From contig OY968796.1 of assembly GCA_963695545.1 (NCBI GenBank), positions 2,432,001 to 2,496,000 of the forward strand: a stretch of DNA of 64,000 nt, given 5' to 3'. The notes beneath the pieces were generated by a model. That model did no database searches. It was not told the origin of the DNA and worked only from the letters and a program-made list of their open reading frames with translations. Position 1 is the first letter of the stretch; every line of letters starts with the position of its first letter. Source of the DNA: Terriglobia bacterium (GTDB taxonomy: Bacteria; Acidobacteriota; Terriglobia; Acidiferrales; UBA7541). Below are positions 1 through 64,000 of this stretch, piece by piece. A program made the position numbers and the translations under genes.

Positions 1-513
1 AGCCGTGGTCTGCGGCGCTGTGGTTTGAGGCGTCACCGCTGGCGTTGACTGACTCTGTGACGCAGGCTGATCAGATTGCGCTGCGGGCATCTCGCTCGCG
101 TTGACTTGCGCCATTTGCGCAGGTTGCGAATTCGGATAGATAAATTCCTGTCCGAAATTGTCGCCCGGGTAGAACCACTCGGCGATGGCCGGTGGCTGGT
201 CCGCCGGGCGTTCCGCAAACCGGATCACTGAGCCGTCGTTCGCGTCGAGCCGGAAATCGGGAACCGCGAGAATGGTCGTGATCAGGCCACTTTGGTCATG
301 GTTAAAAATCTGCACGATATCTCGGTTGGATGGGCCGTCGGCAAGTTTGAAAACGTAGGTGCCGGGCCCGAGAACCGCTCCGGGAACCTGCACGGAATTT
401 GGAAAAGTCAAAACCGTCAACTTATCCCATTCGCCGGCGCGAGCTGTCTGATTCAGCGCGCAAAAAACCATGGCCACCGAAAACAGAAGCGCCAGCGTTC
501 GAATTGCCTTCAT
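1..513 (-). CDS. Secreted conserved protein (Acidobacterial family, often with a C-terminal LPXTG-like tail); runs off the window edge
   Basis: Translated by hand from ATG 513: MKAIRTLALLFSVAMVFCALNQTARA-GEWDKLTVLTFPNSVQVPGAVLGPGTYVFKLAD...EWFYPGDNFGQEFLYP, then a Q/T/P/A-rich linker; signal peptide; GGAGG RBS. Absent from the ORF track because it has no stop in the window. Confidence 0.8.
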   Translation of the reverse strand, partial: MKAIRTLALLFSVAMVFCALNQTARAGEWDKLTVLTFPNSVQVPGAVLGPGTYVFKLADGPSNRDIVQIFNHDQSGLITTILAVPDFRLDANDGSVIRFAERPADQPPAIAEWFYPGDNFGQEFIYPNSQPAQMAQVNASEMPAAQSDQPASQSQSTPAVTPQTTAPQTTA

Positions 514-646
514 TGAAGTTTCCTCCGTATGAAAGTTTTAGCTGCGCGCAAGTCCGCGGGCCGGGGCGAGCCTTGCAGCGGTCGCCGGGGCGGGAAGAAC
601 AATCTCGGCGGCCGGTTCGGTAAAATGCGCCGAACGCTGTGCTAGC

Positions 647-662
647 TGCAATGCAGGTTCCA
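647..662 (-). promoter_or_regulatory. Putative sigma54 (-24/-12) promoter for the 1..513 gene
   Basis: Minus strand reads TGGAAC-CTGCA-TTGCA versus consensus TGGCAC-N5-TTGCW, about 135 bp upstream of the ATG. Confidence 0.55.
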
Positions 663-915
663 CACGGGATGCTTATTTAACCAGTTTAGAATGAGCGACA
701 TCCGGCCTGAGTGTCAGTGAAACCCCGTATCCCCGAGCGTCTGTAATTCTTACGGACCTGAGGCGATTCCTGCCACTCTTCGCATTCTCCAACTGGAGTC
801 TGAATGTTGGCGGCAGGATGGTGCTATCGTACGCGAGCTGGATTTTGATCGTCTGAAGGCCAAGGCGACATTACTGGATCGCCGCCGGACGCCGCGCCAC
901 CGGAAAGGAACGTCA

Positions 916-1875
916 ATGCGCCTTGGAATTTTCACCGCCGTATTTGGCTCGCTCACACTCGACCAGGTGATCGCGCAGCTTCAAAAACTCGGAATCTCGA
1001 CCGTCGAGTTGGGCACGGGAGGATATCCCGGCGATTCGCATTGCAAACTCGAGATGTTGGAGAACGCGGCGGCGCGCGGCGAATTCCAAAAGAAGCTTGG
1101 CGATCACGGGATTTCGATCAGCGCGCTGAGTTGCCATGGGAATCCGCTGCATCCCGTCCCCGACGTGCGCGAGAAATTCGTGAACACTTCGCGGCGGACG
1201 ATCTTGCTCGCGGAAAAACTGGGCGTGAAAACGGTGATCGATTTCTCGGGGTGTCCCGGCGATTCCGACGCGGCAAAATTCCCGAATTGGGTGACGTGCC
1301 CCTGGCCGCCCGATTACACCGCGTTGCTGAAATGGCAGTGGGAAGAAAAGGCTCTCCCGTTCTGGATCGACCACGCGAAATTCGCCCGCGATCATGGCGT
1401 GCGCATTGCCATCGAGATGCATCCGGGATTTCTTGTGTATTCGCCGGAGAACATGCTTCGTCTGCGCGAAGCCGCTGGCGAGGCGGTGGGATGCAATTTC
1501 GATCCGAGCCATTTGTTCTGGCAGGGAATCGACCCGCTCGCGGCCGTTCGCCAGTTGGGCGACGCGATTTTTCACGTACACGCGAAGGACACCATGCTGT
1601 GGCAAGGCAACATCAATAAATCGGGCGTGCTTGACACCAAGCCGTACACCGACGAAATAAATCGCGCCTGGATTTTCCGCACCGTGGGCTACGGCCACGG
1701 CGAGGAATGGTGGAATACGTTCGTGAGCACGCTTCGGTTGGTCGGCTATGATGACGTGCTCTCGATCGAGCACGAGGACAGCCTGATGTCCATCGACGAG
1801 GGCATGGCGAAGGCTGCCGCGTTCTTGCACGGCGTGCTGCTGAAAGAGAAAGCCGCGAAGCCCTGGTGGGCGTGA
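916..1875 (+). CDS. Sugar phosphate isomerase/epimerase (xylose-isomerase-like TIM barrel)
   Basis: Metal-binding motifs [40 protein letters not shown]. Confidence 0.9.
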
Positions 1876-1901
1876 GTTCGGCGGACGAGGCGGCGAACAA
1901 A

Positions 1902-3074
1902 ATGGCGGAAATCAAAAAGCCGGAGATCGGTGTTGCACTGATCGGCACGAAATTCATGGGCCGCGCTCATAGCCACGCGTATTCCACGGTGGCGAATATT
2001 TTTCCGGATTGCCCGCGGCCGCGCATGCGCGTGATTTGCGGGCGCGACCGCGCCGTGGCCGAATCCATGGCCGCGCGCTTCGGGTGGGAGTCGGTGGAAA
2101 CAAGTTGGGAGCGCGTGCTCGAGCGCAAAGACGTGGACGTCGTGGATATTTCAACGCCGGGATATCTGCACAAGAGCATCGCGGTGGCCGCGGCGCAGGC
2201 CGGCAAGCACGTGCTTTGCGAAAAGCCGCTCGGCAACTCGGGCGCCGAAGCGCGCGAAATGCTCGATGCCGTCACGCGCGCGAAGGTCGTCAATGGAATC
2301 GTATTCAATTACCGGCGCGTGCCCGCGATCATGCTCGCAAAGCAATTGATCGAGAGCGGCCGATTGGGCCGCATCTTTCATTTTCGCGCGCGCTATCTGC
2401 AGGATTGGCTGGTGGACCCGCAATCGCCGCGCGGCTGGCGCCTCGACAAATCGCAAGCCGGCTCGGGCGCGCTCGGCGACCTGGGTGCGCACAGCGTCGA
2501 CCTTTGCCGCTACTTGGTCGGCGAGATAAGCGAAGTCACCGCGATGCTGCAGACCTTCATCAAGGAACGCCCGCTTCCCGCCGCGGACGCCGGCAGCGCG
2601 TGGGGCAGCGTCTCTGGAGCCGAACTCGCTCCCGTGACTGTCGATGACGCGGCGCTTTTCCTGGGCAAGGTCGAAGGCGGAGTGGCAGCGTCGTTCGAGG
2701 TCACGCGCTTCGCCGCCGGACGCCGCAATTCCAACACGTTTGAAGTCAACGGCAGCAAAGGTTCCGTGGCATTCAATCTCGAACGAATGAACGAGCTCGA
2801 ATATTACAATCGCGAAGATCCGCCGGAAGTCCGCGGTTTCCGCACCATCCTCGCGACCGAACCCGGCCATCACGCCTACATTTCAAATTGGTGGCCGCCG
2901 GGCCACATCATCGGTTACGAACACACTTTCACGCACACGATCTACGAATTCCTGAAGGGCGTCGAGCGAGGCGAGTCGCCTCAGCCCAACTTTTTCGATG
3001 GCTGGCGGAATAATATGATTCTCGATGCGGTGGAGCGCTCGGCGTCGTCGGGAAAATGGGAGTCGACGAGTTAG
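1902..3074 (+). CDS. Gfo/Idh/MocA NAD-dependent oxidoreductase (levoglucosan/glucose 3-dehydrogenase-like subfamily)
   Basis: [40 protein letters not shown]. Start taken at ATG 1902; GTG 1872 is an alternative. Confidence 0.9.
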
Positions 3075-3143
3075 CGCGCGGCGAGCTTCTCATCGCCCCA
3101 TTTCATTTCGTAAAAATCGGCTAGCATGCGCGCCTGGGCGCGC

Positions 3144-5630
3144 TCAATCCGCATGCACGGAGTAGCTGCCCGGCCCCGTCAAGTCGACTTCGCGCCGTCC
3201 CTCGCCTTCAACCCAACGACTCGTCGGCGTTTTTCCGTCAACCGTGATTTCCGCCGTGGAGCTGGAGACTGGCAACGAGACCGTCGCCGTGGTTCCGGCA
3301 GGCAGTTCAATTTTGCCGTCGATTCCTTTTGCCGCGTGAAATTCCACGCGAATCTCGCCATTCGGAGTCGGCTGCGCGCCTTTCGCGTAGTCGAGTCCCA
3401 GCAGATTCGGCGCGATCATCACGGTGCGATAGCCGGGAGAAGTGACCTCAATTCCCAGAACATGTTCCGTCAGCCACGAAGTCGGTCCCGACGACCATCC
3501 GTGCGCCAGACTCACTTGATAGCCCATGCCGTTGTCCGCGTGTAGAAAATTGTGGAAGTCGATTTTCTGCCAGCGCGGATCGTAGCCTTCCCAGAAGCTC
3601 GTCGCGCCTTCTTCGATCATCCCGCCCCACCACATGCGCAGAAAATTCATGGCGCCAGATAAGTCTCCGGCCTGGGCCATGGCTTCCAGAATGTAGTCGC
3701 CGTAGTATGGAGACACGTCGTAGTCGGGAAGTTTGCCCGCATCGATGTCGGTGAAAATTCGCTTCCGAATCGCCGCGGTTTCCGCGGGACTCGCGAGGCC
3801 GGAGTAAATGGCCATGGCGTTGGTTTGCCAGCGATCGCCGAACGTCCCGGTGCTCATGTCGAGCAGATTGAGTTCGGCGGCGCTGCGCAGAGCCATCGCG
3901 CGCTTTTCTGCGTCGTCGGCGCCCGCCGCGTCTCCCGTTTCGCGCAGCAGAAACGCGGCGTCGTGGAACGCGCGGTAATACTCGAACTGCGTGGCGCGGC
4001 GCGATTCCGGCGTGTCGCCGAACAGGCCGGACGACCAATCGACGAACGGCCACGCTCGGTGCTGGTTCGCAAACACATTGTTCGGATCGAGGTCCCCCGC
4101 CATGAAATTCAGCAGCTCGCGCAAATTCGGCAGCATCGCTTGCACGAATTCGAGCTTGCCCGTTTGACGATAATAATCCGCCAGTCCCATGATCCAGAAC
4201 GCGGAGTAGCCGGGAATTCCATTTACTTCCGCGCCCGCGTCGGTCACCGGATTTAGGCGCCGGATCGTGTCTTCCATCAGGAATTGATCGGCGAATGCCG
4301 TTTCGATCGTGCGCCCGCTCACGTCAAGATCGCCCATCCAGCGGCCCCGATCGCGCTTCGGCGCGTCCCAGATGTCGTCCTGCATGCACAGGTGCGCGGT
4401 GTACGCTCCGACTTGCCAGATGCGATTGAGCTGCGGGTCCGACGATTCAAACGAGCCGCGGTATTCCACGGGATAATAAATTCCATCCACCCGAATCTTG
4501 ACGAAGCGCAGTAGCGGTCCATCGCCAAAAAATTGCAGCTTCGCAAAACGAAACGAAGATTTTGGTCCGTGCACCGTAGCGTGCGGGGGAATCATAAGCG
4601 AGGCCACCCCGAGATACGGTTTCTTCACCGCTTCCTCATAAGATTCGCCGTAGCGCACGGTCATCCGAATCGGTTGATCGGAGGCGGAAATCACTTCGAT
4701 GCGCCCCGTGGTCTCCTGACCGAAATCGAGCACCAGGCTCGGCGCTTCTAACTCATCGAGAGTTCCCGGCGAACCGCCCGCGCCGGCGGGCAGCTCCACA
4801 CTGAAGATAATTTGCTTGTTCGCGAGCGAGCCGGTCAGCGCGCCGAGGTTGTGGAAATGGCCAATGCCCTCGAATGGATCGCGGACGGTTTTCGCCTCCA
4901 CCGGCACGTGCCCGAGAAACGCCGATATCCCGTCGTAACCCGGCCAGCGGTAAAGGCCGGTGTCGACGTTCCATTGAAACAGGTCGATGTTGCTCTCGGC
5001 TGAGCCGTAGCTCACCGCGGGTTCCCAATCGCCGTCCGCGAAGCTCGGCTTCTCCCAGCCATCCTTCGCGTTCACGGCGACCTTCCACGATGGCCCGCTA
5101 ATCAACAGCGCCGGGCGATCCAGTTGTGGCCCCGCCGGCACAAGTTTCGCGAGCAGGAGCACGCCTTGTCCGAGCGATTTCGGGAAGCGTCGATTCACCT
5201 GCGCGACGGCCTGAATCGCGAACACATTTTCCCCGGCGCGTAGGAAGCGCGTCGCGTCAAGTTCAAACACTTTCGGGCGCAACGTCGCGTCCTGCGGCAC
5301 CGCGAAATCCGCCGCGCGCGCGCCGTTGATGAAGATCGTAGCCCGCGCCGGACCCGTGACGTAGAACGTTGCGCGCCGCGGCACAGTTTTCAGCATCACG
5401 CGCGCGCGGAAAAAGTGCGGCGCGATAACTTCGTCCGCCGTGTCTGCGCGCCAGATGAATTCTTCGGGAAGCGGATGGTGAATTTTCGTTTCGAGCGTGA
5501 GGTCTTTGGCGTTTGCCGCCGGATCGAGGGACGCCGGTGGCGGCACGTCCTGCGATCGCGCCGTCGCCGCGGCGGCGATAACTCCCGCGAGCAGAAGCAT
5601 CACACTCAAATCTTTCCGAATCATTGACAT
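3144..5630 (-). CDS. Alpha-L-rhamnosidase, GH78, secreted
   Basis: Signal peptide; LDFGQE, DAPKRDRGRWMGD, GATSFWE, SLAHGWSSGP. Confidence 0.88.
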   Translation of the reverse strand: MSMIRKDLSVMLLLAGVIAAAATARSQDVPPPASLDPAANAKDLTLETKIHHPLPEEFIWRADTADEVIAPHFFRARVMLKTVPRRATFYVTGPARATIFINGARAADFAVPQDATLRPKVFELDATRFLRAGENVFAIQAVAQVNRRFPKSLGQGVLLLAKLVPAGPQLDRPALLISGPSWKVAVNAKDGWEKPSFADGDWEPAVSYGSAESNIDLFQWNVDTGLYRWPGYDGISAFLGHVPVEAKTVRDPFEGIGHFHNLGALTGSLANKQIIFSVELPAGAGGSPGTLDELEAPSLVLDFGQETTGRIEVISASDQPIRMTVRYGESYEEAVKKPYLGVASLMIPPHATVHGPKSSFRFAKLQFFGDGPLLRFVKIRVDGIYYPVEYRGSFESSDPQLNRIWQVGAYTAHLCMQDDIWDAPKRDRGRWMGDLDVSGRTIETAFADQFLMEDTIRRLNPVTDAGAEVNGIPGYSAFWIMGLADYYRQTGKLEFVQAMLPNLRELLNFMAGDLDPNNVFANQHRAWPFVDWSSGLFGDTPESRRATQFEYYRAFHDAAFLLRETGDAAGADDAEKRAMALRSAAELNLLDMSTGTFGDRWQTNAMAIYSGLASPAETAAIRKRIFTDIDAGKLPDYDVSPYYGDYILEAMAQAGDLSGAMNFLRMWWGGMIEEGATSFWEGYDPRWQKIDFHNFLHADNGMGYQVSLAHGWSSGPTSWLTEHVLGIEVTSPGYRTVMIAPNLLGLDYAKGAQPTPNGEIRVEFHAAKGIDGKIELPAGTTATVSLPVSSSTAEITVDGKTPTSRWVEGEGRREVDLTGPGSYSVHAD

Positions 5631-5986
5631 ACCTCACCTCCGCACGCCGCTGCTCGCTCACGGCCAGATCCCGGCCAAAATGCCGGTATGCCCACGCCGA
5701 TTGCCAGTCGGTCCCTACGCCGCGGGATTCTATCGCGGAACGCCCGCCGCTGCGAACACTCCGCACCAGGGACGGCCGGGTTAAGAAGTCATAAAGATTC
5801 GCAAATTCGTGGCTTCAATTTTCGAATCGAGCCGAACCAAACAATCCATCGCCTGGCCTCTTGGAAGAATCGGCATTCGCGTCGACAATGGACCGCGCAA
5901 CGAACCAATTCAAATCTCACTCTTGTCCGGCGCCCGCGGTCGCTCCGCCTTTGACATGAGAATGGCTTGAAAAGCTGGTCAGGACT

Positions 5987-7345
5987 ATGCCCTCTATGCA
6001 CAACACGCCAGAGACTGAATTTCATTCCGATGAAGCGAAACCTGAAGCGACTCACGATGCGTTTACGGCCGCCTTGCCGGAAAAACCTCCGGGGAATTCC
6101 GAGACTTTGGACGGCACACCTCGAAAGCCAGAAGAGGGAAAAATGACAGCGCAAGCGAACGCTGAGAAGAAGAATCTGAAACACAAACTGAACGGCAAGA
6201 AAGACCCCGCCAAAGTACTGGGCGGAATTTTCACTGTGGTCGGACTGACTGACGAACCCGCGCGAGCAGCCATTCCCGAAAAACCGGTTGCCGTGAAAGA
6301 AGCAGCCCGAAAACAGCAAATGAAGCAATTGAAAGCCCAGCAGAAAGCGGAGAAGAAGAAACTAAAGAAGAAACTGAAGAAGAAGAAAAGCTCCACCAAA
6401 GTGCTGGCGGGATCCTTCCCCATGATCGAGCTGATTGACGAACAGGTGCGAACAGGCATTCCCGAAGAATTGGTTGCCAAGGTCAAGGATGCCAAGAGCA
6501 AAAAGCACATCATCAGCTCCACTTATCCCTATCCGAAACAGATGAAGAACGCGGATTATTTGGAGGAAATGGAACTTCTGCAAATTGAATTGGTGAAAAT
6601 GCAGACTTGGGTTCAGAAAGTTGGCGAGCGCATCGTGTTGCTCTTTGAAGGGCGCGATGCCGCGGGCAAGGGAGGCACGATCCAGCGCTTCACCGAAAAC
6701 CTAAATCCTCGCGGAGCCAAGGTCGTGGCCCTCGCCAAACCCTCGGACACCGAGCGTGGCCAGTGGTATTTCCAGCGCTACATCGAAAAGCTTCCCACCA
6801 AAGGCGAGATCGTCTTCTTCGATCGTTCCTGGTACAACCGCGGCGGCGTCGAACACGTGATGGGATTCTGCACGCCGCACGAATATCTGGAATTCATGCG
6901 CCAGACGCCCGAATTTGAACGCATGATGGTCCGCAGCGGGATTCGGCTTTACAAATTCTGGTTCTCTGTCAGCCGGGAGGAACAGCTACGCCGTTTTCTG
7001 GGCCGCGCGAAAGATCCCCTCAAGCAATGGAAGCTCAGCCCGATGGATGTGGAATCCCTCGGCAGGTGGGACTCCTATACGAAGGCCAAGGAAGCGATGC
7101 TCTTTTACACCGACACCGCGGACGCACCGTGGACCATCGTGCGCTCCGACGACAAGAAGCGCGCGCGTCTCAACGCGATCAAGTATATCCTTCACAGCAT
7201 TCCTTACGAGGGCAAGGACACCGACGTCGTCACGGCCCCCGATCCGCATATCGTCGGGTCGGCCAAAGCCATTTACGAGCACGGGGAACATCCCCAAGCG
7301 CACGCTCCCGCCGAGCACGCAAGAGCCGCCGCGGCTCACGCGTAA
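5987..7345 (+). CDS. ppk2: Polyphosphate kinase 2 with a long Lys-rich, internally duplicated N-terminal extension
   Basis: Walker A FEGRDAAGKGG, FDRSWYNR, WKLSPMD, SDDKKRARLN; start uncertain (5987 or 6143). Confidence 0.93.
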   Translation: MPSMHNTPETEFHSDEAKPEATHDAFTAALPEKPPGNSETLDGTPRKPEEGKMTAQANAEKKNLKHKLNGKKDPAKVLGGIFTVVGLTDEPARAAIPEKPVAVKEAARKQQMKQLKAQQKAEKKKLKKKLKKKKSSTKVLAGSFPMIELIDEQVRTGIPEELVAKVKDAKSKKHIISSTYPYPKQMKNADYLEEMELLQIELVKMQTWVQKVGERIVLLFEGRDAAGKGGTIQRFTENLNPRGAKVVALAKPSDTERGQWYFQRYIEKLPTKGEIVFFDRSWYNRGGVEHVMGFCTPHEYLEFMRQTPEFERMMVRSGIRLYKFWFSVSREEQLRRFLGRAKDPLKQWKLSPMDVESLGRWDSYTKAKEAMLFYTDTADAPWTIVRSDDKKRARLNAIKYILHSIPYEGKDTDVVTAPDPHIVGSAKAIYEHGEHPQAHAPAEHARAAAAHA

Positions 7346-7552
7346 CTTTGAATCGCGCTTTGTCGCCGACGCATCCAGACGGCGCGCAACGCACAACTCA
7401 GTTTTTTTCGATGAGCTTCTTCCGGTGAGTGAGTGTCGCGCCCGTCGAGTTCATGGGCGCGGCTTTATGCTTTAGCTTCGCGCGCGTTCTCTAATCTCTT
7501 CGCAGTTGCCCACGCACGCTCACGCCCGCGCGAACTCATCCCTCAGCTTGCC

Positions 7553-7589
7553 CGCTCGTCCTAAGGCCTGTTTTGGCCCAGGACGAGCG
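7553..7589 (-). terminator. Hairpin downstream of glnII, probable terminator
   Basis: CGCTCGTCCT...AGGACGAGCG perfect 10-bp stem about 15 bp after the glnII stop; no clear U tract. Confidence 0.4.
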
Positions 7590-7604
7590 AACAATGAGGT
7601 TGAA

Positions 7605-8639
7605 TCAATCAGCCGCCTGGGCGGTGGCCTTCGGGACGCCATTGATCGTCTTCAGAATGCGCGAGACGATCTGGTAGGGATCGGCTTCCGAATTCGGACG
7701 TCGATCTTCCAGGTAGCCCTTGTAACCGTTCTTGATGAAGTTAACAGGCAGCCGGACCGAAGCTCCGCGGTCCGAAAGACCGTAGCTGAACTTGTCGATG
7801 GCCTGCGTTTCGTGCAGACCCGTCAAGCGCAGATGGTTGTCCGGGCCATACGCCGCGATGTGCTCGGCCACGTTATCGGCGAACGATTTCATCAGCGCTT
7901 CCAAATAATCCTTGCCGCCGATTTCGCGGATGTATTTCGTGGAGAAGTTGCAGTGCATCCCCGATCCATTCCAGTCGCCCTTGATCGGTTTGCAATACAA
8001 CTCCACATCCACTTCATACTTTTCGCACAACCGCATCATCAGGTAGCGGGCAGTCCAGGTGTCGTCAGCCGCTTTGGTTGAGCCTTTGGCGAAGATCTGG
8101 AATTCCCACTGGCCTTTGGCGACTTCAGAGTTGATGCCTTCGTGATTGATGCCGGCCGTAAGACACAAATTCAAATGTTCATCGACGATTTGCCGGGCCG
8201 CATCGCCCATGTATTTGTAGCCCACGCCGCAGTAATACGGCCCTTGCGGAGTACTCGGCGTGCCGCCCTTCGGAAAGCCCAGCGGGCGCCCTTCTTTGTA
8301 CAGGAAATATTCCTGCTCAAAACCAACCCAGAAGTCGGGATCGTTCTCGATCGTAGCGCGCATGTTCGTCGAATGCGGCGTCAGATCGGCGTGCAGCACT
8401 TCGCTCAGAACGATGTAGCCGTCCTGGCGGCTTCCATCGGGGTACAGCGCCACGGGCTTTAGCACGCAGTCGGAACTCTTGCCCTCGGCCTGCATCGTAG
8501 AGCTTCCGTCAAAGCCCCAATTGGGCAGATCGCCAAGCGCGGGCGCCTTGTCAAACGACTTGATCAGAGTTTTGCCGCGCAGTTCGGGAACGGGCTTCTT
8601 ACCGTCAAGCCATATATATTCAAGTTTATATTTTGTCAT
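7605..8639 (-). CDS. glnII: Glutamine synthetase type II
   Basis: 344 aa; LEYIWLDG, WGFDGSST, GFEQEY, QGPYYCGVG, GQWEFQ, DWNGSGMHCNFST, RLTGLHET, YLEDRRP. Confidence 0.93.
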   Translation of the reverse strand: MTKYKLEYIWLDGKKPVPELRGKTLIKSFDKAPALGDLPNWGFDGSSTMQAEGKSSDCVLKPVALYPDGSRQDGYIVLSEVLHADLTPHSTNMRATIENDPDFWVGFEQEYFLYKEGRPLGFPKGGTPSTPQGPYYCGVGYKYMGDAARQIVDEHLNLCLTAGINHEGINSEVAKGQWEFQIFAKGSTKAADDTWTARYLMMRLCEKYEVDVELYCKPIKGDWNGSGMHCNFSTKYIREIGGKDYLEALMKSFADNVAEHIAAYGPDNHLRLTGLHETQAIDKFSYGLSDRGASVRLPVNFIKNGYKGYLEDRRPNSEADPYQIVSRILKTINGVPKATAQAAD

Positions 8640-8912
8640 GAGGTGATTCGGGTCCTTTCAGATGCCCGAGTTGCGCACTATATGACGCCGGAGTCGGACG
8701 TGTACAAGTCTTTAAGTCGATTTTGCCAATCTGTTTTTCTTCTGGAACTAGGCCGCCACCGAGCCCCGGCCACGACGCCCGGCGTGGATTTCGGCGTGTC
8801 GTCCGGTAGAATGGCGTGCAGGCGCGTTGCCGCATCTCCGTTCTGCGGCGGAGCCCACCTTCGGCCACGCGTCCGGGTAAATAGATCGGTTTCGCGATCG
8901 GGAGTTCACATC

Positions 8913-9728
8913 ATGATTCGTTTTGCCGCATGCTTAGCCGCGCTTGGGGCGCTGTTTGCTCTCGTCGCCGCGCGCCCTGCCGCGCCCACCTGCCCGACGT
9001 ACGAGAACCTCAACGCCACGCTGTGGATGCAAACCGCCGTCGAGTACAAGGCCAGCACCCTGGAAACCTATCACGTGGCCGAGGCCGCGCTCGTGCGCGG
9101 CCTCGCCGATCGTCACTCGACGGCGGCGCTCGAGCAGACCGGAAATTTCGAGAATCTTCCGCCAGCCGTGGTTCTGGATCTCGACGAAACCGTCCTGGAT
9201 AATTCTCCCTTTGAAGCGCGCCTGGTCGCGTCCGGGTCGCCATGGTCCAGAGACGCCTGGCTCGCGTGGGTCAAAGAAGAAAACGCGACCCTGATTCCCG
9301 GCGCCATCGACTTCCTCGACTTCGCCCGCGATAAGCACGTCGCGCCCATCTACATCACCAATCGCGCCTGCGATCCCACAAATGACGACGATCCCACCGT
9401 GCAGCAATTGCGCAAACTCAAATTGCCCCTCGCCACCGGCGCCGATTGGCTGCTGTGCGAGCAGCCCGGCGCGGGCCCCGATAAGACCTCGCGCCGCGCC
9501 GAAGTCGCTCTCCACTATCGCATCCTGCTCATGTTTGGCGATCAGCTCGGAGATTTTCTCGGCATCCCCAAAGCCTCCGCGAGTCTCGCCGGCCGCGAAA
9601 AACTTTTTGAGGATCACCAGGCCATGTGGGGCGACCGTTGGTTTCAATTGCCGAATCCGACGTACGGTTCCTGGGAAGCCGCGATGGGCTACACGGTAGC
9701 GGAAAAATTGCCGTACCTCCGGCAATAG
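8913..9728 (+). CDS. HAD class C acid phosphatase / 5'-nucleotidase, e(P4)-like, secreted
   Basis: DLDETVLDN, ITNR, FGDQLGDF, LPNPTYGSWE; signal peptide from ATG 8913 with GGAG RBS. Confidence 0.87.
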   Translation: MIRFAACLAALGALFALVAARPAAPTCPTYENLNATLWMQTAVEYKASTLETYHVAEAALVRGLADRHSTAALEQTGNFENLPPAVVLDLDETVLDNSPFEARLVASGSPWSRDAWLAWVKEENATLIPGAIDFLDFARDKHVAPIYITNRACDPTNDDDPTVQQLRKLKLPLATGADWLLCEQPGAGPDKTSRRAEVALHYRILLMFGDQLGDFLGIPKASASLAGREKLFEDHQAMWGDRWFQLPNPTYGSWEAAMGYTVAEKLPYLRQ

Positions 9729-9905
9729 CCCGCCAAAATCCCGATCCGCGCCGCTCTCGCGCGAGGATTTTCCTAATCGCCACGCGCCGCGCTTTCACCT
9801 CGCCCGCGCGCCACGAATTCTTTCATTTCCCCCGCGATTGCGCGTATGCTCCTGCCGTCGCCGAGAGCAATCGAACCGTCACCCGGCGAAAGGAGCGCCG
9901 CGCTC

Positions 9906-10889
9906 ATGTTTGTCCCGCACACTTTCGCGCTTGCGCTCTTTATGACCGTGCTCAGCACCACCTGCTGGGGATCGTTCGCCAACACCTACAAGCTCACCAA
10001 GAATTACCGCTTCGAACTTTATTATTGGGATTACGCCTTCGGAATTTTTCTGATCTCCGTGATTCTCGCCTTCACGCTGGGATCGATCTACGGCGGCGCA
10101 TCGAGCTTCCTCCCGAATCTCCACTCCGCCGCGCCCATCAATCTGTTCTACGCAATGGTGGCTGGCTTTCTCTTCAACATCGCGAATTTCCTGCTGATTG
10201 CTGGCATCGAAATGGTGGGCCTGGCCATCGCGTTTCCCACTTCCATCGGCATCGCGCTTGTCGAAGGCGTCGTCCTCAGCTACGCGATCCAGCCAAAAGG
10301 TAACACCAGCCTGCTCGCCCTCGGCGTCGCCTCCGCCGTCCTCGCCGTGATCCTGATCGGCAAAGCGTACGGCGCGCGCGCCGGTGCCAATCGCGCGACG
10401 TCCTCGCGCAAAGGAGTCGTGGTCTGCATCGTCTCCGGCTTGCTGATGGGCACGTTCGCGCCCTTCGTCACGCGCGCCATGACGGCCGCCCAGCCGCTCA
10501 CGCCCTACACCGTAGCCGTTTTTTTCACACTCGGCTCGCTCGTGTGCTGTTTCCCGTTCAATATGATCTTGATGAAGTGGCCGCTCGTCGGCCAACCCAT
10601 CGGTCTCGGCGAATATTTTCGCGCCTCCGCGTATTATCATTTTCTCGGTTTGCTCGGCGGAGCGATCTGGGGCCTCGGCACGGTTTCCAATTTCGTCGCC
10701 GCAGGATTCGTCGGCGTCGCGATTTCCTACGCCATCGGCCAAGCCTCTCCCATGGTCGCCACGCTTTGGGGTGTCCTCGTCTGGCACGAGTTTCGCAACG
10801 CCGGTGGTCGCTCCAAGGGCTACCTTGCCGGCATGGTTTTCTTCTACCTTCTAGCGCTGGTGTTGATCGCCATGGCCATCAAGTCGTAA
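9906..10889 (+). CDS. DMT-superfamily sugar/ureide transporter (GRP-like), probably for ribose or nucleosides
   Basis: About 10 TM segments; CWGSFANT, RFELYYWDY, ISYAIGQ, LWGVLVWHEF; directly upstream of ribokinase. Confidence 0.8.
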   Translation: MFVPHTFALALFMTVLSTTCWGSFANTYKLTKNYRFELYYWDYAFGIFLISVILAFTLGSIYGGASSFLPNLHSAAPINLFYAMVAGFLFNIANFLLIAGIEMVGLAIAFPTSIGIALVEGVVLSYAIQPKGNTSLLALGVASAVLAVILIGKAYGARAGANRATSSRKGVVVCIVSGLLMGTFAPFVTRAMTAAQPLTPYTVAVFFTLGSLVCCFPFNMILMKWPLVGQPIGLGEYFRASAYYHFLGLLGGAIWGLGTVSNFVAAGFVGVAISYAIGQASPMVATLWGVLVWHEFRNAGGRSKGYLAGMVFFYLLALVLIAMAIKS

Positions 10890-10901
10890 GCCGGGGACTC
10901 C

Positions 10902-11846
10902 ATGCCAAATCCATCCGCATCTCGACACATCACCATCATGGGCAGCTTCGTCGCCGACCTCGCCTTTCGCACTCCGCGCATTCCCGCCTGGGGAGAAACG
11001 ATTCTCGGCGCCTCTTTCGTTCTCGGCCCCGGCGGCAAAGGATCGAATCAAGCCGTAGCCGCCGCGCGCGCCGGCGGCAGCGTCACTTTCCTCTGCAAAC
11101 TCGGCCGCGACACTTTCGGCGATCTCGCCCGCCGCACGTACACAGAAGAAGGCATCGACACCAAATTTGTTTTTGATTCGGCCGAGCAGGGAACCGGCGC
11201 CGCAGCCATCATCATCGACGAGAAGCGCGGAGAAAACGCCATCATCGTCGTTCCCGGCTCCGGCTATCACTTGACCATCGCCGAAGTCGACCAAGCCCGC
11301 GCGCGCATCGCCGAGTCCGCGATCTTCATGACCCAGCTCGAAGTCCCCGTCGCCGTCGCCGAACACGGCCTGAAACTCGCGCGCTCGCTCGGCGTCACCA
11401 CCATCCTCAATCCTGCGCCCGCCGTCCCGCTCCCCGAGCGCATTTATTCTCTCTGTGACTATCTCACTCCGAATGAAACCGAAGCCGCCGCGCTCTCGGG
11501 GCTGCCCGTCGGCAATCTCGCCGAAGCCGAGCGCGCCGCCGATGCCTTGCTCGCCCGCGGCGCTGGCAGCGTGGTCATCACGCTCGGCGCGCAAGGCGCC
11601 TTCGTGAAAAATTCCCAACTCGCGCGCCACGTCCCCGCCGTCGAATTCGGCCCGGTCGTTGAAACCACCGGCGCCGGCGACGCCTTCAGCGGCGGTTTCG
11701 CCGTAGCGCTCTCCGAAGGCGCCGACATCGCAGCCGCCGCTCGCTTCGGCTGCGCCGTCGCCGGCATTTCCGTCACGCGCCGCGGCACCGCCCCCTCCAT
11801 GCCCACCCGCGCCGAAGTCGACGCCCTCCTGAAAAAACCCAAATAG
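10902..11846 (+). CDS. rbsK: Ribokinase (PfkB family)
   Basis: GPGGKGSNQAVAAAR, LNPAPA, TPNETEA, ETTGAGDAF. Confidence 0.92.
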   Translation: MPNPSASRHITIMGSFVADLAFRTPRIPAWGETILGASFVLGPGGKGSNQAVAAARAGGSVTFLCKLGRDTFGDLARRTYTEEGIDTKFVFDSAEQGTGAAAIIIDEKRGENAIIVVPGSGYHLTIAEVDQARARIAESAIFMTQLEVPVAVAEHGLKLARSLGVTTILNPAPAVPLPERIYSLCDYLTPNETEAAALSGLPVGNLAEAERAADALLARGAGSVVITLGAQGAFVKNSQLARHVPAVEFGPVVETTGAGDAFSGGFAVALSEGADIAAAARFGCAVAGISVTRRGTAPSMPTRAEVDALLKKPK

Positions 11847-11950
11847 CGCCCGCCTCTCGCCGTGGCTTTATTTCGCGCCAGGCGGCATCCAACGGCTCGT
11901 TTCACATTGACGTGTTACGATGGCCGCCGTTGCGCGCGCACGGAGGCTCA

Positions 11951-12040
11951 ATGTCCAATTGGGGTTGGGTCTTACTAATATCGATGGTTTTCGGCGGCTG
12001 TCTATGGTTAATCGGGCTAATCAAGAAAAATAGCGGATAG
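11951..12040 (+). CDS. Unannotated 29-aa single-pass membrane peptide
   Basis: GGAGG RBS 4 nt before ATG; MSNWGWVLLISMVFGGCLWLIGLIKKNSG*; extended -10 TGtTACGAT upstream. Confidence 0.55.
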   Translation: MSNWGWVLLISMVFGGCLWLIGLIKKNSG

Positions 12041-12130
12041 CGTCATATCCAAAGAAAACTCTGGCGCCCCAAACTATCGAGGCCAGCAGCTGACGGCCGC
12101 AGCTCACACTTTCTTGCCATCACAGCCGCC

Positions 12131-12204
12131 TATGTTGCGATAAACGTGCAAACCACGGATTTGGATACCTTGCCAGATGTCCGGTAGACTGCGTTAGCCG
12201 GGAC
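12131..12204 (+). repeat. dif-like site A plus upstream accessory site
   Basis: ATGTCCGGTAG-actgcg-TTAGCCGGGAC (12177-12204); 12131-12165 matches 15411-15445 at 26/35. Confidence 0.6.
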
Positions 12205-12287
12205 TCCGATCCTACGTTTTGGCCTTCCAAAAATGCTTTTCTGACTGTCCGTCGCCGAAAGCTCAAGTGAATCGCAGCGCGCGGAAG

Positions 12288-12734
12288 CTAGTTCGATTTG
12301 ATGGTGCTCTCCACAGGTTTGACCATAGTGGCCGCCACTTCGCACTGACCATCGACCGACTTCCACACACGCAGATAGCCGGTCTGGAATGAGACGTGTT
12401 TGCCCGTTTTTTGTTCGTCGTAACTCACCTCACCCCCTCCGTATTCGTAGGCCATATCGCCGGACTGCGAAACATCAACTCGCTGTGGATGATCCGCATC
12501 AACTTCATTCTTTCTCGGTTCTTCGGCTTCCGCCTTCGCCTTAGCTTCCTCCCGCGCAGCCGCTCCGATGATCGGTTGGTCATACGCACCGGACCAAAAG
12601 AAGTTGTCGTCGGTATATTTGATCGTCTTGTTTTGAACCGCGTCGCGGATCGTCTGCTCTGAGCAAGCCGGCCCTTGGGCCATGGCCGCGATCGGAGCCG
12701 CAAGTAAGAAAACCAAGGCACAAATCGTCTTCAT
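12288..12734 (-). CDS. Secreted NTF2/SnoaL-like (DUF4440) protein
   Basis: Signal peptide; VSQSGDMAYEYG, GYLRVWK..DG. Confidence 0.8.
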   Translation of the reverse strand: MKTICALVFLLAAPIAAMAQGPACSEQTIRDAVQNKTIKYTDDNFFWSGAYDQPIIGAAAREEAKAKAEAEEPRKNEVDADHPQRVDVSQSGDMAYEYGGGEVSYDEQKTGKHVSFQTGYLRVWKSVDGQCEVAATMVKPVESTIKSN

Positions 12735-13014
12735 GCGCGTTCACCTCGCTGAGTTGGGAATAGGAAGGCCCTCTTAGATTGCAGGCTACATTACGATAGC
12801 GGCTTTTCTGCCGTCAACAGCGGCCGCGTTATGCGCGCGCCCCACGCTTGCCCGCCACGGCGGACAAAGACGGGGCCGCCGATTTCTTCTTCGCAATAAG
12901 CGCAGCGCAGCCCAACTCACCGCGCTCACTCGGCATGGCAAACCCAGTCGGGGAACAAGCCATGAAGAATGAAGCGAAGAGGCGCCGCTGCGCATCCCAT
13001 TAGCAGGCGGTTGC

Positions 13015-14382
13015 GTGCATTTCAGTCGCACCGCTGCAATCGCAACCTTGGAGACTGGCGTGGGCGCGTCTGCACCCCGCGTGGTGATCGTGGGCGGAGG
13101 TTTCGGCGGCCTGTTCGCCGCGCGCGGCCTCGCCCGCGCACCGGTCAGCGTCACGCTGATCGACAAACGAAACTATCACCTGTTTCGTCCCATGCTCTAC
13201 CAGGTTGCCACCGGCCTGCTCTCCGCTGATCAGATCTCTGGGCCGTTACGCTCGATCCTCCGCAAGCAGCGCAACGTAGAAGTGCTGCAGGATGAAGTGT
13301 CCGGAGTCGACGCGCAAAAGCGCCTGGTTCACCTGCGCGAACACGAAATTCCCTACGATTACCTTATTCTTGCCACCGGCATTCAATACAACTATTTCGG
13401 ACACAATGAATGGCAGCACGTGGCGCCCGGCCTCGAGTCGCTCGACGACGCCGACCTGATTCGCGGCAAGGTGCTCACCGCCTTCGAGCGCGCCGAGGAG
13501 ACCGCCGCGCTCGATCACACCGATACCGCGGCGATTCAGCAACTGCTCACTTTCGTGTTGGTCGGCGGCGGCACCGTGGGCGTCGAAATGGCTAGCACGC
13601 TGGCGGAAATGTCGCGCATGGCCTTGGCCCACGATTTTCGGCACATCGATCCGCGCTCCGCGCAAATTCTATTGTACGAAGCGGCGCCGCGTATCCTGCC
13701 CGCGTTTCCCGAAGTTCTTTCCGCCAAGGCGCAACGCCATCTCGAAAGCCTGGGCGTGAAGGTGTTCACGAACTCGCCGGTCACCACCGTGGATGCGGAT
13801 GGCATCGTCGCCGGCGGAAAAAGAGTCGCCGCCGGAACCGTGCTGTGGGGAGCGGGCGTCTTGGCGTCGCCGGCTGCACGCTGGTTGGGCGCCGCGATGG
13901 ACAAGTCCGGCAAAGCCATCGTCAACGCGGACATGTCCGTGCCCGGGCATCCGGAAATTTTCACTATTGGCGACACCGCCCATGTGGTTGCGCCGGCGCG
14001 CAATCTGCTGGGCTTCAAATCGAACGACGCCATGGTTATGCCCGGCGTCGCGCAGCCCGCGATTCAAGAGGGAAAATACGTGGCGCAGTTGATCCGCCGG
14101 CGCGTCGAAGGAAAGCCGGCCCCGCCGCCCTTCTGGTATTGGGATAAGGGCGACCTCGCAATTGTGGGCCGCACGTACGCGCTGGCCGATCTTCGCTTTG
14201 TGCGCTTCGCGGGATTTTCCGCGTGGATCGTCTGGGCCGTGGTACACGTCTATTTTCTGATCGGCTTCGCGAATCGTTTCTTCGTCATCTTGCAATGGGG
14301 CATTGCGTTTTTGACCAAGCGCCGCCAGGTCCGCGTCTTCACCGGCCAGGATACAGCGGCAAGAACGGCAAAATCGCCGTAG
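13015..14382 (+). CDS. ndh: Type II NADH dehydrogenase-like FAD oxidoreductase
   Basis: VIVGGGFGGL, LFRPMLYQVATG, VGGGTVGVE, IGDTA, PGVAQPAIQEG, YWDKGDLA. Confidence 0.88.
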   Translation: MHFSRTAAIATLETGVGASAPRVVIVGGGFGGLFAARGLARAPVSVTLIDKRNYHLFRPMLYQVATGLLSADQISGPLRSILRKQRNVEVLQDEVSGVDAQKRLVHLREHEIPYDYLILATGIQYNYFGHNEWQHVAPGLESLDDADLIRGKVLTAFERAEETAALDHTDTAAIQQLLTFVLVGGGTVGVEMASTLAEMSRMALAHDFRHIDPRSAQILLYEAAPRILPAFPEVLSAKAQRHLESLGVKVFTNSPVTTVDADGIVAGGKRVAAGTVLWGAGVLASPAARWLGAAMDKSGKAIVNADMSVPGHPEIFTIGDTAHVVAPARNLLGFKSNDAMVMPGVAQPAIQEGKYVAQLIRRRVEGKPAPPPFWYWDKGDLAIVGRTYALADLRFVRFAGFSAWIVWAVVHVYFLIGFANRFFVILQWGIAFLTKRRQVRVFTGQDTAARTAKSP

Positions 14383-14410
14383 CGCGAATAGAGACCAATA
14401 CCGTCTCCGC

Positions 14411-14509
14411 GTAGCACGGCTAATCCTGGCGGCGCGCCTTCGCCCTTTATCCCTTCCGCCCCAGCTCTCAAAACTCGCCCCGTGCACCGCCAAGAACGCC
14501 GTGCACCAC
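14411..14509. repeat. Degenerate inverted GTAG-type REP doublet (REPIN-like)
   Basis: GTAGCACGGCTAATCCTGGCGGCGC (14411-14435) and an inverted partner GCACCGCCAAGAACGCCGTGCACCAC (14484-14509). Confidence 0.4.
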
Positions 14510-14529
14510 CAGCTAACTCAGCGGGGCAC

Positions 14530-14557
14530 TTGCCCGGAAATCCGGCTAATCAGGAGT
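14530..14557 (+). repeat. dif-like site B
   Basis: TTGCCCGGAAA-tccggc-TAATCAGGAGT; 14527-14559 matches 15449-15481 at 28/33. Confidence 0.7.
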
Positions 14558-14565
14558 TGCAGGAC

Positions 14566-15258
14566 TTAGTGTGGAATCGACTTCCGGAGTTTGTCAGCTT
14601 GTTGTTTGAAAGACTGCAACAAGAATTGCATGGTATGGGTGAATTCCTGGGGCGTTTGACCGGTTTGCTGGGTCGCAGTCAGCGCAGTGCGAACGATATA
14701 GACCGGGCCAGAGTCAGGCTCGCCACTGAACGCCTGCTGATACTGGTTGCGGTTCCAATTCTGGTCCAGTCCCCGCTGTAATATCGCGGCAGCATCTTCA
14801 TTCTGGGAGGCGATCAGAGCGCGGTTGTTGAAGATATTGCTTGCCCATTTGGGTGGGCCAAAAGATTCGCCGTCAGCCCAGACACCTGCAACTACTTCCA
14901 CTTTGTCAGGTAGAGCGTTTCCCATCATTGGACTGAGAGGACGTAAGACCGTCTGTCCCGGTTCGATGGGAGTGTTATTGGGAGTGTTACCTTGCATCAG
15001 CGCATCCCACACTGTCGTTGTTTTCCTTGCGGCTTGCGACGCATAGGATTGTTCGAAGACGCAGGCGGTTACCGTCTTGCCAGTAAGATTCGTGACCGCG
15101 AAACTTGGTCCTTGTCCTTTTTCACCGGTGGCACGAATCTCGATTTTGAATTTAGGTCGTTCTGGTGTGGGCGATGTTCCCTGAGCTGCTGCTGAGAAAA
15201 GCATTCCCCCGCAGAGGACGCAAAAGGCCGCCGCAAACATCTTCATTGAAATCTCCAA
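14566..15258 (-). CDS. Secreted hypothetical protein (cassette cargo)
   Basis: Signal peptide (MKMFAAAFCVLCGGMLFSAAA, likely start 15246); visibly lower GC and different codon usage from neighbours; flanked by direct-repeat sites B and C. Confidence 0.75.
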   Translation of the reverse strand: MEISMKMFAAAFCVLCGGMLFSAAAQGTSPTPERPKFKIEIRATGEKGQGPSFAVTNLTGKTVTACVFEQSYASQAARKTTTVWDALMQGNTPNNTPIEPGQTVLRPLSPMMGNALPDKVEVVAGVWADGESFGPPKWASNIFNNRALIASQNEDAAAILQRGLDQNWNRNQYQQAFSGEPDSGPVYIVRTALTATQQTGQTPQEFTHTMQFLLQSFKQQADKLRKSIPH

Positions 15259-15410
15259 TAGTCAGCCAATGTGTGCATCGTTCCAGAGTTATTTCTAACA
15301 TCAACCCACCGCCCTGTAAGAGTCAGCGCCACAACGAGTGTTCCAAGCAATACCTTCCTCATGTCATTAGCGCACAACAACTCTAAAGCCGGTCGCCGCA
15401 CACGGAGCGC

Positions 15411-15479
15411 TACGTCCTGATAAACGCGGAAACCGCGCATATGGAACCCACTTCTCCGGTAATCCGACTTATCAGGAGT
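15411..15479 (+). repeat. dif-like site C plus upstream accessory site
   Basis: TTCTCCGGTAA-tccgac-TTATCAGGAGT (15452-15479); accessory CGTCCTGATAA-acgcgg (15413-15429) contains the inverted arm TCCTGATAA. Confidence 0.7.
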
Positions 15480-15634
15480 TGGCCGGACTCGGTGGGCGGG
15501 TGAGTGCGGCGGGAATCATCGGAGAAAAAACGGTCCTCCGTCAATACTGCTGTGCGCGGGCCCTCGTTAGATGGACGAATTCGAGGTGCGCCGCAACTCA
15601 TGAATGATCGCGAGGGACGTGGGGAGATGCGCTG

Positions 15635-18070
15635 TTACTCGTAGCGCAGCGCCACCATCGGATCGACGCGCGTCGCTCGCCGCGCCGGAAAATAGCACGC
15701 CGCGCATCCCACCACGATCAGCACGCCCGCCACCGCCGCCAGCGTCACCGGATCGCGCGGCGACGCGCCCGAAAGCTGACTCGCGATCACGCGGCTCAGC
15801 GCCACGCTCAGCAGCAGCCCCACGCCGACGCCTAGCGTCACCAACTGCAGCCCCATCCACATCACCATCCTTAACACGTCCGCGCGCCCCGCTCCCAGCG
15901 CCATGCGAATCCCAATCTCATGCGTCTGGCGCGAAACCGTGTACGCCGTGACGCTGTAAACTCCTAGCGACACCAGCACCAGCCCCAGCCCCGCGAAAAT
16001 TCCCATCAACACAAGTGCGAATTTCGGCCCCGCATACGCGTATTGTTCCAGAAATCCCTCAAGGCTCCCGGTGTCCGCAGTCGTCGCATTGCGATCCACC
16101 GCCCAGATCGCATCCCGCACCGGATTCACCAGAAGATTCGGATCTCTCACGGTCTTCGCCATCACCGCGCGATAAAAAGTGCCCGTGATCGTCGCCGGGA
16201 CTAGCACCTCCGCCTCGGTCGGCTCGGTCAGCGAGTCGTTTCTCACATCGCTCACCACCCCTACGATCTCGAAATTCGCATTCGGCACCGGATCCACGGG
16301 AAGCGTCTGGAGATCGTCAAGCGTAACGTCCTGGCCGATCGGGTTTTCATTTCCGAAATATTTCGTCACCAGGGTCTGATTCACCACGGCCACTTTCTGC
16401 GCGTCGTTCACTTCCTGCTCCGTCAGCAGTCGTCCGCGCAACAGCCGCATTCCCAACGTCGGGAAATAATTGGCGGTACATAGTGTAACGACGCTTCTCC
16501 AATCGTCCGAATGCACCTTGCCAGGAATATCCAGCTTGGACCCCACGCCGCCAAATGGCGGTATCGAAGTGGTTTCCGCCGTTGCCACTACGCCCGGCAG
16601 CACGTCCATCCGCGCCAGCAGCTTTGTGAAGAACAGCTGCTTCTCCGCCGCCGTCGTGTACTGCCCGCGCGGAAATGCTACGCGCGTGAACAAGATGTGA
16701 TTCGGGTCAAACCCCAAATCGACATCAACCATTTTCACAAACGCATGCATCAGTACTCCCGCGCCCGCCAGCAGCACCAGTGACAGCGCCACTTCAACAA
16801 CCACCAGCACGCTCCGAAATTTTCCGCGCCGGAATCCACCGCTCACGCCGCGTCCCGAATCTTTGAGCGGCTCAACAAAATCGCGTTTGGCCACCTGCAG
16901 CGCCGGCACCAGTCCGAACAAAACAGCGGTGAGAATCGCGGCGACCAGCGCGAACGCCAGCGCCGCCGCGTTCATTCGGATAATCGTTTCCCCCGGAATC
17001 GTGTCCACGGGCATTGCCGCCACGATCTCCGTAATTCCGCCGTATGCAAATACGCACCCCAGCGCCGCCCCACCCAGCGCCAGCAGAAAACTCTCGATCA
17101 ACAATTGCCGAATAATTCTCCATCTCCCCGCGCCCATCGCGGAGCGAATCGCCATCTCTTTTTCGCGCGCCGTCGCTTGCGCCAGCAGCATGTTCGCCAC
17201 GTTGCTGCACGCGATCAGCATCAGCAAGCCCACCGCCGCGGCCAACACGTACAGCGTCGCGCGAAAATCCCCGATGACGTTGTCGACCATCGACACCACC
17301 TGTACCCTGAAATGTTTGGGATAGCTATTCGGATATACCTGTGCTTCGTGCACGGCGATTCCATTCAATTCCGCCGCGGCTTGCTCCTTAGTGATTCCGG
17401 GCTTCAAGTGCGCTTGCAACGTAAAGCCGCGTTTCGCAAAATCCGGATCGCCGCGATTCGCATTCACCGGAATCCACAAATCCGCTCCCAGCTTCGTGAT
17501 GTGCGGCGGCATAATCCCTACCAATATCGTTGGCACGTCGTTCAACACGAAGCTTTTCCCGACGATCGATGGATCCCGTCCAAACGATTTCACCCACGTC
17601 AGGTAGCTCAACACGAATACGGGAGGCGCACCCGGCTTGACGTCGTCCGGCGTGGAGGTGCGGCCCAGCATCGCCGGAACGCCCAGAAAATCGAATGTGT
17701 TTGCGGTTACGTAGCCTCCGTCGAACTGCTCGGTTCCTTCCTTTGTCGTGTATAGGACATCGTCGTTGCCGCCTCCGATCACATCCTCGAACGAGTGGCT
17801 CTGCTCCGCGTAATCCAGAAACTCCGGACCCAGCATCCGCCGGCGCCCGCCCGTGCCCACGTCGCTCGTGTTGTGAATCTGCACCGCTACAATTCTGTCG
17901 GAGTTCTTGTAAGGAAGTGGATTGATCAGAACGTTGTCGATCACGCTGAACATCGCCGTCGAAGCGCCAATGCCCAGCGCCAGCGTCAGCACGGCAATCG
18001 CCGTGAACCGCGGCTTCTTCAGCAACATTCGTGTGGAGTAGCGGAAATCCCGCGCGAGCCCGTCGAGCAT
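15635..18070 (-). CDS. ABC permease, ADOP type (duplicated MacB/FtsX domains)
   Basis: [62 protein letters not shown]; start placed at ATG 18070. Confidence 0.92.
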
Positions 18071-18329
18071 AGGCCCTCCGTGCAACTCCCAGGAGATGCA
18101 GCGCAGCGTGTAACGTTTGCCTAAGACGTGGATGGCCGCGCGTCGCGAATCATTCCCTGCCCTGATCTCAACAACCGCGGAAACTGCGCGCAGATAATAT
18201 CAGTTCCCACCAAGCCAGTCGCGTTCTTACAATATTCGAAGGATCCGTCACTTCCCCGCACCACACCTTCCTCCTTGTTCCGCTCGATCTCTTCGCAATC
18301 GCCGGAAAAAGTGAGGTACTAGGGCCCAG

Positions 18330-18564
18330 ATGTCCGGTAATCCGGGTGGTCTCAATGGGTCGACGTAACACCAGCTCGAAGTCCGCTTGCGGGAGCCCAA
18401 AACGCCAAAGTCATTCGCGAGCGTTGAGTCAAACAAAAGCACTACCCTGTGTAGGTCTAATGAACACAAAGCCGCCAGAACAGTTCTCTTTCAGGAAGCC
18501 TTTCCAATCAATTGATTGGAGGGCGTTGCGTCGACCCGTTGAGCTGGCGCGGCTTATCGGGAGT
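18330..18564 (+). repeat. dif-like site D, interrupted by an IS30 remnant
   Basis: Left arm ATGTCCGGTAA (18330-18340) and right arm TTATCGGGAGT (18554-18564); removing the insert and one CG restores spacer TCCGGC, identical to site B. Confidence 0.7.
18345..18549 (-). mobile_element. Internally deleted IS30-family element (MITE-like, 205 bp)
   Basis: Terminal IRs CTCAATGGGTCGACGTAACACC (18351-18372) and 18522-18543, 19/22 identical; 2-bp CG duplication (18343-44, 18550-51); minus-strand decayed transposase C-terminus LTQRSRMTLAFWAPASGLRAGVTSTH* resembling IS30 LNxRPRKTLGxxTP. Confidence 0.8.
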
Positions 18565-18688
18565 TGTGGACGTGTTCGAGTTGGCCATCCACGCGAGCCC
18601 ACCGATCGCCGATCCCCAACGCGAGCTTCGAAATCGCGATTGGTTCAATTTTATTGCGGCGTGTTCAGATCGCGGGACAGCATCAATT

Positions 18689-21262
18689 TCAGCGCACTTC
18701 GATGAAGAAGCCGTCTACTCGGCGCCCGAATCCGGCGAAGTCGCCATAACTCGGGGACGTGACGTTATTGAACACGTCGTGCGGATTCTGATGATTCGTC
18801 ACGTCGACGGAAAGCACCCCGACATGCAGGATGCGGTTGTCCGGACGGCCGTGAAGCGTGAATCTACTGAGCGAGAAATCCCGATACACCTGAAAATCGA
18901 GCGAGAAGTAGTACGGGAAGCGCAGGGAGTTGGGCGTTCCCACATAATTTTGAAGAGCGTCGACCGAGGAATACGGCAACCCCGTGTGCACGTCCAGTAC
19001 CGGACAGATGGTCATCTTGAACGGCAACGCAAACGATCCAGTCGCCACCAGGCGATTGGGAACGTCCGATGGCGAAATGCCATAGGAGTTGGGGCGGATA
19101 ACCGGCTGCTCGAATGGCACGAAGATGTTCGAGAGCAGATTCAAATCACTCAGGGCGCTGCTGTGGATATAGGAAATGTCCAATTCGTCGCGCTCGGTCG
19201 GTTGGAAACGCAGCGCGGCTTCGAAGGCGTGATATCGGGCGCTCCCGGAGTACGCTAAACCCAGAAGTGACGGTCCACCGGAAGAGCCGGTGACGTCAGG
19301 CATCGGACTGACGATCGGGAGATCAGCGGTCGCACTCTGGAGATAGTTGACGCGAATTTGCAGGTTGCGCCGCAGCTCGTGGTCAAGTTCAACATTCCAG
19401 GTAACGTTGCGTGAGGCCGCGTCGAGGTCGTCGGTGGCGACGGCAAATCCACCGCCGGAGGTTTTTCGCAGATTGACGTTCTCGAAGCTGATCGGAGTGC
19501 CCGTCAATTCACCGTTCGCATCGTAGTAGCTGATCACCCTGGTGAGGTTATCGGTGAAATCCGTGGCCAGCATCGGAACGCGATCGAAGAAGACGCCGGC
19601 CCCGGCATGAATCACGGTTTTCTGTCTCTTATCGGGAGAGAAGGACAGCCCGAGGCGCGGTGCGAACGCCGCGCCTCGGCCCGCGACCTGGCTATCCAGC
19701 CGCGCGCCGAGGTCGGCTGTCACGCGGCCGCCGATCCCCCAACGATCCTCGATAAATTCGGCGACTTCGGTATCCGTGCCGCGCGTCAGCCCGGAGCCCT
19801 GGAAATTGATTTCCTCCGCGAGCGACCCATCCTCTCGAAGCATCTGAACAGGGTGGGAATGCGTAGTGCCGTCATACGCTCGACGCGATATCGCAACGCC
19901 CTGCGTAAACTCGTGATGACCGTGCCAGTTTTTCAAGGGAATCCGCAACGATGGCAACACCTGAAGCTGGTCCGTATTTCGGACCCAGGAGTTGAAATAA
20001 TTCCCGCTCCATCCCTCCGGCGTGATGAGCATGTCCGCGAGGCCCTGGCCGGCGGCGTTGGTGTTGAGGCGCGTGTATTGAATGACGGTGCGCGCCAACA
20101 TCCCAGAGGCGAACTGGTAGCTGTCTGATACGCCCGCAGAGAACCCATGCTGGCCATCGTTCGACGACGCCGTTTGGGGCACGAGCGCACCGATGCCGGC
20201 AAACTGCACGTGCTGGGAGAAGAGGTTCAAATTCAAATTCATGACGTGCCGCGAAGACAAAATTGCCTCAATGCTGGTTCTGGCGCCGGCGCCCTGTGTG
20301 ACCGTTTCGTTGTAGGGCCACGGAAGTCCGCGGACGGGCGGCCTCGTGAATGTGTAAGTGATCGCCTCCGAAAAATGAAGTTTCCCCTTCCAAAGCGGAC
20401 CGGTCAGGTAAAGCCGCGGCTCCTCGTCCTGAACACCGACGACGTGGTCGTTCTTTCCGCGGAAACCGGGAAGAAAGTTATTCAGGCCGAACTGCCAATG
20501 ATCTGCCGGCGCTTTCGTTTGGATCTCGGTCAATCCTCCGGAGAACCCGCCGAACTGGGAATCATAGGGAGCCTCCAGCACGGATAGCGTCTGGATGGCG
20601 TCGACGGAAATCGGAATGGAAAAATTTCCGGTCACCGGCTCGACATTCTCGGCGGAGTCGACCAACAACATTCCCTCGCTTTCGGGTGTCCCCTTTATGT
20701 TGAGCGTGCCATTCTGCGTTCGGACAACGCTGGGAACCAGGGGAAGGGCCGAGGTAACGCTCGGTTGTGGGAGGGGCAGGTTCACGATTTGTTGGCTGGT
20801 GACCGTGGTGGCAGTGCTCGCGTTCTCTGTGGCGATCGAGCTTGCCGTTTCTCGGACGACTGCCGTTTGAGACGTAGCGGCGAGACGCAGGCTGACATCG
20901 CGCGTCAGAATCGCGCCCTGCGTCAGGTCCACTGTCACGGTAAGAGTTTGAAAACCGGCCAGGCTTACTTCCAGCGTGTAGGTGTCACTGGGCAACCCGG
21001 CAAATCGATAGGCGCCGTCTTCGTCCGTGATCGTGGACCATCCGGGAACTCCCGCGTTCGCGGAGCTTAACCGTACCGTGGCGCCTGATAGCGGTGAAGA
21101 CTTCCCGGGATTCTCCTGGAGCGATACGCTGCCTTGGATAGAGCCGGCGTTGGATGGAGCCGCACCGCGCGCGCTTTGCGCCACGGCGCCGACGGGCGCG
21201 AGAACAATCAAAGCCGGAAGGATCAGACCGAGAGCGTCGCGTGTGTGTCCGCGAAGATTCAT
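18689..21262 (-). CDS. TonB-dependent receptor-like outer-membrane protein with N-terminal carboxypeptidase-regulatory domain
   Basis: Signal peptide; GAYRFAGLPSDTYTLEVSLAGF, FGGFSGG, FAPRLGLSF, beta-barrel-like C-terminus. Confidence 0.85.
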   Translation of the reverse strand: MNLRGHTRDALGLILPALIVLAPVGAVAQSARGAAPSNAGSIQGSVSLQENPGKSSPLSGATVRLSSANAGVPGWSTITDEDGAYRFAGLPSDTYTLEVSLAGFQTLTVTVDLTQGAILTRDVSLRLAATSQTAVVRETASSIATENASTATTVTSQQIVNLPLPQPSVTSALPLVPSVVRTQNGTLNIKGTPESEGMLLVDSAENVEPVTGNFSIPISVDAIQTLSVLEAPYDSQFGGFSGGLTEIQTKAPADHWQFGLNNFLPGFRGKNDHVVGVQDEEPRLYLTGPLWKGKLHFSEAITYTFTRPPVRGLPWPYNETVTQGAGARTSIEAILSSRHVMNLNLNLFSQHVQFAGIGALVPQTASSNDGQHGFSAGVSDSYQFASGMLARTVIQYTRLNTNAAGQGLADMLITPEGWSGNYFNSWVRNTDQLQVLPSLRIPLKNWHGHHEFTQGVAISRRAYDGTTHSHPVQMLREDGSLAEEINFQGSGLTRGTDTEVAEFIEDRWGIGGRVTADLGARLDSQVAGRGAAFAPRLGLSFSPDKRQKTVIHAGAGVFFDRVPMLATDFTDNLTRVISYYDANGELTGTPISFENVNLRKTSGGGFAVATDDLDAASRNVTWNVELDHELRRNLQIRVNYLQSATADLPIVSPMPDVTGSSGGPSLLGLAYSGSARYHAFEAALRFQPTERDELDISYIHSSALSDLNLLSNIFVPFEQPVIRPNSYGISPSDVPNRLVATGSFALPFKMTICPVLDVHTGLPYSSVDALQNYVGTPNSLRFPYYFSLDFQVYRDFSLSRFTLHGRPDNRILHVGVLSVDVTNHQNPHDVFNNVTSPSYGDFAGFGRRVDGFFIEVR

Positions 21263-21312
21263 AGGAAGGTGCAGTGTATCCGGAACGAAACCAGGATCGT
21301 ATAGATAAGAGG

Positions 21313-21615
21313 TTATCTCAGCGGCTCAATGCCCTCGCATATTTCTTCCGGCATGTTCCATCTCGAGAGGGCGACGACCTGGACGGTCCGGGAGTTCGGG
21401 CTTCCGCCGGGCGCCAGGGTCATTTCTGCTTCCACCAGGTCAGTTCGACGCAGATGGGAACGTCGTTCTTCACAGCCCTGGCCAGGAGTTCCGGCGGATC
21501 GATCTTGAAATCGGCGTGCGTTGCGAGCCGTGTCCGCCTGATACTCGGCTTCCGATGTCGCCCGCTCCAGGAAACCTTGGCTTGCTAGGTCATCTTCGAC
21601 TATTCGTAACCGCAT
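21313..21615 (-). pseudogene. Decayed OmpR-type response regulator
   Basis: MRLRIVEDDLASQGFLERATSEAEYQADTARN resembles a receiver N-terminus; a shifted frame gives DPPELLAR; the phospho-acceptor region is missing. Confidence 0.55.
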
Positions 21616-21698
21616 GAGCCTCCCCCTCGCAGGGACTCTACACCCGAACCTGGAATCTTTGTAACCGCTCAAGCGTTGGAATAACAGCGACGCAGCCA

Positions 21699-21726
21699 AC
21701 TACTGATTAGCGCGCTATTCGCACTT
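21699..21726 (-). repeat. dif-like site E (inverted relative to A-D)
   Basis: Minus strand AAGTGCGAATA-gcgcgc-TAATCAGTAGT; right arm 10/11 identical to site B. Confidence 0.5.
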
Positions 21727-21857
21727 GCCTAGCGCCGCGGCGCAGCCCGCTTCCTCTCTGATTCTTAAGTTCGCACGAGCTCACTCCCGGTCCTCCAACC
21801 GCCGAGTAACACCGAGCGCACCTCAGTTTGGGCATGCGCGGCCCCCGGCGACGAGTT

Positions 21858-22212
21858 TTCGAACAGTATACCCACAAAATAATATTGACATCCGCCAACA
21901 GTTATGCTAAAAGGTGGTGTGAAGACCGAACATCTTTTCGAATTGCCCCGTCCCCCTCCCGGATGCCGCTCCGGGGAGGTACCCAGCGCCTACTCCCGTC
22001 CCATCCCGCCGTCCCAGTCACGCAAATCTTCGCACTCATTTGCACCAAACCCACCCTCCAACCCCTTCATTTCCAGCACCTTGCAAAAGAGTGCGCAACT
22101 CATTGAAACCACTCAACATTAAGTCACTCTGTTTTCACACTCATCCGCACTCTTCTCCTGCAAGTCCTTTGTTTCCAGCTATTTCGCAAAACATACCGGG
22201 GGTGTATATACG
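21858..22212 (+). repeat. Dispersed promoter-bearing element, copy 1
   Basis: TTGACA(21885)-N17-TAAAAG-GTGGT-GTG(21919); identical 21-, 23- and 28-nt blocks shared with 57330-57653. Confidence 0.8.
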
Positions 22213-22237
22213 CAAGAGCTATAATATCGACCGGGCC

Positions 22238-24016
22238 ATGCTCCGAGCGCTTGAAATCGTAACCCAAGAAATCACCGTGCGCGGCGGCTGCGGGATATCC
22301 CTTTCAGTCGAAGTCCGGGCTGCGCGCCGCTTCGCAATTGCCTCGGGCGCCGCGATGGCTTGTGCGCTACTCGTCTCGTGCAGCGGCGGTGGCGGAACGT
22401 ACTCCGCTCCGCCCGCGCCACCTCCCCCCGCATCGATCATTCAGAGTTTCAGCGCCTCTCCAGCGACCATCACCGCTGGCCAAAGCTCCACGCTCTCCTG
22501 GACTCTCAGCGGCGCAACGTCATTCAGCCTCTCCGGCGTCACCGCCACGCCCGCAAATTCCATCACCGTCACGCCCGCCGCCACCACAACCTATACGCTC
22601 ACCGCAATCGGCCCGAGCGGCACTTTCATGCAGCCCGTCACCGTCGAAGTCACATCGGCAACCCCAATCGGTTCCGCGCAAGTTTCCACGCTCCAGCCCG
22701 GCACGGCCATCTCGCCCACTTTCCTCGGTTTTTCCCACGAATGGACCGGCGCTCCGACCCTGATGGGCTCGCCCGCCACCGGCACGAACCCCATTTATCG
22801 CCAGCTTGTAAAAAATCTATTGGCCTACGGCGGCGGACCGCTGATCGTGCGCATCGGCGGCAACAGCACGGACGAAACCGGCGCACCCGTCGCCGGCGTC
22901 GTCGCGCCCGAAGCGCAGCTTGCCACCGACATCGGCGCTAAATTCACGCTCGGCGTGAATCTAGGCTCCGACAACGTGCAACTCGCCACCAATCAAGCCG
23001 CAGCCTACATCCCCGCGATGCCTTCCGGCTCGCTGCTCGCCATCGAAATCGGAAACGAGCCGGATCTCTACGCCGGCAATGGCGATCGCGCCGCCACATA
23101 CACCGTCGCCAATTATTTCCAGGATTTCGCCACCTGGCGCGCCGCGATCGAACCGCTGCTGCCTGCGGGTGCGGGCCTCATGGGCCCGTCCTGGGCGTCC
23201 ACCAGCACGCTCACGAATTTGTCCACGTTTCTTTCGCAGGAATCGCAATACCTCGCGATCGTCAGCCAGCACTATTACGCCGGCACTTCCTGCAGCGGCA
23301 AAACCAATCCTCCGGATTTTCTCCTCGGCGCGTCGGAATCAACCTCCGGCCCCAAAGACGTCGCCTCCTACGTGCCTCTCGCGCACGCTGACAATCTTCC
23401 GTTTCGCATGGGCGAAATGAATTCCATTTCCTGCGGCGGCGAAACCGGCGTCAGCGACACCTTCGCCTCCGCGCTCTGGTCTGCCGACATCATGTTCGGC
23501 TTCGCGAGCGTCGGCGTCGACGGCGTGAATTTTCACAACGGCAACGGCGGCGCCTACGCCCTGTTTCAATTCAATATCAATACGGCCACCACGCCGTACA
23601 CCTACTCGATCGAATCCATTCGCCCCGAATATTACGGCCTGCTTTTCTTCCAGCAAGCCACGGCCCACGGCTCAAAGCTTCTTCCCGGCACGCTCACCAC
23701 TGCAGCAAACCTGAAAGTCTGGGCCACGCTGGACGACACCGGAAACGTTCGCGTCGCGCTCATCAACAAAGACGAAACCGCCACCGGCGTTGTGACCATC
23801 ACGCTCAGCGGCTACGGAAACGCCACGGTCACGCGTCTTCTCGCGCCGACCTATCAATCAACTTCCGGCATCACTCTCGGCGGCCAGACCTTCGACGGCA
23901 GCACCGACGGCACAGCGCAGGGCACCGCCTACGGTGAAATCGTCGCCCCGCAAAACGGAATTTACACCGTAGCCATCGGCCCGACGAGCGCCGCTCTCGT
24001 CACCGTGAGTCCGTAG
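22238..24016 (+). CDS. GH79 beta-glucuronidase/heparanase-like lipoprotein with N-terminal Ig-like domain
   Basis: VRIGGNSTD, IEIGNEPDLY, FRMGEMNS, SDTFASALW, GVNFH, RPEYYG; lipobox LVSC. Start uncertain; the ORF-track start at 22040 lies inside the repeat element. Confidence 0.85.
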   Translation: MLRALEIVTQEITVRGGCGISLSVEVRAARRFAIASGAAMACALLVSCSGGGGTYSAPPAPPPPASIIQSFSASPATITAGQSSTLSWTLSGATSFSLSGVTATPANSITVTPAATTTYTLTAIGPSGTFMQPVTVEVTSATPIGSAQVSTLQPGTAISPTFLGFSHEWTGAPTLMGSPATGTNPIYRQLVKNLLAYGGGPLIVRIGGNSTDETGAPVAGVVAPEAQLATDIGAKFTLGVNLGSDNVQLATNQAAAYIPAMPSGSLLAIEIGNEPDLYAGNGDRAATYTVANYFQDFATWRAAIEPLLPAGAGLMGPSWASTSTLTNLSTFLSQESQYLAIVSQHYYAGTSCSGKTNPPDFLLGASESTSGPKDVASYVPLAHADNLPFRMGEMNSISCGGETGVSDTFASALWSADIMFGFASVGVDGVNFHNGNGGAYALFQFNINTATTPYTYSIESIRPEYYGLLFFQQATAHGSKLLPGTLTTAANLKVWATLDDTGNVRVALINKDETATGVVTITLSGYGNATVTRLLAPTYQSTSGITLGGQTFDGSTDGTAQGTAYGEIVAPQNGIYTVAIGPTSAALVTVSP

Positions 24017-24067
24017 CCGTTGTCGCAAAGAAGGGTAGAAGAGGAAAGAACGATGCAGTCGCCAAGC

Positions 24068-25204
24068 TTATTGCCGCGCGAACAGATAGTGCGACACTCC
24101 CCATTCCTCGCCGCCCGCGTAGCCCCACAATTCTTCGCAGGCGAAAAAGAAAATTCTCCAACGCTCAAGCCATCGCCGAGCCTCGCGCTGCCGCGCAGCG
24201 CCCGCAAGTCCGCGTCCGTACGTTTCCGCGAACACGTCCAGCACTTCGTCGCGATGCGCGTCCAGATTCCGCCGCCAGATGTCGGCGGTTTTTTCGTAGT
24301 GCTTGCCGCTAACGCGCCATTGCCGCAGCAATTGCACGTCGCGCTGAAAATAAAGCAGGAGATCTTCGCTCGGCATCATCCCGCCGGTGAAAAAATGCTC
24401 GGACATCCAGTCCGAAGAATCCCGCGCCTCGAACAGATACGCAAACCGCCGGTGCGTGAACACGTGCACGAACAATCGCGCGTCGTCCGCCATCCACGCC
24501 GCCACGCGCTGCAACAGCAGCTCCAGATTTCTCGTGTGCTCGAACATCTCCACCGACACCACGCGGTCAAACTTTCCGTTGGCGGCAATTTCCGCCAGCG
24601 GCTCGAAGCGATTGATGTCTTCCGTCACGATCCGCACGTTGCTCAATCCTTGCTGCCTCGCGCGCGCCTCAATGAACTCTCTCTGCGAACGCGAATTCGA
24701 GACGCCCAGAATTTCGCAGCGCGGAAACTGCCGCGCGAGATACAGCGAAAGCGATCCCCATCCGCAGCCCAACTCCAGGATCCGTTGACCCTCCGCGATC
24801 TCCGCGCGCCGCGCCGTTTCCGCAAGCATGTTTTCTTCCGCGTCGTCGAGCGAGCGCGTCCCGCGCTCCCACAGCGCGCAGCTGTATTTCATCTGCCGCC
24901 CCAACACCAGCTCGAAAAATCGCGCCGGCACTTCGTAATGCTGCGCGTTGGCCGAGGCCGTTTCGACCGCGATCGGACTGCGTCTCAATCGTTCGACGAG
25001 CGCGAGCTTTCGCTCCAGATTGCGCTCGCCGTCGCCCGCATCTTCCTGCACGAGGCGCGCAGCCAGCAGCCTGCGAATCCCGATGCGCAGCAGCGCGTCC
25101 GGCACCAAGCCGCTCTCCGCCACGCGAGAAAGCCTCGAGCGCGGCGCAGCAGTCGCGCTTACGTGCGCTGCGGCGGCGATTGGATCGGAGCTCGCGGTGT
25201 TCAC
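24068..25204 (-). CDS. SAM-dependent methyltransferase (Cfa/coclaurine N-methyltransferase-like)
   Basis: [46 protein letters not shown] start overlaps the DUF1295 stop. Confidence 0.88.
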
Positions 25205-26031
25205 AGCGGATCTCTTTGGAGTTCCTCTTGCGACTTCTTGTGAAACCACGGCACGAAGGCGCTGGTGGTCTCCTGATACTGGCGGTACGCTTCGCCGCGG
25301 CTGCGAAGCGCCTGCTCCTCCGTGGCCGGTATGCCCGTCACGCGAAACAAGAAATAGAACATCAGCACCGGACCAATCAGTCCCACGTAACCTCCCGGCG
25401 ACGGCAACGCGAACAGCGCCCACGCCACCCACACCAGCCACTCAAAGAAATAATTGGGATGCCGCGAATAATTCCACAGCCCCACTTGGCACACTTTGCC
25501 TTTGTTCGCCGCTATGCGTTTGAACCGCGCCAGTTGCACGTCCGCCACGGTTTCACCGAACACCCCGCAAAACCAGATCGCGACCGCCACATAGCACAGC
25601 GGCGAAACGCGCGGCGAAGGATCGAGCGCCACCGCGAAGAATCCCAGCGACAACACCACGTCGAGCAGCGCCTGCAACTCGAAGAACGCCAAAAATTTCA
25701 AGGGGATCAGCGTCTTCCACTCGCGCCGCATCTGCGCGTAGCGCGGATCCTCCGGTCCTGCCTCCATGCGAATCAGAATATGCAGCCCCAGGCGCACTCC
25801 CCAGAGCGTCACCATGCAAACCAATCCCCACGTGTGAATTCCCGCGGCGGTGATCGGCGAGTGCACCACAGCCAAGCCCGTCAGCAGGATCAGCCCCAGC
25901 GTCCAGCCCACGTCCACAATTCCGGCGTTGCGCGTAACCAGAGAGAGAAGCCACAGCAGGAACATCAGCGCCGCGACCAGCCCCGTGCCGATCACAATCA
26001 GATGAATCGCCAAAGCCAGCGTCGGCGTCAT
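25201..26031 (-). CDS. DUF1295 membrane protein (steroid 5-alpha-reductase-like)
   Basis: [43 protein letters not shown]. Confidence 0.88.
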
Positions 26032-26585
26032 GGTTTTCCCGTTCCGTCAAGCGAGGATGCAATCGCCGACGTCGTTTCCGCGGGCGCGCTCGCGCCGTGC
26101 GCATCGCGGGAACGCTTGAGCGCGCCCAATCCGCTTCCCAGCCGCCGCACCGCCGGACGCAAAACCGCGTTGAGCAATAAGATCATCGGCACCGCCACAA
26201 TCAGCCACGCGACGATAGCATGCAGCGTCGCAATCCACAGCACGCGAATCGCGCCCCACGCGCTCACGCGGATCATCGCGAAAATGTCCGCGAGCTTGAA
26301 TGGCAGCGGCGGCTCACGAAATAAAATTCGCCCGGCGCGCAACAGCGGCACCAGCAGCGCCAACTGCAATGGATATACGAAGTAGTTCACGATTTGGATC
26401 GCGGGGAAATTCAGGCCGAACAAAAACGCCGCCAGCGTGCACAAAATCGTCGTCGAGCCGAGCACCGGAAACGTTCCGAGAACCATGCCGAACGCCAGGC
26501 TCAACGCGATCTTCTCCGGCGTAATCCCCATGCGCAGAAGTTGCACAAGCGGTTGCACCAACCGGCGCTGGAAAAATCCGCGCAT
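26028..26585 (-). CDS. DUF2062 membrane protein
   Basis: GITPEKIALSLAFG..LGTFPVLG; NFPAIQIVNYFVYPLQ. Confidence 0.8.
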   Translation of the reverse strand: MRGFFQRRLVQPLVQLLRMGITPEKIALSLAFGMVLGTFPVLGSTTILCTLAAFLFGLNFPAIQIVNYFVYPLQLALLVPLLRAGRILFREPPLPFKLADIFAMIRVSAWGAIRVLWIATLHAIVAWLIVAVPMILLLNAVLRPAVRRLGSGLGALKRSRDAHGASAPAETTSAIASSLDGTGKP

Positions 26586-26628
26586 AATTATTTGTCACGC
26601 ATTCTGCTCGCGCCCTCGCCACTGTAGA

Positions 26629-26893
26629 TACGGAATCGAGCGCATCATCGGATTCGCGGAATTCGCGATCGTGCAGCTTCGCATCTTCATCTTTGCGGCA
26701 TCCTATGTTTCGCTCCCTTCCATGGCAAGTAATTATCCGTCGCGCCCGCGCGGTATCGGCGTTCGCGCCGATCGTTTGCGTCCGAGAGCCCGAGCGGCTC
26801 TCGTCGGCGAGCGGTTCGCGTTGCCCATAACCGCAACTCCGACTAAGATGGCTGCCGTACTAACCCGCAATCCAAATTGCTCGAAATGTCGTA
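26629..26893. promoter_or_regulatory. Divergent ECF-sigma-type promoters (AATCC-N16/17-CGTA)
   Basis: Minus: GAATCC(26655-50)-N17-CGTA(26632-29). Plus: CAATCC(26868)-N16-CGTA(26890), with a similar copy 34 bp upstream. Confidence 0.5.
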
Positions 26894-26912
26894 ATCCCAT
26901 CTAGGGGGCACT

Positions 26913-27782
26913 GTGGAAACTGCTTTGTCAAAGCCCACGTTCGGCACGGCTCCATCCGGAGGCTTCTGGAAGCGCTATCGCTATGTGAAAGCGGTGCCGT
27001 TCTTCCTGATTCACGCAAGCTGCCTGGCCGTTTTTTTCGTCACCTTTCGCTGGAAATGGGTTGCGCTGATGGCTGTGCTCTATGCCGTGCGCATGTTCGC
27101 GGTCACCGCCGGCTACCATCGCTATTTCAGCCATCGCTCGTACAAGTTGAATCGCGTCTGGCAATTCCTGTTGGCGCTCGCGGCGGAGACTTCCTGCCAG
27201 AAAGGCGTCCTGTGGTGGGCGGCGAATCATCGGCATCACCATCGCTACGCCGATCAGGAAGAGGATATTCATTCGCCCGGCCTGCACGGCATCTGGTGGT
27301 CGCACGTCGGCTGGATTCTTTCAGACGAATATGATCGCTACGACGCGCGCATGATCAAGGATTTCGGCAAATATCCCGAATTGCGCTGGCTCGACCGCTT
27401 CCACTGGGTTCCGCCCCTCGCGCTTGCGGGAATTTTGCTCGCACTCGGAGGGTGGCCGGCATTCGTGTGGGGCTTCCTGGTTTCGACCGTGCTGCTTTTT
27501 CACGGCACGTTCTGCATCAATTCGCTCTCGCATCTCTGGGGCACGCGCCGCTTCAACACACCCGATCACAGCCGCAATAATTTCACGTTGGCGGTCATCA
27601 CGCTCGGCGAAGGCTGGCACAACAATCATCACCGTCACATGTACGCCTGCCGCCAAGGCATGCGCTGGTGGGAAATTGACGTTACCTACTATGCGCTCTG
27701 GTGCCTCGGCCGGATCGGCGTCGTCCGCGAGCTGCGCGGATTCCGCCTGCCGTCCGATGCCACGCCGGAAGAGGTTGGATGA
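26913..27782 (+). CDS. Delta-9-type acyl-lipid/acyl-CoA desaturase
   Basis: His boxes HRYFSH, HRHHH, HNNHH; GEGWHNNHH, WWEID. Confidence 0.92.
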   Translation: METALSKPTFGTAPSGGFWKRYRYVKAVPFFLIHASCLAVFFVTFRWKWVALMAVLYAVRMFAVTAGYHRYFSHRSYKLNRVWQFLLALAAETSCQKGVLWWAANHRHHHRYADQEEDIHSPGLHGIWWSHVGWILSDEYDRYDARMIKDFGKYPELRWLDRFHWVPPLALAGILLALGGWPAFVWGFLVSTVLLFHGTFCINSLSHLWGTRRFNTPDHSRNNFTLAVITLGEGWHNNHHRHMYACRQGMRWWEIDVTYYALWCLGRIGVVRELRGFRLPSDATPEEVG

Positions 27783-29140
27783 GCCGAGTCGCCGTACTGG
27801 GATCAGGCATTTCCGGTATGGCGACGGCTTATTTCCTCAGCCGGCGGCACGAAGTCGTTCTATTTGAGAAAGACGATCGTCTCGGCGGCCACACACACAC
27901 GCACGAAATCGAGACTCCCGCAGGCCCGCTGCAAATCGACACTGGATTTTTGGTTCACAACGATCGCACCTATCCGAATTTCGTCCGGCTGCTGGCCGAA
28001 CTGGGCGTGCAGCGGCAATTAAGCGACATGTCGTTCGGCGTCTCGCATCCCGAGGCCGGCTTCGAGTACAGCAGCCGCGATTTGCGCGGCTTCTTCGCTC
28101 AGCGCCGCAACATTTTCGCTCTGCGGCACTATCATTTCTTCCTAGAAATTTTGAGATTCAATCGCCAGGCCCGCGCGCTGCTCGCCGATCCCGATGGCGC
28201 CGAGTATTCGCTCGCCGAATATCTCGATCGCAATCGTTTCAGCCGCGATTTCACGCGCTATTACCTCTATCCGATGGCGTCGGCTGTGTGGTCCACGTCG
28301 CTCGAACAAATCGCCGATTTTCCCGCGCTCACGCTGATTCGTTTCTTCGACAATCATGATTTCCTGCGCATCACCACGCAATTCCCGTGGTACACGATCT
28401 CGGGCGGTAGCAGCAGTTATATCGCGCCGCTGACGGCGTCCTATCGAGATCGCGTTCGCCTCGGAGTGACGATCACGGGCGTCGCGCGCACTTCGCGCGG
28501 CGTTCGCATCTACGCTGCGGGCTGCGAACCCGAACACTTCGATGAAGTCGTTTTCGCTTGCCACGCCCCGCAGGCGCTGGGCCTGCTGCGCGATGCGTCG
28601 GGAGCCGAGCGCGAAATCCTCTCGAAATTCAAAACCAATCGCAACACCGCCGTGCTGCACACCGATTCCAATCTATTGCCGCGCAATCCCGATGCGCGCG
28701 CTTCCTGGAATTATCATCTCGGCCAGGATCCCGCCGCCGTCACGCTGACCTATCACCTGAATCGCCTGCAGAAATTGCGCTCCACGGAAGATTATTGCGT
28801 CACGCTCAATCGCACCGAAGCGGTTCGCCCCGAAAAAATCCTGCGCCATTTAATTTACGATCACCCGCTTTTCACACAGGATGCCATTCGCGCGCAATCT
28901 CGCTGGTCGGAAATCAGTGGCCGGTATCACACGCATTTTTGCGGCGCGTACTGGTTTTGCGGCTTTCATGAAGATGGCTTAAACTCCGCGCTGCGCGTGG
29001 CCCGAAGCCTCGAAGCGCGCGCGGGCGAAAGGGAACGAGATGCATTCCTCGATCTACGTGGGAACGTTGCGCCACCGCCGCTTTACGCCGGCGCGCCACG
29101 ATTTCACGTACCCGCTCTTCATGGTGTTCCTGGAGATTGA
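27779..29140 (+). CDS. FAD-dependent oxidoreductase (amine-oxidase-like; UfaD-like)
   Basis: VAVLGSGISG, RLGGHT, IDTGFLVHNDRTYPNF, SDMSF, GFHEDGL; ATGA overlap with the desaturase. Confidence 0.88.
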   Translation: MSRVAVLGSGISGMATAYFLSRRHEVVLFEKDDRLGGHTHTHEIETPAGPLQIDTGFLVHNDRTYPNFVRLLAELGVQRQLSDMSFGVSHPEAGFEYSSRDLRGFFAQRRNIFALRHYHFFLEILRFNRQARALLADPDGAEYSLAEYLDRNRFSRDFTRYYLYPMASAVWSTSLEQIADFPALTLIRFFDNHDFLRITTQFPWYTISGGSSSYIAPLTASYRDRVRLGVTITGVARTSRGVRIYAAGCEPEHFDEVVFACHAPQALGLLRDASGAEREILSKFKTNRNTAVLHTDSNLLPRNPDARASWNYHLGQDPAAVTLTYHLNRLQKLRSTEDYCVTLNRTEAVRPEKILRHLIYDHPLFTQDAIRAQSRWSEISGRYHTHFCGAYWFCGFHEDGLNSALRVARSLEARAGERERDAFLDLRGNVAPPPLYAGAPRFHVPALHGVPGD

Positions 29141-29930
29141 CCGGCTGCAGGAACTGATGCGGATTTCGCCGCTCGCATCCTACAACCGGTGCAATCTAGT
29201 TTCTTTCGACGAGCGCGAGCATTTCGGCGACCCGCGGCAATCGCTGCGCTCGCGCCTGGCCGCTGACGCAGAAAGCAACGGCGTGACGCTGGCTCCCGGG
29301 CCGATTTATCTGCTCACGCATTTGCGCTTCTTCAATTACAGTTTTAATCCCGTCTCATTCTTCTACGTTTCAGACGGCGCAGGCGGAATGCGCCAGATTC
29401 TCGCCGAAGTGAACAACACCTTCGGCGAAACGCACAATTATTGGCTGGGCCCCGAGCAAGAGCGTCCGGAGCGCGGCGATCATTCGGCAAGCGCGAACAA
29501 GCACTACACATTCGAGAAGCGCTTTCACGTTTCCCCGTTCCTCGGCATGAGCCAGGAATACGCCTGGACCTTCACGCCGCCCGAAGATCGCCTGCAAATT
29601 CATTGCATCAATTATCAGGAGGGCCGCGAAGTTTTCGACGCCACACTCACACTCGATCGCCGCGAATGGAATCGCCGCGAATTGCATCGCGCGCTTCGCC
29701 AATTTCCCTGGATGACGGCGAAAGTTGTGGCCGCGATTCACTGGCAAGCCATGAAATTGAAATTCAAGGGCGTGCCCGTGGTGCCGCATCCGGGCGCAGG
29801 TGATTTTCGTCCGCGGCACACGCGTCACTGGGGAGTTTCCTGGAAGCCGGAAGCGCACGCGCCGAATCCCGCCGATTCCGCCGCGTTGAATTCGGTGCCG
29901 CTTGAATCGACGCCGGGTAGAACAAAATGA
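29040..29930 (+). CDS. DUF1365 protein (UfaO-like)
   Basis: HRRFTPARHDFTY, FNPVSFFY, AEVNNTFGE, KRFHVSPF, IHWQA. Confidence 0.9.
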   Translation: MHSSIYVGTLRHRRFTPARHDFTYPLFMVFLEIDRLQELMRISPLASYNRCNLVSFDEREHFGDPRQSLRSRLAADAESNGVTLAPGPIYLLTHLRFFNYSFNPVSFFYVSDGAGGMRQILAEVNNTFGETHNYWLGPEQERPERGDHSASANKHYTFEKRFHVSPFLGMSQEYAWTFTPPEDRLQIHCINYQEGREVFDATLTLDRREWNRRELHRALRQFPWMTAKVVAAIHWQAMKLKFKGVPVVPHPGAGDFRPRHTRHWGVSWKPEAHAPNPADSAALNSVPLESTPGRTK

Positions 29931-31201
29931 GCGGCGGCATTTCCAAAGCGCTCGTGCTGCGCGGCCTGAAGCAATGCCGCGAAGGCTCGCTCGATATCGC
30001 GTGCGGCGGCGAACACTTTCGCTTCGGGCGGCAATCCGGCGACGTGCAAGCCACGCTCGCCGTGCATGACGATCGTTTTTTTCGCCGCGTGCTTTGGGGC
30101 GGCGACGTCGGCCTGGGCGATTCCTACGTCGACGGCGAATGGTCTTCGCCCGATCTTGTCAATGTCGTGCGCTTCGCCGTGCGCAACGTCGATCGCATGA
30201 ATCGCGACGGAGGCATGGTCCCCGCGCTCGCCGCGCTGCGCAATCGATTTCGGCATCCGCGCCGCACGAATCATCCGAACGACAGCCGCGAGAACATCGC
30301 ATTTCATTACGATCTGGGGAACGATTTCTATCGCCTTTTTCTCGATCCCGCGCTGATCTATTCGTGCGCCATTTTCGACACGCCGGATGAATCGCTCGAA
30401 TCGGCGCAGCGGCGAAAACTCGCGCGCATCGCGCAGTCGCTCGATTTGCGGCCGCGCGACCACCTTCTTGAAATCGGCACAGGCTGGGGCGGCTTCGCTC
30501 TTTACGCCGCGCAAAATTACGGCTGTCACGTCACCACCACCACGATCAGCCGACGCCAACATGAGTACGCCAAAGAAATGCTGGATCGCGCGGGAGAAGC
30601 CGGTTCGCGCGTGCGCCTGTTGTTCGAGGATTATCGCGATCTGCGCGGTTCCTACGACAAGATTGTAAGTATCGAAATGTTCGAGGCCGTGGGCATCGAG
30701 CACTACGACGATTTCTTTGGCTCCTGCGATCGCGTCCTCGCTCCCGGCGGCGCGATGTTTCTGCAAACCATCACCATGAACGAGCGGCGATTTGCCGCTC
30801 ACGTGCGCCAGCACGATTGGATCGAACGCCGGATTTTTCCCGGCGCTCAATTGGCCTCCATCGCCGCGATCCTTGAATGCCTCTCGCGCGGCACGCGAAT
30901 GCGCGTGCACCAGCTGCATGAAATCGGTCTGCACTATGCGACCACGCTGCGCCATTGGCGCGAACGTTTTCTCGATCGCCTCGACGACGTTCGCGGCATG
31001 GGCTTCGACGACCGATTTATTCGCACCTGGGAATACTATCTTGCGAGTTGCGAAGGCGCATTCGCCGAGGAATACATCGGCGACGCCCAAATCTTGATGC
31101 GAAAAATGGCGTCTTCATCACCGGCGTCGCGCTTGTCTACTTTGGACGGGGCCGAGACGCTCACGGATGCGCTGAAAGCGTCCGAGCGCAATCGCCGATG
31201 A
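29927..31201 (+). CDS. cfa: Cyclopropane-fatty-acyl-phospholipid synthase family methyltransferase (UfaM-like)
   Basis: NIAFHYDLGNDFY, LEIGTGWG, IVSIEMFEAVG, WEYYLASCEGAF. Confidence 0.9.
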   Translation: MSGGISKALVLRGLKQCREGSLDIACGGEHFRFGRQSGDVQATLAVHDDRFFRRVLWGGDVGLGDSYVDGEWSSPDLVNVVRFAVRNVDRMNRDGGMVPALAALRNRFRHPRRTNHPNDSRENIAFHYDLGNDFYRLFLDPALIYSCAIFDTPDESLESAQRRKLARIAQSLDLRPRDHLLEIGTGWGGFALYAAQNYGCHVTTTTISRRQHEYAKEMLDRAGEAGSRVRLLFEDYRDLRGSYDKIVSIEMFEAVGIEHYDDFFGSCDRVLAPGGAMFLQTITMNERRFAAHVRQHDWIERRIFPGAQLASIAAILECLSRGTRMRVHQLHEIGLHYATTLRHWRERFLDRLDDVRGMGFDDRFIRTWEYYLASCEGAFAEEYIGDAQILMRKMASSSPASRLSTLDGAETLTDALKASERNRR

Positions 31202-31305
31202 TCGTTCTGCGCATCCCACTTTGGTTGGATTCGCGCGGTCTCTTGCCGGAAACGCCGCTTTCGTTTTTTGCGCTTGTATCCGTACGTTGCTCAGGATAAA
31301 ACTCC

Positions 31306-33060
31306 TTGGGTTACGGAGCCCACCTAATGATCCCTGTCGATCACATCACGCCGTTGCCGTACCTCGCTGCCCAAATGGCGCCCACTACCCAACTAGTCCA
31401 CTTGACGCCGGTGGACGCCATCATTGTCGTTTTTTATTTCGCTTTGGTTTTGGGCATAGGCTTCTATCTGAAGCGATGGGCCAACACCAGCGAGGACTAT
31501 TTCATGGCCGGGCGCGAAATGACCGCCTGGATCGCCGGCCTGAGTTTTCTCTCCGCGAATCTCGGCGCGCTTGAACTGATGGGCTGGGCCGGGGCTGCCT
31601 ATCAATACGGGATCATGGCCATTCACTGGTATTGGATCGGCGCCATTCCCGCCATGATTTTCCTCGGCCTGGTGATGATGCCGTTCTATTACATCTCGAA
31701 GACGCACTCCGTGCCGGGCTACTTGAAACTGCGATTCGGCGAGCCCACGCGAGCGCTCTCCGCCGTTACCTTCGCGGTGATGACCGTGCTGATGAGCGGC
31801 ATCAATATGTTCGCCATGGCGCTGGTAATGAAAGTGGTGCTCGGCTGGAACCTGAACTTCAGCATCTGGGTCTCGGCGATCACTGTGGCGATTTACGTTG
31901 GGCTTGGCGGTCTGCGCTCGGCCATCTTCAACGAAGTGCTGCAATTCATGTTGATTTGGGCCGGCGCGCTGCTGATTCCTATCATGGGCCTGGTCGAAGC
32001 GCACGGTTGGCAGAATCTCAAGTTGCAGATCGCAAGGAATGCCGGGCAAGAATACACGCACGTTTGGAGCACGCTCGGTACCTTCCAAAACAATCCGATG
32101 GGCATCAATTGGTTCGCCATCGTCTTTGGTTTGGGCTTCGTGGTTTCGTTCGGTTATTGGACCACGGATTTCCTGGTGGTGCAGCGCATCCTCTCAGCCA
32201 AGGACATGCGCGCGGCCAAAATGGCGCCGATCATCGGCGCCGGGTTCAAGATGTTTGTGCCGCTCATCGTGATCCTCCCGGGCCTCTTGGGAATCGCGCT
32301 CTTGCCCATGAAGCTCATGCCCCAAGTTCTCGCGGATGCCACCGGGGGCCACAGTTACAACGAAGTGTTGCCGCTGATGCTCGCGCGTTACGCGGGCCCC
32401 GGCCTGTTGGGTCTCGGGGTGACCGCGCTGATGGCGGGCTTCATGTCCGGCATGGCAGGCAACGTGACCGCATTCTCCACGGTCTGGACCTACGACCTCT
32501 ACGGCGCGCTGTTGAAGAAGAATGCCACCGACCGGGAACTCGTCAATATGGGCCGGTGGTGCACGGTCTTGGGCGTGCTGATCAGTGTCGGTACGGCTTA
32601 TATTGCCATGGATTTTAAGAGCATAATGGATTACGTCCAAGCGCTGTTCAGCTTTTTCATCGCACCGCTGTTCGGCACTGTGCTCCTCGGAATGCTCTGG
32701 AAACGATGCACGGCCGCGGGCGGATTTTGGGGCTTGCTTTTCGGGACGCTCTCTTCCGTGGGAATGTGGGCTTGGGTGAAGGTGGATCCTGCAGCGGTTA
32801 AGACGCTCACGTTTTACGGCAATGCGAGCGATATGGCGCAAGACGTCTGGCGCGGTTTGTGGTGTTGGATCGTGTGCGTGGTCGTAACTGTGGTAGTGAG
32901 CCTGATGACGCGGCCAAAGCCCGATAGCGAGCTTGTTGGCCTGGTCATGGGCGTGACGCCGATCCCATCGGAAGGCCATCTTGCCCTCTATGAGCGGCCT
33001 ATATTTTGGGCGGCGGTCGTCATGATCGTGCTGATAGCGCTAAACATCTACCTCTGGTGA
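31306..33060 (+). CDS. Sodium:solute symporter (SSS family), probably for sugars
   Basis: DYFMAGR, SANLGALE, GYWTTDFLVVQR, AGFMSGMAGN; multiple TM segments; start uncertain. Confidence 0.9.
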   Translation: MGYGAHLMIPVDHITPLPYLAAQMAPTTQLVHLTPVDAIIVVFYFALVLGIGFYLKRWANTSEDYFMAGREMTAWIAGLSFLSANLGALELMGWAGAAYQYGIMAIHWYWIGAIPAMIFLGLVMMPFYYISKTHSVPGYLKLRFGEPTRALSAVTFAVMTVLMSGINMFAMALVMKVVLGWNLNFSIWVSAITVAIYVGLGGLRSAIFNEVLQFMLIWAGALLIPIMGLVEAHGWQNLKLQIARNAGQEYTHVWSTLGTFQNNPMGINWFAIVFGLGFVVSFGYWTTDFLVVQRILSAKDMRAAKMAPIIGAGFKMFVPLIVILPGLLGIALLPMKLMPQVLADATGGHSYNEVLPLMLARYAGPGLLGLGVTALMAGFMSGMAGNVTAFSTVWTYDLYGALLKKNATDRELVNMGRWCTVLGVLISVGTAYIAMDFKSIMDYVQALFSFFIAPLFGTVLLGMLWKRCTAAGGFWGLLFGTLSSVGMWAWVKVDPAAVKTLTFYGNASDMAQDVWRGLWCWIVCVVVTVVVSLMTRPKPDSELVGLVMGVTPIPSEGHLALYERPIFWAAVVMIVLIALNIYLW

Positions 33061-33067
33061 GGAACAC

Positions 33068-33286
33068 ATGAGCGAACGCGAATCCATTTCGATCTGGTAT
33101 TTCATCGGGATTTCGTTGCTGGGCGATGGCCTGCTGACGCTCGGTGCCGGCTTGTGGGAGATATGGCATCACGTGGCGGTGCCCGTGGTACTCTCTGAGT
33201 TCCACGCGAACGCGTGGGGCGGAGCGGTGCTGACGGTCGTCGGCGCCGCCTACTGCTGGTGGTACGCGCCGGGCAGATCTCGATAA
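33068..33286 (+). CDS. Small two-TM membrane protein accompanying the SSS transporter
   Basis: GAGGA RBS; SIWYFIGISLL...WGGAVLTVVG. Confidence 0.7.
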   Translation: MSERESISIWYFIGISLLGDGLLTLGAGLWEIWHHVAVPVVLSEFHANAWGGAVLTVVGAAYCWWYAPGRSR

Positions 33287-33352
33287 AGCCGACCGGCAAC
33301 TCTTCGAGCGAAGGCTTCCATTCGCGGAACTGTCGCTGTTCACCTGAGGCAC

Positions 33353-34780
33353 ATGGCAAACAAACAGAAAAAAATGACAATGGGCGTGATCGTGGGGAAT
33401 CGCGGATTTTTCCCGGATCACTTGGCGAAAACTGGGCGCGAAGAAATCCTAGCCGCGCTGGCGAAAGCCGGAATCGACGCCGTATCGTTGGGCGTGGACG
33501 AGAGCCATTACGGTTCCGTGGAAACGCACGAAGAAGCCAAGCGCTGCGCCGCTCTTTTCCGGCGCGAAGCCGCGCGCATCGACGGCGTGATCGTGACGCT
33601 GCCGAATTTCGGCGACGAACGCGCGATCGCGGATACGCTGCGCCTTGCGAATCTCGGCGTGCCGGTGCTCGTGCAAGCCACGCCCGATACGCCCGCCAAG
33701 ATGGGCATCACGCACCGGCGCGACAGCTTCTGCGGCAAAATGTCGGCGTGCAACAACCTGCGGCAGTATGGCATTCCGTATACGCTCACCGCGTCGCACA
33801 CGGTGCGGCCGGATTCGCTCGAGTTTGAAAGCGATCTGGCGACATTTTCCGCGACGTGCCGCGTCGTGAATGGACTCCGCAATCTGCGGATCGGCGCGAT
33901 CGGCGCGCGCCCCACGGCGTTCAACACGGTGCGCTACAGCGAAAAAATTCTGGAGGCGAACGGCATTTCGGTCGAGACGCTCGACCTTTCCGAAGTTTTG
34001 GGGCGCATCGGCCGCATGAAAGACGACGACCCGTCTGCGCTCGCGCGACTTGCGGCGATCAATAAGTATGTTTCGACCGCCGGCGTACCGAAAGAAGCTT
34101 TGATCAAGATGGCCAAGCTTTCCGCGGTGGTCGAGCACTGGATGCATGCGACGGACGTTCAGATCAGCGCGGTGCAATGCTGGACGTCGCTCGAGGAGAA
34201 TTTCGGAGTGGTTCCGTGCACCATGATGAGCATGATGAGCGACGGGCTGATGTCGTCCGCCTGCGAGACGGATGTTTGCGGCACGCTCAGCATGCACATG
34301 CTGCGATTGGCTTCGGAAACTCCCAGCGCGCTGCTCGATTGGAATAACAATTACGGCGATAATCCGGACAAGGCCGTCTGCTTCCATTGCAGCAATTTGC
34401 CCAAACATTTCTTCCGCGACGTGCGCATGGATTTTCAGGAGATTATCGCCGGCACCGTGGGCAAGGAAAATACTTTCGGCACCTGCGTGGGGCGCGTGAA
34501 ATCGGGAGCGATGAGCTTCGCGCGTTTCTCGACCGACGACGTCAAAGGCGTGGTGCGCGGATACGTCGGCACGGGAAAATTCACCGACGATCCGCTCGAA
34601 ACTTTCGGTGGCGCCGGCGTCGTCGAAATTCCCTGGATGCAGAAGCTGCTGCATTACATTTGCGAGAACGGCTTCGAGCATCATGTGGCGGCGAATTTTT
34701 CCACCGTTGACGCCGCCGTGCGCGAGGCCGCGGTGCGCTACCTCGGCTGGGAAACGTATTGGCACAACAGCGCCGATTGA
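33353..34780 (+). CDS. L-fucose/L-arabinose isomerase family protein
   Basis: LPNFGDE, RRDSFCGK, AVQCW, ACETD, FHCSN, GFEHH. Confidence 0.88.
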   Translation: MANKQKKMTMGVIVGNRGFFPDHLAKTGREEILAALAKAGIDAVSLGVDESHYGSVETHEEAKRCAALFRREAARIDGVIVTLPNFGDERAIADTLRLANLGVPVLVQATPDTPAKMGITHRRDSFCGKMSACNNLRQYGIPYTLTASHTVRPDSLEFESDLATFSATCRVVNGLRNLRIGAIGARPTAFNTVRYSEKILEANGISVETLDLSEVLGRIGRMKDDDPSALARLAAINKYVSTAGVPKEALIKMAKLSAVVEHWMHATDVQISAVQCWTSLEENFGVVPCTMMSMMSDGLMSSACETDVCGTLSMHMLRLASETPSALLDWNNNYGDNPDKAVCFHCSNLPKHFFRDVRMDFQEIIAGTVGKENTFGTCVGRVKSGAMSFARFSTDDVKGVVRGYVGTGKFTDDPLETFGGAGVVEIPWMQKLLHYICENGFEHHVAANFSTVDAAVREAAVRYLGWETYWHNSAD

Positions 34781-34819
34781 CGCGTCCCGCGCCGCGGGCG
34801 CCTCGAGAAAAGGAACCTG

Positions 34820-35512
34820 ATGCTCGAAAAGTTGCGCGGCGAAGTTCTCGAAGCCAATCTTTACCTCGCCACCGAGGGCCTGGCGCTTTTCACGTTCGGC
34901 AACGCCAGCGGCATTTCGCGCGAAGAAGGCTTGGTGGTGATCAAGCCGAGCGGCGTGCCCTACGAGACGATGACGCCGGAAGATCTGGTGGTCGTGAATC
35001 TTGACGGCCGCACGGTGGAAGGATCGCTGCGTCCTTCCTCCGATCTTGCCACGCACTTGATTCTTTATCGCGCGTTCGCGGAGATTGGCGGCGTGGCGCA
35101 CACACATTCGCACGCGGCCACTTCCTGGGCGCAGGCGCGAAGACCGATTCCGTGCTTCGGCACCACACACGCCGATTATTTCAATGGGCCCGTGCCTGTC
35201 ACGCGGCCGCTGACGCCCGCCGAAATCAAAAAAGATTACGAAGCCAATACAGGCCATGCCATCGTGCGCGCGTTTAAAAAGCTCGATCCGCTCGAAATAC
35301 CCGCCGTGCTGGTGGCGGGGCACGCGCCATTCTGCTGGGGCCGCACGCCGGCTGCGGCCGTGCACATCGCCGTGGTGCTCGAAGAAATCGCGGACATGGC
35401 TCTGGATACGCTGAGAGCCAATGCGCATGCCCGTCCGCTCGAACGTCCTCTGCACGCCAAACATTTTTACCGCAAGCACGGCACCACCGCGTATTACGGC
35501 CAGAGAAAATAA
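34820..35512 (+). CDS. araD: L-ribulose-5-phosphate 4-epimerase
   Basis: TFGNASG, IKPSG, PSSD, HTHS, GTTHADYF, AYYGQ. Confidence 0.92.
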   Translation: MLEKLRGEVLEANLYLATEGLALFTFGNASGISREEGLVVIKPSGVPYETMTPEDLVVVNLDGRTVEGSLRPSSDLATHLILYRAFAEIGGVAHTHSHAATSWAQARRPIPCFGTTHADYFNGPVPVTRPLTPAEIKKDYEANTGHAIVRAFKKLDPLEIPAVLVAGHAPFCWGRTPAAAVHIAVVLEEIADMALDTLRANAHARPLERPLHAKHFYRKHGTTAYYGQRK

Positions 35513-35569
35513 TCGAGGGCCGGCGAATTCCAACCCGCAAAATTCCATGAATAGAAGGGGGCAGCGCCC

Positions 35570-37606
35570 GTGAACTTGCCGAACGCGATTCGAGTTCTGG
35601 GACTGATGTTGTCCATCGCGCTTTCCGTTTTCGCGCAAGCTCCTAACGCCGCGCCGCAAGCCCCTCGCGCGCAAAATTCTACCGGTGGACCTCCGGCCGG
35701 TTTCATGCGAACTGCTCCGGATACGAGCGGGCCGGTGGGTACGTGGTACGTCGACGCGAACGACGCGCGGGTCACAATCGTGATCACTGCCGGCGCTGAC
35801 GCGAAATCCTTCACCGGCACACTCACGGACAATACCGGCGGGACGACGCCGGTTGACAACATCTCCTGGGACGCCGCCGCGCGGCAGATCGAATTTCGCA
35901 CGCGGGACGGCAACGGCGCGTGGTACTGGTGCCGCGCGACCATCGCCGAAGGAGTGCTCGCTGGGCGGTTCTCGAAGAACGAACAATCCGCGGACAAGCC
36001 CGCGCATCTTGAGGATTACAAATTTCACGTGACCGGATGGAACAGCACGTTTCTCGATCACGGGCTTGCTCCGCGTGCGTACGATCTCTTGCTCGACAAC
36101 GAGGCTCACGCCACGCTGCGCATCGACGTTTCCGAAGATGCCACGAGCGGATTTACCGGACGCTTCAAAATCTATGCCACCGAGCACGACGGCGCGCTGG
36201 GCGAACAAGTGGAATACGATGTCGCCGTGACGCACTGGGACGGCACGAATCTGAGTTTCCGGCACACGGAGCCGCTTGCGACGCAAATTTTCACCGGAAC
36301 GGCGAGCGGCGCGACGATTTCCGGCACGTACACCGATACTTCCCGCGCTGGAACATTCACCTGGACCGGCGCGCGCAGCCAAGTGCTCGGCTACGGATTC
36401 AGCATGGGCAAAACCGATCAAGATCGCGCGGCGTGGCAAACGCGGGCGCGGCGGCAACTTTATTTGCTGATGATGGGCGGAAATCCCGCGCCGCTCTCGA
36501 CCAAAGTGACGGTGCTGGCCGCCGATCTTCCGCCGATCGCTTCGACGCACATGAGCCCGGACCGCGACGACAATCCCGCGAAGTGGCCGCAGAATTACAA
36601 AATGTCTGAACTGCAATTCGATTCTACGCTGCCGAATCCATACGGCGGCGCGCCGTTGGAGCGGCGCGCGCACGCGTATCTCGCCGTGCCGACCACGCCG
36701 CCGCCCGCCGGAGGAAAATATCCGGTGGTGATCGCGGTGAACGGTCACGGCGGCAGCGCCTGGCGCATGATGAATCCCGATAGCGTGTGGTACGGCGACG
36801 CGTTCGCGCGGCGCGGGTTCGTGGTGCTCGCGCTCGATATCGGTCATCGACCGATCGGCGATCGGCAGGCGCCCTACATGTCGCAGCCGCTGTATCCCGA
36901 TCGCAATGCCGGCGACGATCCCGCGCACGGCAACGGCTTTCATCCTTCGATCAAAGCCGCCGGCTTCGATTCCGATTGGGAAGAAGACGGCGAACGTGTG
37001 TGGGACGCGATGCGCGCGCTCGACTATGTGCTCTCGCTGCCGAACGTCGATAGCACGCGCGTGATCGTGGTGGGCCATTCGATGGGCGGGGAAGTGGCTT
37101 CATTGATAGGCGCGCTCGAGCCGCGCATCAGCATGAGCATTCCCGCAAGTTTTTCGCCCGATCTCGGCGTGCTTTATTACCACGGCAATCACCCGTGCTG
37201 GCGCTGGATGAACGCCAACATTCGCGAGTACGTTGACGCCTCCGATTTTTTCGCGCTGACCGCGCCGCGGCCGTTGATCGTGGAGACGGGGCAAGCAGAT
37301 CCGACGTATTCGCGATTTCCCGAGCCGTTCGCATCCGATCTTGAAGTGATGCGCCGCGCGCGCGTGGCTTACGGCGGGGAAGTCGGCAACGTGATTCACT
37401 ACATGCACTACGATCAGCATCGCTTTCACGTCGGCGACATAAATCCGACGCAGCCCACCGAGTGGGGAATCCGCATCCCCGAAGGCATCGCGCCGACCGC
37501 GCCCGATTCCATCGAGTGGCAAGTGGACCCGCGCCGATTTGCAACGCGCGCGACGCTGTTCGATGCCATCGACTATTTCCTCGATATGAAGAGTGTGTCT
37601 CCGTAG
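35570..37606 (+). CDS. Secreted alpha/beta hydrolase (esterase-like) with N-terminal beta-rich domains
   Basis: Signal peptide; NGHGG, DAMRALDY, GHSMGG nucleophile elbow, APRPLIVETG..D. Confidence 0.8.
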   Translation: MNLPNAIRVLGLMLSIALSVFAQAPNAAPQAPRAQNSTGGPPAGFMRTAPDTSGPVGTWYVDANDARVTIVITAGADAKSFTGTLTDNTGGTTPVDNISWDAAARQIEFRTRDGNGAWYWCRATIAEGVLAGRFSKNEQSADKPAHLEDYKFHVTGWNSTFLDHGLAPRAYDLLLDNEAHATLRIDVSEDATSGFTGRFKIYATEHDGALGEQVEYDVAVTHWDGTNLSFRHTEPLATQIFTGTASGATISGTYTDTSRAGTFTWTGARSQVLGYGFSMGKTDQDRAAWQTRARRQLYLLMMGGNPAPLSTKVTVLAADLPPIASTHMSPDRDDNPAKWPQNYKMSELQFDSTLPNPYGGAPLERRAHAYLAVPTTPPPAGGKYPVVIAVNGHGGSAWRMMNPDSVWYGDAFARRGFVVLALDIGHRPIGDRQAPYMSQPLYPDRNAGDDPAHGNGFHPSIKAAGFDSDWEEDGERVWDAMRALDYVLSLPNVDSTRVIVVGHSMGGEVASLIGALEPRISMSIPASFSPDLGVLYYHGNHPCWRWMNANIREYVDASDFFALTAPRPLIVETGQADPTYSRFPEPFASDLEVMRRARVAYGGEVGNVIHYMHYDQHRFHVGDINPTQPTEWGIRIPEGIAPTAPDSIEWQVDPRRFATRATLFDAIDYFLDMKSVSP

Positions 37607-37676
37607 TGCCAGTTGCTTCAGTTATTCGGCGAAGGATTCCCGCGATTCGGCTAGAATAGCGACAGCGGAGGGCACG

Positions 37677-37898
37677 ATGGCTCACAGCTATACGGTGATT
37701 TTTGAAAAAGAAGTTGAAGGCGGCTATCACGTTTTTTGCCCAACCTTGCCGGGATGCCATACCCAAAGCGAAGCCATCGAAGAAGGCATCCAGAACATCC
37801 GGGAGGCCATCGAACTGTACGTCCAAACTTTGGTCGAAGACGGCCTGCCGATTCCCACCGAAGACATCCTGATTAAGCCGATTGAGATTCCTGCGTGA
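37677..37898 (+). CDS. hicB: HicB-family antitoxin (short, no DNA-binding domain)
   Basis: GGYHVFCPTLPGCHTQ..EEGIQNIREAIELY. Confidence 0.88.
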   Translation: MAHSYTVIFEKEVEGGYHVFCPTLPGCHTQSEAIEEGIQNIREAIELYVQTLVEDGLPIPTEDILIKPIEIPA

Positions 37899-38122
37899 CG
37901 CCGAAGCTTCCGCCGGTCATCGCTAAATAACTTGTTCGCGTGGCCGAACGGCTGGGTTTTGTCTTCAGACGACAACGCGGAAGCCACGCAATTTACGTTC
38001 GAGCGAGCGATCAGGCTCGTATCGTGATTCCAATGCATAGCGGAGAATTGAAGCGCAAAACGCTGCGCGCGATCATTCAGGATCTACGAGTCAGCGTCGA
38101 AGAATTCCGCCGGATTCTTTGA
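37895..38122 (+). pseudogene. hicA: HicA-family toxin with premature TAA at codon 12
   Basis: GTG overlapping the hicB stop gives MTPKLPPVIAK*LVRVAERLGFVFRRQRGSHAIY...IPMH; stop at 37928-37930. Confidence 0.8.
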
Positions 38123-38327
38123 CTTTCGATCCGCGCTCCTCAGCAGCCTCTCCGCTGTCAGGCCAAAGTTGCGGTTAGCGAGGTATTACCCCCGGTACCG
38201 GTAGGCTGGGATGACGTGTTTCGACACGGTTCTTACTCCGTTCGCTGTATGGTCTCGGGCGGCGCGTTTCCGTAACTTGGAGTTTGGAAAGCTCGTTTGA
38301 ATTTTTCGAGCGAGGAGGTCCAGACTC

Positions 38328-38519
38328 ATGCCGCTAATTCAAATCGTGGGGATTCTGATCGTGGTGGGTGTGATTCTTTGGCTGATCAACCGATTCATAC
38401 CGATGCAGGGAACGATCAAATCTATTTTGAACGGCGTCGTGGTGATTGTGGTGGTGTTGTGGCTGCTAAATGTGTTTGGGCTTTTCAGTTCCTTCTCTCA
38501 CATTCGCATTGGCGGGTGA
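38328..38519 (+). CDS. Small membrane protein (Thivi_2564-like)
   Basis: GGAGG RBS; LIVVGVILWLINRFIPM...IKSILNGVVVIVVVLWLL. Confidence 0.8.
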   Translation: MPLIQIVGILIVVGVILWLINRFIPMQGTIKSILNGVVVIVVVLWLLNVFGLFSSFSHIRIGG

Positions 38520-38545
38520 ATCGCGCGACCGCGAGCGGCGCTCGA

Positions 38546-39574
38546 TTAGCGCGGGACGGTAACGCGCGTGCGGCTGCGGGCGGCGGCGTAGATGGCTTCG
38601 ACCAGGGCGGTGCTGCGGCGGCCTTCCCGGCCGTCGCAGGCGGGCTTGCGGTGGTCGCGGATGGCGCACAAGAAATCTTCGAGCGCGGCTTTGTGGCCGC
38701 GAATGTCGCTGACCGTGGGCGATGCGGCGCAGGGATTTTGATCGCCGCTTTCGGTGCGGATCAGCGATGGGTCGGGCGTGTGCAGATCGGCGCGCACGAG
38801 CAAATCCTGTTCGATCGCGAGCGTGCCGGCCGAGCCGCTTAGTTCCACTTGGCGCGGATAACCGGGATAGACCGACGTGGTGGCGATCAGGGTGCCGAAC
38901 GCGCCGTTTGCGAATTCGAGGAGCGCGACGAGCGTGTCTTCGGATTCGATTTTGTGCAGCTTCGCGGCCATCTCAGCTTGCACGGCGGTTACGTCGCCCC
39001 ACATCCACAACAGCAAATCCACCGTGTGCACGCCTTGATTCATCAGCGCGCCGCCGCCATCGAGCGCGGTCGTGCCGCGCCATTTTGAGCCGGCGTAATA
39101 TTCCGGCGGCCGCCACCATTTCACGCGGGCTTCGGCGAGGATGGGCTTGCCAAGAATTCCGGCGTCGAGCAGGGATTTCAGGCGGCGCAGATCGGGCTTG
39201 AAGCGGTCCTGAAAGAAAACGCCGAGGCGCACGTCGGCTCGATCGCACGCGGCGATCAGCGCGTCGGCGCGGGCGGTCGAGATATCGATCGGTTTTTCGG
39301 TGAGCACGTGCAGGCCGGCGCGCGCGGCGGCGATGCCTTGTTCGGCATGCTGCCCGGATGGGCTGCCGATGGCGACCATCTCCATCGGGCGATGCGCGAG
39401 GAACGCGGCGAAATCGGTGTAGGGCGTGCCGCCGTGGGCTTTTGCGAGGCGCTCGATTTTTTCGCGATTGCTGCCGTAGATCGCGGCGATTTCAACGCCG
39501 GGAATGGCGACCGCCGCGCGCGCGTGAGTTTCGGAGATGTTGCCGCCGCCGATGATGCCGATATGCGTGGTCAT
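38546..39574 (-). CDS. Gfo/Idh/MocA oxidoreductase
   Basis: IGIIGGGNIS, HVLTEKPI, WRGT..LDGGGALMNQGVH. Confidence 0.9.
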   Translation of the reverse strand: MTTHIGIIGGGNISETHARAAVAIPGVEIAAIYGSNREKIERLAKAHGGTPYTDFAAFLAHRPMEMVAIGSPSGQHAEQGIAAARAGLHVLTEKPIDISTARADALIAACDRADVRLGVFFQDRFKPDLRRLKSLLDAGILGKPILAEARVKWWRPPEYYAGSKWRGTTALDGGGALMNQGVHTVDLLLWMWGDVTAVQAEMAAKLHKIESEDTLVALLEFANGAFGTLIATTSVYPGYPRQVELSGSAGTLAIEQDLLVRADLHTPDPSLIRTESGDQNPCAASPTVSDIRGHKAALEDFLCAIRDHRKPACDGREGRRSTALVEAIYAAARSRTRVTVPR

Positions 39575-39601
39575 AGAAGCGTGATTATAGTCGAGCGGCA
39601 A

Positions 39602-40678
39602 TCAGGGATAATCGGCCAAGAATCCCTGATAAGCCTTTTCGATTTCGGCGGGCGCGGCGGTTTTGGAAAGAATCAGCACGCGGTAGCGGAACGTCACGAC
39701 TTGATGCGGCTGCATGGTGTAGTTCAGCGTTTGCTTGCCGCCGGTGAAATCTTTCACGCCAAATGGATTCGCGGCGAATAGGCCGTAGCCGCGGGCGTGC
39801 CAGTAGGTGGGCGAATTGGGATTTTGCGGATCGTCGAAAATCGCGATGGTCACGGGTTCGGCACCGATCTTGCCGGTGAGGATACACCAGCGGCCGCGCG
39901 TGGCCCAGGCGGCGTCTCCGGATTTGCCTTCGCTCGTGAGGTAATTTCCGGTGACGATGGAATTGTCCATCGGAGGAACTTTGGTGACGTTGCCGTTCGC
40001 GTCGGTGAAGATGCCGGGTTCGGTGGAGGGCATCTCGAGTTCGCGGCGCACGCGCATGCCGAGCAGGCCGTCTTTATTGTCGCCGAACACCACGGTTTTA
40101 TCCTGCGCTTCGAGCGTGGCGATCAAGTCGACGCTGCGGAAATCGGCGCCGCCGCGGAAGACGTATTTCGTGTCTTGCTTGAGCAGCGTGGTGCCATCGG
40201 GAATTACCCAATCCGATTTTGTTTCCAGCACTCCTTTTTCGGGGCCGCTTTTCGTGGCGACAATGGCGCGCTCGTAGATCGTTCCATATTTCGGGCGATC
40301 CTCGGGCTTGATGGCGTCGGAATTGTTCCAGAAATCGTAGCCGTTCACGTTGCTGTAGTTGAACCACAGGCCAACGTGATGCGGATGATCGGCGCGCTCG
40401 CCGGGGCCCGGCGGAAAACCGCGCGTGATGATGGTGCCCTGCGCGGTGCGCAGCGGGAAGAGCACGGGCTTTTTGATCGTGGTGGGATAAATGTAGCTGG
40501 TGAAGGGCTGGCCATCGATCAGGATGTCCACGCGCTGATTTGCGTCGTCGCGCACGACTTGGACGCCAGTGGCGTCGTCAGGCGCGGCCGGCGCGCGCGC
40601 GCCGGCGAAGAGAGCCGCAGCGAGAAAAATGGGCATGGTGAATTTCACCGCACGAGAAATTATCTTTGATCTGCTCAC
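39602..40678 (-). CDS. PmoA-like / DUF6807 family secreted protein
   Basis: KPVLFPL, DHPHHVGLWF, YWHARGYGLFAANPFG; signal peptide. Confidence 0.82.
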   Translation of the reverse strand: MSRSKIISRAVKFTMPIFLAAALFAGARAPAAPDDATGVQVVRDDANQRVDILIDGQPFTSYIYPTTIKKPVLFPLRTAQGTIITRGFPPGPGERADHPHHVGLWFNYSNVNGYDFWNNSDAIKPEDRPKYGTIYERAIVATKSGPEKGVLETKSDWVIPDGTTLLKQDTKYVFRGGADFRSVDLIATLEAQDKTVVFGDNKDGLLGMRVRRELEMPSTEPGIFTDANGNVTKVPPMDNSIVTGNYLTSEGKSGDAAWATRGRWCILTGKIGAEPVTIAIFDDPQNPNSPTYWHARGYGLFAANPFGVKDFTGGKQTLNYTMQPHQVVTFRYRVLILSKTAAPAEIEKAYQGFLADYP

Positions 40679-40681
40679 GCG

Positions 40682-42037
40682 TCAGGCTCCCACGACGACT
40701 TCTTGCTTGGCGTCGTCGAACGTGACGCGCTTGCCGGTTTGGATCGCGGCGACGTTCATGCACAGCGCGATGGAGTGACTGTAGCCCGCGTCAATGCTGG
40801 CGTTGGGCGTCTTGCGGCTGCGCACGCACTCCATCCAGTTGCGCACGTTGGCGAGAGTCATCTTGTCGTCGCCGGTGTCGGCTGCGGTGGAAGCGCCTTG
40901 CGCGGGGTCGTCGGTGAGGCTGACGGTGGGCAATAGATTCGCTTGCATGTTCATTTCGGCGGCGGATCTCGCGGTCAGGCCACCGTCGGACGTGATCTTG
41001 TTGGTTACCAAATCGAGCGTGCCGCCGTTCGAGCGGTAAATTTCCTTCACGTCGCCGGCGGAATTGGTCATGCGCGAAGAATAGATCACCTGGAAACCTT
41101 TGGTCGGGTCGTCGAGCGGGCCGTAATCGAACACGGCGGTCATGGTGTCCCAATTCTTGCGGCCGTCTTTCCACACGTAGATGCCGCCATTGGCGACGAC
41201 GCTGCGGGGATGCGGAAAGCCGCTGAACCAATGCACGGTATCGATCTGGTGCACGAGCCATTGATCGGGAATGCCCGAAGAATACGGCCAGAACAAACGG
41301 AACTCGAGATATTTGCGCGCGTCGAACGGCGGCAATGTTTCCGGATGAAGCGGGGCCTGATAGCGCGCCCAGTCGGTGTCCTCTTCCTTCAGCAGCGGCA
41401 CAACGGAGGGGCGGCGCCAGCGGCCGGGCTGATTTACGTTCCAGGTCATCTCGACGCAAACGATGTCGCCGAATTGGCCGGACTGAATGAAATCGTGCGC
41501 TTTTTGGTACACGGGCGAACTACGGCGCTGCGTGCCGACGGCCACGATGCGGTCACTCGACTTCACGGCGCTATGGAACATCTTGGCGGCTTCCATGGTG
41601 TGCGCCGTTGGCTTTTCGACGTAAGCGTCGCGCCCGGCGTGCACGGCTTCGGTGCCGTGATAGGCGTGCTGAAAATCGGCGGTGGCCGCGAACACTGCGT
41701 CCACTTCTTTGTGCGCATAAAGCTCTTCGTTATTGCGCGCGGCAAAAATTTGCTTGCCGGTGAGTTTCAGCACGCCGGCCTGGGCTTGATCGCGGCGCAT
41801 GCTCCAGATATCGGAGACGCCGACGAACTCGAAATTCAACTCGTCGGAACTTTCATGGAACGCGGGCATCAGGCTGCTGCGGAAGCGGTCGGAATAGCCG
41901 ACGATGCCGACGCCGACGCGGTCGTTCGCACCGATGATGCGAGCGTAACTCGACGCGCGCGTGGCGAGCGCCGTGCCGGCGAGGCCCGCGCCCGCGATTT
42001 TAAGAAAATCTCTGCGAGAACTCGTGTTTATAGTCAT
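40682..42037 (-). CDS. Tat-exported Gfo/Idh/MocA oxidoreductase
   Basis: SRRDFLK Tat motif, IIGANDRV, YVEKP, VGTQRRS. Confidence 0.9.
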   Translation of the reverse strand: MTINTSSRRDFLKIAGAGLAGTALATRASSYARIIGANDRVGVGIVGYSDRFRSSLMPAFHESSDELNFEFVGVSDIWSMRRDQAQAGVLKLTGKQIFAARNNEELYAHKEVDAVFAATADFQHAYHGTEAVHAGRDAYVEKPTAHTMEAAKMFHSAVKSSDRIVAVGTQRRSSPVYQKAHDFIQSGQFGDIVCVEMTWNVNQPGRWRRPSVVPLLKEEDTDWARYQAPLHPETLPPFDARKYLEFRLFWPYSSGIPDQWLVHQIDTVHWFSGFPHPRSVVANGGIYVWKDGRKNWDTMTAVFDYGPLDDPTKGFQVIYSSRMTNSAGDVKEIYRSNGGTLDLVTNKITSDGGLTARSAAEMNMQANLLPTVSLTDDPAQGASTAADTGDDKMTLANVRNWMECVRSRKTPNASIDAGYSHSIALCMNVAAIQTGKRVTFDDAKQEVVVGA

Positions 42038-42079
42038 GAGATCCTTCCTCGAATTAAATTCGCAGTTCTGGATCCGATT

Positions 42080-43861
42080 TCACAATTTCCCGAAACCTGT
42101 TGGGTCGGCGGGCAAAAGAGTTTTCTCTTTCACTTCGTCCAATTCCGTGTCTGGAACGCGCTTATTCTGGAACGCGCGAAAATCCGTGACGTTCTCGAGT
42201 GAAAACAGCGGGACGTTCGACGGGCCGCGCACATTGAAGAACTGCGCGCCATCAACTTCTGCCAGACCGAACGTCGGCCGCACATCCGCGGCCAGCGCGC
42301 GAATTTCCACATCGCGAAATTCGACATTCTTTGCGTGGCGAATGTAGAAACCGTTCGCGGGCATGCGCTGAAAACGGCCGGGCTCGGGATAGACGGTTTC
42401 ATCCTCGGCCGGCACAAAGGCCGCATCGTCCGCCGTGCCGCCGCCCTGATGCTGGATAAAGACGTCGCTGATTTTCACGTCTTCGATGAGGTGATCGGGA
42501 ATGCCCAGAATCATCGAGCAGAGTTTCGACGCCGAATTCGACACCACCACGTTGCTGATGTTCACGCGCCGCAGCACGCCGATAGCGGCGCCGGCCGGAC
42601 CGCGCATGCGCCGGCCGAGCCGGATGAAAATCGGCGCGCTCGAAACGTCGCGCATGGTGATGTTCGTGATGCTGAGATCTTCAAGCATCGCGCCGTCGAC
42701 GCTTTCAAGCGCGAGGCCCTGGCAATTGTCGAAGACGCAGTTCGAGATCGTGATGTTGCGGAAGCCGCCGTTCGATTCCGTGCCGCACTTGATGCGGCCG
42801 GTCTTGAACGTACGCTGGCCCGGAGGAAAGGGCTGCCAAGTTGCGTCCAGCATCGTGCCGAGTTGATAGCCGGCGCAGACGAAGCAATTCGCGATGGTGA
42901 GGTCGTCGCACGAGATCGCTTCGCCCAGCGCGTAGGAACTTTTCAGCACGATCGCGTCGTCCCACGGAGAATTCACGCTGCAATTCGAGATGTGCACGTC
43001 GCGGCAGCAATCGATGTCCATGCCATCGCGATTGGTGTCGATGCGCAGATTGTCGATGGTCAAATTGTCGACGCCGGTGGCCAGGATTCCGAAATGTCCG
43101 CCCTGCAGAATCGAAAAATCGCGCAGCGTGATATTTCGGCAGAGCTTGAGAGCGATGGATTTGTTGCCGATGCCCGGCGATTCGGCTTTGGGTTCGGGTC
43201 CATAACCTTTGCTCAAAGCTTTGCCCCAAATCCGGCCGGGGCCTACGATCGAAGCGTTTTCGATGTTTTCGCCCCAGATCAGGCTGTTGTGAAAATGATT
43301 GTGGCCGTAATCCTGAAAGGCTTCCCACTGCGTGTTGGGCTCGGCGGCATCGTATCCGCCGACGCCGTTCGCGGGAGTTTCCGCGGAGAGAATCGTCGCG
43401 CCGGGGCCGATGTAAAGCTGCACGTTGCTTTTGAGGTGAATTGAGAACGAAGCGTACGTTCCCGCCGGGAAGCGCACGGTACCGCCGCCCGCTGCGACTG
43501 CGGCATCGATCGCGGCGTTGATGGCTTGCGTGTCGAGCGTCTTGCCGTCGCCGGTCGCGCCGAAGGCTTTCACGTCGAAGACGCCCGCGGCGCCGGCGGT
43601 CGGGGCGGCAGGGTTCGTGCGCGCGGGCTCGGCGGAGGGTTGGGGCGCAGCGGCGGCGAGCGCCGGCTGCGCGAGCACTTCTTGCGCGGCGAGCGCGCCC
43701 AAGATTCCGCCGCCGACGGCCTTCATCAGGCCGCGGCGATTCACGCTGCCCGGCGAAGAAGGCTCGGCCGTTGGTTCCGCGGTTGCCGCGGTTGCTTCTT
43801 CCTGCGAATTGCGTGCGCTTGTCCGAGAGTCAGATTCGAGCGACATCAAATATCTCCCCAT
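42080..43861 (-). CDS. Tat-exported GH28 (polygalacturonase/rhamnogalacturonase-like)
   Basis: NRRGLMK; FGATGDGKTLDT, NRDGMDID, WDDAIVLKS, RIKCGTES. Confidence 0.87.
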   Translation of the reverse strand: MGRYLMSLESDSRTSARNSQEEATAATAEPTAEPSSPGSVNRRGLMKAVGGGILGALAAQEVLAQPALAAAAPQPSAEPARTNPAAPTAGAAGVFDVKAFGATGDGKTLDTQAINAAIDAAVAAGGGTVRFPAGTYASFSIHLKSNVQLYIGPGATILSAETPANGVGGYDAAEPNTQWEAFQDYGHNHFHNSLIWGENIENASIVGPGRIWGKALSKGYGPEPKAESPGIGNKSIALKLCRNITLRDFSILQGGHFGILATGVDNLTIDNLRIDTNRDGMDIDCCRDVHISNCSVNSPWDDAIVLKSSYALGEAISCDDLTIANCFVCAGYQLGTMLDATWQPFPPGQRTFKTGRIKCGTESNGGFRNITISNCVFDNCQGLALESVDGAMLEDLSITNITMRDVSSAPIFIRLGRRMRGPAGAAIGVLRRVNISNVVVSNSASKLCSMILGIPDHLIEDVKISDVFIQHQGGGTADDAAFVPAEDETVYPEPGRFQRMPANGFYIRHAKNVEFRDVEIRALAADVRPTFGLAEVDGAQFFNVRGPSNVPLFSLENVTDFRAFQNKRVPDTELDEVKEKTLLPADPTGFGKL

Positions 43862-43888
43862 GCGTGGATTGGACCCGTGGAGTTGGAC

Positions 43889-44770
43889 TTACGAGAGCGC
43901 TCCGGCGTTACGCAAATCATCTTTCATGACTGCCCAACACATGCGCGTGGATTGCTCGGGTGTGCCGCCGCCGTGCCAATGCGTTTCGAGGGTGGTGGCA
44001 TAGTGATAGCCCATTTGCATCAGCGCGCGGAATTGGCCGACCCAATCGACCAAGCCTGTCCCCATCAGCGCCCACTCGAAGCCGCTGCCATCGGCTTTCT
44101 TTTTGCAATCTTTTACGTGGCAGTGGCCGATGCGCTCGTGCGGCAGAAGCTGCCAACCGCCGGGGAAAGGAATTTCGCCGTCCATCACGGCGTTGCCGGG
44201 ATCCCAATTCAGCATGAGCGTGGGCGTGGTGACGGCCGCAAGCGTTCTGGCGGCTTCGGCTCCGGTGGCCGTGTTGCACGAGGGCTCGTTTTCGAGGAGG
44301 AAGATCATGTTCTGCTTGCCGATTTTTTCGGCTGTGTCGCGCAACTTCACGTCCATCGCGGCACGATAGGGCGCGGGATCCGCGAGGCGCCAGAAATCGA
44401 AACCGCGCACGCGGTCGGTGTTGAACACGCGCGCGAGCTCGATCGAGCGCTCGAGAACTTCGTCCTGCTGATCGAAGGTGTAATCGGAATTGTAGGTAGG
44501 ATTCTTCGGGCTGAACTCCGATTTCGGAGCGCCGGGCCAATCGACTTTGAACAGCGGACTGGCGATGTTCGTCACGCGCAGATTGAAACTTTCGAGCGTT
44601 TTGCGCGCCTCGGCGATTTCGTTGGCGTCGAGCGCCAGAATATTTTTGTTCCACATGGTGCGGAGCTCGATCCAATCGAGACCGAACTCTGTGGAAACCA
44701 CTTCGCAGGCGTGGCCGAAGTCCTGGGTGATTTCGTCGGAGATCACCGAAACGCGGAAGGGCGAATTCAA
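43889..44770 (-). CDS. Sugar phosphate isomerase/epimerase TIM barrel
   Basis: ISDEI, LENE, WDPGNA, HCHVKD, LETH. Confidence 0.87.
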   Translation of the reverse strand: MNSPFRVSVISDEITQDFGHACEVVSTEFGLDWIELRTMWNKNILALDANEIAEARKTLESFNLRVTNIASPLFKVDWPGAPKSEFSPKNPTYNSDYTFDQQDEVLERSIELARVFNTDRVRGFDFWRLADPAPYRAAMDVKLRDTAEKIGKQNMIFLLENEPSCNTATGAEAARTLAAVTTPTLMLNWDPGNAVMDGEIPFPGGWQLLPHERIGHCHVKDCKKKADGSGFEWALMGTGLVDWVGQFRALMQMGYHYATTLETHWHGGGTPEQSTRMCWAVMKDDLRNAGALS

Positions 44771-45735
44771 ATCGTGTACCCCAACTTTTGTTCGACGTAA
44801 GTTTTGCTGATCTCGGCCGATTGCTTTGGCGTGCGCGAAGGATCGGTGGGGCCATCGAGTTCGATCACCGCCCAGCCGCGGAACTGAATTTCCTGAAGCG
44901 CGGCGAACACGGCGGGAATGTCCACCGTTCCCTGGCCGAGCTCGACGAAGCGGTAGGGCCGGTTATCGCTCTCCTTCGAGGGAGTCACGGTCACGGCGTC
45001 CTTGATGTGCAGGAAAAGAAGTCGGTCGTGATATTCCTCGACGGCCTTCGCGGGATCGCCGCCGGCCGCCCAATAATGCGCGATGTCGAGTTCGAGCTTT
45101 GCGTAGCGCGGATCCACGGCGTCGAAAATTTTGTCCACTTCGCCGGCGCTCTGCCCGAGCGAATACATGTGATTGTGAAATCCCAGCTGAACTCCGATGT
45201 CGGCGGTGCGCTTGCCGAGATCGGTGAGCATGTGGCCCATGTTCTTGTAATCGTCGTCGACGACCACGCGATTTTTCGGGCGCGCGCCGATCACTTGCAG
45301 ATAACTGCCGCCGGCGTCGCGCAGGAACTTCGCGTGGTCGGTGTGCAGCATCAGTTGGGCGTCCTCGGACGAATCCACGTCCAGTTCGCCGCTCGAAAAC
45401 GCCACGAGTTTCAATTGATGCTGATCGAGCAGATCGCGAAGGGCCTGCGCGCTGCTGTTGAACTCCTCGATCGCGTTCGTGCGCACTTGAATCCCGGGAA
45501 AGCCCAACGCGGCGATGTCGTCGATGGCCTGACGATCGTTACCGTTCCAGGTGATCGCGGCGTATCCCCAGCGAATCTCCGCGGGCGCCGGCGTCACCGG
45601 CGTTCTGAAGTACGACAAATCCACCGGCGGATAGAGCGGCGCGATGGCTCGAAGCGCAGGCGCTCCGAGAAGCGAGCCGGCGAAGGTGGCGCCTAGCGCG
45701 GCGATGAAGTCGCGGCGAGAAACGGGAAGCGGCAT
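44767..45735 (-). CDS. Tat-exported TIM-barrel isomerase/dehydratase (IolE-like)
   Basis: SRRDFI Tat motif; FHNH, LDIAH, LHIKD, FVELGQG, VIELD. Confidence 0.87.
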   Translation of the reverse strand: MPLPVSRRDFIAALGATFAGSLLGAPALRAIAPLYPPVDLSYFRTPVTPAPAEIRWGYAAITWNGNDRQAIDDIAALGFPGIQVRTNAIEEFNSSAQALRDLLDQHQLKLVAFSSGELDVDSSEDAQLMLHTDHAKFLRDAGGSYLQVIGARPKNRVVVDDDYKNMGHMLTDLGKRTADIGVQLGFHNHMYSLGQSAGEVDKIFDAVDPRYAKLELDIAHYWAAGGDPAKAVEEYHDRLLFLHIKDAVTVTPSKESDNRPYRFVELGQGTVDIPAVFAALQEIQFRGWAVIELDGPTDPSRTPKQSAEISKTYVEQKLGYTI

Positions 45736-46207
45736 GGATTGTCTCCTGTGATGATGAGGCGATGAGCGTCAGTCTGTTGAGGGAATCTTGGTGCGCACGC
45801 GGCGATTTTGGAAGTCGAGGTCAATGTGGCCGGCTCTGACGGGGAGCTGGACTCCGCTGGCGAAACGCATTCTATCAAATCTCGCCGACGAAGGCCTCGT
45901 GTTTTTCGGCGTTTCGTGGGATTTTGAATCCGCGCGCGAGTTTCAGAAGGGAACCAGGAATAAAATGAGGCTCCGAACGCGCGCACGAGAACCTGTCGAT
46001 GCCGTCAAACCTCCGCGCAACGATTAAGGGCCGGAGCGCATCGGAGAACGAAGGCGCTGCGGCGTGCCGAGCGGTGTCCCCCGGAGGGAATTCAATCCGC
46101 GCCAGAACGGCTGTATAATTTTGCGCCCCGGTCGGGGATCTTCGCAGCGGGGATTCGGGACGGACGGATCCACCGAGGACGTCTGCTTGTACTCTTGGGA
46201 GGATGGA

Positions 46208-46822
46208 ATGCGGCGTTTGGTAATCTTGGTCGGAATATTTTTCGCAATTGCGCTGCCAGCGGCGGCTCAGAAACTGCCGAAATTTGAGGTTTACGGCGGG
46301 TACGAGTTCGAGCACTTCACCACCAGCGATAACAGCTCGGGCACCTTGAACGGCTGGAGCATTCAGCCGGCATACTATCCGTTCAAATTCCTCGGCGCCG
46401 TCCTCGATCTCGGCGACGAAGAGTCCCCCGGCTACGACCAGAACAATGGAACCAAGGTGGACGCAAGCACGCACTCCTATCATGCCTACATCGGCCCGCG
46501 GTTCCGGCTCAAACTTGGCCGCTGGACGCCCTTCGCTGACGTGCTCTTCGGCGGCGTCTATCGAACCGAGGAGACGAACACGGTTGCATATTTCGACTCA
46601 GTCACGGGTGATCCTGTTCCGACCGGCACCGAACTCTCCGCAGCGCAGTTTAACTTTGCGGTCCATGCCGACGGCGGAATCGACTTCAAACTGACTCATC
46701 ATATCGCCTGGCGTCTGGAGGGCGGCTTCGTGCATACCAACTACACCATCACCAACGCGGCGATCGCCGACCCGAAGCAGGACAACATTACCGCCAGCAC
46801 CGGAATCGTGATCCGCTTCTAG
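46208..46822 (+). CDS. Outer-membrane beta-barrel protein
   Basis: Signal peptide, EVYGGY, GPRF, C-terminal TGIVIRF; TGTATAAT -10 near 46113. Confidence 0.82.
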   Translation: MRRLVILVGIFFAIALPAAAQKLPKFEVYGGYEFEHFTTSDNSSGTLNGWSIQPAYYPFKFLGAVLDLGDEESPGYDQNNGTKVDASTHSYHAYIGPRFRLKLGRWTPFADVLFGGVYRTEETNTVAYFDSVTGDPVPTGTELSAAQFNFAVHADGGIDFKLTHHIAWRLEGGFVHTNYTITNAAIADPKQDNITASTGIVIRF

Positions 46823-47183
46823 ACGTTCCGCGTCGAGCGGGCCGAATCAATACGAATTCGCACCGAAAAGTACGATTCGAATCAACTTAGCTCGGCCGGG
46901 GGGCGCACTCCTCGGCCGAGAATTTTTTCGGGCCGGCGCTTTTCGTGCGCGCGTGAGCCGGACTGGGCGCAGTCGGAAGAATCCCGCGGCAATTCCATAT
47001 CCGAAACTGGCGCTGCTGGCTGGCCACCGGTTATATGGACACCGCCGTAAGGCGGTGCTAGCATCCGCAGCGTCCGCGGAATGGCAGGATGCAATACTGG
47101 GGGCGCCCGGACCGCACGAGGTACGTCGCAGGAGAGGTCGGAGATTTATCGCAAGCCAGATTTACCCATAGGGAGCCACCGCC

Positions 47184-48380
47184 ATGACGCTGACTACTAG
47201 GAGAGCCGATGCCGTGGCGAAGGCGCTTGAATCGTTTCAGATCGAGCTGCCTTCGTGGGGTTTCGCTAACACCGGGACCCGATTCGGAAAATTCACGCAA
47301 GCTGCCGCCGCTTCAACCATAGAAGAAAAATTCAGTGATGCCGGGCAAGTTCACAGCCTGACCGGAGTGTGTCCGACCGTCGCGCTGCACGTCCTGTGGG
47401 ATTTGCCGGAGGGCATCGCGAGCGTCGGGAATGTGAACGACCTCGCGAAGCGCTACGGCGTGCGCCCCGGCTCGATCAATCCCAACGTTTTTCAGGATCA
47501 GATATATAAGCACGGCTCGCTCGGCAATCCCGATCCCGCCGTGCGCGCCGCGGCTGAGAAGCATCTGCTCGATAGCGCGGACATCGCCACGAAGCTCGGC
47601 TCGCGCGACGTTTCGCTGTGGTTCGGCGACGGCTCGAATTATCCCGGCACGGCCAATATCCGCGCGCGCCGCAAATGGTTTGAGGAAGGCCTGCGGAAGT
47701 TGCACGATCGCCTTTCCGGCAATCAGCGCATGCTCGTCGAATACAAACCGTTTGAGCCGGCGTTTTATCACACCGACATCGGCGATTGGGGCATGGCGCT
47801 GTTGCTCTCAAAAGCCGCAGGTCCGCGCGCCAAGGTGCTCGTCGACACCGGGCACCACTACCAGGCGCAGAATATCGAGCAAATCGTGACCTGGCTATTG
47901 GCCGACGGCATGCTCGCCGGCTTTCATTTCAACGATCGCCGATACGCCGACGACGACCTCACGCTCGGCTCGATCGATCCTTACCAGATTTTCCGCATCT
48001 TCCACGAAATTAGTTTCTTCGAGTGGGAGACCAAGCAGCGCGCCGACATCGCCTACATGATCGATCAAAGCCACAATCTCAAAGGCAAGATGGAAGCGAT
48101 GATTCAAACCGTCATGACGGCGCAGGAACTTTTCGCCAAAGCCGCCATCGTCGATCACGAGCGCCTGGCCGCCGCGCAGTCGAAAGCCGAACTCGTGGAC
48201 GCGGAAAATTGCCTCAAGGACGCGTTTTCAACCGACGTGCGCCCGGCCATCCGCGATTGGGCCCGCTCGCGCGGCTTGCCCGAAGATCCGCTGAAGGCGT
48301 TCCGCGAAAGTGGCTACCTCGAGCGCATCACCGCCGAGCGCGCCAAGAAAAACGCGGCGGCTGTTTCGAGCTACGCGTAG
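47184..48380 (+). CDS. rhaI: L-rhamnose isomerase (RhaI type)
   Basis: IELPSWGFANTGTRF, EYKPFEPAFYHTD, DTGHH, FHFNDRRYADDDL, MIDQSHN. Confidence 0.92.
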   Translation: MTLTTRRADAVAKALESFQIELPSWGFANTGTRFGKFTQAAAASTIEEKFSDAGQVHSLTGVCPTVALHVLWDLPEGIASVGNVNDLAKRYGVRPGSINPNVFQDQIYKHGSLGNPDPAVRAAAEKHLLDSADIATKLGSRDVSLWFGDGSNYPGTANIRARRKWFEEGLRKLHDRLSGNQRMLVEYKPFEPAFYHTDIGDWGMALLLSKAAGPRAKVLVDTGHHYQAQNIEQIVTWLLADGMLAGFHFNDRRYADDDLTLGSIDPYQIFRIFHEISFFEWETKQRADIAYMIDQSHNLKGKMEAMIQTVMTAQELFAKAAIVDHERLAAAQSKAELVDAENCLKDAFSTDVRPAIRDWARSRGLPEDPLKAFRESGYLERITAERAKKNAAAVSSYA

Positions 48381-48411
48381 GTTTCGCGCCGCGGTAAGTT
48401 TGGCGCCGATT

Positions 48412-49914
48412 ATGACGCCGTCGACAAACCAGCTTTTGAGCGCCGCCCAAGAGTGGCTTCTGATTGCGGCTGCCAGGGCGGCGCTCGTCCTGCTCATCCT
48501 TCCTGCCGCCGCGCTTGCGCCATGTGCGCGCGCGCAAGCCCAGGCTATCGTGCCGGGCGCCGCGGCTACTGCCTCGACTGCGGGGTTCGCGAGTGTCACG
48601 ATTCAGTCCAGCCAGCCCGGAAGTGTCGGACAGGATTTCCATCTTCTGGCCGACCGCTTAATACTTCGAAATTACTCGCTCAAGGATTTGATTGCCTTCG
48701 GATTCGATGAGGAGAGCGCCCTGATAATGGGCCCTCCGACGCTCGACACCAGGTACAACGTCGACGCGAAGGCCCCTGGGCCCTTCCCCGCCGCAGGAAA
48801 TTATGACGATCGAGAAGCGGTCCGCGCGATGGTTCGCAAGATGCTCGCGGACCAATTTCAATTGCAGGTTAACCGGGTCACGCAATCGGAGTCCGCGTAT
48901 GTGCTGACGGCGGGACCCGGCAGCGCCTATATCGGAGTGGCACCTTCGAGCGAACGTGGGCCGCTCCTGATGGTCGGCCCCACTCTCTTCACCGCCTCCG
49001 CAGTGCGCATGCACGATATCGTCAAGCAGCTATCGGACCGCTGGGGCCGGCCGGTGATTGACAGGACCGGCCTGAAGCAACGCTATGACTTCATGGTGAA
49101 CTGGGATTCGCAAACAGGCTCGTCGGCGCCCGACGTTCAGCAGCCTACACAGCCATCCGATCCAAGCCCGGAAGCGCTCGCGGCGCAGTTCAAGACCAAG
49201 CTCGGATTGACGTTGAAGTTGGAGCAAACTCCCGTCGAAGTGTTGGCCGTGGTTCGAGCGGAATCGCCCACGGATCTCCTTCCCGCCCGCGCCACTGTGC
49301 CGATGGACGCGAAACAGTTCGAGCAGTTCGTCGGTAGTTATGCGCTGCCCTTGAACCTCGTCGTCGCGATATCCCGCGACGATATCCACTTTTGGGCGCA
49401 CTTTTCGGGGAATCCACGCCAGGAAATATTTCCGGCTGGGCCGCGCGATTTTTTCTTCGAGGACGGCGATATGCAGATTTCGTTTGACGTGGACGCGCAG
49501 GGTCGAGCCACTGGGCTTCATCTGCAGGACCGTGGCCGGAACATTTTCTCGCCGCGGGTGGATGATGCGACGGCCAGTCAAATGATCGAGGCACACTTTG
49601 CAAAGCTTCGGGAGAAGACCGCCACGCCCGGAGGCGAGCAGGCCGTCCGTCGATTGATGGCGGAACTGGCTAGCGGCAAACCGGACTACGATCAGATGAG
49701 TCCGTGGCTCGCGCAGGCCACGCAGCAGCAACTGCCCGTCTTGCAGCCGGCGATCGCCGCGTTAGGGGCGGTGGTTTCCGTCAAGTTCATGGAAGTGGAC
49801 CCAGAAGGAGAGGACGTTTATCTCGTGACCTGTGAACACGGGGCACTGGAATGGCTCATCGTTTTGTCGCCCGATGGCACGATCAACAACGCGGGTACCC
49901 AGCCGGCTCCGTGA
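48412..49914 (+). CDS. TIGR03435-like soil-associated protein fused to a DUF3471-like domain
   Basis: RYNVDAKA, MLADQFQL, GRPVIDRTGL..RYDF, KLGLTL; C-terminal FVGSY...ISFDVDAQGRATGL. Confidence 0.75.
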   Translation: MTPSTNQLLSAAQEWLLIAAARAALVLLILPAAALAPCARAQAQAIVPGAAATASTAGFASVTIQSSQPGSVGQDFHLLADRLILRNYSLKDLIAFGFDEESALIMGPPTLDTRYNVDAKAPGPFPAAGNYDDREAVRAMVRKMLADQFQLQVNRVTQSESAYVLTAGPGSAYIGVAPSSERGPLLMVGPTLFTASAVRMHDIVKQLSDRWGRPVIDRTGLKQRYDFMVNWDSQTGSSAPDVQQPTQPSDPSPEALAAQFKTKLGLTLKLEQTPVEVLAVVRAESPTDLLPARATVPMDAKQFEQFVGSYALPLNLVVAISRDDIHFWAHFSGNPRQEIFPAGPRDFFFEDGDMQISFDVDAQGRATGLHLQDRGRNIFSPRVDDATASQMIEAHFAKLREKTATPGGEQAVRRLMAELASGKPDYDQMSPWLAQATQQQLPVLQPAIAALGAVVSVKFMEVDPEGEDVYLVTCEHGALEWLIVLSPDGTINNAGTQPAP

Positions 49915-49980
49915 GCGTTCCTTTCGCAACGTATCTGCGGTGTGAACGGGAATCGCGACCGCGTGAGTCGCGCCGCGCGC

Positions 49981-52179
49981 TTATCGCAGAAATGCGTCCG
50001 GCAATCCGCCGTCCACCACGAACACTTGCCCCGTGGTTTTTGACGAGCGATCCGAAACCAGAAAATACGCGGCCTCGGCTTGATCTTCCGGCGTGATCGC
50101 GGCTTTGGTCAGCGTGCGCTGGGCATAGAACTCCGACAACTTATTCCGGAGTGAATCGGTGTCCTCAGATTCGGCGTACGCGATCCCGTATTTCACGAGA
50201 GATGAAATCACGCGGTCGCGCGGGAACATCGTCGATCCCGCCACCACCGTCGCGGGCGCGAGTCCGTTGACGCGAATCAGCGGCGCGAGTTCCACGGCGA
50301 GCCCGCGCACCAAATGATTCGCCGCGGCCTTCGACGTGTCGTACGCCAGCGATCCCTTTTTCGAGACCACCGCGTTCACGCTCGTCGTCAGCACCAATGT
50401 CCCGCGCAGCCCCTGCCTCTCCCACACCGCGCGCGCTTCCTCGGCTACCAGGTAGCCGCCCTGCACGTTGATATCGAACGTCAGCTTCCATTGGTTGTCG
50501 GTCACGTGTCCTGTTTTATCCGGCGGCACGAAAATTCCGGCCGTCACAACCACGTGATCCACGCCGCCATACGCCAGCACGGTTTGCTTCATCAATTCGC
50601 GCACGCTCGCGCGATCCGTGATGTTCACGCTCAATCCCACCGCCGGTCCGCTGCGCGAAATCCCCGTGCCCGCGACGCCGATGCCCACGCCATACACGTC
50701 CGTCAATTCCTTCGCGGTGGCCGCAGCTGCTTCGGGATTCAAATCCGCGCAGACCACGTGCGCGCCTTCACGAGCCAGGCGATGCGCCACAGCGCGACCA
50801 ATCCCGCTGCCCGCGCCGATCACCACCACAACGGCCCGCGCCAATTCTTTTTCCGCGGGCATGCGCCGCAACTTCGCTTCTTCCAGCGCCCAGTATTCGA
50901 TGTCGAAAGCTTCCTGCTGCGGAAGCGCGATGTATTCGTCGATGGCCTCCGCGCCGCGCATCACCTCGACCGCGCAGTTGTAAAATTCCGCGGTGACGCG
51001 CGATTCGCTTTTGTCCTTGCCCCACCCGATCATGCCGACGCCGGGGATGAGCATCACGGTTGGATTCGGATCGCGCATCGCGGGCGAGCCCGGTCGTTTG
51101 CATCGCTCGTAATACGTCGCATAATCCTTGCGATATTGCGCAAGCCCCGCCGCGAGCTTTTGCTTCAATTCCTCGACGCTCTCTTTTTCGCCGTTCCAAT
51201 CGACATAGAGCGGCTTGATCTTCGTCCGCAGAAAATGGTCCGGACACGAGGTTCCAAGCTCGGCCAAACGCGCGGCATCACGGCTATTCACGAATCGCAG
51301 AATCGCCGCGCTTGATTCCACCGTGGCGATGAAGCGCCGCGCTTTTGAGATTTCGCCGCGCAGCCACGGCAGCAACTCGAACAAAATTTCGTTCCGCTTC
51401 GCTTCATCGAGCGTCGCATGCTTCGCGCCGCCGAAAGTTTTTTCGCCTTTGTCGCGCGCCTCGATGTACGCCGCCGCTTTTTCGATCAGCCCCAGCGTAA
51501 GCTCGTAGCATTCTTTATTGCCTTCGGCCCAATTGATCAGCCCATGCTGCCCCAGAATTACGCCCTTCCATTTCGGATTGGCGCGCGAGAGCCGCTCGAG
51601 CTCCAGCCCCAACTCAAATCCCGGCCGCAGCCATGGCGTCCATCCCAGCTCGCCGCCGAACACTTCGCGCGTCAATTCTTCCGAGCGCCGCGCCGCCGCG
51701 ATCGCAATCACCGCGTTGGGGTGCATGTGATCGATATTCCGCGCCGCCACGAACGCGTGCAGCGGCGTATCGATCGAAGCCGCGCGCGGATTCAGATTGA
51801 ACGCGCAGTGCGGATACATTCCGACCATCGTGTCTTCCGCCTCGGTCTTCGGACCGCGCGGCGTCATCCCCGCGTACATCGATTGCAGCCCCTTAAGCTT
51901 GTCTTCGTACAGCGAAGCAAAATTCGCGAGCGTGCTGGTGCGCAAATCTCCGCCCGATCCCTTCACCCAGAGCACCTCGACCTCGCGCCCGGTCAGCGGA
52001 TCGCGCTCCACAGTTTTCGCCGAAGTGTTGCCTCCGCCCGTGTTCGTGATCCGTTGATCGCTCCCCAGCAAATTCGAGCGGTAGACCAGGCCCTCGTGCG
52101 GCGCCAATTTCGCCGCGCGCTCGTCGTCCCACAGATAATTCACGTATTGCAGATGAATGGTTTCATTCCGTACGGTCAT
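49981..52179 (-). CDS. rhaEW: Bifunctional rhamnulose-1-phosphate aldolase / short-chain dehydrogenase
   Basis: YRSNLLGSD, GGGNTSAK, SIDTPLH, GTSCPDHFLRTK, EYWALEEAKL; SDR motifs GAGSGIG and YDTSK. Confidence 0.92.
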   Translation of the reverse strand: MTVRNETIHLQYVNYLWDDERAAKLAPHEGLVYRSNLLGSDQRITNTGGGNTSAKTVERDPLTGREVEVLWVKGSGGDLRTSTLANFASLYEDKLKGLQSMYAGMTPRGPKTEAEDTMVGMYPHCAFNLNPRAASIDTPLHAFVAARNIDHMHPNAVIAIAAARRSEELTREVFGGELGWTPWLRPGFELGLELERLSRANPKWKGVILGQHGLINWAEGNKECYELTLGLIEKAAAYIEARDKGEKTFGGAKHATLDEAKRNEILFELLPWLRGEISKARRFIATVESSAAILRFVNSRDAARLAELGTSCPDHFLRTKIKPLYVDWNGEKESVEELKQKLAAGLAQYRKDYATYYERCKRPGSPAMRDPNPTVMLIPGVGMIGWGKDKSESRVTAEFYNCAVEVMRGAEAIDEYIALPQQEAFDIEYWALEEAKLRRMPAEKELARAVVVVIGAGSGIGRAVAHRLAREGAHVVCADLNPEAAAATAKELTDVYGVGIGVAGTGISRSGPAVGLSVNITDRASVRELMKQTVLAYGGVDHVVVTAGIFVPPDKTGHVTDNQWKLTFDINVQGGYLVAEEARAVWERQGLRGTLVLTTSVNAVVSKKGSLAYDTSKAAANHLVRGLAVELAPLIRVNGLAPATVVAGSTMFPRDRVISSLVKYGIAYAESEDTDSLRNKLSEFYAQRTLTKAAITPEDQAEAAYFLVSDRSSKTTGQVFVVDGGLPDAFLR

Positions 52180-52212
52180 GGTCGGCCTTCCAAATCCGAA
52201 TAATTTTCTCGA

Positions 52213-52560
52213 TCAAGCCAGATGGAATACTTCGGTCAGCGAAGCGATCTGCTCGTCGGCGCGCAGCCCCGGAGCGCTCTCGAAGAAATCGGCCATCTCG
52301 TTTTGCCAGCGATGGTTCACGTCGGTCATGGCCATTTGTTCGATGGCCCGCGATAAATCCGGCGTCTCGACGTAACCGACCAGCAATCCATCCTCGCGCA
52401 AAAACAGCGAGTAGTTGTACCAACCGGCCTTGTGCAGCGCCTCGCGCATTTCCGGCCACACGTCGGCGTGCCGGCGCTTGTATTCTTCCAGGCGATCGGG
52501 TTTGACTTGTAACAGGAAACAGACACGCTTCACCGGCTCGTTGGCCATAGCGGACTTCAC
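52213..52560 (-). CDS. rhaM: L-rhamnose mutarotase
   Basis: EEYKRRHADVWPEM, NYSLFL, EVFHL. Confidence 0.92.
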   Translation of the reverse strand: MKSAMANEPVKRVCFLLQVKPDRLEEYKRRHADVWPEMREALHKAGWYNYSLFLREDGLLVGYVETPDLSRAIEQMAMTDVNHRWQNEMADFFESAPGLRADEQIASLTEVFHLA

Positions 52561-52771
52561 TCCTCCTAAGAATCAAGTCCCCTAAAATCGGGCGTAGATG
52601 GCCCGAACGCAACGATGCTCGCCTCTCGCGCTCGCATAGTTCCGGCTGCGGCGATGATATCACAATTGAACTTTTCGTTTTTCGCGCGCCACATCCGCCC
52701 GTGTTCCCCTGTCGAATTCTCTTTCCACTTGCTTGCATCGCGCGCCCCGCCATAGACTTGCGCGTTCCGTC

Positions 52772-54268
52772 ATGTCACGAGACGCCACTTGTCTGGCCTT
52801 CGATCTGGGCGCCGAAAGCGGACGCGCCATCATCGGCCGCCTGCGCTCCGGCAAACTTTCCATCGAAGAGCTTCGCCGCTTCCGCAATGAGCCCGTGCGT
52901 TACCACGGCGGCCTGCACTGGGACGCCCCGCGCCTGTGGCTTGAAATGCAAGCCGCGCTCGCTGCTCTGCCCTCCGCCGGCGCCGCCGACGCCATCGATT
53001 CCATCGCGGTAGACACCTGGGGCGTCGATTACGCCCTGCTCGGCGAAAATGGCGAGCTGCTCGGCAACCCTCATCACTATCGCGACGCGCGCACCGACGG
53101 CGTAATGCAGCGCGTACAAAAACAATTGACGCCGGAATTTATTTATCGCATCACCGGCATTCAATTTCTCCCCTTCAACACGCTCTTCCAATTGGCCGCA
53201 GCCGCCGAGCGCACTCCGCGCCTGCTCGCGCTCGCGCAGCACCTCGTCACCATGCCCGATCTATTTCATTTCTGGATGACGGGCAAAGCCGTCTGCGAGT
53301 ACACCAACGCATCCACCACGCAGTTCCTCGACATCCACACGCACGCCTGGTCCACCGAACTTCTCGCGAAGCTCGGCATCCCCACGCATTTCCTCTCGCC
53401 GCTCGTCGAAGCCGGCACGGTTCTCGGCCCGCTTGTGCCCGATTGCGTTGCTCGCGCCTCGAGCGCCCTCGCGCGCACCGTGGTCGTGGCCCCCGCGTGT
53501 CACGACACTGGCTCCGCCTTCGCCGCCGTGCACTCCGGCGCGCGCACCGCGCTCTTAAGTTCGGGCACGTGGTCCTTGCTCGGCACCGAATGCGCGAAGC
53601 CCGTCGTCAGCGACGAAGCCCTGCGCCTCAATTTCACAAATGAAGGCGGCGTGTTCGGCACGATTCGTCTGCTCAAGAACATCACCGGCATGTGGCTGCT
53701 CGAAAGTTGCCGCCGCTCCTGGGCCGCGAGTCATGACAAAGAATTCGCCCACGGCGATCTTCTCGCCGAAGCCGCCGCCGCTCCGCCGCTGCGGCATTTG
53801 CTTGACCCTGACGACCCGTCTTTCAGCCACCCGCCCGACATGCCCGCCGCGATCGACGCTTTCTGCCAGCGCACCGGCCAGCCCACGCCCGTCGCGCCCG
53901 GCGCCTGCGCCCGCGCGGTCCTCGAAAGTTTGGCGCTCAAATATCGCGTGGTCCTCGAAGCGCTCGAAAAGCTCGCCGGCGCGAAATTCGAGGAACTGCG
54001 CATCGTCGGCGGCGGCTCGCAAAACGATCTGCTCAATCAATTCGCCGCCGACGCCACGGGCCGCCGCGTCGTCGCTGGCCCTGTCGAGGCCACAGCGCTT
54101 GGCAATATCGCGATCCAACTCGTCGGCACCGCCGCAGTCGCCGATCTAGCGCAAGCGCGCGAACTCATCGCCGCGTCTTTTCCCCCGCGCATATTCGAGC
54201 CGCGCCACACCGCGCCGTGGGACAATGCCTATCGCAATTTCAAATCGCTTTTGTCTGTGCCGATGTAG
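52772..54268 (+). CDS. rhaB: Rhamnulokinase
   Basis: DLGAESGR, DTWGVDY, YRDART, HDTGSA, SSGTWSL, FTNEGG, GPVEATALGN. Confidence 0.92.
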   Translation: MSRDATCLAFDLGAESGRAIIGRLRSGKLSIEELRRFRNEPVRYHGGLHWDAPRLWLEMQAALAALPSAGAADAIDSIAVDTWGVDYALLGENGELLGNPHHYRDARTDGVMQRVQKQLTPEFIYRITGIQFLPFNTLFQLAAAAERTPRLLALAQHLVTMPDLFHFWMTGKAVCEYTNASTTQFLDIHTHAWSTELLAKLGIPTHFLSPLVEAGTVLGPLVPDCVARASSALARTVVVAPACHDTGSAFAAVHSGARTALLSSGTWSLLGTECAKPVVSDEALRLNFTNEGGVFGTIRLLKNITGMWLLESCRRSWAASHDKEFAHGDLLAEAAAAPPLRHLLDPDDPSFSHPPDMPAAIDAFCQRTGQPTPVAPGACARAVLESLALKYRVVLEALEKLAGAKFEELRIVGGGSQNDLLNQFAADATGRRVVAGPVEATALGNIAIQLVGTAAVADLAQARELIAASFPPRIFEPRHTAPWDNAYRNFKSLLSVPM

Positions 54269-54289
54269 CGGAGGCCTTCAGGCCTCCAT
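54263..54289 (+). repeat. GTAG-family REP element
   Basis: ATGTAGCGGAGGCCTTCAGGCCTCCAT, identical to 56897-56923; GTAG followed by palindrome GGAGGCC-TTCA-GGCCTCC. Confidence 0.75.
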
Positions 54290-54310
54290 GGCCGGTCCGC
54301 CGAGGAAACG

Positions 54311-55168
54311 ATGAAACTCTACAAACTCCAACACGGCGCCGCCGTCGAAATCGCGCGCAGCCTCTATCGTCTCCCCAGCGAAGATTGGGATGCCCTCCTG
54401 AATCGCGAAGACCTCTCGCGCTATCTCGCAAGCGCGATCAAGAAAATCCGCCCCTCCACTCTCGTCGCCGCCACGCCCAACGACATCCTCGCCCCCATCT
54501 CCAAACAAGAAGTCTGGGCCGCCGGCGTCACCTATCTTCGCAGCCGCACCGCGCGCCGCGCGGAATCGGAAGATTCCGGTGGCGGCAGCTTCTACGACCG
54601 CGTCTACACCGCCAAGCGCCCCGAACTTTTTTTCAAATCGAATCCGCAAAGCGTCGCAGGCCACGGCGAACCCGTGCGCATCCGCCGCGATTCCAAATGG
54701 AATGTTCCCGAGCCGGAACTCGTCGCCGCCGTCAACGCCCGCGGCAAAATCATCGGCTACACCATCGGCAACGACGTCAGCTCGCGCGACATCGAAGGCG
54801 AAAATCCCCTCTATCTTCCTCAAGCCAAGGTCTATCAACGCAGTTGCGCCCTCGGCCCCGGCATTCTGCTGGCGGAAAGCAATCTCCCGCGCACCACGAA
54901 AATCGATCTGGAGATCCTGCGCGCTAAGAAGGTGGTCTTCCGTGGCGATACAACTCTCGCGCAACTAAAACGCGCCCCCGCGAAGCTTGTCGAATTCCTC
55001 TACCGCGAAAACGCCTTCCCCCACGGCTGCTTCCTCTTCACCGGCACTGGCATCGTTCCCCCCGATACGTTCACGCTCGCACCGCGCGATGAAGTTCGCA
55101 TCTCCATCACCGGAATCGGCACGCTCTCCAACACCGTCGAACAGCTCGCTCCCAAGGCCCGCCCATAA
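54311..55168 (+). CDS. FAH-family protein, 2-keto-3-deoxy-pentonate dehydratase (KdaD/XylX)-like
   Basis: EVWAAGVTY, RPELFFK, VPEPEL, GNDVSSRDIEGENPLYLPQAK, TGTGIVP. Confidence 0.85.
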   Translation: MKLYKLQHGAAVEIARSLYRLPSEDWDALLNREDLSRYLASAIKKIRPSTLVAATPNDILAPISKQEVWAAGVTYLRSRTARRAESEDSGGGSFYDRVYTAKRPELFFKSNPQSVAGHGEPVRIRRDSKWNVPEPELVAAVNARGKIIGYTIGNDVSSRDIEGENPLYLPQAKVYQRSCALGPGILLAESNLPRTTKIDLEILRAKKVVFRGDTTLAQLKRAPAKLVEFLYRENAFPHGCFLFTGTGIVPPDTFTLAPRDEVRISITGIGTLSNTVEQLAPKARP

Positions 55169-55252
55169 TCCCGCGTCGGCAGCGCGCCTCGACGCGCTCA
55201 TTCCTCTGTTAGCCGCCATTTTCGGAATCGAGCCCTTGCGCGGACCGCGACG

Positions 55253-56785
55253 TCACTTACTCGGTGAGCCCGGATAATAGACCATCACGTACAAATCGTT
55301 CCCCAAAAGATTCGTGCCCTGGAAGCCGTTGCCGAACGAAAAATTCCACTCGAACCCTTCGGCAGGCCCATCAGTCTGGCAAGGCGACGCGGCGGTTTCC
55401 GCTGCGCACGCCCAGTAGAGATAAGGCTGAATATTGTGAAACGCCCCGACCTTAACGTCCGGCACCGCGACCACCGGCTCGCCACGGTGCAGCCCCAATT
55501 GTTTGTAAAACAACTCTCCCATTAAGCTGCCTGTGCAGCCATAAGCGGTCGTCCCTTTCATGCTGCACGTTGGATCGGGCGGCCCGGTCTCCGGCATCTC
55601 CCAGTTCGTTTGCCCAAGGTATCCGCGGCCTTGATCGGCGCTGTTCATCGCGGCGGTCCATTGAAGCGCAGTCGCGTGTTCCATCGAGCCGTCAGGGTTG
55701 ATGCCTGCAACGCCGAAAGTTTGTTTGGCCGCCAGATTGGCGTCCGCGAGCCACGTGACTTGTGAAATTGGATCGTACACGGTTTCGCCGCCGGGATTCA
55801 CTTCCAATCCCTGCCCAGCGGCCGGCGGCGTGCCCGGCAGCTTGCCCTTGATCATCGGCAGCACGTAAAGATAATTCAGCGTGACGTTGGCCCCTTGAAA
55901 TCCGCTGTTGAACGAAAAGCTCACAAATCCCTGTTTCGGATCGGCGGCTGCGGACTCGGACCAATACAAATACGGTTGGAAATCTTTGAATGGCCCGGCC
56001 GTCGTCGGAGGCATGGGCACGCCCGTGTTCGGCTCACGAAGTCCCAGCGACGCATAATATAAAGATCCCAGCGCGCTCTCCGAACAATTGAATCCGAACG
56101 ATTCGCCGTTGCGCCCCGTCTTCGCGCAGCTCGCGTCTTTGCTGGGTGCCGTCGGAAGCTGCCAGTTATTGTGACCGAGGTAACCAGCGCCATTATCGAG
56201 CGCGTTCATCGCCGCGACCCATCGCACCGCCGTCGCGTAGTCCATCGACCCGCTCTTATTGACGTTTGAGACTCCGAATGTTTGCTTGCCGGCCAGATTG
56301 CCGTCGGCCAGCCACGTGACGTTCAGGCTTGGATCATAAACAGTTTGACCGTCGGCGGCAGGCACCAGCGGCGCGCTCGCGGGCGCAGGCGCGGCGGCAG
56401 AAGAGCTTTGCCCGCCCCGGCACGCGCTCACCACCTGCGGATCTATTTTCGGCAGCGCTATCGAAGCCATCTTCGGCTGCGGCGTCCCTTGCACGATCGG
56501 CTGGTAGCACGCCAGCAAAATCCCATTGCGCGCCCCGCCGCCTTGAACGAAGCCCGCATTCTTGCACGCCGCTCTGATCTGCTCGCACGACCCTTGATCG
56601 GCCCGCACTTGCCCGTTGGTAAGCGCAAGGTCCAGCCCAAACAACGTCATCAATGCGATCAGCGCGCGGACGAGTGTTCGTCGGATGGAATCCATCTGGA
56701 CCCCCAGGCTCGCAGAGAAACTCTCGGAACCATACATCACTTTCTGATGGCCGACTAGATCTGACCCAGGATCGCGGTTGTTCAT
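55253..56785 (-). CDS. Secreted protein with two tandem DUF1566/Lcl-like domains
   Basis: Repeats GQTVYDPSLNVTWLADGNLA / GETVYDPISQVTWLADANLA, WQLP/WEMP, QPYLYW, FSF.NGFQG; start uncertain. Confidence 0.75.
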   Translation of the reverse strand: MNNRDPGSDLVGHQKVMYGSESFSASLGVQMDSIRRTLVRALIALMTLFGLDLALTNGQVRADQGSCEQIRAACKNAGFVQGGGARNGILLACYQPIVQGTPQPKMASIALPKIDPQVVSACRGGQSSSAAAPAPASAPLVPAADGQTVYDPSLNVTWLADGNLAGKQTFGVSNVNKSGSMDYATAVRWVAAMNALDNGAGYLGHNNWQLPTAPSKDASCAKTGRNGESFGFNCSESALGSLYYASLGLREPNTGVPMPPTTAGPFKDFQPYLYWSESAAADPKQGFVSFSFNSGFQGANVTLNYLYVLPMIKGKLPGTPPAAGQGLEVNPGGETVYDPISQVTWLADANLAAKQTFGVAGINPDGSMEHATALQWTAAMNSADQGRGYLGQTNWEMPETGPPDPTCSMKGTTAYGCTGSLMGELFYKQLGLHRGEPVVAVPDVKVGAFHNIQPYLYWACAAETAASPCQTDGPAEGFEWNFSFGNGFQGTNLLGNDLYVMVYYPGSPSK

Positions 56786-56896
56786 CTCCGAGACGGACGC
56801 CGCAGCTCAGCCGCTGCAAAGCCCGCGAACGCAAATCCACCGCGTGGAAGTCTCGAACGTGCCGCTCATTCTACCCAAGCGAGATTGCGAAGCTTT

Positions 56897-56923
56897 ATGT
56901 AGCGGAGGCCTTCAGGCCTCCAT
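56897..56923 (+). repeat. GTAG-family REP element
   Basis: Exact 27-bp copy of 54263-54289. Confidence 0.75.
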
Positions 56924-57329
56924 CTTGCCCTTGCGCCGGGCATGCTGGCGGGACAAAAAAATCCTCCGCCGCAAATCGCAGGATAACCGCGTAGTTGACA
57001 ACTCACTCCGCATATCGCCGCGCCTCTGCGATCACTGAGTCGATTGACCACTGAAAACGTTTGGGAAAACAAAAAAAATCCGGAGAGCCATCGCTCAGAT
57101 CGCGAGTGAGCCGGTCTGCGTCGACCAGCGGGCCATTTTCGCAGATGAAACAGCGGATGAAATCGCTCGCGGATGTATCAAATGCAATTTGTCGTTAACA
57201 TTCGAAGACTCAAGTGGACCGCCCGCGCGGACCATAACAGCATAGACTACAGTAGGATAGATTGCGCAAGCCTCCCCGAGGCGCGACACAATCCTTTCGA
57301 AACGCTCCGAGAACGTCCCCGACATTCTA

Positions 57330-57653
57330 TTCGAATAGTATACTGACAAAATACTCTTGACAGGTGTTGCCTTTTTCGCTATAAGGTGGTATGAAGACGC
57401 AACACTTCGTCGAATCGCCCCTCCGCCTTCCTACCCGAGGTCCATCGCGCGCCGACAGCCTCGCGGCACTTTGCGCTCGTTGCAACAAAACCCCCTATGT
57501 AAGCCCTTTGTTTTCAGAATCTTGCAAAAGAGTGCGCAACTTGTTGAAAACAAGACGTATCATGCCCCTTTCTTTTCACACTCATCCGCACTCTTTCCCT
57601 GCATCCCCTTTATTTGCAATACTTACGCAAAACATACCGGGGGTGTATATACG
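57330..57653 (+). repeat. Dispersed promoter-bearing element, copy 2
   Basis: TTGACA(57357)-N17-TATAAG-GTGGT-ATG(57391); shared blocks at 57521, 57573 and 57626. Confidence 0.8.
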
Positions 57654-57699
57654 GCTAGCGCGGCCAATCGAAGGCCCCACACAATCTAAACCACTTAGC

Positions 57700-60600
57700 C
57701 TACTCCGCCGGCCGCGCCACCAACTTCGGATCGCCCAAGATCCCCGATGGCAACGCCTCGATCAGGTTCATGTCCTGCGCCTGGAATCGCTCGCCATATT
57801 CCAGATTGAGCAGCCGGTAATCTGGGAACGCCTTGCCCGCCATCTCGTTGGTCGCCAGGTTCGCGACCACCACCTTGATCTGATTGTCGCCCGCGCGCAC
57901 CAGCGACGTCACCTCCACCTCGTACGGCGGCAACCAGACATCGCCCGCCGCGCTGCCGTTCACGAACACCTGCGCCGCCTCGCGCACCGGACTTTCAATC
58001 CACGCCTGCAATCGCAATCCGCCGGAGCCGGTGCCATCGCCCACCGCCGCGTGCACCACGGGCTTCTCGATCACCGTGCCCTGGCCGAAATCGAGAAATA
58101 CGCGGATGCCCGGCTTCATCATCGCCGCCGGCACCGTCACGGTTCTCTCGTACACCGCTTGCCCCGAATAATATTTCGTCGCCGCGTCATCGGTCCACGA
58201 ATGCAACTGATCCATCGTGATCGTCGAACCTGGAGCGGAGCCTAGCCCCGTGTACGTCACCGACCAATTCGTTCCCATGTCCACTGGCGCGGGCATCTCC
58301 GGCTGCTTGCCCACCCCTTTCTGCACACGATATTTGGTTCGATCCTTCGCCGCCGAGACGCGCTCCTTTTCATTCGTGAAGAAAACGATGCGCGACGCAT
58401 ACGGCTCAAGCGTCAGATCTATCGTCGAGCCCATACCTAGAGGCGTGCTCTTTCCCGAGATCGGATCCCAAATCTCCGCCTGTTCGCCCGTCACCCGGAA
58501 CGTTGCCTGCGTATCGACCAAGTGGTTGCTGGTGTTGGCCGCGAAATACAAATCGCCAAACTCCAGTTTGCGATGCACGAATCCCACTTCCGGAGCTTCG
58601 GGCGCGAGCACCACGTCCGGCTGGGTCAGTTGCGCCAAGGTTTCCCCCAGCTTCTTTTCGTCAGCCACGAAATGCCCCGCCGCCCCCGGCGCGCTGAACA
58701 ATATCTGCGAAAGTGCCGCAACCTCCGGCGAATCCGTCGCCGCCTCCTGCAATCCCGGCGCAAGCGAGGGCAAACTGCGCGTCGCGATCACAATTCCTCC
58801 GGCCTTTGCGAATGCCTCGATCTTGCGATACGTCTCGAGTGGCATCCGTTCGATGCCCGGCAAAATCAACACGCGATATGGAATCCCCACCTTGTCGATC
58901 GCGTCCGCATCGATGAAATCCAGATTGAATCCCGCATTCAAAATCTGCGGAATCACCGTGTCGCCCAGCAGCGGCACAATCGTCTGGTTCACCGAAATGC
59001 TTGATCCCAGCGGCGGCGTAAATCCCGCCGGCCTCGCCCCCGCAATGTTTGCCCCCGGCGTAATCAGTCCGGAATTCCCCACGCCCGAAGCCGCGCCGAT
59101 TCCGCGCCCCGTAGCCTCCCCAATCACCAGCGCATTGAATTTCGCCCACGCATCATCGGTGGGCAGAAGGAGCGCCACATCATTCGCCGGCTTGCCCTGA
59201 CGCAGCAAATAGCTCACGCGCTGCAAATATTGCGTCACGTCCGGCATAACCGTGTACCAGGGATTGTGATCGTCGAACACCGCCGCCGCGTAAAAATGCC
59301 AACCCGGTTCGCCCGCCGACGGCGGCGAATACGGCCATCCGTGACCGATCAATTGATTGCTGCCTTCGAGGAAATAAAGATCGGCGCCGGCCTTCATATC
59401 GATCGGCCGCGCGCGAAACACCGGAGAGTGCAACCACGTCCACGTCTCGGACGAAGTGACCGTCCGCCCGAACAGATGATTCGCCGACGACGCCCAGCGC
59501 ACCGCCGAGAAGCCGTTCCAGTTATAGCCTTCGCCCTCGGCCAGATCGACGAGCGCGTTGCTCGATAGCGTAGTAGGCGGCGTGCCGTAACTCTGCGAGC
59601 GGAATTTCGTTCCGTGCGCGTCGGCCCACTCGCGGAACGGCGTCAGGTAATTGTCATCGGCCAGTTCGGTCAGCGTCTTGCCCCAATCGTGCCGAATCGC
59701 GTCGGTTTGCGGACCGATGTCGCCGACGAGAGCGGGGAGATAGGGCGTCAAGTCGTAGCCGCGCCGCTTCTGAAATTGTTCGAGGAAATCGCCGGTCCAG
59801 TCCGACTGATAGACTTCGAGACTGTCGCTGAACACGGCGTAAGGAGGATTCGGGCCCAGCGCAGCCAGCAATTTATCGCCGACGGTGTGCAAATGCGTTT
59901 CCGCCGCCGCGTGATCGTAATGATCGAGCACGAATCCCTCCGCGCCCAGCGCCGGCCGCTTCACCTGCATTCCCGACCTGCTGGCGATGAAGAACAGCAC
60001 GTCGTGCGCTGCATCGAGAGCGGCGGTGCCATCCGGCAGGAGAAGCCTGCCATCGTGAATCGAATCCGCCGGCAGCATCACCGCGCCCTGTGGCGCGATC
60101 TTGCCGTCCGGTGCCGCCACCAGAAACGCGGCGAGGAATTTTTCGCCCGTAACGATGTCCGGCACTTCCACCGACGCCACCGCGCCGATCGGCACCGCGA
60201 CCACGCGCAGCATTCCGGCGGCTTCCGTCACCGGAATGTTCGGTCCGCCGAGCGGCCAGCCGCTGCCGAGCGTCAGATCGAAGCGCATGCCCAGCTCGCG
60301 CGCCCTGTCGGAAGCGAAGCGCAGATCGCCCAGGAATTCGTCGGAGAGATATGGAAAATTGTGAAAGCCCGTCGCGGGATCGTCGAGCGCCAGCGGATAA
60401 ACCGGCTGCACTTCCACTCCGCCGATTCCGCCGGCCTTCATCGCGCGCAATTCGCGCTCGAGTTCGTCCTTCGTCACCGAAGGCCCGAACCACCACCAGC
60501 GCACCATCATGCGGCTGTCATCCGGCGGCGTGATGAACAATTGCCTCAGCGTGCTCGCCGAATCGCTTTGGTCCGTGGTGCTTGCTTGTGCGGGAGTTTG

Positions 60601-60738
60601 AGACGCCGTCGCCGCTGTTGCCGATGGCGCCTGCGCTCGTGCCGGCCCGATTGCCGCGACGAAGAATATGATCGGCAGAATTATGATCGGGAGAATTGCG
60701 GCGTGCAGGCGGGGGTGAAACCGAAACGAATGCGACAT
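57700..60738 (-). CDS. GH106 alpha-L-rhamnosidase-like, secreted
   Basis: RWWWFG, GIGGVE, TLGSGWP.GG, FSDSLE, SSETWT, HGWPYSP, SGILG. Confidence 0.85.
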   Translation of the reverse strand: MSHSFRFHPRLHAAILPIIILPIIFFVAAIGPARAQAPSATAATASQTPAQASTTDQSDSASTLRQLFITPPDDSRMMVRWWWFGPSVTKDELERELRAMKAGGIGGVEVQPVYPLALDDPATGFHNFPYLSDEFLGDLRFASDRARELGMRFDLTLGSGWPLGGPNIPVTEAAGMLRVVAVPIGAVASVEVPDIVTGEKFLAAFLVAAPDGKIAPQGAVMLPADSIHDGRLLLPDGTAALDAAHDVLFFIASRSGMQVKRPALGAEGFVLDHYDHAAAETHLHTVGDKLLAALGPNPPYAVFSDSLEVYQSDWTGDFLEQFQKRRGYDLTPYLPALVGDIGPQTDAIRHDWGKTLTELADDNYLTPFREWADAHGTKFRSQSYGTPPTTLSSNALVDLAEGEGYNWNGFSAVRWASSANHLFGRTVTSSETWTWLHSPVFRARPIDMKAGADLYFLEGSNQLIGHGWPYSPPSAGEPGWHFYAAAVFDDHNPWYTVMPDVTQYLQRVSYLLRQGKPANDVALLLPTDDAWAKFNALVIGEATGRGIGAASGVGNSGLITPGANIAGARPAGFTPPLGSSISVNQTIVPLLGDTVIPQILNAGFNLDFIDADAIDKVGIPYRVLILPGIERMPLETYRKIEAFAKAGGIVIATRSLPSLAPGLQEAATDSPEVAALSQILFSAPGAAGHFVADEKKLGETLAQLTQPDVVLAPEAPEVGFVHRKLEFGDLYFAANTSNHLVDTQATFRVTGEQAEIWDPISGKSTPLGMGSTIDLTLEPYASRIVFFTNEKERVSAAKDRTKYRVQKGVGKQPEMPAPVDMGTNWSVTYTGLGSAPGSTITMDQLHSWTDDAATKYYSGQAVYERTVTVPAAMMKPGIRVFLDFGQGTVIEKPVVHAAVGDGTGSGGLRLQAWIESPVREAAQVFVNGSAAGDVWLPPYEVEVTSLVRAGDNQIKVVVANLATNEMAGKAFPDYRLLNLEYGERFQAQDMNLIEALPSGILGDPKLVARPAE

Positions 60739-60868
60739 AAGGCCCTCCTCGGGTCATGCTGGTTCTCACGTCACCGGCCCGTTGGACTCGCCCAGCGCGT
60801 TGCCGGTTACAACGCCGCCTCGCTGGGTTTAATTCGGAAAATGTTTGGGCGCGCGCTCTCCGTGCCGA

Positions 60869-63298
60869 TCAGCTTTTCGCGGAACCAATCGGCTGCGCGA
60901 TCGCGGCCAACAATTCCATCACGTGCAGCACAGGACGCTCAAGGCCGTCGCGCAATTGTTCCTGGCACGAAGTGCCCGTCACAACCAATGTACGCGGCCC
61001 GCCGTCCGCTTCGATTTGCCGCACCTGCTGAAATAAATCTTCGCCGACGGACTGGCTCAAATCGTAGTAGTCCTTCTTGTAACCAAAACTGCCGGCCATT
61101 CCACAGCACTCCACTTGCGACGTGGCCACGTCGAATCCCGCCGCGCGCAGCAACGCTTCGGTCGGCTTCGCGTTGCCGCCGAACTGAATGGACCTCTGTG
61201 TTTCGCCGGACTGCGCGGAGCGCATTGCTTCAACCGTCTTCTGCTGGCAATGGCTGTGATAGAAGATGCGCGTGCCGAGCGGATGTTTTGCGGCGGGGAA
61301 AATCTCCGCGGCATTCAGGCCATCATCCTGTATGCACTTCCACAGATATTCGGCGGCGTCGAAAGTGTGCGCGCGCAGCGCTTCGCAGAGTTGCTGTCCG
61401 CTCTCGTCGCTCGCCAGCAGATGACGGTAATCCAACCGAAACATCGCCAGCACACTCGGTTCGACGACGATTATTTCGCGGCCTTCGTCGAGATATCGCT
61501 TCAGCAGTGCGGCTGTGCGCCGCGCTTGCCGCGTGGCCGTTGCGATCATGCCTTGCGAGAGCGCCGCGCGCCCATCGGGCGAAGTTGGGCTGACGATGAT
61601 ATCGACGCCGATCGCTTCGAGCACGTCGAGCGCGGCCAATCCGCGCGCAGGTGTGCCGTAATTGGTGAACACGTCGGCAAACAATACAGCTTTGTGTCGC
61701 GCTGTGCTCTTCGCCGAGCTCGGCGCCGCGCCCGCGGCGGCGCCGCTGGCGCGCGGGAGTTTCCGGCGAGACCGCCGCTTGGCTGCGGCGACGAGAGTGA
61801 TGGAAGCAAACGGAGGAAGTGCGCGCCGACGATCGAGCCCGACGAATCGCTCGAGCAGCGCGCGCGCGAAGCTAAAGCGGTTTACTGCGTTCGCGAGCGA
61901 CGCGAACGGCGCGCTGAATTTTCCGGCGAGATCGTAGCGGCCGAAGAAAAGTTTTTGCAGCGACGCACCGGCGTCGTCGGAGGGAACGCCCGCGAGCACG
62001 CGCTTCACGGCTTGCGCCGCGGCAGAGGATTCTTGTTTTCCCAGGCGCTGCCGCAGAACGGTGTTCAGCCACGGAATATCGATGCGCACCGGACACTGCG
62101 TGACGCAGCGCGAGCAGCCCGTGCACAATTCGGCGAAGCGCGAGCTCGCAAGATCGCGCGTGCCCGCTTCCCACGCGCCGCCGATTCCGCCGGAATAAGT
62201 TTGACCGCCGAAAGCGTGGCCGCCGACGGCCTGAAAATTCGCGCAGCAATTCGAGCATGCGCCGCAGCGAATGCAATACAGCGCTTCGCTCAGCACGGGA
62301 TCCGCGCGCATGCGCCCGCGCCCGTTGTCTACGATCACGAGGTGGAATTCGCGCGGCGGCGCGATGCCGTCGGAAATCACGGGCGCGGCAAGAGGCGGAC
62401 GGATCAGGCTGGTGTATGACGTCATGGGCTGCCCGGTGCCGCTGGCGGCGAGCAATTCGATGAACGGCGCGAGATCTTCGCGCGCGGGCAGAATTTTTTC
62501 GATGCCGGTGACGGCGATGTGCAGCGGCGGCACGAGCGTGGTCATGCGAATGTTGGCTTCGCTTTCGACCAGCACCAGAGTGCCGGAATCGGCGGTGACG
62601 AAATTTGCGCCGGAAATTCCGGCGTCGGCGTTCAGGAATTTGTCGCGCAGGCGATCGCGCGCGAACGCGGTGAGTTCTTCGCCGCTATCGAGCGGCAGAT
62701 CGGTTTTGAATACGCGCTTGAATAGCGCGGTGATTCGCTCGCGGCTGTAATGCAGTGCGGGGCCAACGATGTGCGAGGGCTGCTCGTCGGCGACTTGGAG
62801 AATGAATTCGGCGAGATCGGTTTCGGCGACTTCGATGCCGAGAGCTTCGAGCACGTGGTTTAAGCCGATTTCTTCCGACGTCATGCTCTTGGCTTTGACC
62901 ACCAGGCGCACGTCGTGCCGCTTGCACACCTCGCCGATGTAGTGCGAGGCGGCTTGCGCGTCCTGCGCCAGGAAAAAATGACCGCCGTTGCGGAGGACGC
63001 TGGCTTCGAGCTGGGCCACAAGCTGCGGTTGATCGCGAAGCGCGCGCTCCTTGATGGCGCGCGCTTGGTCCTTCAGCGCGTCGTAGTCGGAGATTTCGGC
63101 GGTGGCCACGTAGCGATTGCGATTGAATGTTTGCACGTTGTGGCGCACGGCGGGGCCTTCGACGCGTAACGCCATGCGAATCGCGGCCAGCAGCGCGGGC
63201 TTCGACGCTTTGCTGGCGAATGCGCGCGGCGATTCAACGTCGGAATCAATGATCTGCGCTATGCCTGCAGCAGGATTGGGGGAGGGGTTCTTGGTCAT
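60869..63298 (-). CDS. lutB: LutB/LldF-like LUD-domain Fe-S protein fused to a C-terminal CCG (GlpC/LutA-like) domain
   Basis: KAKSMTSEEI, ETDLAEFILQ, PSHIVGPALH, CIRCGACSNCC, CTGCSRCVTQCP, HSHCQQK, CCGMAGSFG. Confidence 0.85.
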   Translation of the reverse strand: MTKNPSPNPAAGIAQIIDSDVESPRAFASKASKPALLAAIRMALRVEGPAVRHNVQTFNRNRYVATAEISDYDALKDQARAIKERALRDQPQLVAQLEASVLRNGGHFFLAQDAQAASHYIGEVCKRHDVRLVVKAKSMTSEEIGLNHVLEALGIEVAETDLAEFILQVADEQPSHIVGPALHYSRERITALFKRVFKTDLPLDSGEELTAFARDRLRDKFLNADAGISGANFVTADSGTLVLVESEANIRMTTLVPPLHIAVTGIEKILPAREDLAPFIELLAASGTGQPMTSYTSLIRPPLAAPVISDGIAPPREFHLVIVDNGRGRMRADPVLSEALYCIRCGACSNCCANFQAVGGHAFGGQTYSGGIGGAWEAGTRDLASSRFAELCTGCSRCVTQCPVRIDIPWLNTVLRQRLGKQESSAAAQAVKRVLAGVPSDDAGASLQKLFFGRYDLAGKFSAPFASLANAVNRFSFARALLERFVGLDRRRALPPFASITLVAAAKRRSRRKLPRASGAAAGAAPSSAKSTARHKAVLFADVFTNYGTPARGLAALDVLEAIGVDIIVSPTSPDGRAALSQGMIATATRQARRTAALLKRYLDEGREIIVVEPSVLAMFRLDYRHLLASDESGQQLCEALRAHTFDAAEYLWKCIQDDGLNAAEIFPAAKHPLGTRIFYHSHCQQKTVEAMRSAQSGETQRSIQFGGNAKPTEALLRAAGFDVATSQVECCGMAGSFGYKKDYYDLSQSVGEDLFQQVRQIEADGGPRTLVVTGTSCQEQLRDGLERPVLHVMELLAAIAQPIGSAKS

Positions 63299-63367
63299 GG
63301 TCGCCGCTGAACTTTTATACAGGAAACCCGCATGAAAGCTATTATCCGTGAACTTATGCGAAAGCCG

Positions 63368-63919
63368 TTACACGAGAACGATGATGTGCAGCCGGTGCGG
63401 GCCGTGCACACCGCGCACCAGCGGGCCCATGTCCGCCGTGGCGCTTGGCCCGGTGACGAAAACGAAATTGCGATCCAAACCTTTGCTGCCGATGCGATCG
63501 CGGCGAAAAAGATCGCGCGGCGCTTCGACGATATCTTCGGCGGCGAGGACGGCGATGTGCATGCGCGCGAGAAGACTGATGAATCCGGTGTGATCGGGAT
63601 CGAGCGCAACGCAGATGGTGCCCGTGCGCGAGACGCCGGCGAAAGCATCCGTGATGCCGACATCCGCCGCACTGAGTTCGGATTTGCTGCGCCCTGTGAA
63701 CACGCCGGGCAAACGCTCGCACGCCGCGAAAAGATTTGCAGGCAGATCCGCGGGTGGGGCGACGGCGATGCGGCGCGCCGCGGGCGCCGCGCGCAGGACG
63801 GCGCGGGCTAATTCTTCGGACAGCCGGGAGATTTCCGCTGAGCGCGAAATTCGCTCTACGGTCGCGGCGGCGGCGCGCGCGGCGGATTCAAACGCATCGA
63901 GAGCGTTGGGTTGGTCCAT
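63368..63919 (-). CDS. lutC: LutC/LldG-like LUD-domain protein
   Basis: VGITDA..GVSRTGT, FVTGPSATADM, GVHGP. Confidence 0.85.
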   Translation of the reverse strand: MDQPNALDAFESAARAAAATVERISRSAEISRLSEELARAVLRAAPAARRIAVAPPADLPANLFAACERLPGVFTGRSKSELSAADVGITDAFAGVSRTGTICVALDPDHTGFISLLARMHIAVLAAEDIVEAPRDLFRRDRIGSKGLDRNFVFVTGPSATADMGPLVRGVHGPHRLHIIVLV

Positions 63920-64000
63920 TAGAAATGGCGGCCGCCTCCTGCGCGCGAGAACGGGACGAATTTTGACACAAATGCGCACGCGGACCGCGGTTTTTTCGCC

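Follow-up and report, generated by a model that had tools for sequence, protein, structure and literature searches.

Genes and sites of the window locus

The window, that is, the whole stretch of 64,000 nucleotides analysed, carries a variable segment that lies between a ribokinase gene and a cfa-like methyltransferase gene (11847..24067) and exceeds the span of a series of short, double-armed sites. The segment is absent in genome G003, where a 64-bp gap is found, and has another gene in its place in G004. A sequence-only reading had listed five dif-like 28-bp sites here (A to E), with 11-bp arms around a 6-bp spacer. All five quoted 28-mers lie where that reading placed them, and B, C and E are as described, but A proved decayed and D not contiguous; the list was also incomplete, overlooking an inverted site (15413-15440) and the existence of two spacer classes, alpha (NCCGAC) and beta (NCGCGT).

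The leftmost feature is a probable decayed beta-class site on the minus strand (12133..12160), the partner of A, with 75% identity over 36 nt to the region of the intact inverted site at 15410-15445 (family D10); the assignment is weak because its score lies under the model threshold. Site A (12177..12205, plus strand) combines a good left arm with a weak right arm, and is regarded as decayed since it reaches 11.0 bits solely at 7-bp spacing, versus -11.1 in the 6-bp register proposed earlier. A minus-strand cargo gene of low GC3 (12288..12734; 4th percentile) encodes a SnoaL-like DUF4440 protein (PF14534, E 1.8e-5), and its locus has no match in five congeners. The variable segment also includes an NADH dehydrogenase type 2-like gene (ndh, 13015..14382, plus strand; PF07992, PF22366), which has no clear site of its own and is absent from this locus in G003 and G004.

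Site B (14530..14557, plus strand; alpha, spacer TCCGGC, 33.9 bits) forms the left end of a gene module. The 230-aa cargo gene beside it (14566..15258, minus strand), whose stop codon lies 9 bp from B and whose GC3 falls in the 1st percentile, encodes a protein with no Pfam or NCBIfam match and recurs at 86% DNA identity in another genus, inside a different array. The module is closed by the overlooked minus-strand beta site (15413..15440; spacer CCGCGT, 22.7 bits), which an 11-bp linker (15441..15451) separates from the consensus alpha site C (15452..15479, plus strand; spacer TCCGAC, 47.6 bits), so that the back-to-back beta and alpha sites form a left-arms-inward mini-module. This composite site has no match among 72,556 plasmid records. 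Between the direct alpha sites C and D lies a minus-strand gene for an ADOP-family duplicated permease (15635..18085; TIGR03434 above cut-off). Site D is split into a left half (18330..18344; left arm and spacer bases 1-4) and a right half (18550..18564; spacer bases 3-6 and right arm), both on the plus strand, by a 205-bp IS30-family miniature element at the spacer centre (18345..18549), with the 2-bp CG duplicated. Joined, the halves score 39.5 bits, and the bracketed spacer tccggc given by the earlier reading was the correct reconstruction. A further minus-strand cargo gene (18689..21262), encoding a carboxypeptidase-regulatory-like domain and a TonB-receptor-like barrel (PF13620, PF00593), has homologues in G003 and G005 whose surroundings differ and contain no sites. 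The D module is closed by the minus-strand beta site E (21699..21726; spacer GCGCGC, 13.4 bits), whose left arm is degenerate and which ranks within the genome's 33 best positions.

The variable segment continues 2.3 kb past E, and variable segments likewise overrun the outermost sites at the moaC-moeA and leuC loci. Low GC, claimed for such segments, is seen in the region of the A gene (0.547) and in the B module (0.525) but not in the C module (0.598), the D-E module (0.590) or ndh (0.623), all close to the genome value of 0.606. Rfam yielded no match at E<=1 over positions 11500-22500 of the window.

Abundance, polarity and breakpoints of the sites

The sites are real. A model trained on 140 sites of other genomes, themselves picked with an earlier model built partly on the sites of this genome, finds 30 positions of at least 15 bits in this genome, in about 14 clusters, versus 0, 1, 0, 0 and 0 in five block shuffles, which places the motif far above background. 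The 11-6-11 geometry is borne out by 338 arm pairs at 6-bp spacing at the relatives' loci, compared with 5, 10, 5 and 1 at 4, 5, 7 and 8 bp, and the proposed intergenic placement by 23 of 24 sites of at least 20 bits, which fall outside crude gene calls covering 86% of the genome. The sites have no tie to promoters of the kind an operator would show, as 6 of 29 lie between divergent genes (495 of 2288 intergenic regions overall) and 4 between convergent genes. Site-to-gene distances vary widely. The sites occur in 11 of 24 genomes of one family versus 2 of 400 others across the phylum, whereas XerC and dif are general. Viral contigs contain no site matches, and contigs from four soil runs of one study contain no joint at sites, a result that carries no information on excision.

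An alpha site and an inverted beta site bracket one or two genes, and short linkers chain these modules with fixed polarity. In the relatives, 164 of 169 neighbours share one polarity, and 128 of the 169 pairs are inverted and of different class; in this genome, 13 of 13 classed pairs keep polarity; the linker measures 8-30 bp in 52 of the relatives' 63 left-arms-inward pairs. Arrays start with a lone alpha site and finish with a lone beta site, cargo genes point both ways (30 vs 22), and no replichore bias of polarity was evident by inspection. Symmetric sites are scarce (12 left-left and 3 right-right, vs 241 ordinary), and their rarity led us to set aside an attP x attB model.

The B module recurs in G304, a genome of another genus, with identity beginning at B's right arm. 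The equivalent site in G304 has a spacer unlike B's at 5 of 6 bases, which is unexpected under strict spacer homology. Among 47 pairs with a common right flank, mostly two ends of one module and not independent, variable right-arm bases are kept (position 19, 0.91 vs 0.45 background; position 26, 1.0 vs 0.70; position 27, 0.91 vs 0.48), while left-arm bases and spacer base 1 are not (0.34 vs 0.53). Most of the 80 metagenome homologues of the SnoaL-like gene have no nearby site, and the breakpoint count took in only those that do. Three pairs with a common left flank diverge from position 19 onward, and at two other loci the alignment with the empty allele of a congener extends into the boundary site's outer left arm. 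Together, these comparisons, which represent few independent events, suggest that crossovers map to the spacer. The earlier reading's proposal that the sites delimit mobile accessory genes gains support, as breakpoints fall inside sites in the G304 module, the same-flank pairs and the two congener loci, and modules common to several genomes switch neighbours at the spacer. The single-site empty allele that it anticipated is not found, since neither G003 nor G004 keeps a complete site at the locus of the window.

Arms, linked recombinase and IS30 elements

On a XerC-arm model built from 23 dif sites, left arms average 8.0 bits (self 12.2, background -3.7) and reversed right arms 6.6 bits, and some left arms are identical to dif arms predicted for acidobacteria in PMC3025954. 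On the XerD-arm model, the right arm averages -3.9 bits, compared with 17.7 for real dif, and its fifth base is C in 179 of 180 sites but G in 23 of 23 dif. The chromosomal dif is a separate, single-copy site near the terminus with a canonical XerD arm (G000:C1:3374100); a candidate at G000 3435670, conserved in just 3 of 31 genomes, was dropped in its favour. Judged by sequence, both arms are XerC-like and the sites are not dif or pdif sites. The sequence-only reading was correct that the arms differ from the canonical XerD arm, but taking the sites for host XerCD dif/pdif sites is not supported, given the right-arm score and the separate tyrosine recombinase family linked to the sites in relatives.

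The only close tyrosine recombinases in this genome are XerC and XerD, and a search for a third one common to site-rich genomes (30 loci, 23 proteins extracted) found only these two; the candidate came afterwards from plasmid pACIX905, in which a tyrosine recombinase gene, ACIX9_RS23090, lies between two sites and about 50 related sites occur, versus no more than 1 in any of 20 shuffles. The family comprises proteins of about 315 aa, has no family name and retains the catalytic R-K-H-R-H-Y residues. A site lies within 1.5 kb at 11 of 30 of its loci, against 0 of 30 loci of other tyrosine recombinases, and 18 of the 30 have no site under either model. Site variants track the recombinase clades, and the sister clade carries, directly upstream, one palindromic site with the same core. 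In 10 of 16 longer loci, hand-chosen partly for having sites and with three genomes giving two loci each, an inverted site stands on each side of the gene, of the same class in 9 of the 10. Mirror-image arrays flank the gene on both sides, and it stands alone between the sites rather than as one of three adjacent recombinase genes, neighbours being judged from ORF maps. Because the family is missing from this genome, from 5 of 5 congeners and from the site-rich G018 and G008, its co-occurrence with the sites is loose and the arrays of this genome look orphaned. The earlier proposal of an enzyme acting in trans is supported. Recombinase genes near sites in L044, L093 and L080 belong to other families and were treated as cargo, the second XerC of G018 has no sites nearby, and viral contigs contain no confirmed relatives. 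The linked gene could itself be mere cargo; this, the loose co-occurrence and the variable segments that overrun their outermost sites all count against the explanation favoured below. Overall, this family is the best enzyme candidate.

A 2-bp target duplication is a trait of the IS30 family. The element in D shows it in the duplicated CG and has terminal inverted repeats that match the ends of full-length, transposase-encoding elements (389-394 aa; NF033563 IS30 family, 288.6 bits, cut-off 80). Among IS30-type ends, 41 of 46 adjoin a half-site in exact register, at the spacer centre, and some elements have a beta half on one side and an alpha half on the other. No IS30 transposase is found in this genome. 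From this register, it appears that an IS30 subfamily is a parasite of the sites.

A probable module-exchange system and its relation to known systems

We consider it probable, at roughly 70%, that the sites are the recombination sites of an Acidobacteriota gene-module exchange system with its own tyrosine recombinase. A single enzyme of about 315 aa would bind both similar arms, and crossover would occur within the spacer between sites of the same class only (alpha x alpha, beta x beta), the first spacer base being free. Direct same-class sites would recombine to release a circle made up of a gene module and a linker, which could re-enter at any same-class site, and one module could be swapped by two successive crossovers with incoming DNA. 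An inverted pair around a gene would neither invert nor lose it, because alpha and beta do not match. New loci were probably seeded at host pseudo-sites supplying the left arm. Where present, the recombinase gene would be enclosed by an inverted pair of same-class sites, with the array on one side mirroring that on the other, and the orphan arrays of this genome, including those of the window, would stay put until the enzyme arrives from outside, on a conjugative plasmid for instance.

The same module system might instead be run by host XerC, acting alone on two XerC-like arms or paired with XerD, which would use a degenerate arm with the help of an activator as in TLC phage attP, with the linked recombinase as cargo. 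The arm scores, the dif-like left arms and the presence of only XerC and XerD as close recombinases favour this reading, and PMC9226527 describes non-canonical XerD arms recombined with XafT. We nevertheless regard it as rather unlikely, because the right arm departs from the XerD model at the fifth base, crucial according to the same paper, the sites are mostly confined to one family whereas dif is general, the pACIX905 variant alters inner bases that are fixed in dif, and site variants track the linked recombinase. Far less probable is an integron reading, in which beta site, linker and alpha site, back to back, would make up an attC-like hairpin and the clusters would be CALINs. At 65-90 bp, the composite forms an imperfect palindrome with outer ends similar to the R'' and R' boxes; at C it can fold, with energies of -12.7 and -13.5 kcal/mol computed for the composite alone. 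Gene ends often lie 10-50 bp from a site, and in a few copies of one module similarity stops exactly at the GTT. Against this, cargo genes lie in both directions, arrays open with a lone alpha and close with a lone beta, and the linked recombinase reaches only 34-43 bits on TIGR02249 (cut-off 265), at its C-terminal end only. An integron integrase was found in 0 of 41 genomes in a search run without a positive control, and crossover at the spacer rather than the outer GTT already contradicts the integron reading.

The exact register of the IS30 ends and the elements joining beta to alpha halves could also mean that the sites are preferred targets or remnants of the IS30 subfamily, with modules moving as IS30 composite units. 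This is very improbable, because most sites are intact and IS-free, this genome has no transposase, and the two classes, the polarity rule and crossover at intact sites would all go unexplained. Equally little weight falls on REP/BIME-like repeats spread by a RAYT transposase, or on a transcription-factor operator, as suggested by palindromic, intergenic, paired sites and by the genome's six Y1_Tnp genes. The 30 sites all lie away from these six loci, the promoter counts and variable gene distances do not fit, and neither operators nor REPs would couple class to orientation or exchange flanks at the spacer; spacer crossovers, polarity and promoter counts thus appear largely to refute this reading.

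Under the favoured module-exchange reading, the system may, as a tentative proposal to which we give slightly less than even odds, represent a third cassette platform beside integrons and dif modules, with a dedicated tyrosine recombinase, two non-interchangeable spacer classes acting as natural recombinase-mediated cassette exchange, mirror-image arrays around a recombinase gene that can flip, arrays left orphaned throughout soil Acidobacteriota and an IS30 parasite of its own. The literature searched, with most subscription papers outside it, contains no account of this system or of IS30 targeting such sites. Acidobacteriota rank with the most abundant bacteria of soils, and their accessory-gene gain is poorly known. 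If the reading is true, a common class of genes annotated as XerD (7989 of 8000 scored candidates at E<=1e-30, not all necessarily site-linked) would drive a module exchange network across genera, and the sites would give a handle for mining its cargo. In cultured Granulicella tundricola, pACIX905 bears the enzyme gene, about 50 sites and an IS30 relative; because a cultured host carries these, the natural heterospecific site pair with a single enzyme is directly testable and could yield a cassette-exchange tool.

Like integrons and CALINs, the system would combine its own tyrosine recombinase beside polar single-gene arrays with orphan arrays in enzyme-free genomes, but its sites are simple paired double-arm ones instead of attI/attC, its cargo points either way, its arrays flank the recombinase gene on both sides and its enzyme is not IntI. 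The R64 shufflon (Rci) and RIT elements also have element-encoded simple tyrosine recombinases on repeated short sites; RIT elements carry three adjacent recombinase genes, compared with one here. Shufflon-type inversion is not expected, because inverted pairs around cargo have mismatched spacers. Both Rci and RIT are named in PMC8138268. As described in PMC9226527, TLC phage attP and IMEX likewise have a good XerC-like arm and a partner arm off the XerD consensus; here, the sites are dispersed by the dozen, with spacers unrelated to host dif and no integration at dif. According to 10.1101/2022.12.17.520857, IS1202-family elements (ISAba32/ISAjo2 group) similarly home to recombination sites of a module system, but they insert 5-6 bp outside the XerC arm, whereas here an IS30 element splits the site by entering the spacer centre, duplicating 2 bp.

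In contrast to chromosomal dif, which is single, near the terminus and has a canonical XerD arm, 30 copies are dispersed in this genome. The Acinetobacter dif modules share 11-6-11 sites in inverted pairs around one or a few genes, two alternating module types, spacer crossover with a mismatch tolerated at the spacer base next to the left arm, and linear multi-module arrays on chromosomes and plasmids. They differ in that pdif spacers vary and modules invert, whereas only two fixed spacer classes tied to orientation occur here, so that arrays keep one polarity; in addition, one module type here is mostly an 8-30 bp linker, and a recombinase gene is linked to the sites, while dif modules encode none. 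The present system appears, from these sequence comparisons, to work like Acinetobacter dif modules but to fall outside their membership, as its sites do not match the XerD arm.

Site inventory, polarity and layout

The studied genome is a single contig (C1) of 4.16 Mb, in which the window spans 2432001-2496000. The 28-mers quoted in the sequence-only reading were found in the sequence, and the motif exceeded background genome-wide: a site model built from 140 training sites, all from other genomes but picked using a previous model to which sites of this genome had contributed, gave at least 15 bits at 30 positions in 14 clusters, compared with 0-1 in each of five shuffles. Among the five sites originally claimed (left arm 11 bp, spacer 6 bp, right arm 11 bp), B (33.9 bits), C (47.6 bits) and E (13.4 bits) stand as scored, A is decayed, and D is not a contiguous site, being interrupted by a 205-bp insertion (39.5 bits when rebuilt). 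An inverted site at 15413-15440 had been missed. The proposed intergenic position was confirmed, with 23 of 24 strong sites outside genes although the genome is 86% coding by our own crude gene calls, and the proposed low GC content held for the cargo of A and B but not for the remaining cargo.

Two spacer classes emerged although the first scan ignored spacer bases: alpha (NCCGAC; TCCGAC in 70 of 180 sites) and beta (NCGCGT; GCGCGT in 44 of 180). Modules consist of genes bracketed by an alpha site and a beta site on opposite strands, right arms inward. Back-to-back beta and alpha sites form linkers with left arms inward, and 52 of the 63 such linkers measure 8-30 bp. Relatives' loci gave 169 neighbouring pairs: 128 inverted and of different class, 36 direct and matching in class, and 5 that broke this polarity rule, which all 13 classed pairs in the studied genome kept. 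Within the window, the order is a probable decayed beta site beside the decayed A, two genes, B (alpha), a gene for 230 aa, a beta site, a linker, C (alpha), an ADOP permease gene, the split D (alpha), a TonB-like gene and E (beta). At 923544-928927 of contig C1, a stretch of 5.3 kb with catalase-peroxidase-like and MFS-like genes, as judged by sequence look, is enclosed by a pair of inverted alpha sites whose left arms face inward; elsewhere this arrangement holds the candidate recombinase gene treated below.

The insertion in D and full-length IS30-family elements have their ends in common. Among 46 IS30-type candidate ends, 41 directly adjoin a half-site, precisely in register, and none lie off register, compared with 1 in 20,000 positions in a random control; selection of the loci for sites does not account for the register. 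Related ends lie on half-sites at 2418753 and 3911962 of this genome and on plasmid pACIX905. A different dispersed repeat of about 180 bp (window 22021-22220) has 73 blastn hits in this genome and many in the compared genomes G003 and G004; a Y1_Tnp (RAYT-like) gene at 1387492 is some 400 bp away from one of the copies, and the repeat is possibly a REP-type element or MITE.

Module sharing and the inferred crossover point

At the window locus, a ribokinase gene lies only 64 bp from a cfa-like gene in G003, and a different gene separates the two in G004; no site was found at this locus in either. The B module recurs at 86% identity within a different array in a genome of another genus (G304), with identity beginning at the right arm of B, and its gene is present in 2 of 400 genomes. 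In a comparison of 304 sites, with pairs mostly from one module, 47 pairs with only the right flank in common retain the variable bases of the right arm but not the left arm or the first spacer base, and 3 pairs with only the left flank in common diverge from base 19; because of these pairs, we place the crossover in the spacer. At 2593957 and 2604678 of the studied genome, alignment with the congener's allele reaches as far as the outer left arm. Several observations count against such exchange: the spacer in G304 is unlike that of B, the window's variable segment extends 2.3 kb beyond E, and the moaC-moeA and leuC variable segments are larger than the span of their sites. A site of at least 15 bits occurs in 1 of 18 congener regions examined. 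A GH79-like gene (window 22202-24016) lies outside E and is also absent from the locus in G003 and G004.

A candidate recombinase and its rival

Our preferred reading, with a probability of roughly 0.7, is that a dedicated tyrosine recombinase (YR, about 315 aa) would recombine sites of the same class through spacer homology and would serve the orphan arrays of the studied genome in trans. The candidate was reached by tracing the IS30 partner to pACIX905 of Granulicella tundricola, a cultured host for both sites and YR gene. The first 100 of the plasmid's 115 kb hold about 50 variant sites under an iteratively trained model, whereas none of 20 shuffles gave more than 1, and the YR gene lies between two of them. 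The family is present in 33 of 251 genomes of the taxonomic family. A site lies within 1.5 kb of the gene at 11 of 30 YR family loci, in many cases 41-84 bp upstream of it or 7-56 bp downstream, versus 0 of 30 other recombinase loci of site-rich genomes. The clade beside window-type sites (support 0.99) is distinct from that beside a CATTCC/TCCCGT variant, the variant labels being assigned by hand from the site-proximity survey. In 10 of 16 longer loci of our own choice, the gene has an inverted site on either side (same class in 9 of 10), and arrays of opposite polarity extend outward from it. Site structure, polarity, module sharing and YR linkage are established at sequence level; catalysis by the YR, the formation of circles and the seeding of new loci are proposed steps. 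The protein reached no named family above cut-off, and among solved structures XerA, XerD and XerH come closest to it (E 1e-15 to 3e-6).

Other YR clades (L294, L295; also L262, L272, L277) carry a different repeated motif, core TTGCCGACYA, beside the recombinase gene and elsewhere in the locus, which suggests further site variants. At L093:1980-2825, a small FimB/FimE-like recombinase gene, apparently cargo, adjoins a beta-alpha junction.

The main rival, that host XerC(D) is the enzyme, appears unlikely. In favour of the rival, the tyrosine recombinases of the studied genome are XerD, XerC, two longer integrases and one fragment; a YR family profile search there matched XerC/XerD alone, and the family was absent from this genome, five congeners and the site-rich G018 and G008. 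Against arm models derived from 23 dif sites, with rows L099 and L104 omitted, left arms score 8.0 bits as XerC arms and reversed right arms 6.6 bits. A dif identity of the sites is nevertheless contradicted by the right arms, which score -3.9 bits as XerD arms and have C as fifth base in 179 of 180 sites versus G in 23 of 23 dif sites, and by a single-copy canonical dif elsewhere, at 3.374 Mb (dnaA, 1.364 Mb; skew extremes, 3.34-3.46 Mb). On two plasmids, a sister clade of the YR has a single palindrome with the core of these sites directly upstream, which would account for XerC-like arms in the absence of XerC. A site cluster with an IS3-like ORF pair inside it (C1, 3365689-3370271) is some 4 kb away from the true dif. 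G018 carries two XerC-like genes (L224, L220), about 71% identical.

Distribution and relation to known systems

Among loci sharing the site, 57 of 60 belong to Acidobacteriota by named record, many to Candidatus Acidiferrales; together with gene content, these records suggest the same phylum for the studied genome. The pattern was present in 11 of 24 further genomes of the family, 0 of 16 sister-family genomes and 2 of 400 genomes across the phylum; the unpublished G031 is included in the family count and in the dif and integrase surveys, and no claim depends on it. Two records named outside Acidobacteriota, one Verrucomicrobiae (L077) and one Binataceae (L045), also have these sites in complete arrays or modules, in one case together with the IS30 miniature element, which would reflect either cross-phylum transfer or binning error.

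The literature searched yielded no description of this system. The sites are real and possibly represent a distinct class of module shuffling by tyrosine recombinase. The system works like the dif modules of Acinetobacter, but its sites lack a matching XerD arm and its enzyme probably differs. It departs from integrons in its candidate enzyme, which is not IntI, and in cargo-gene orientation and crossover, whereas it resembles them in combining an enzyme with orphan arrays.
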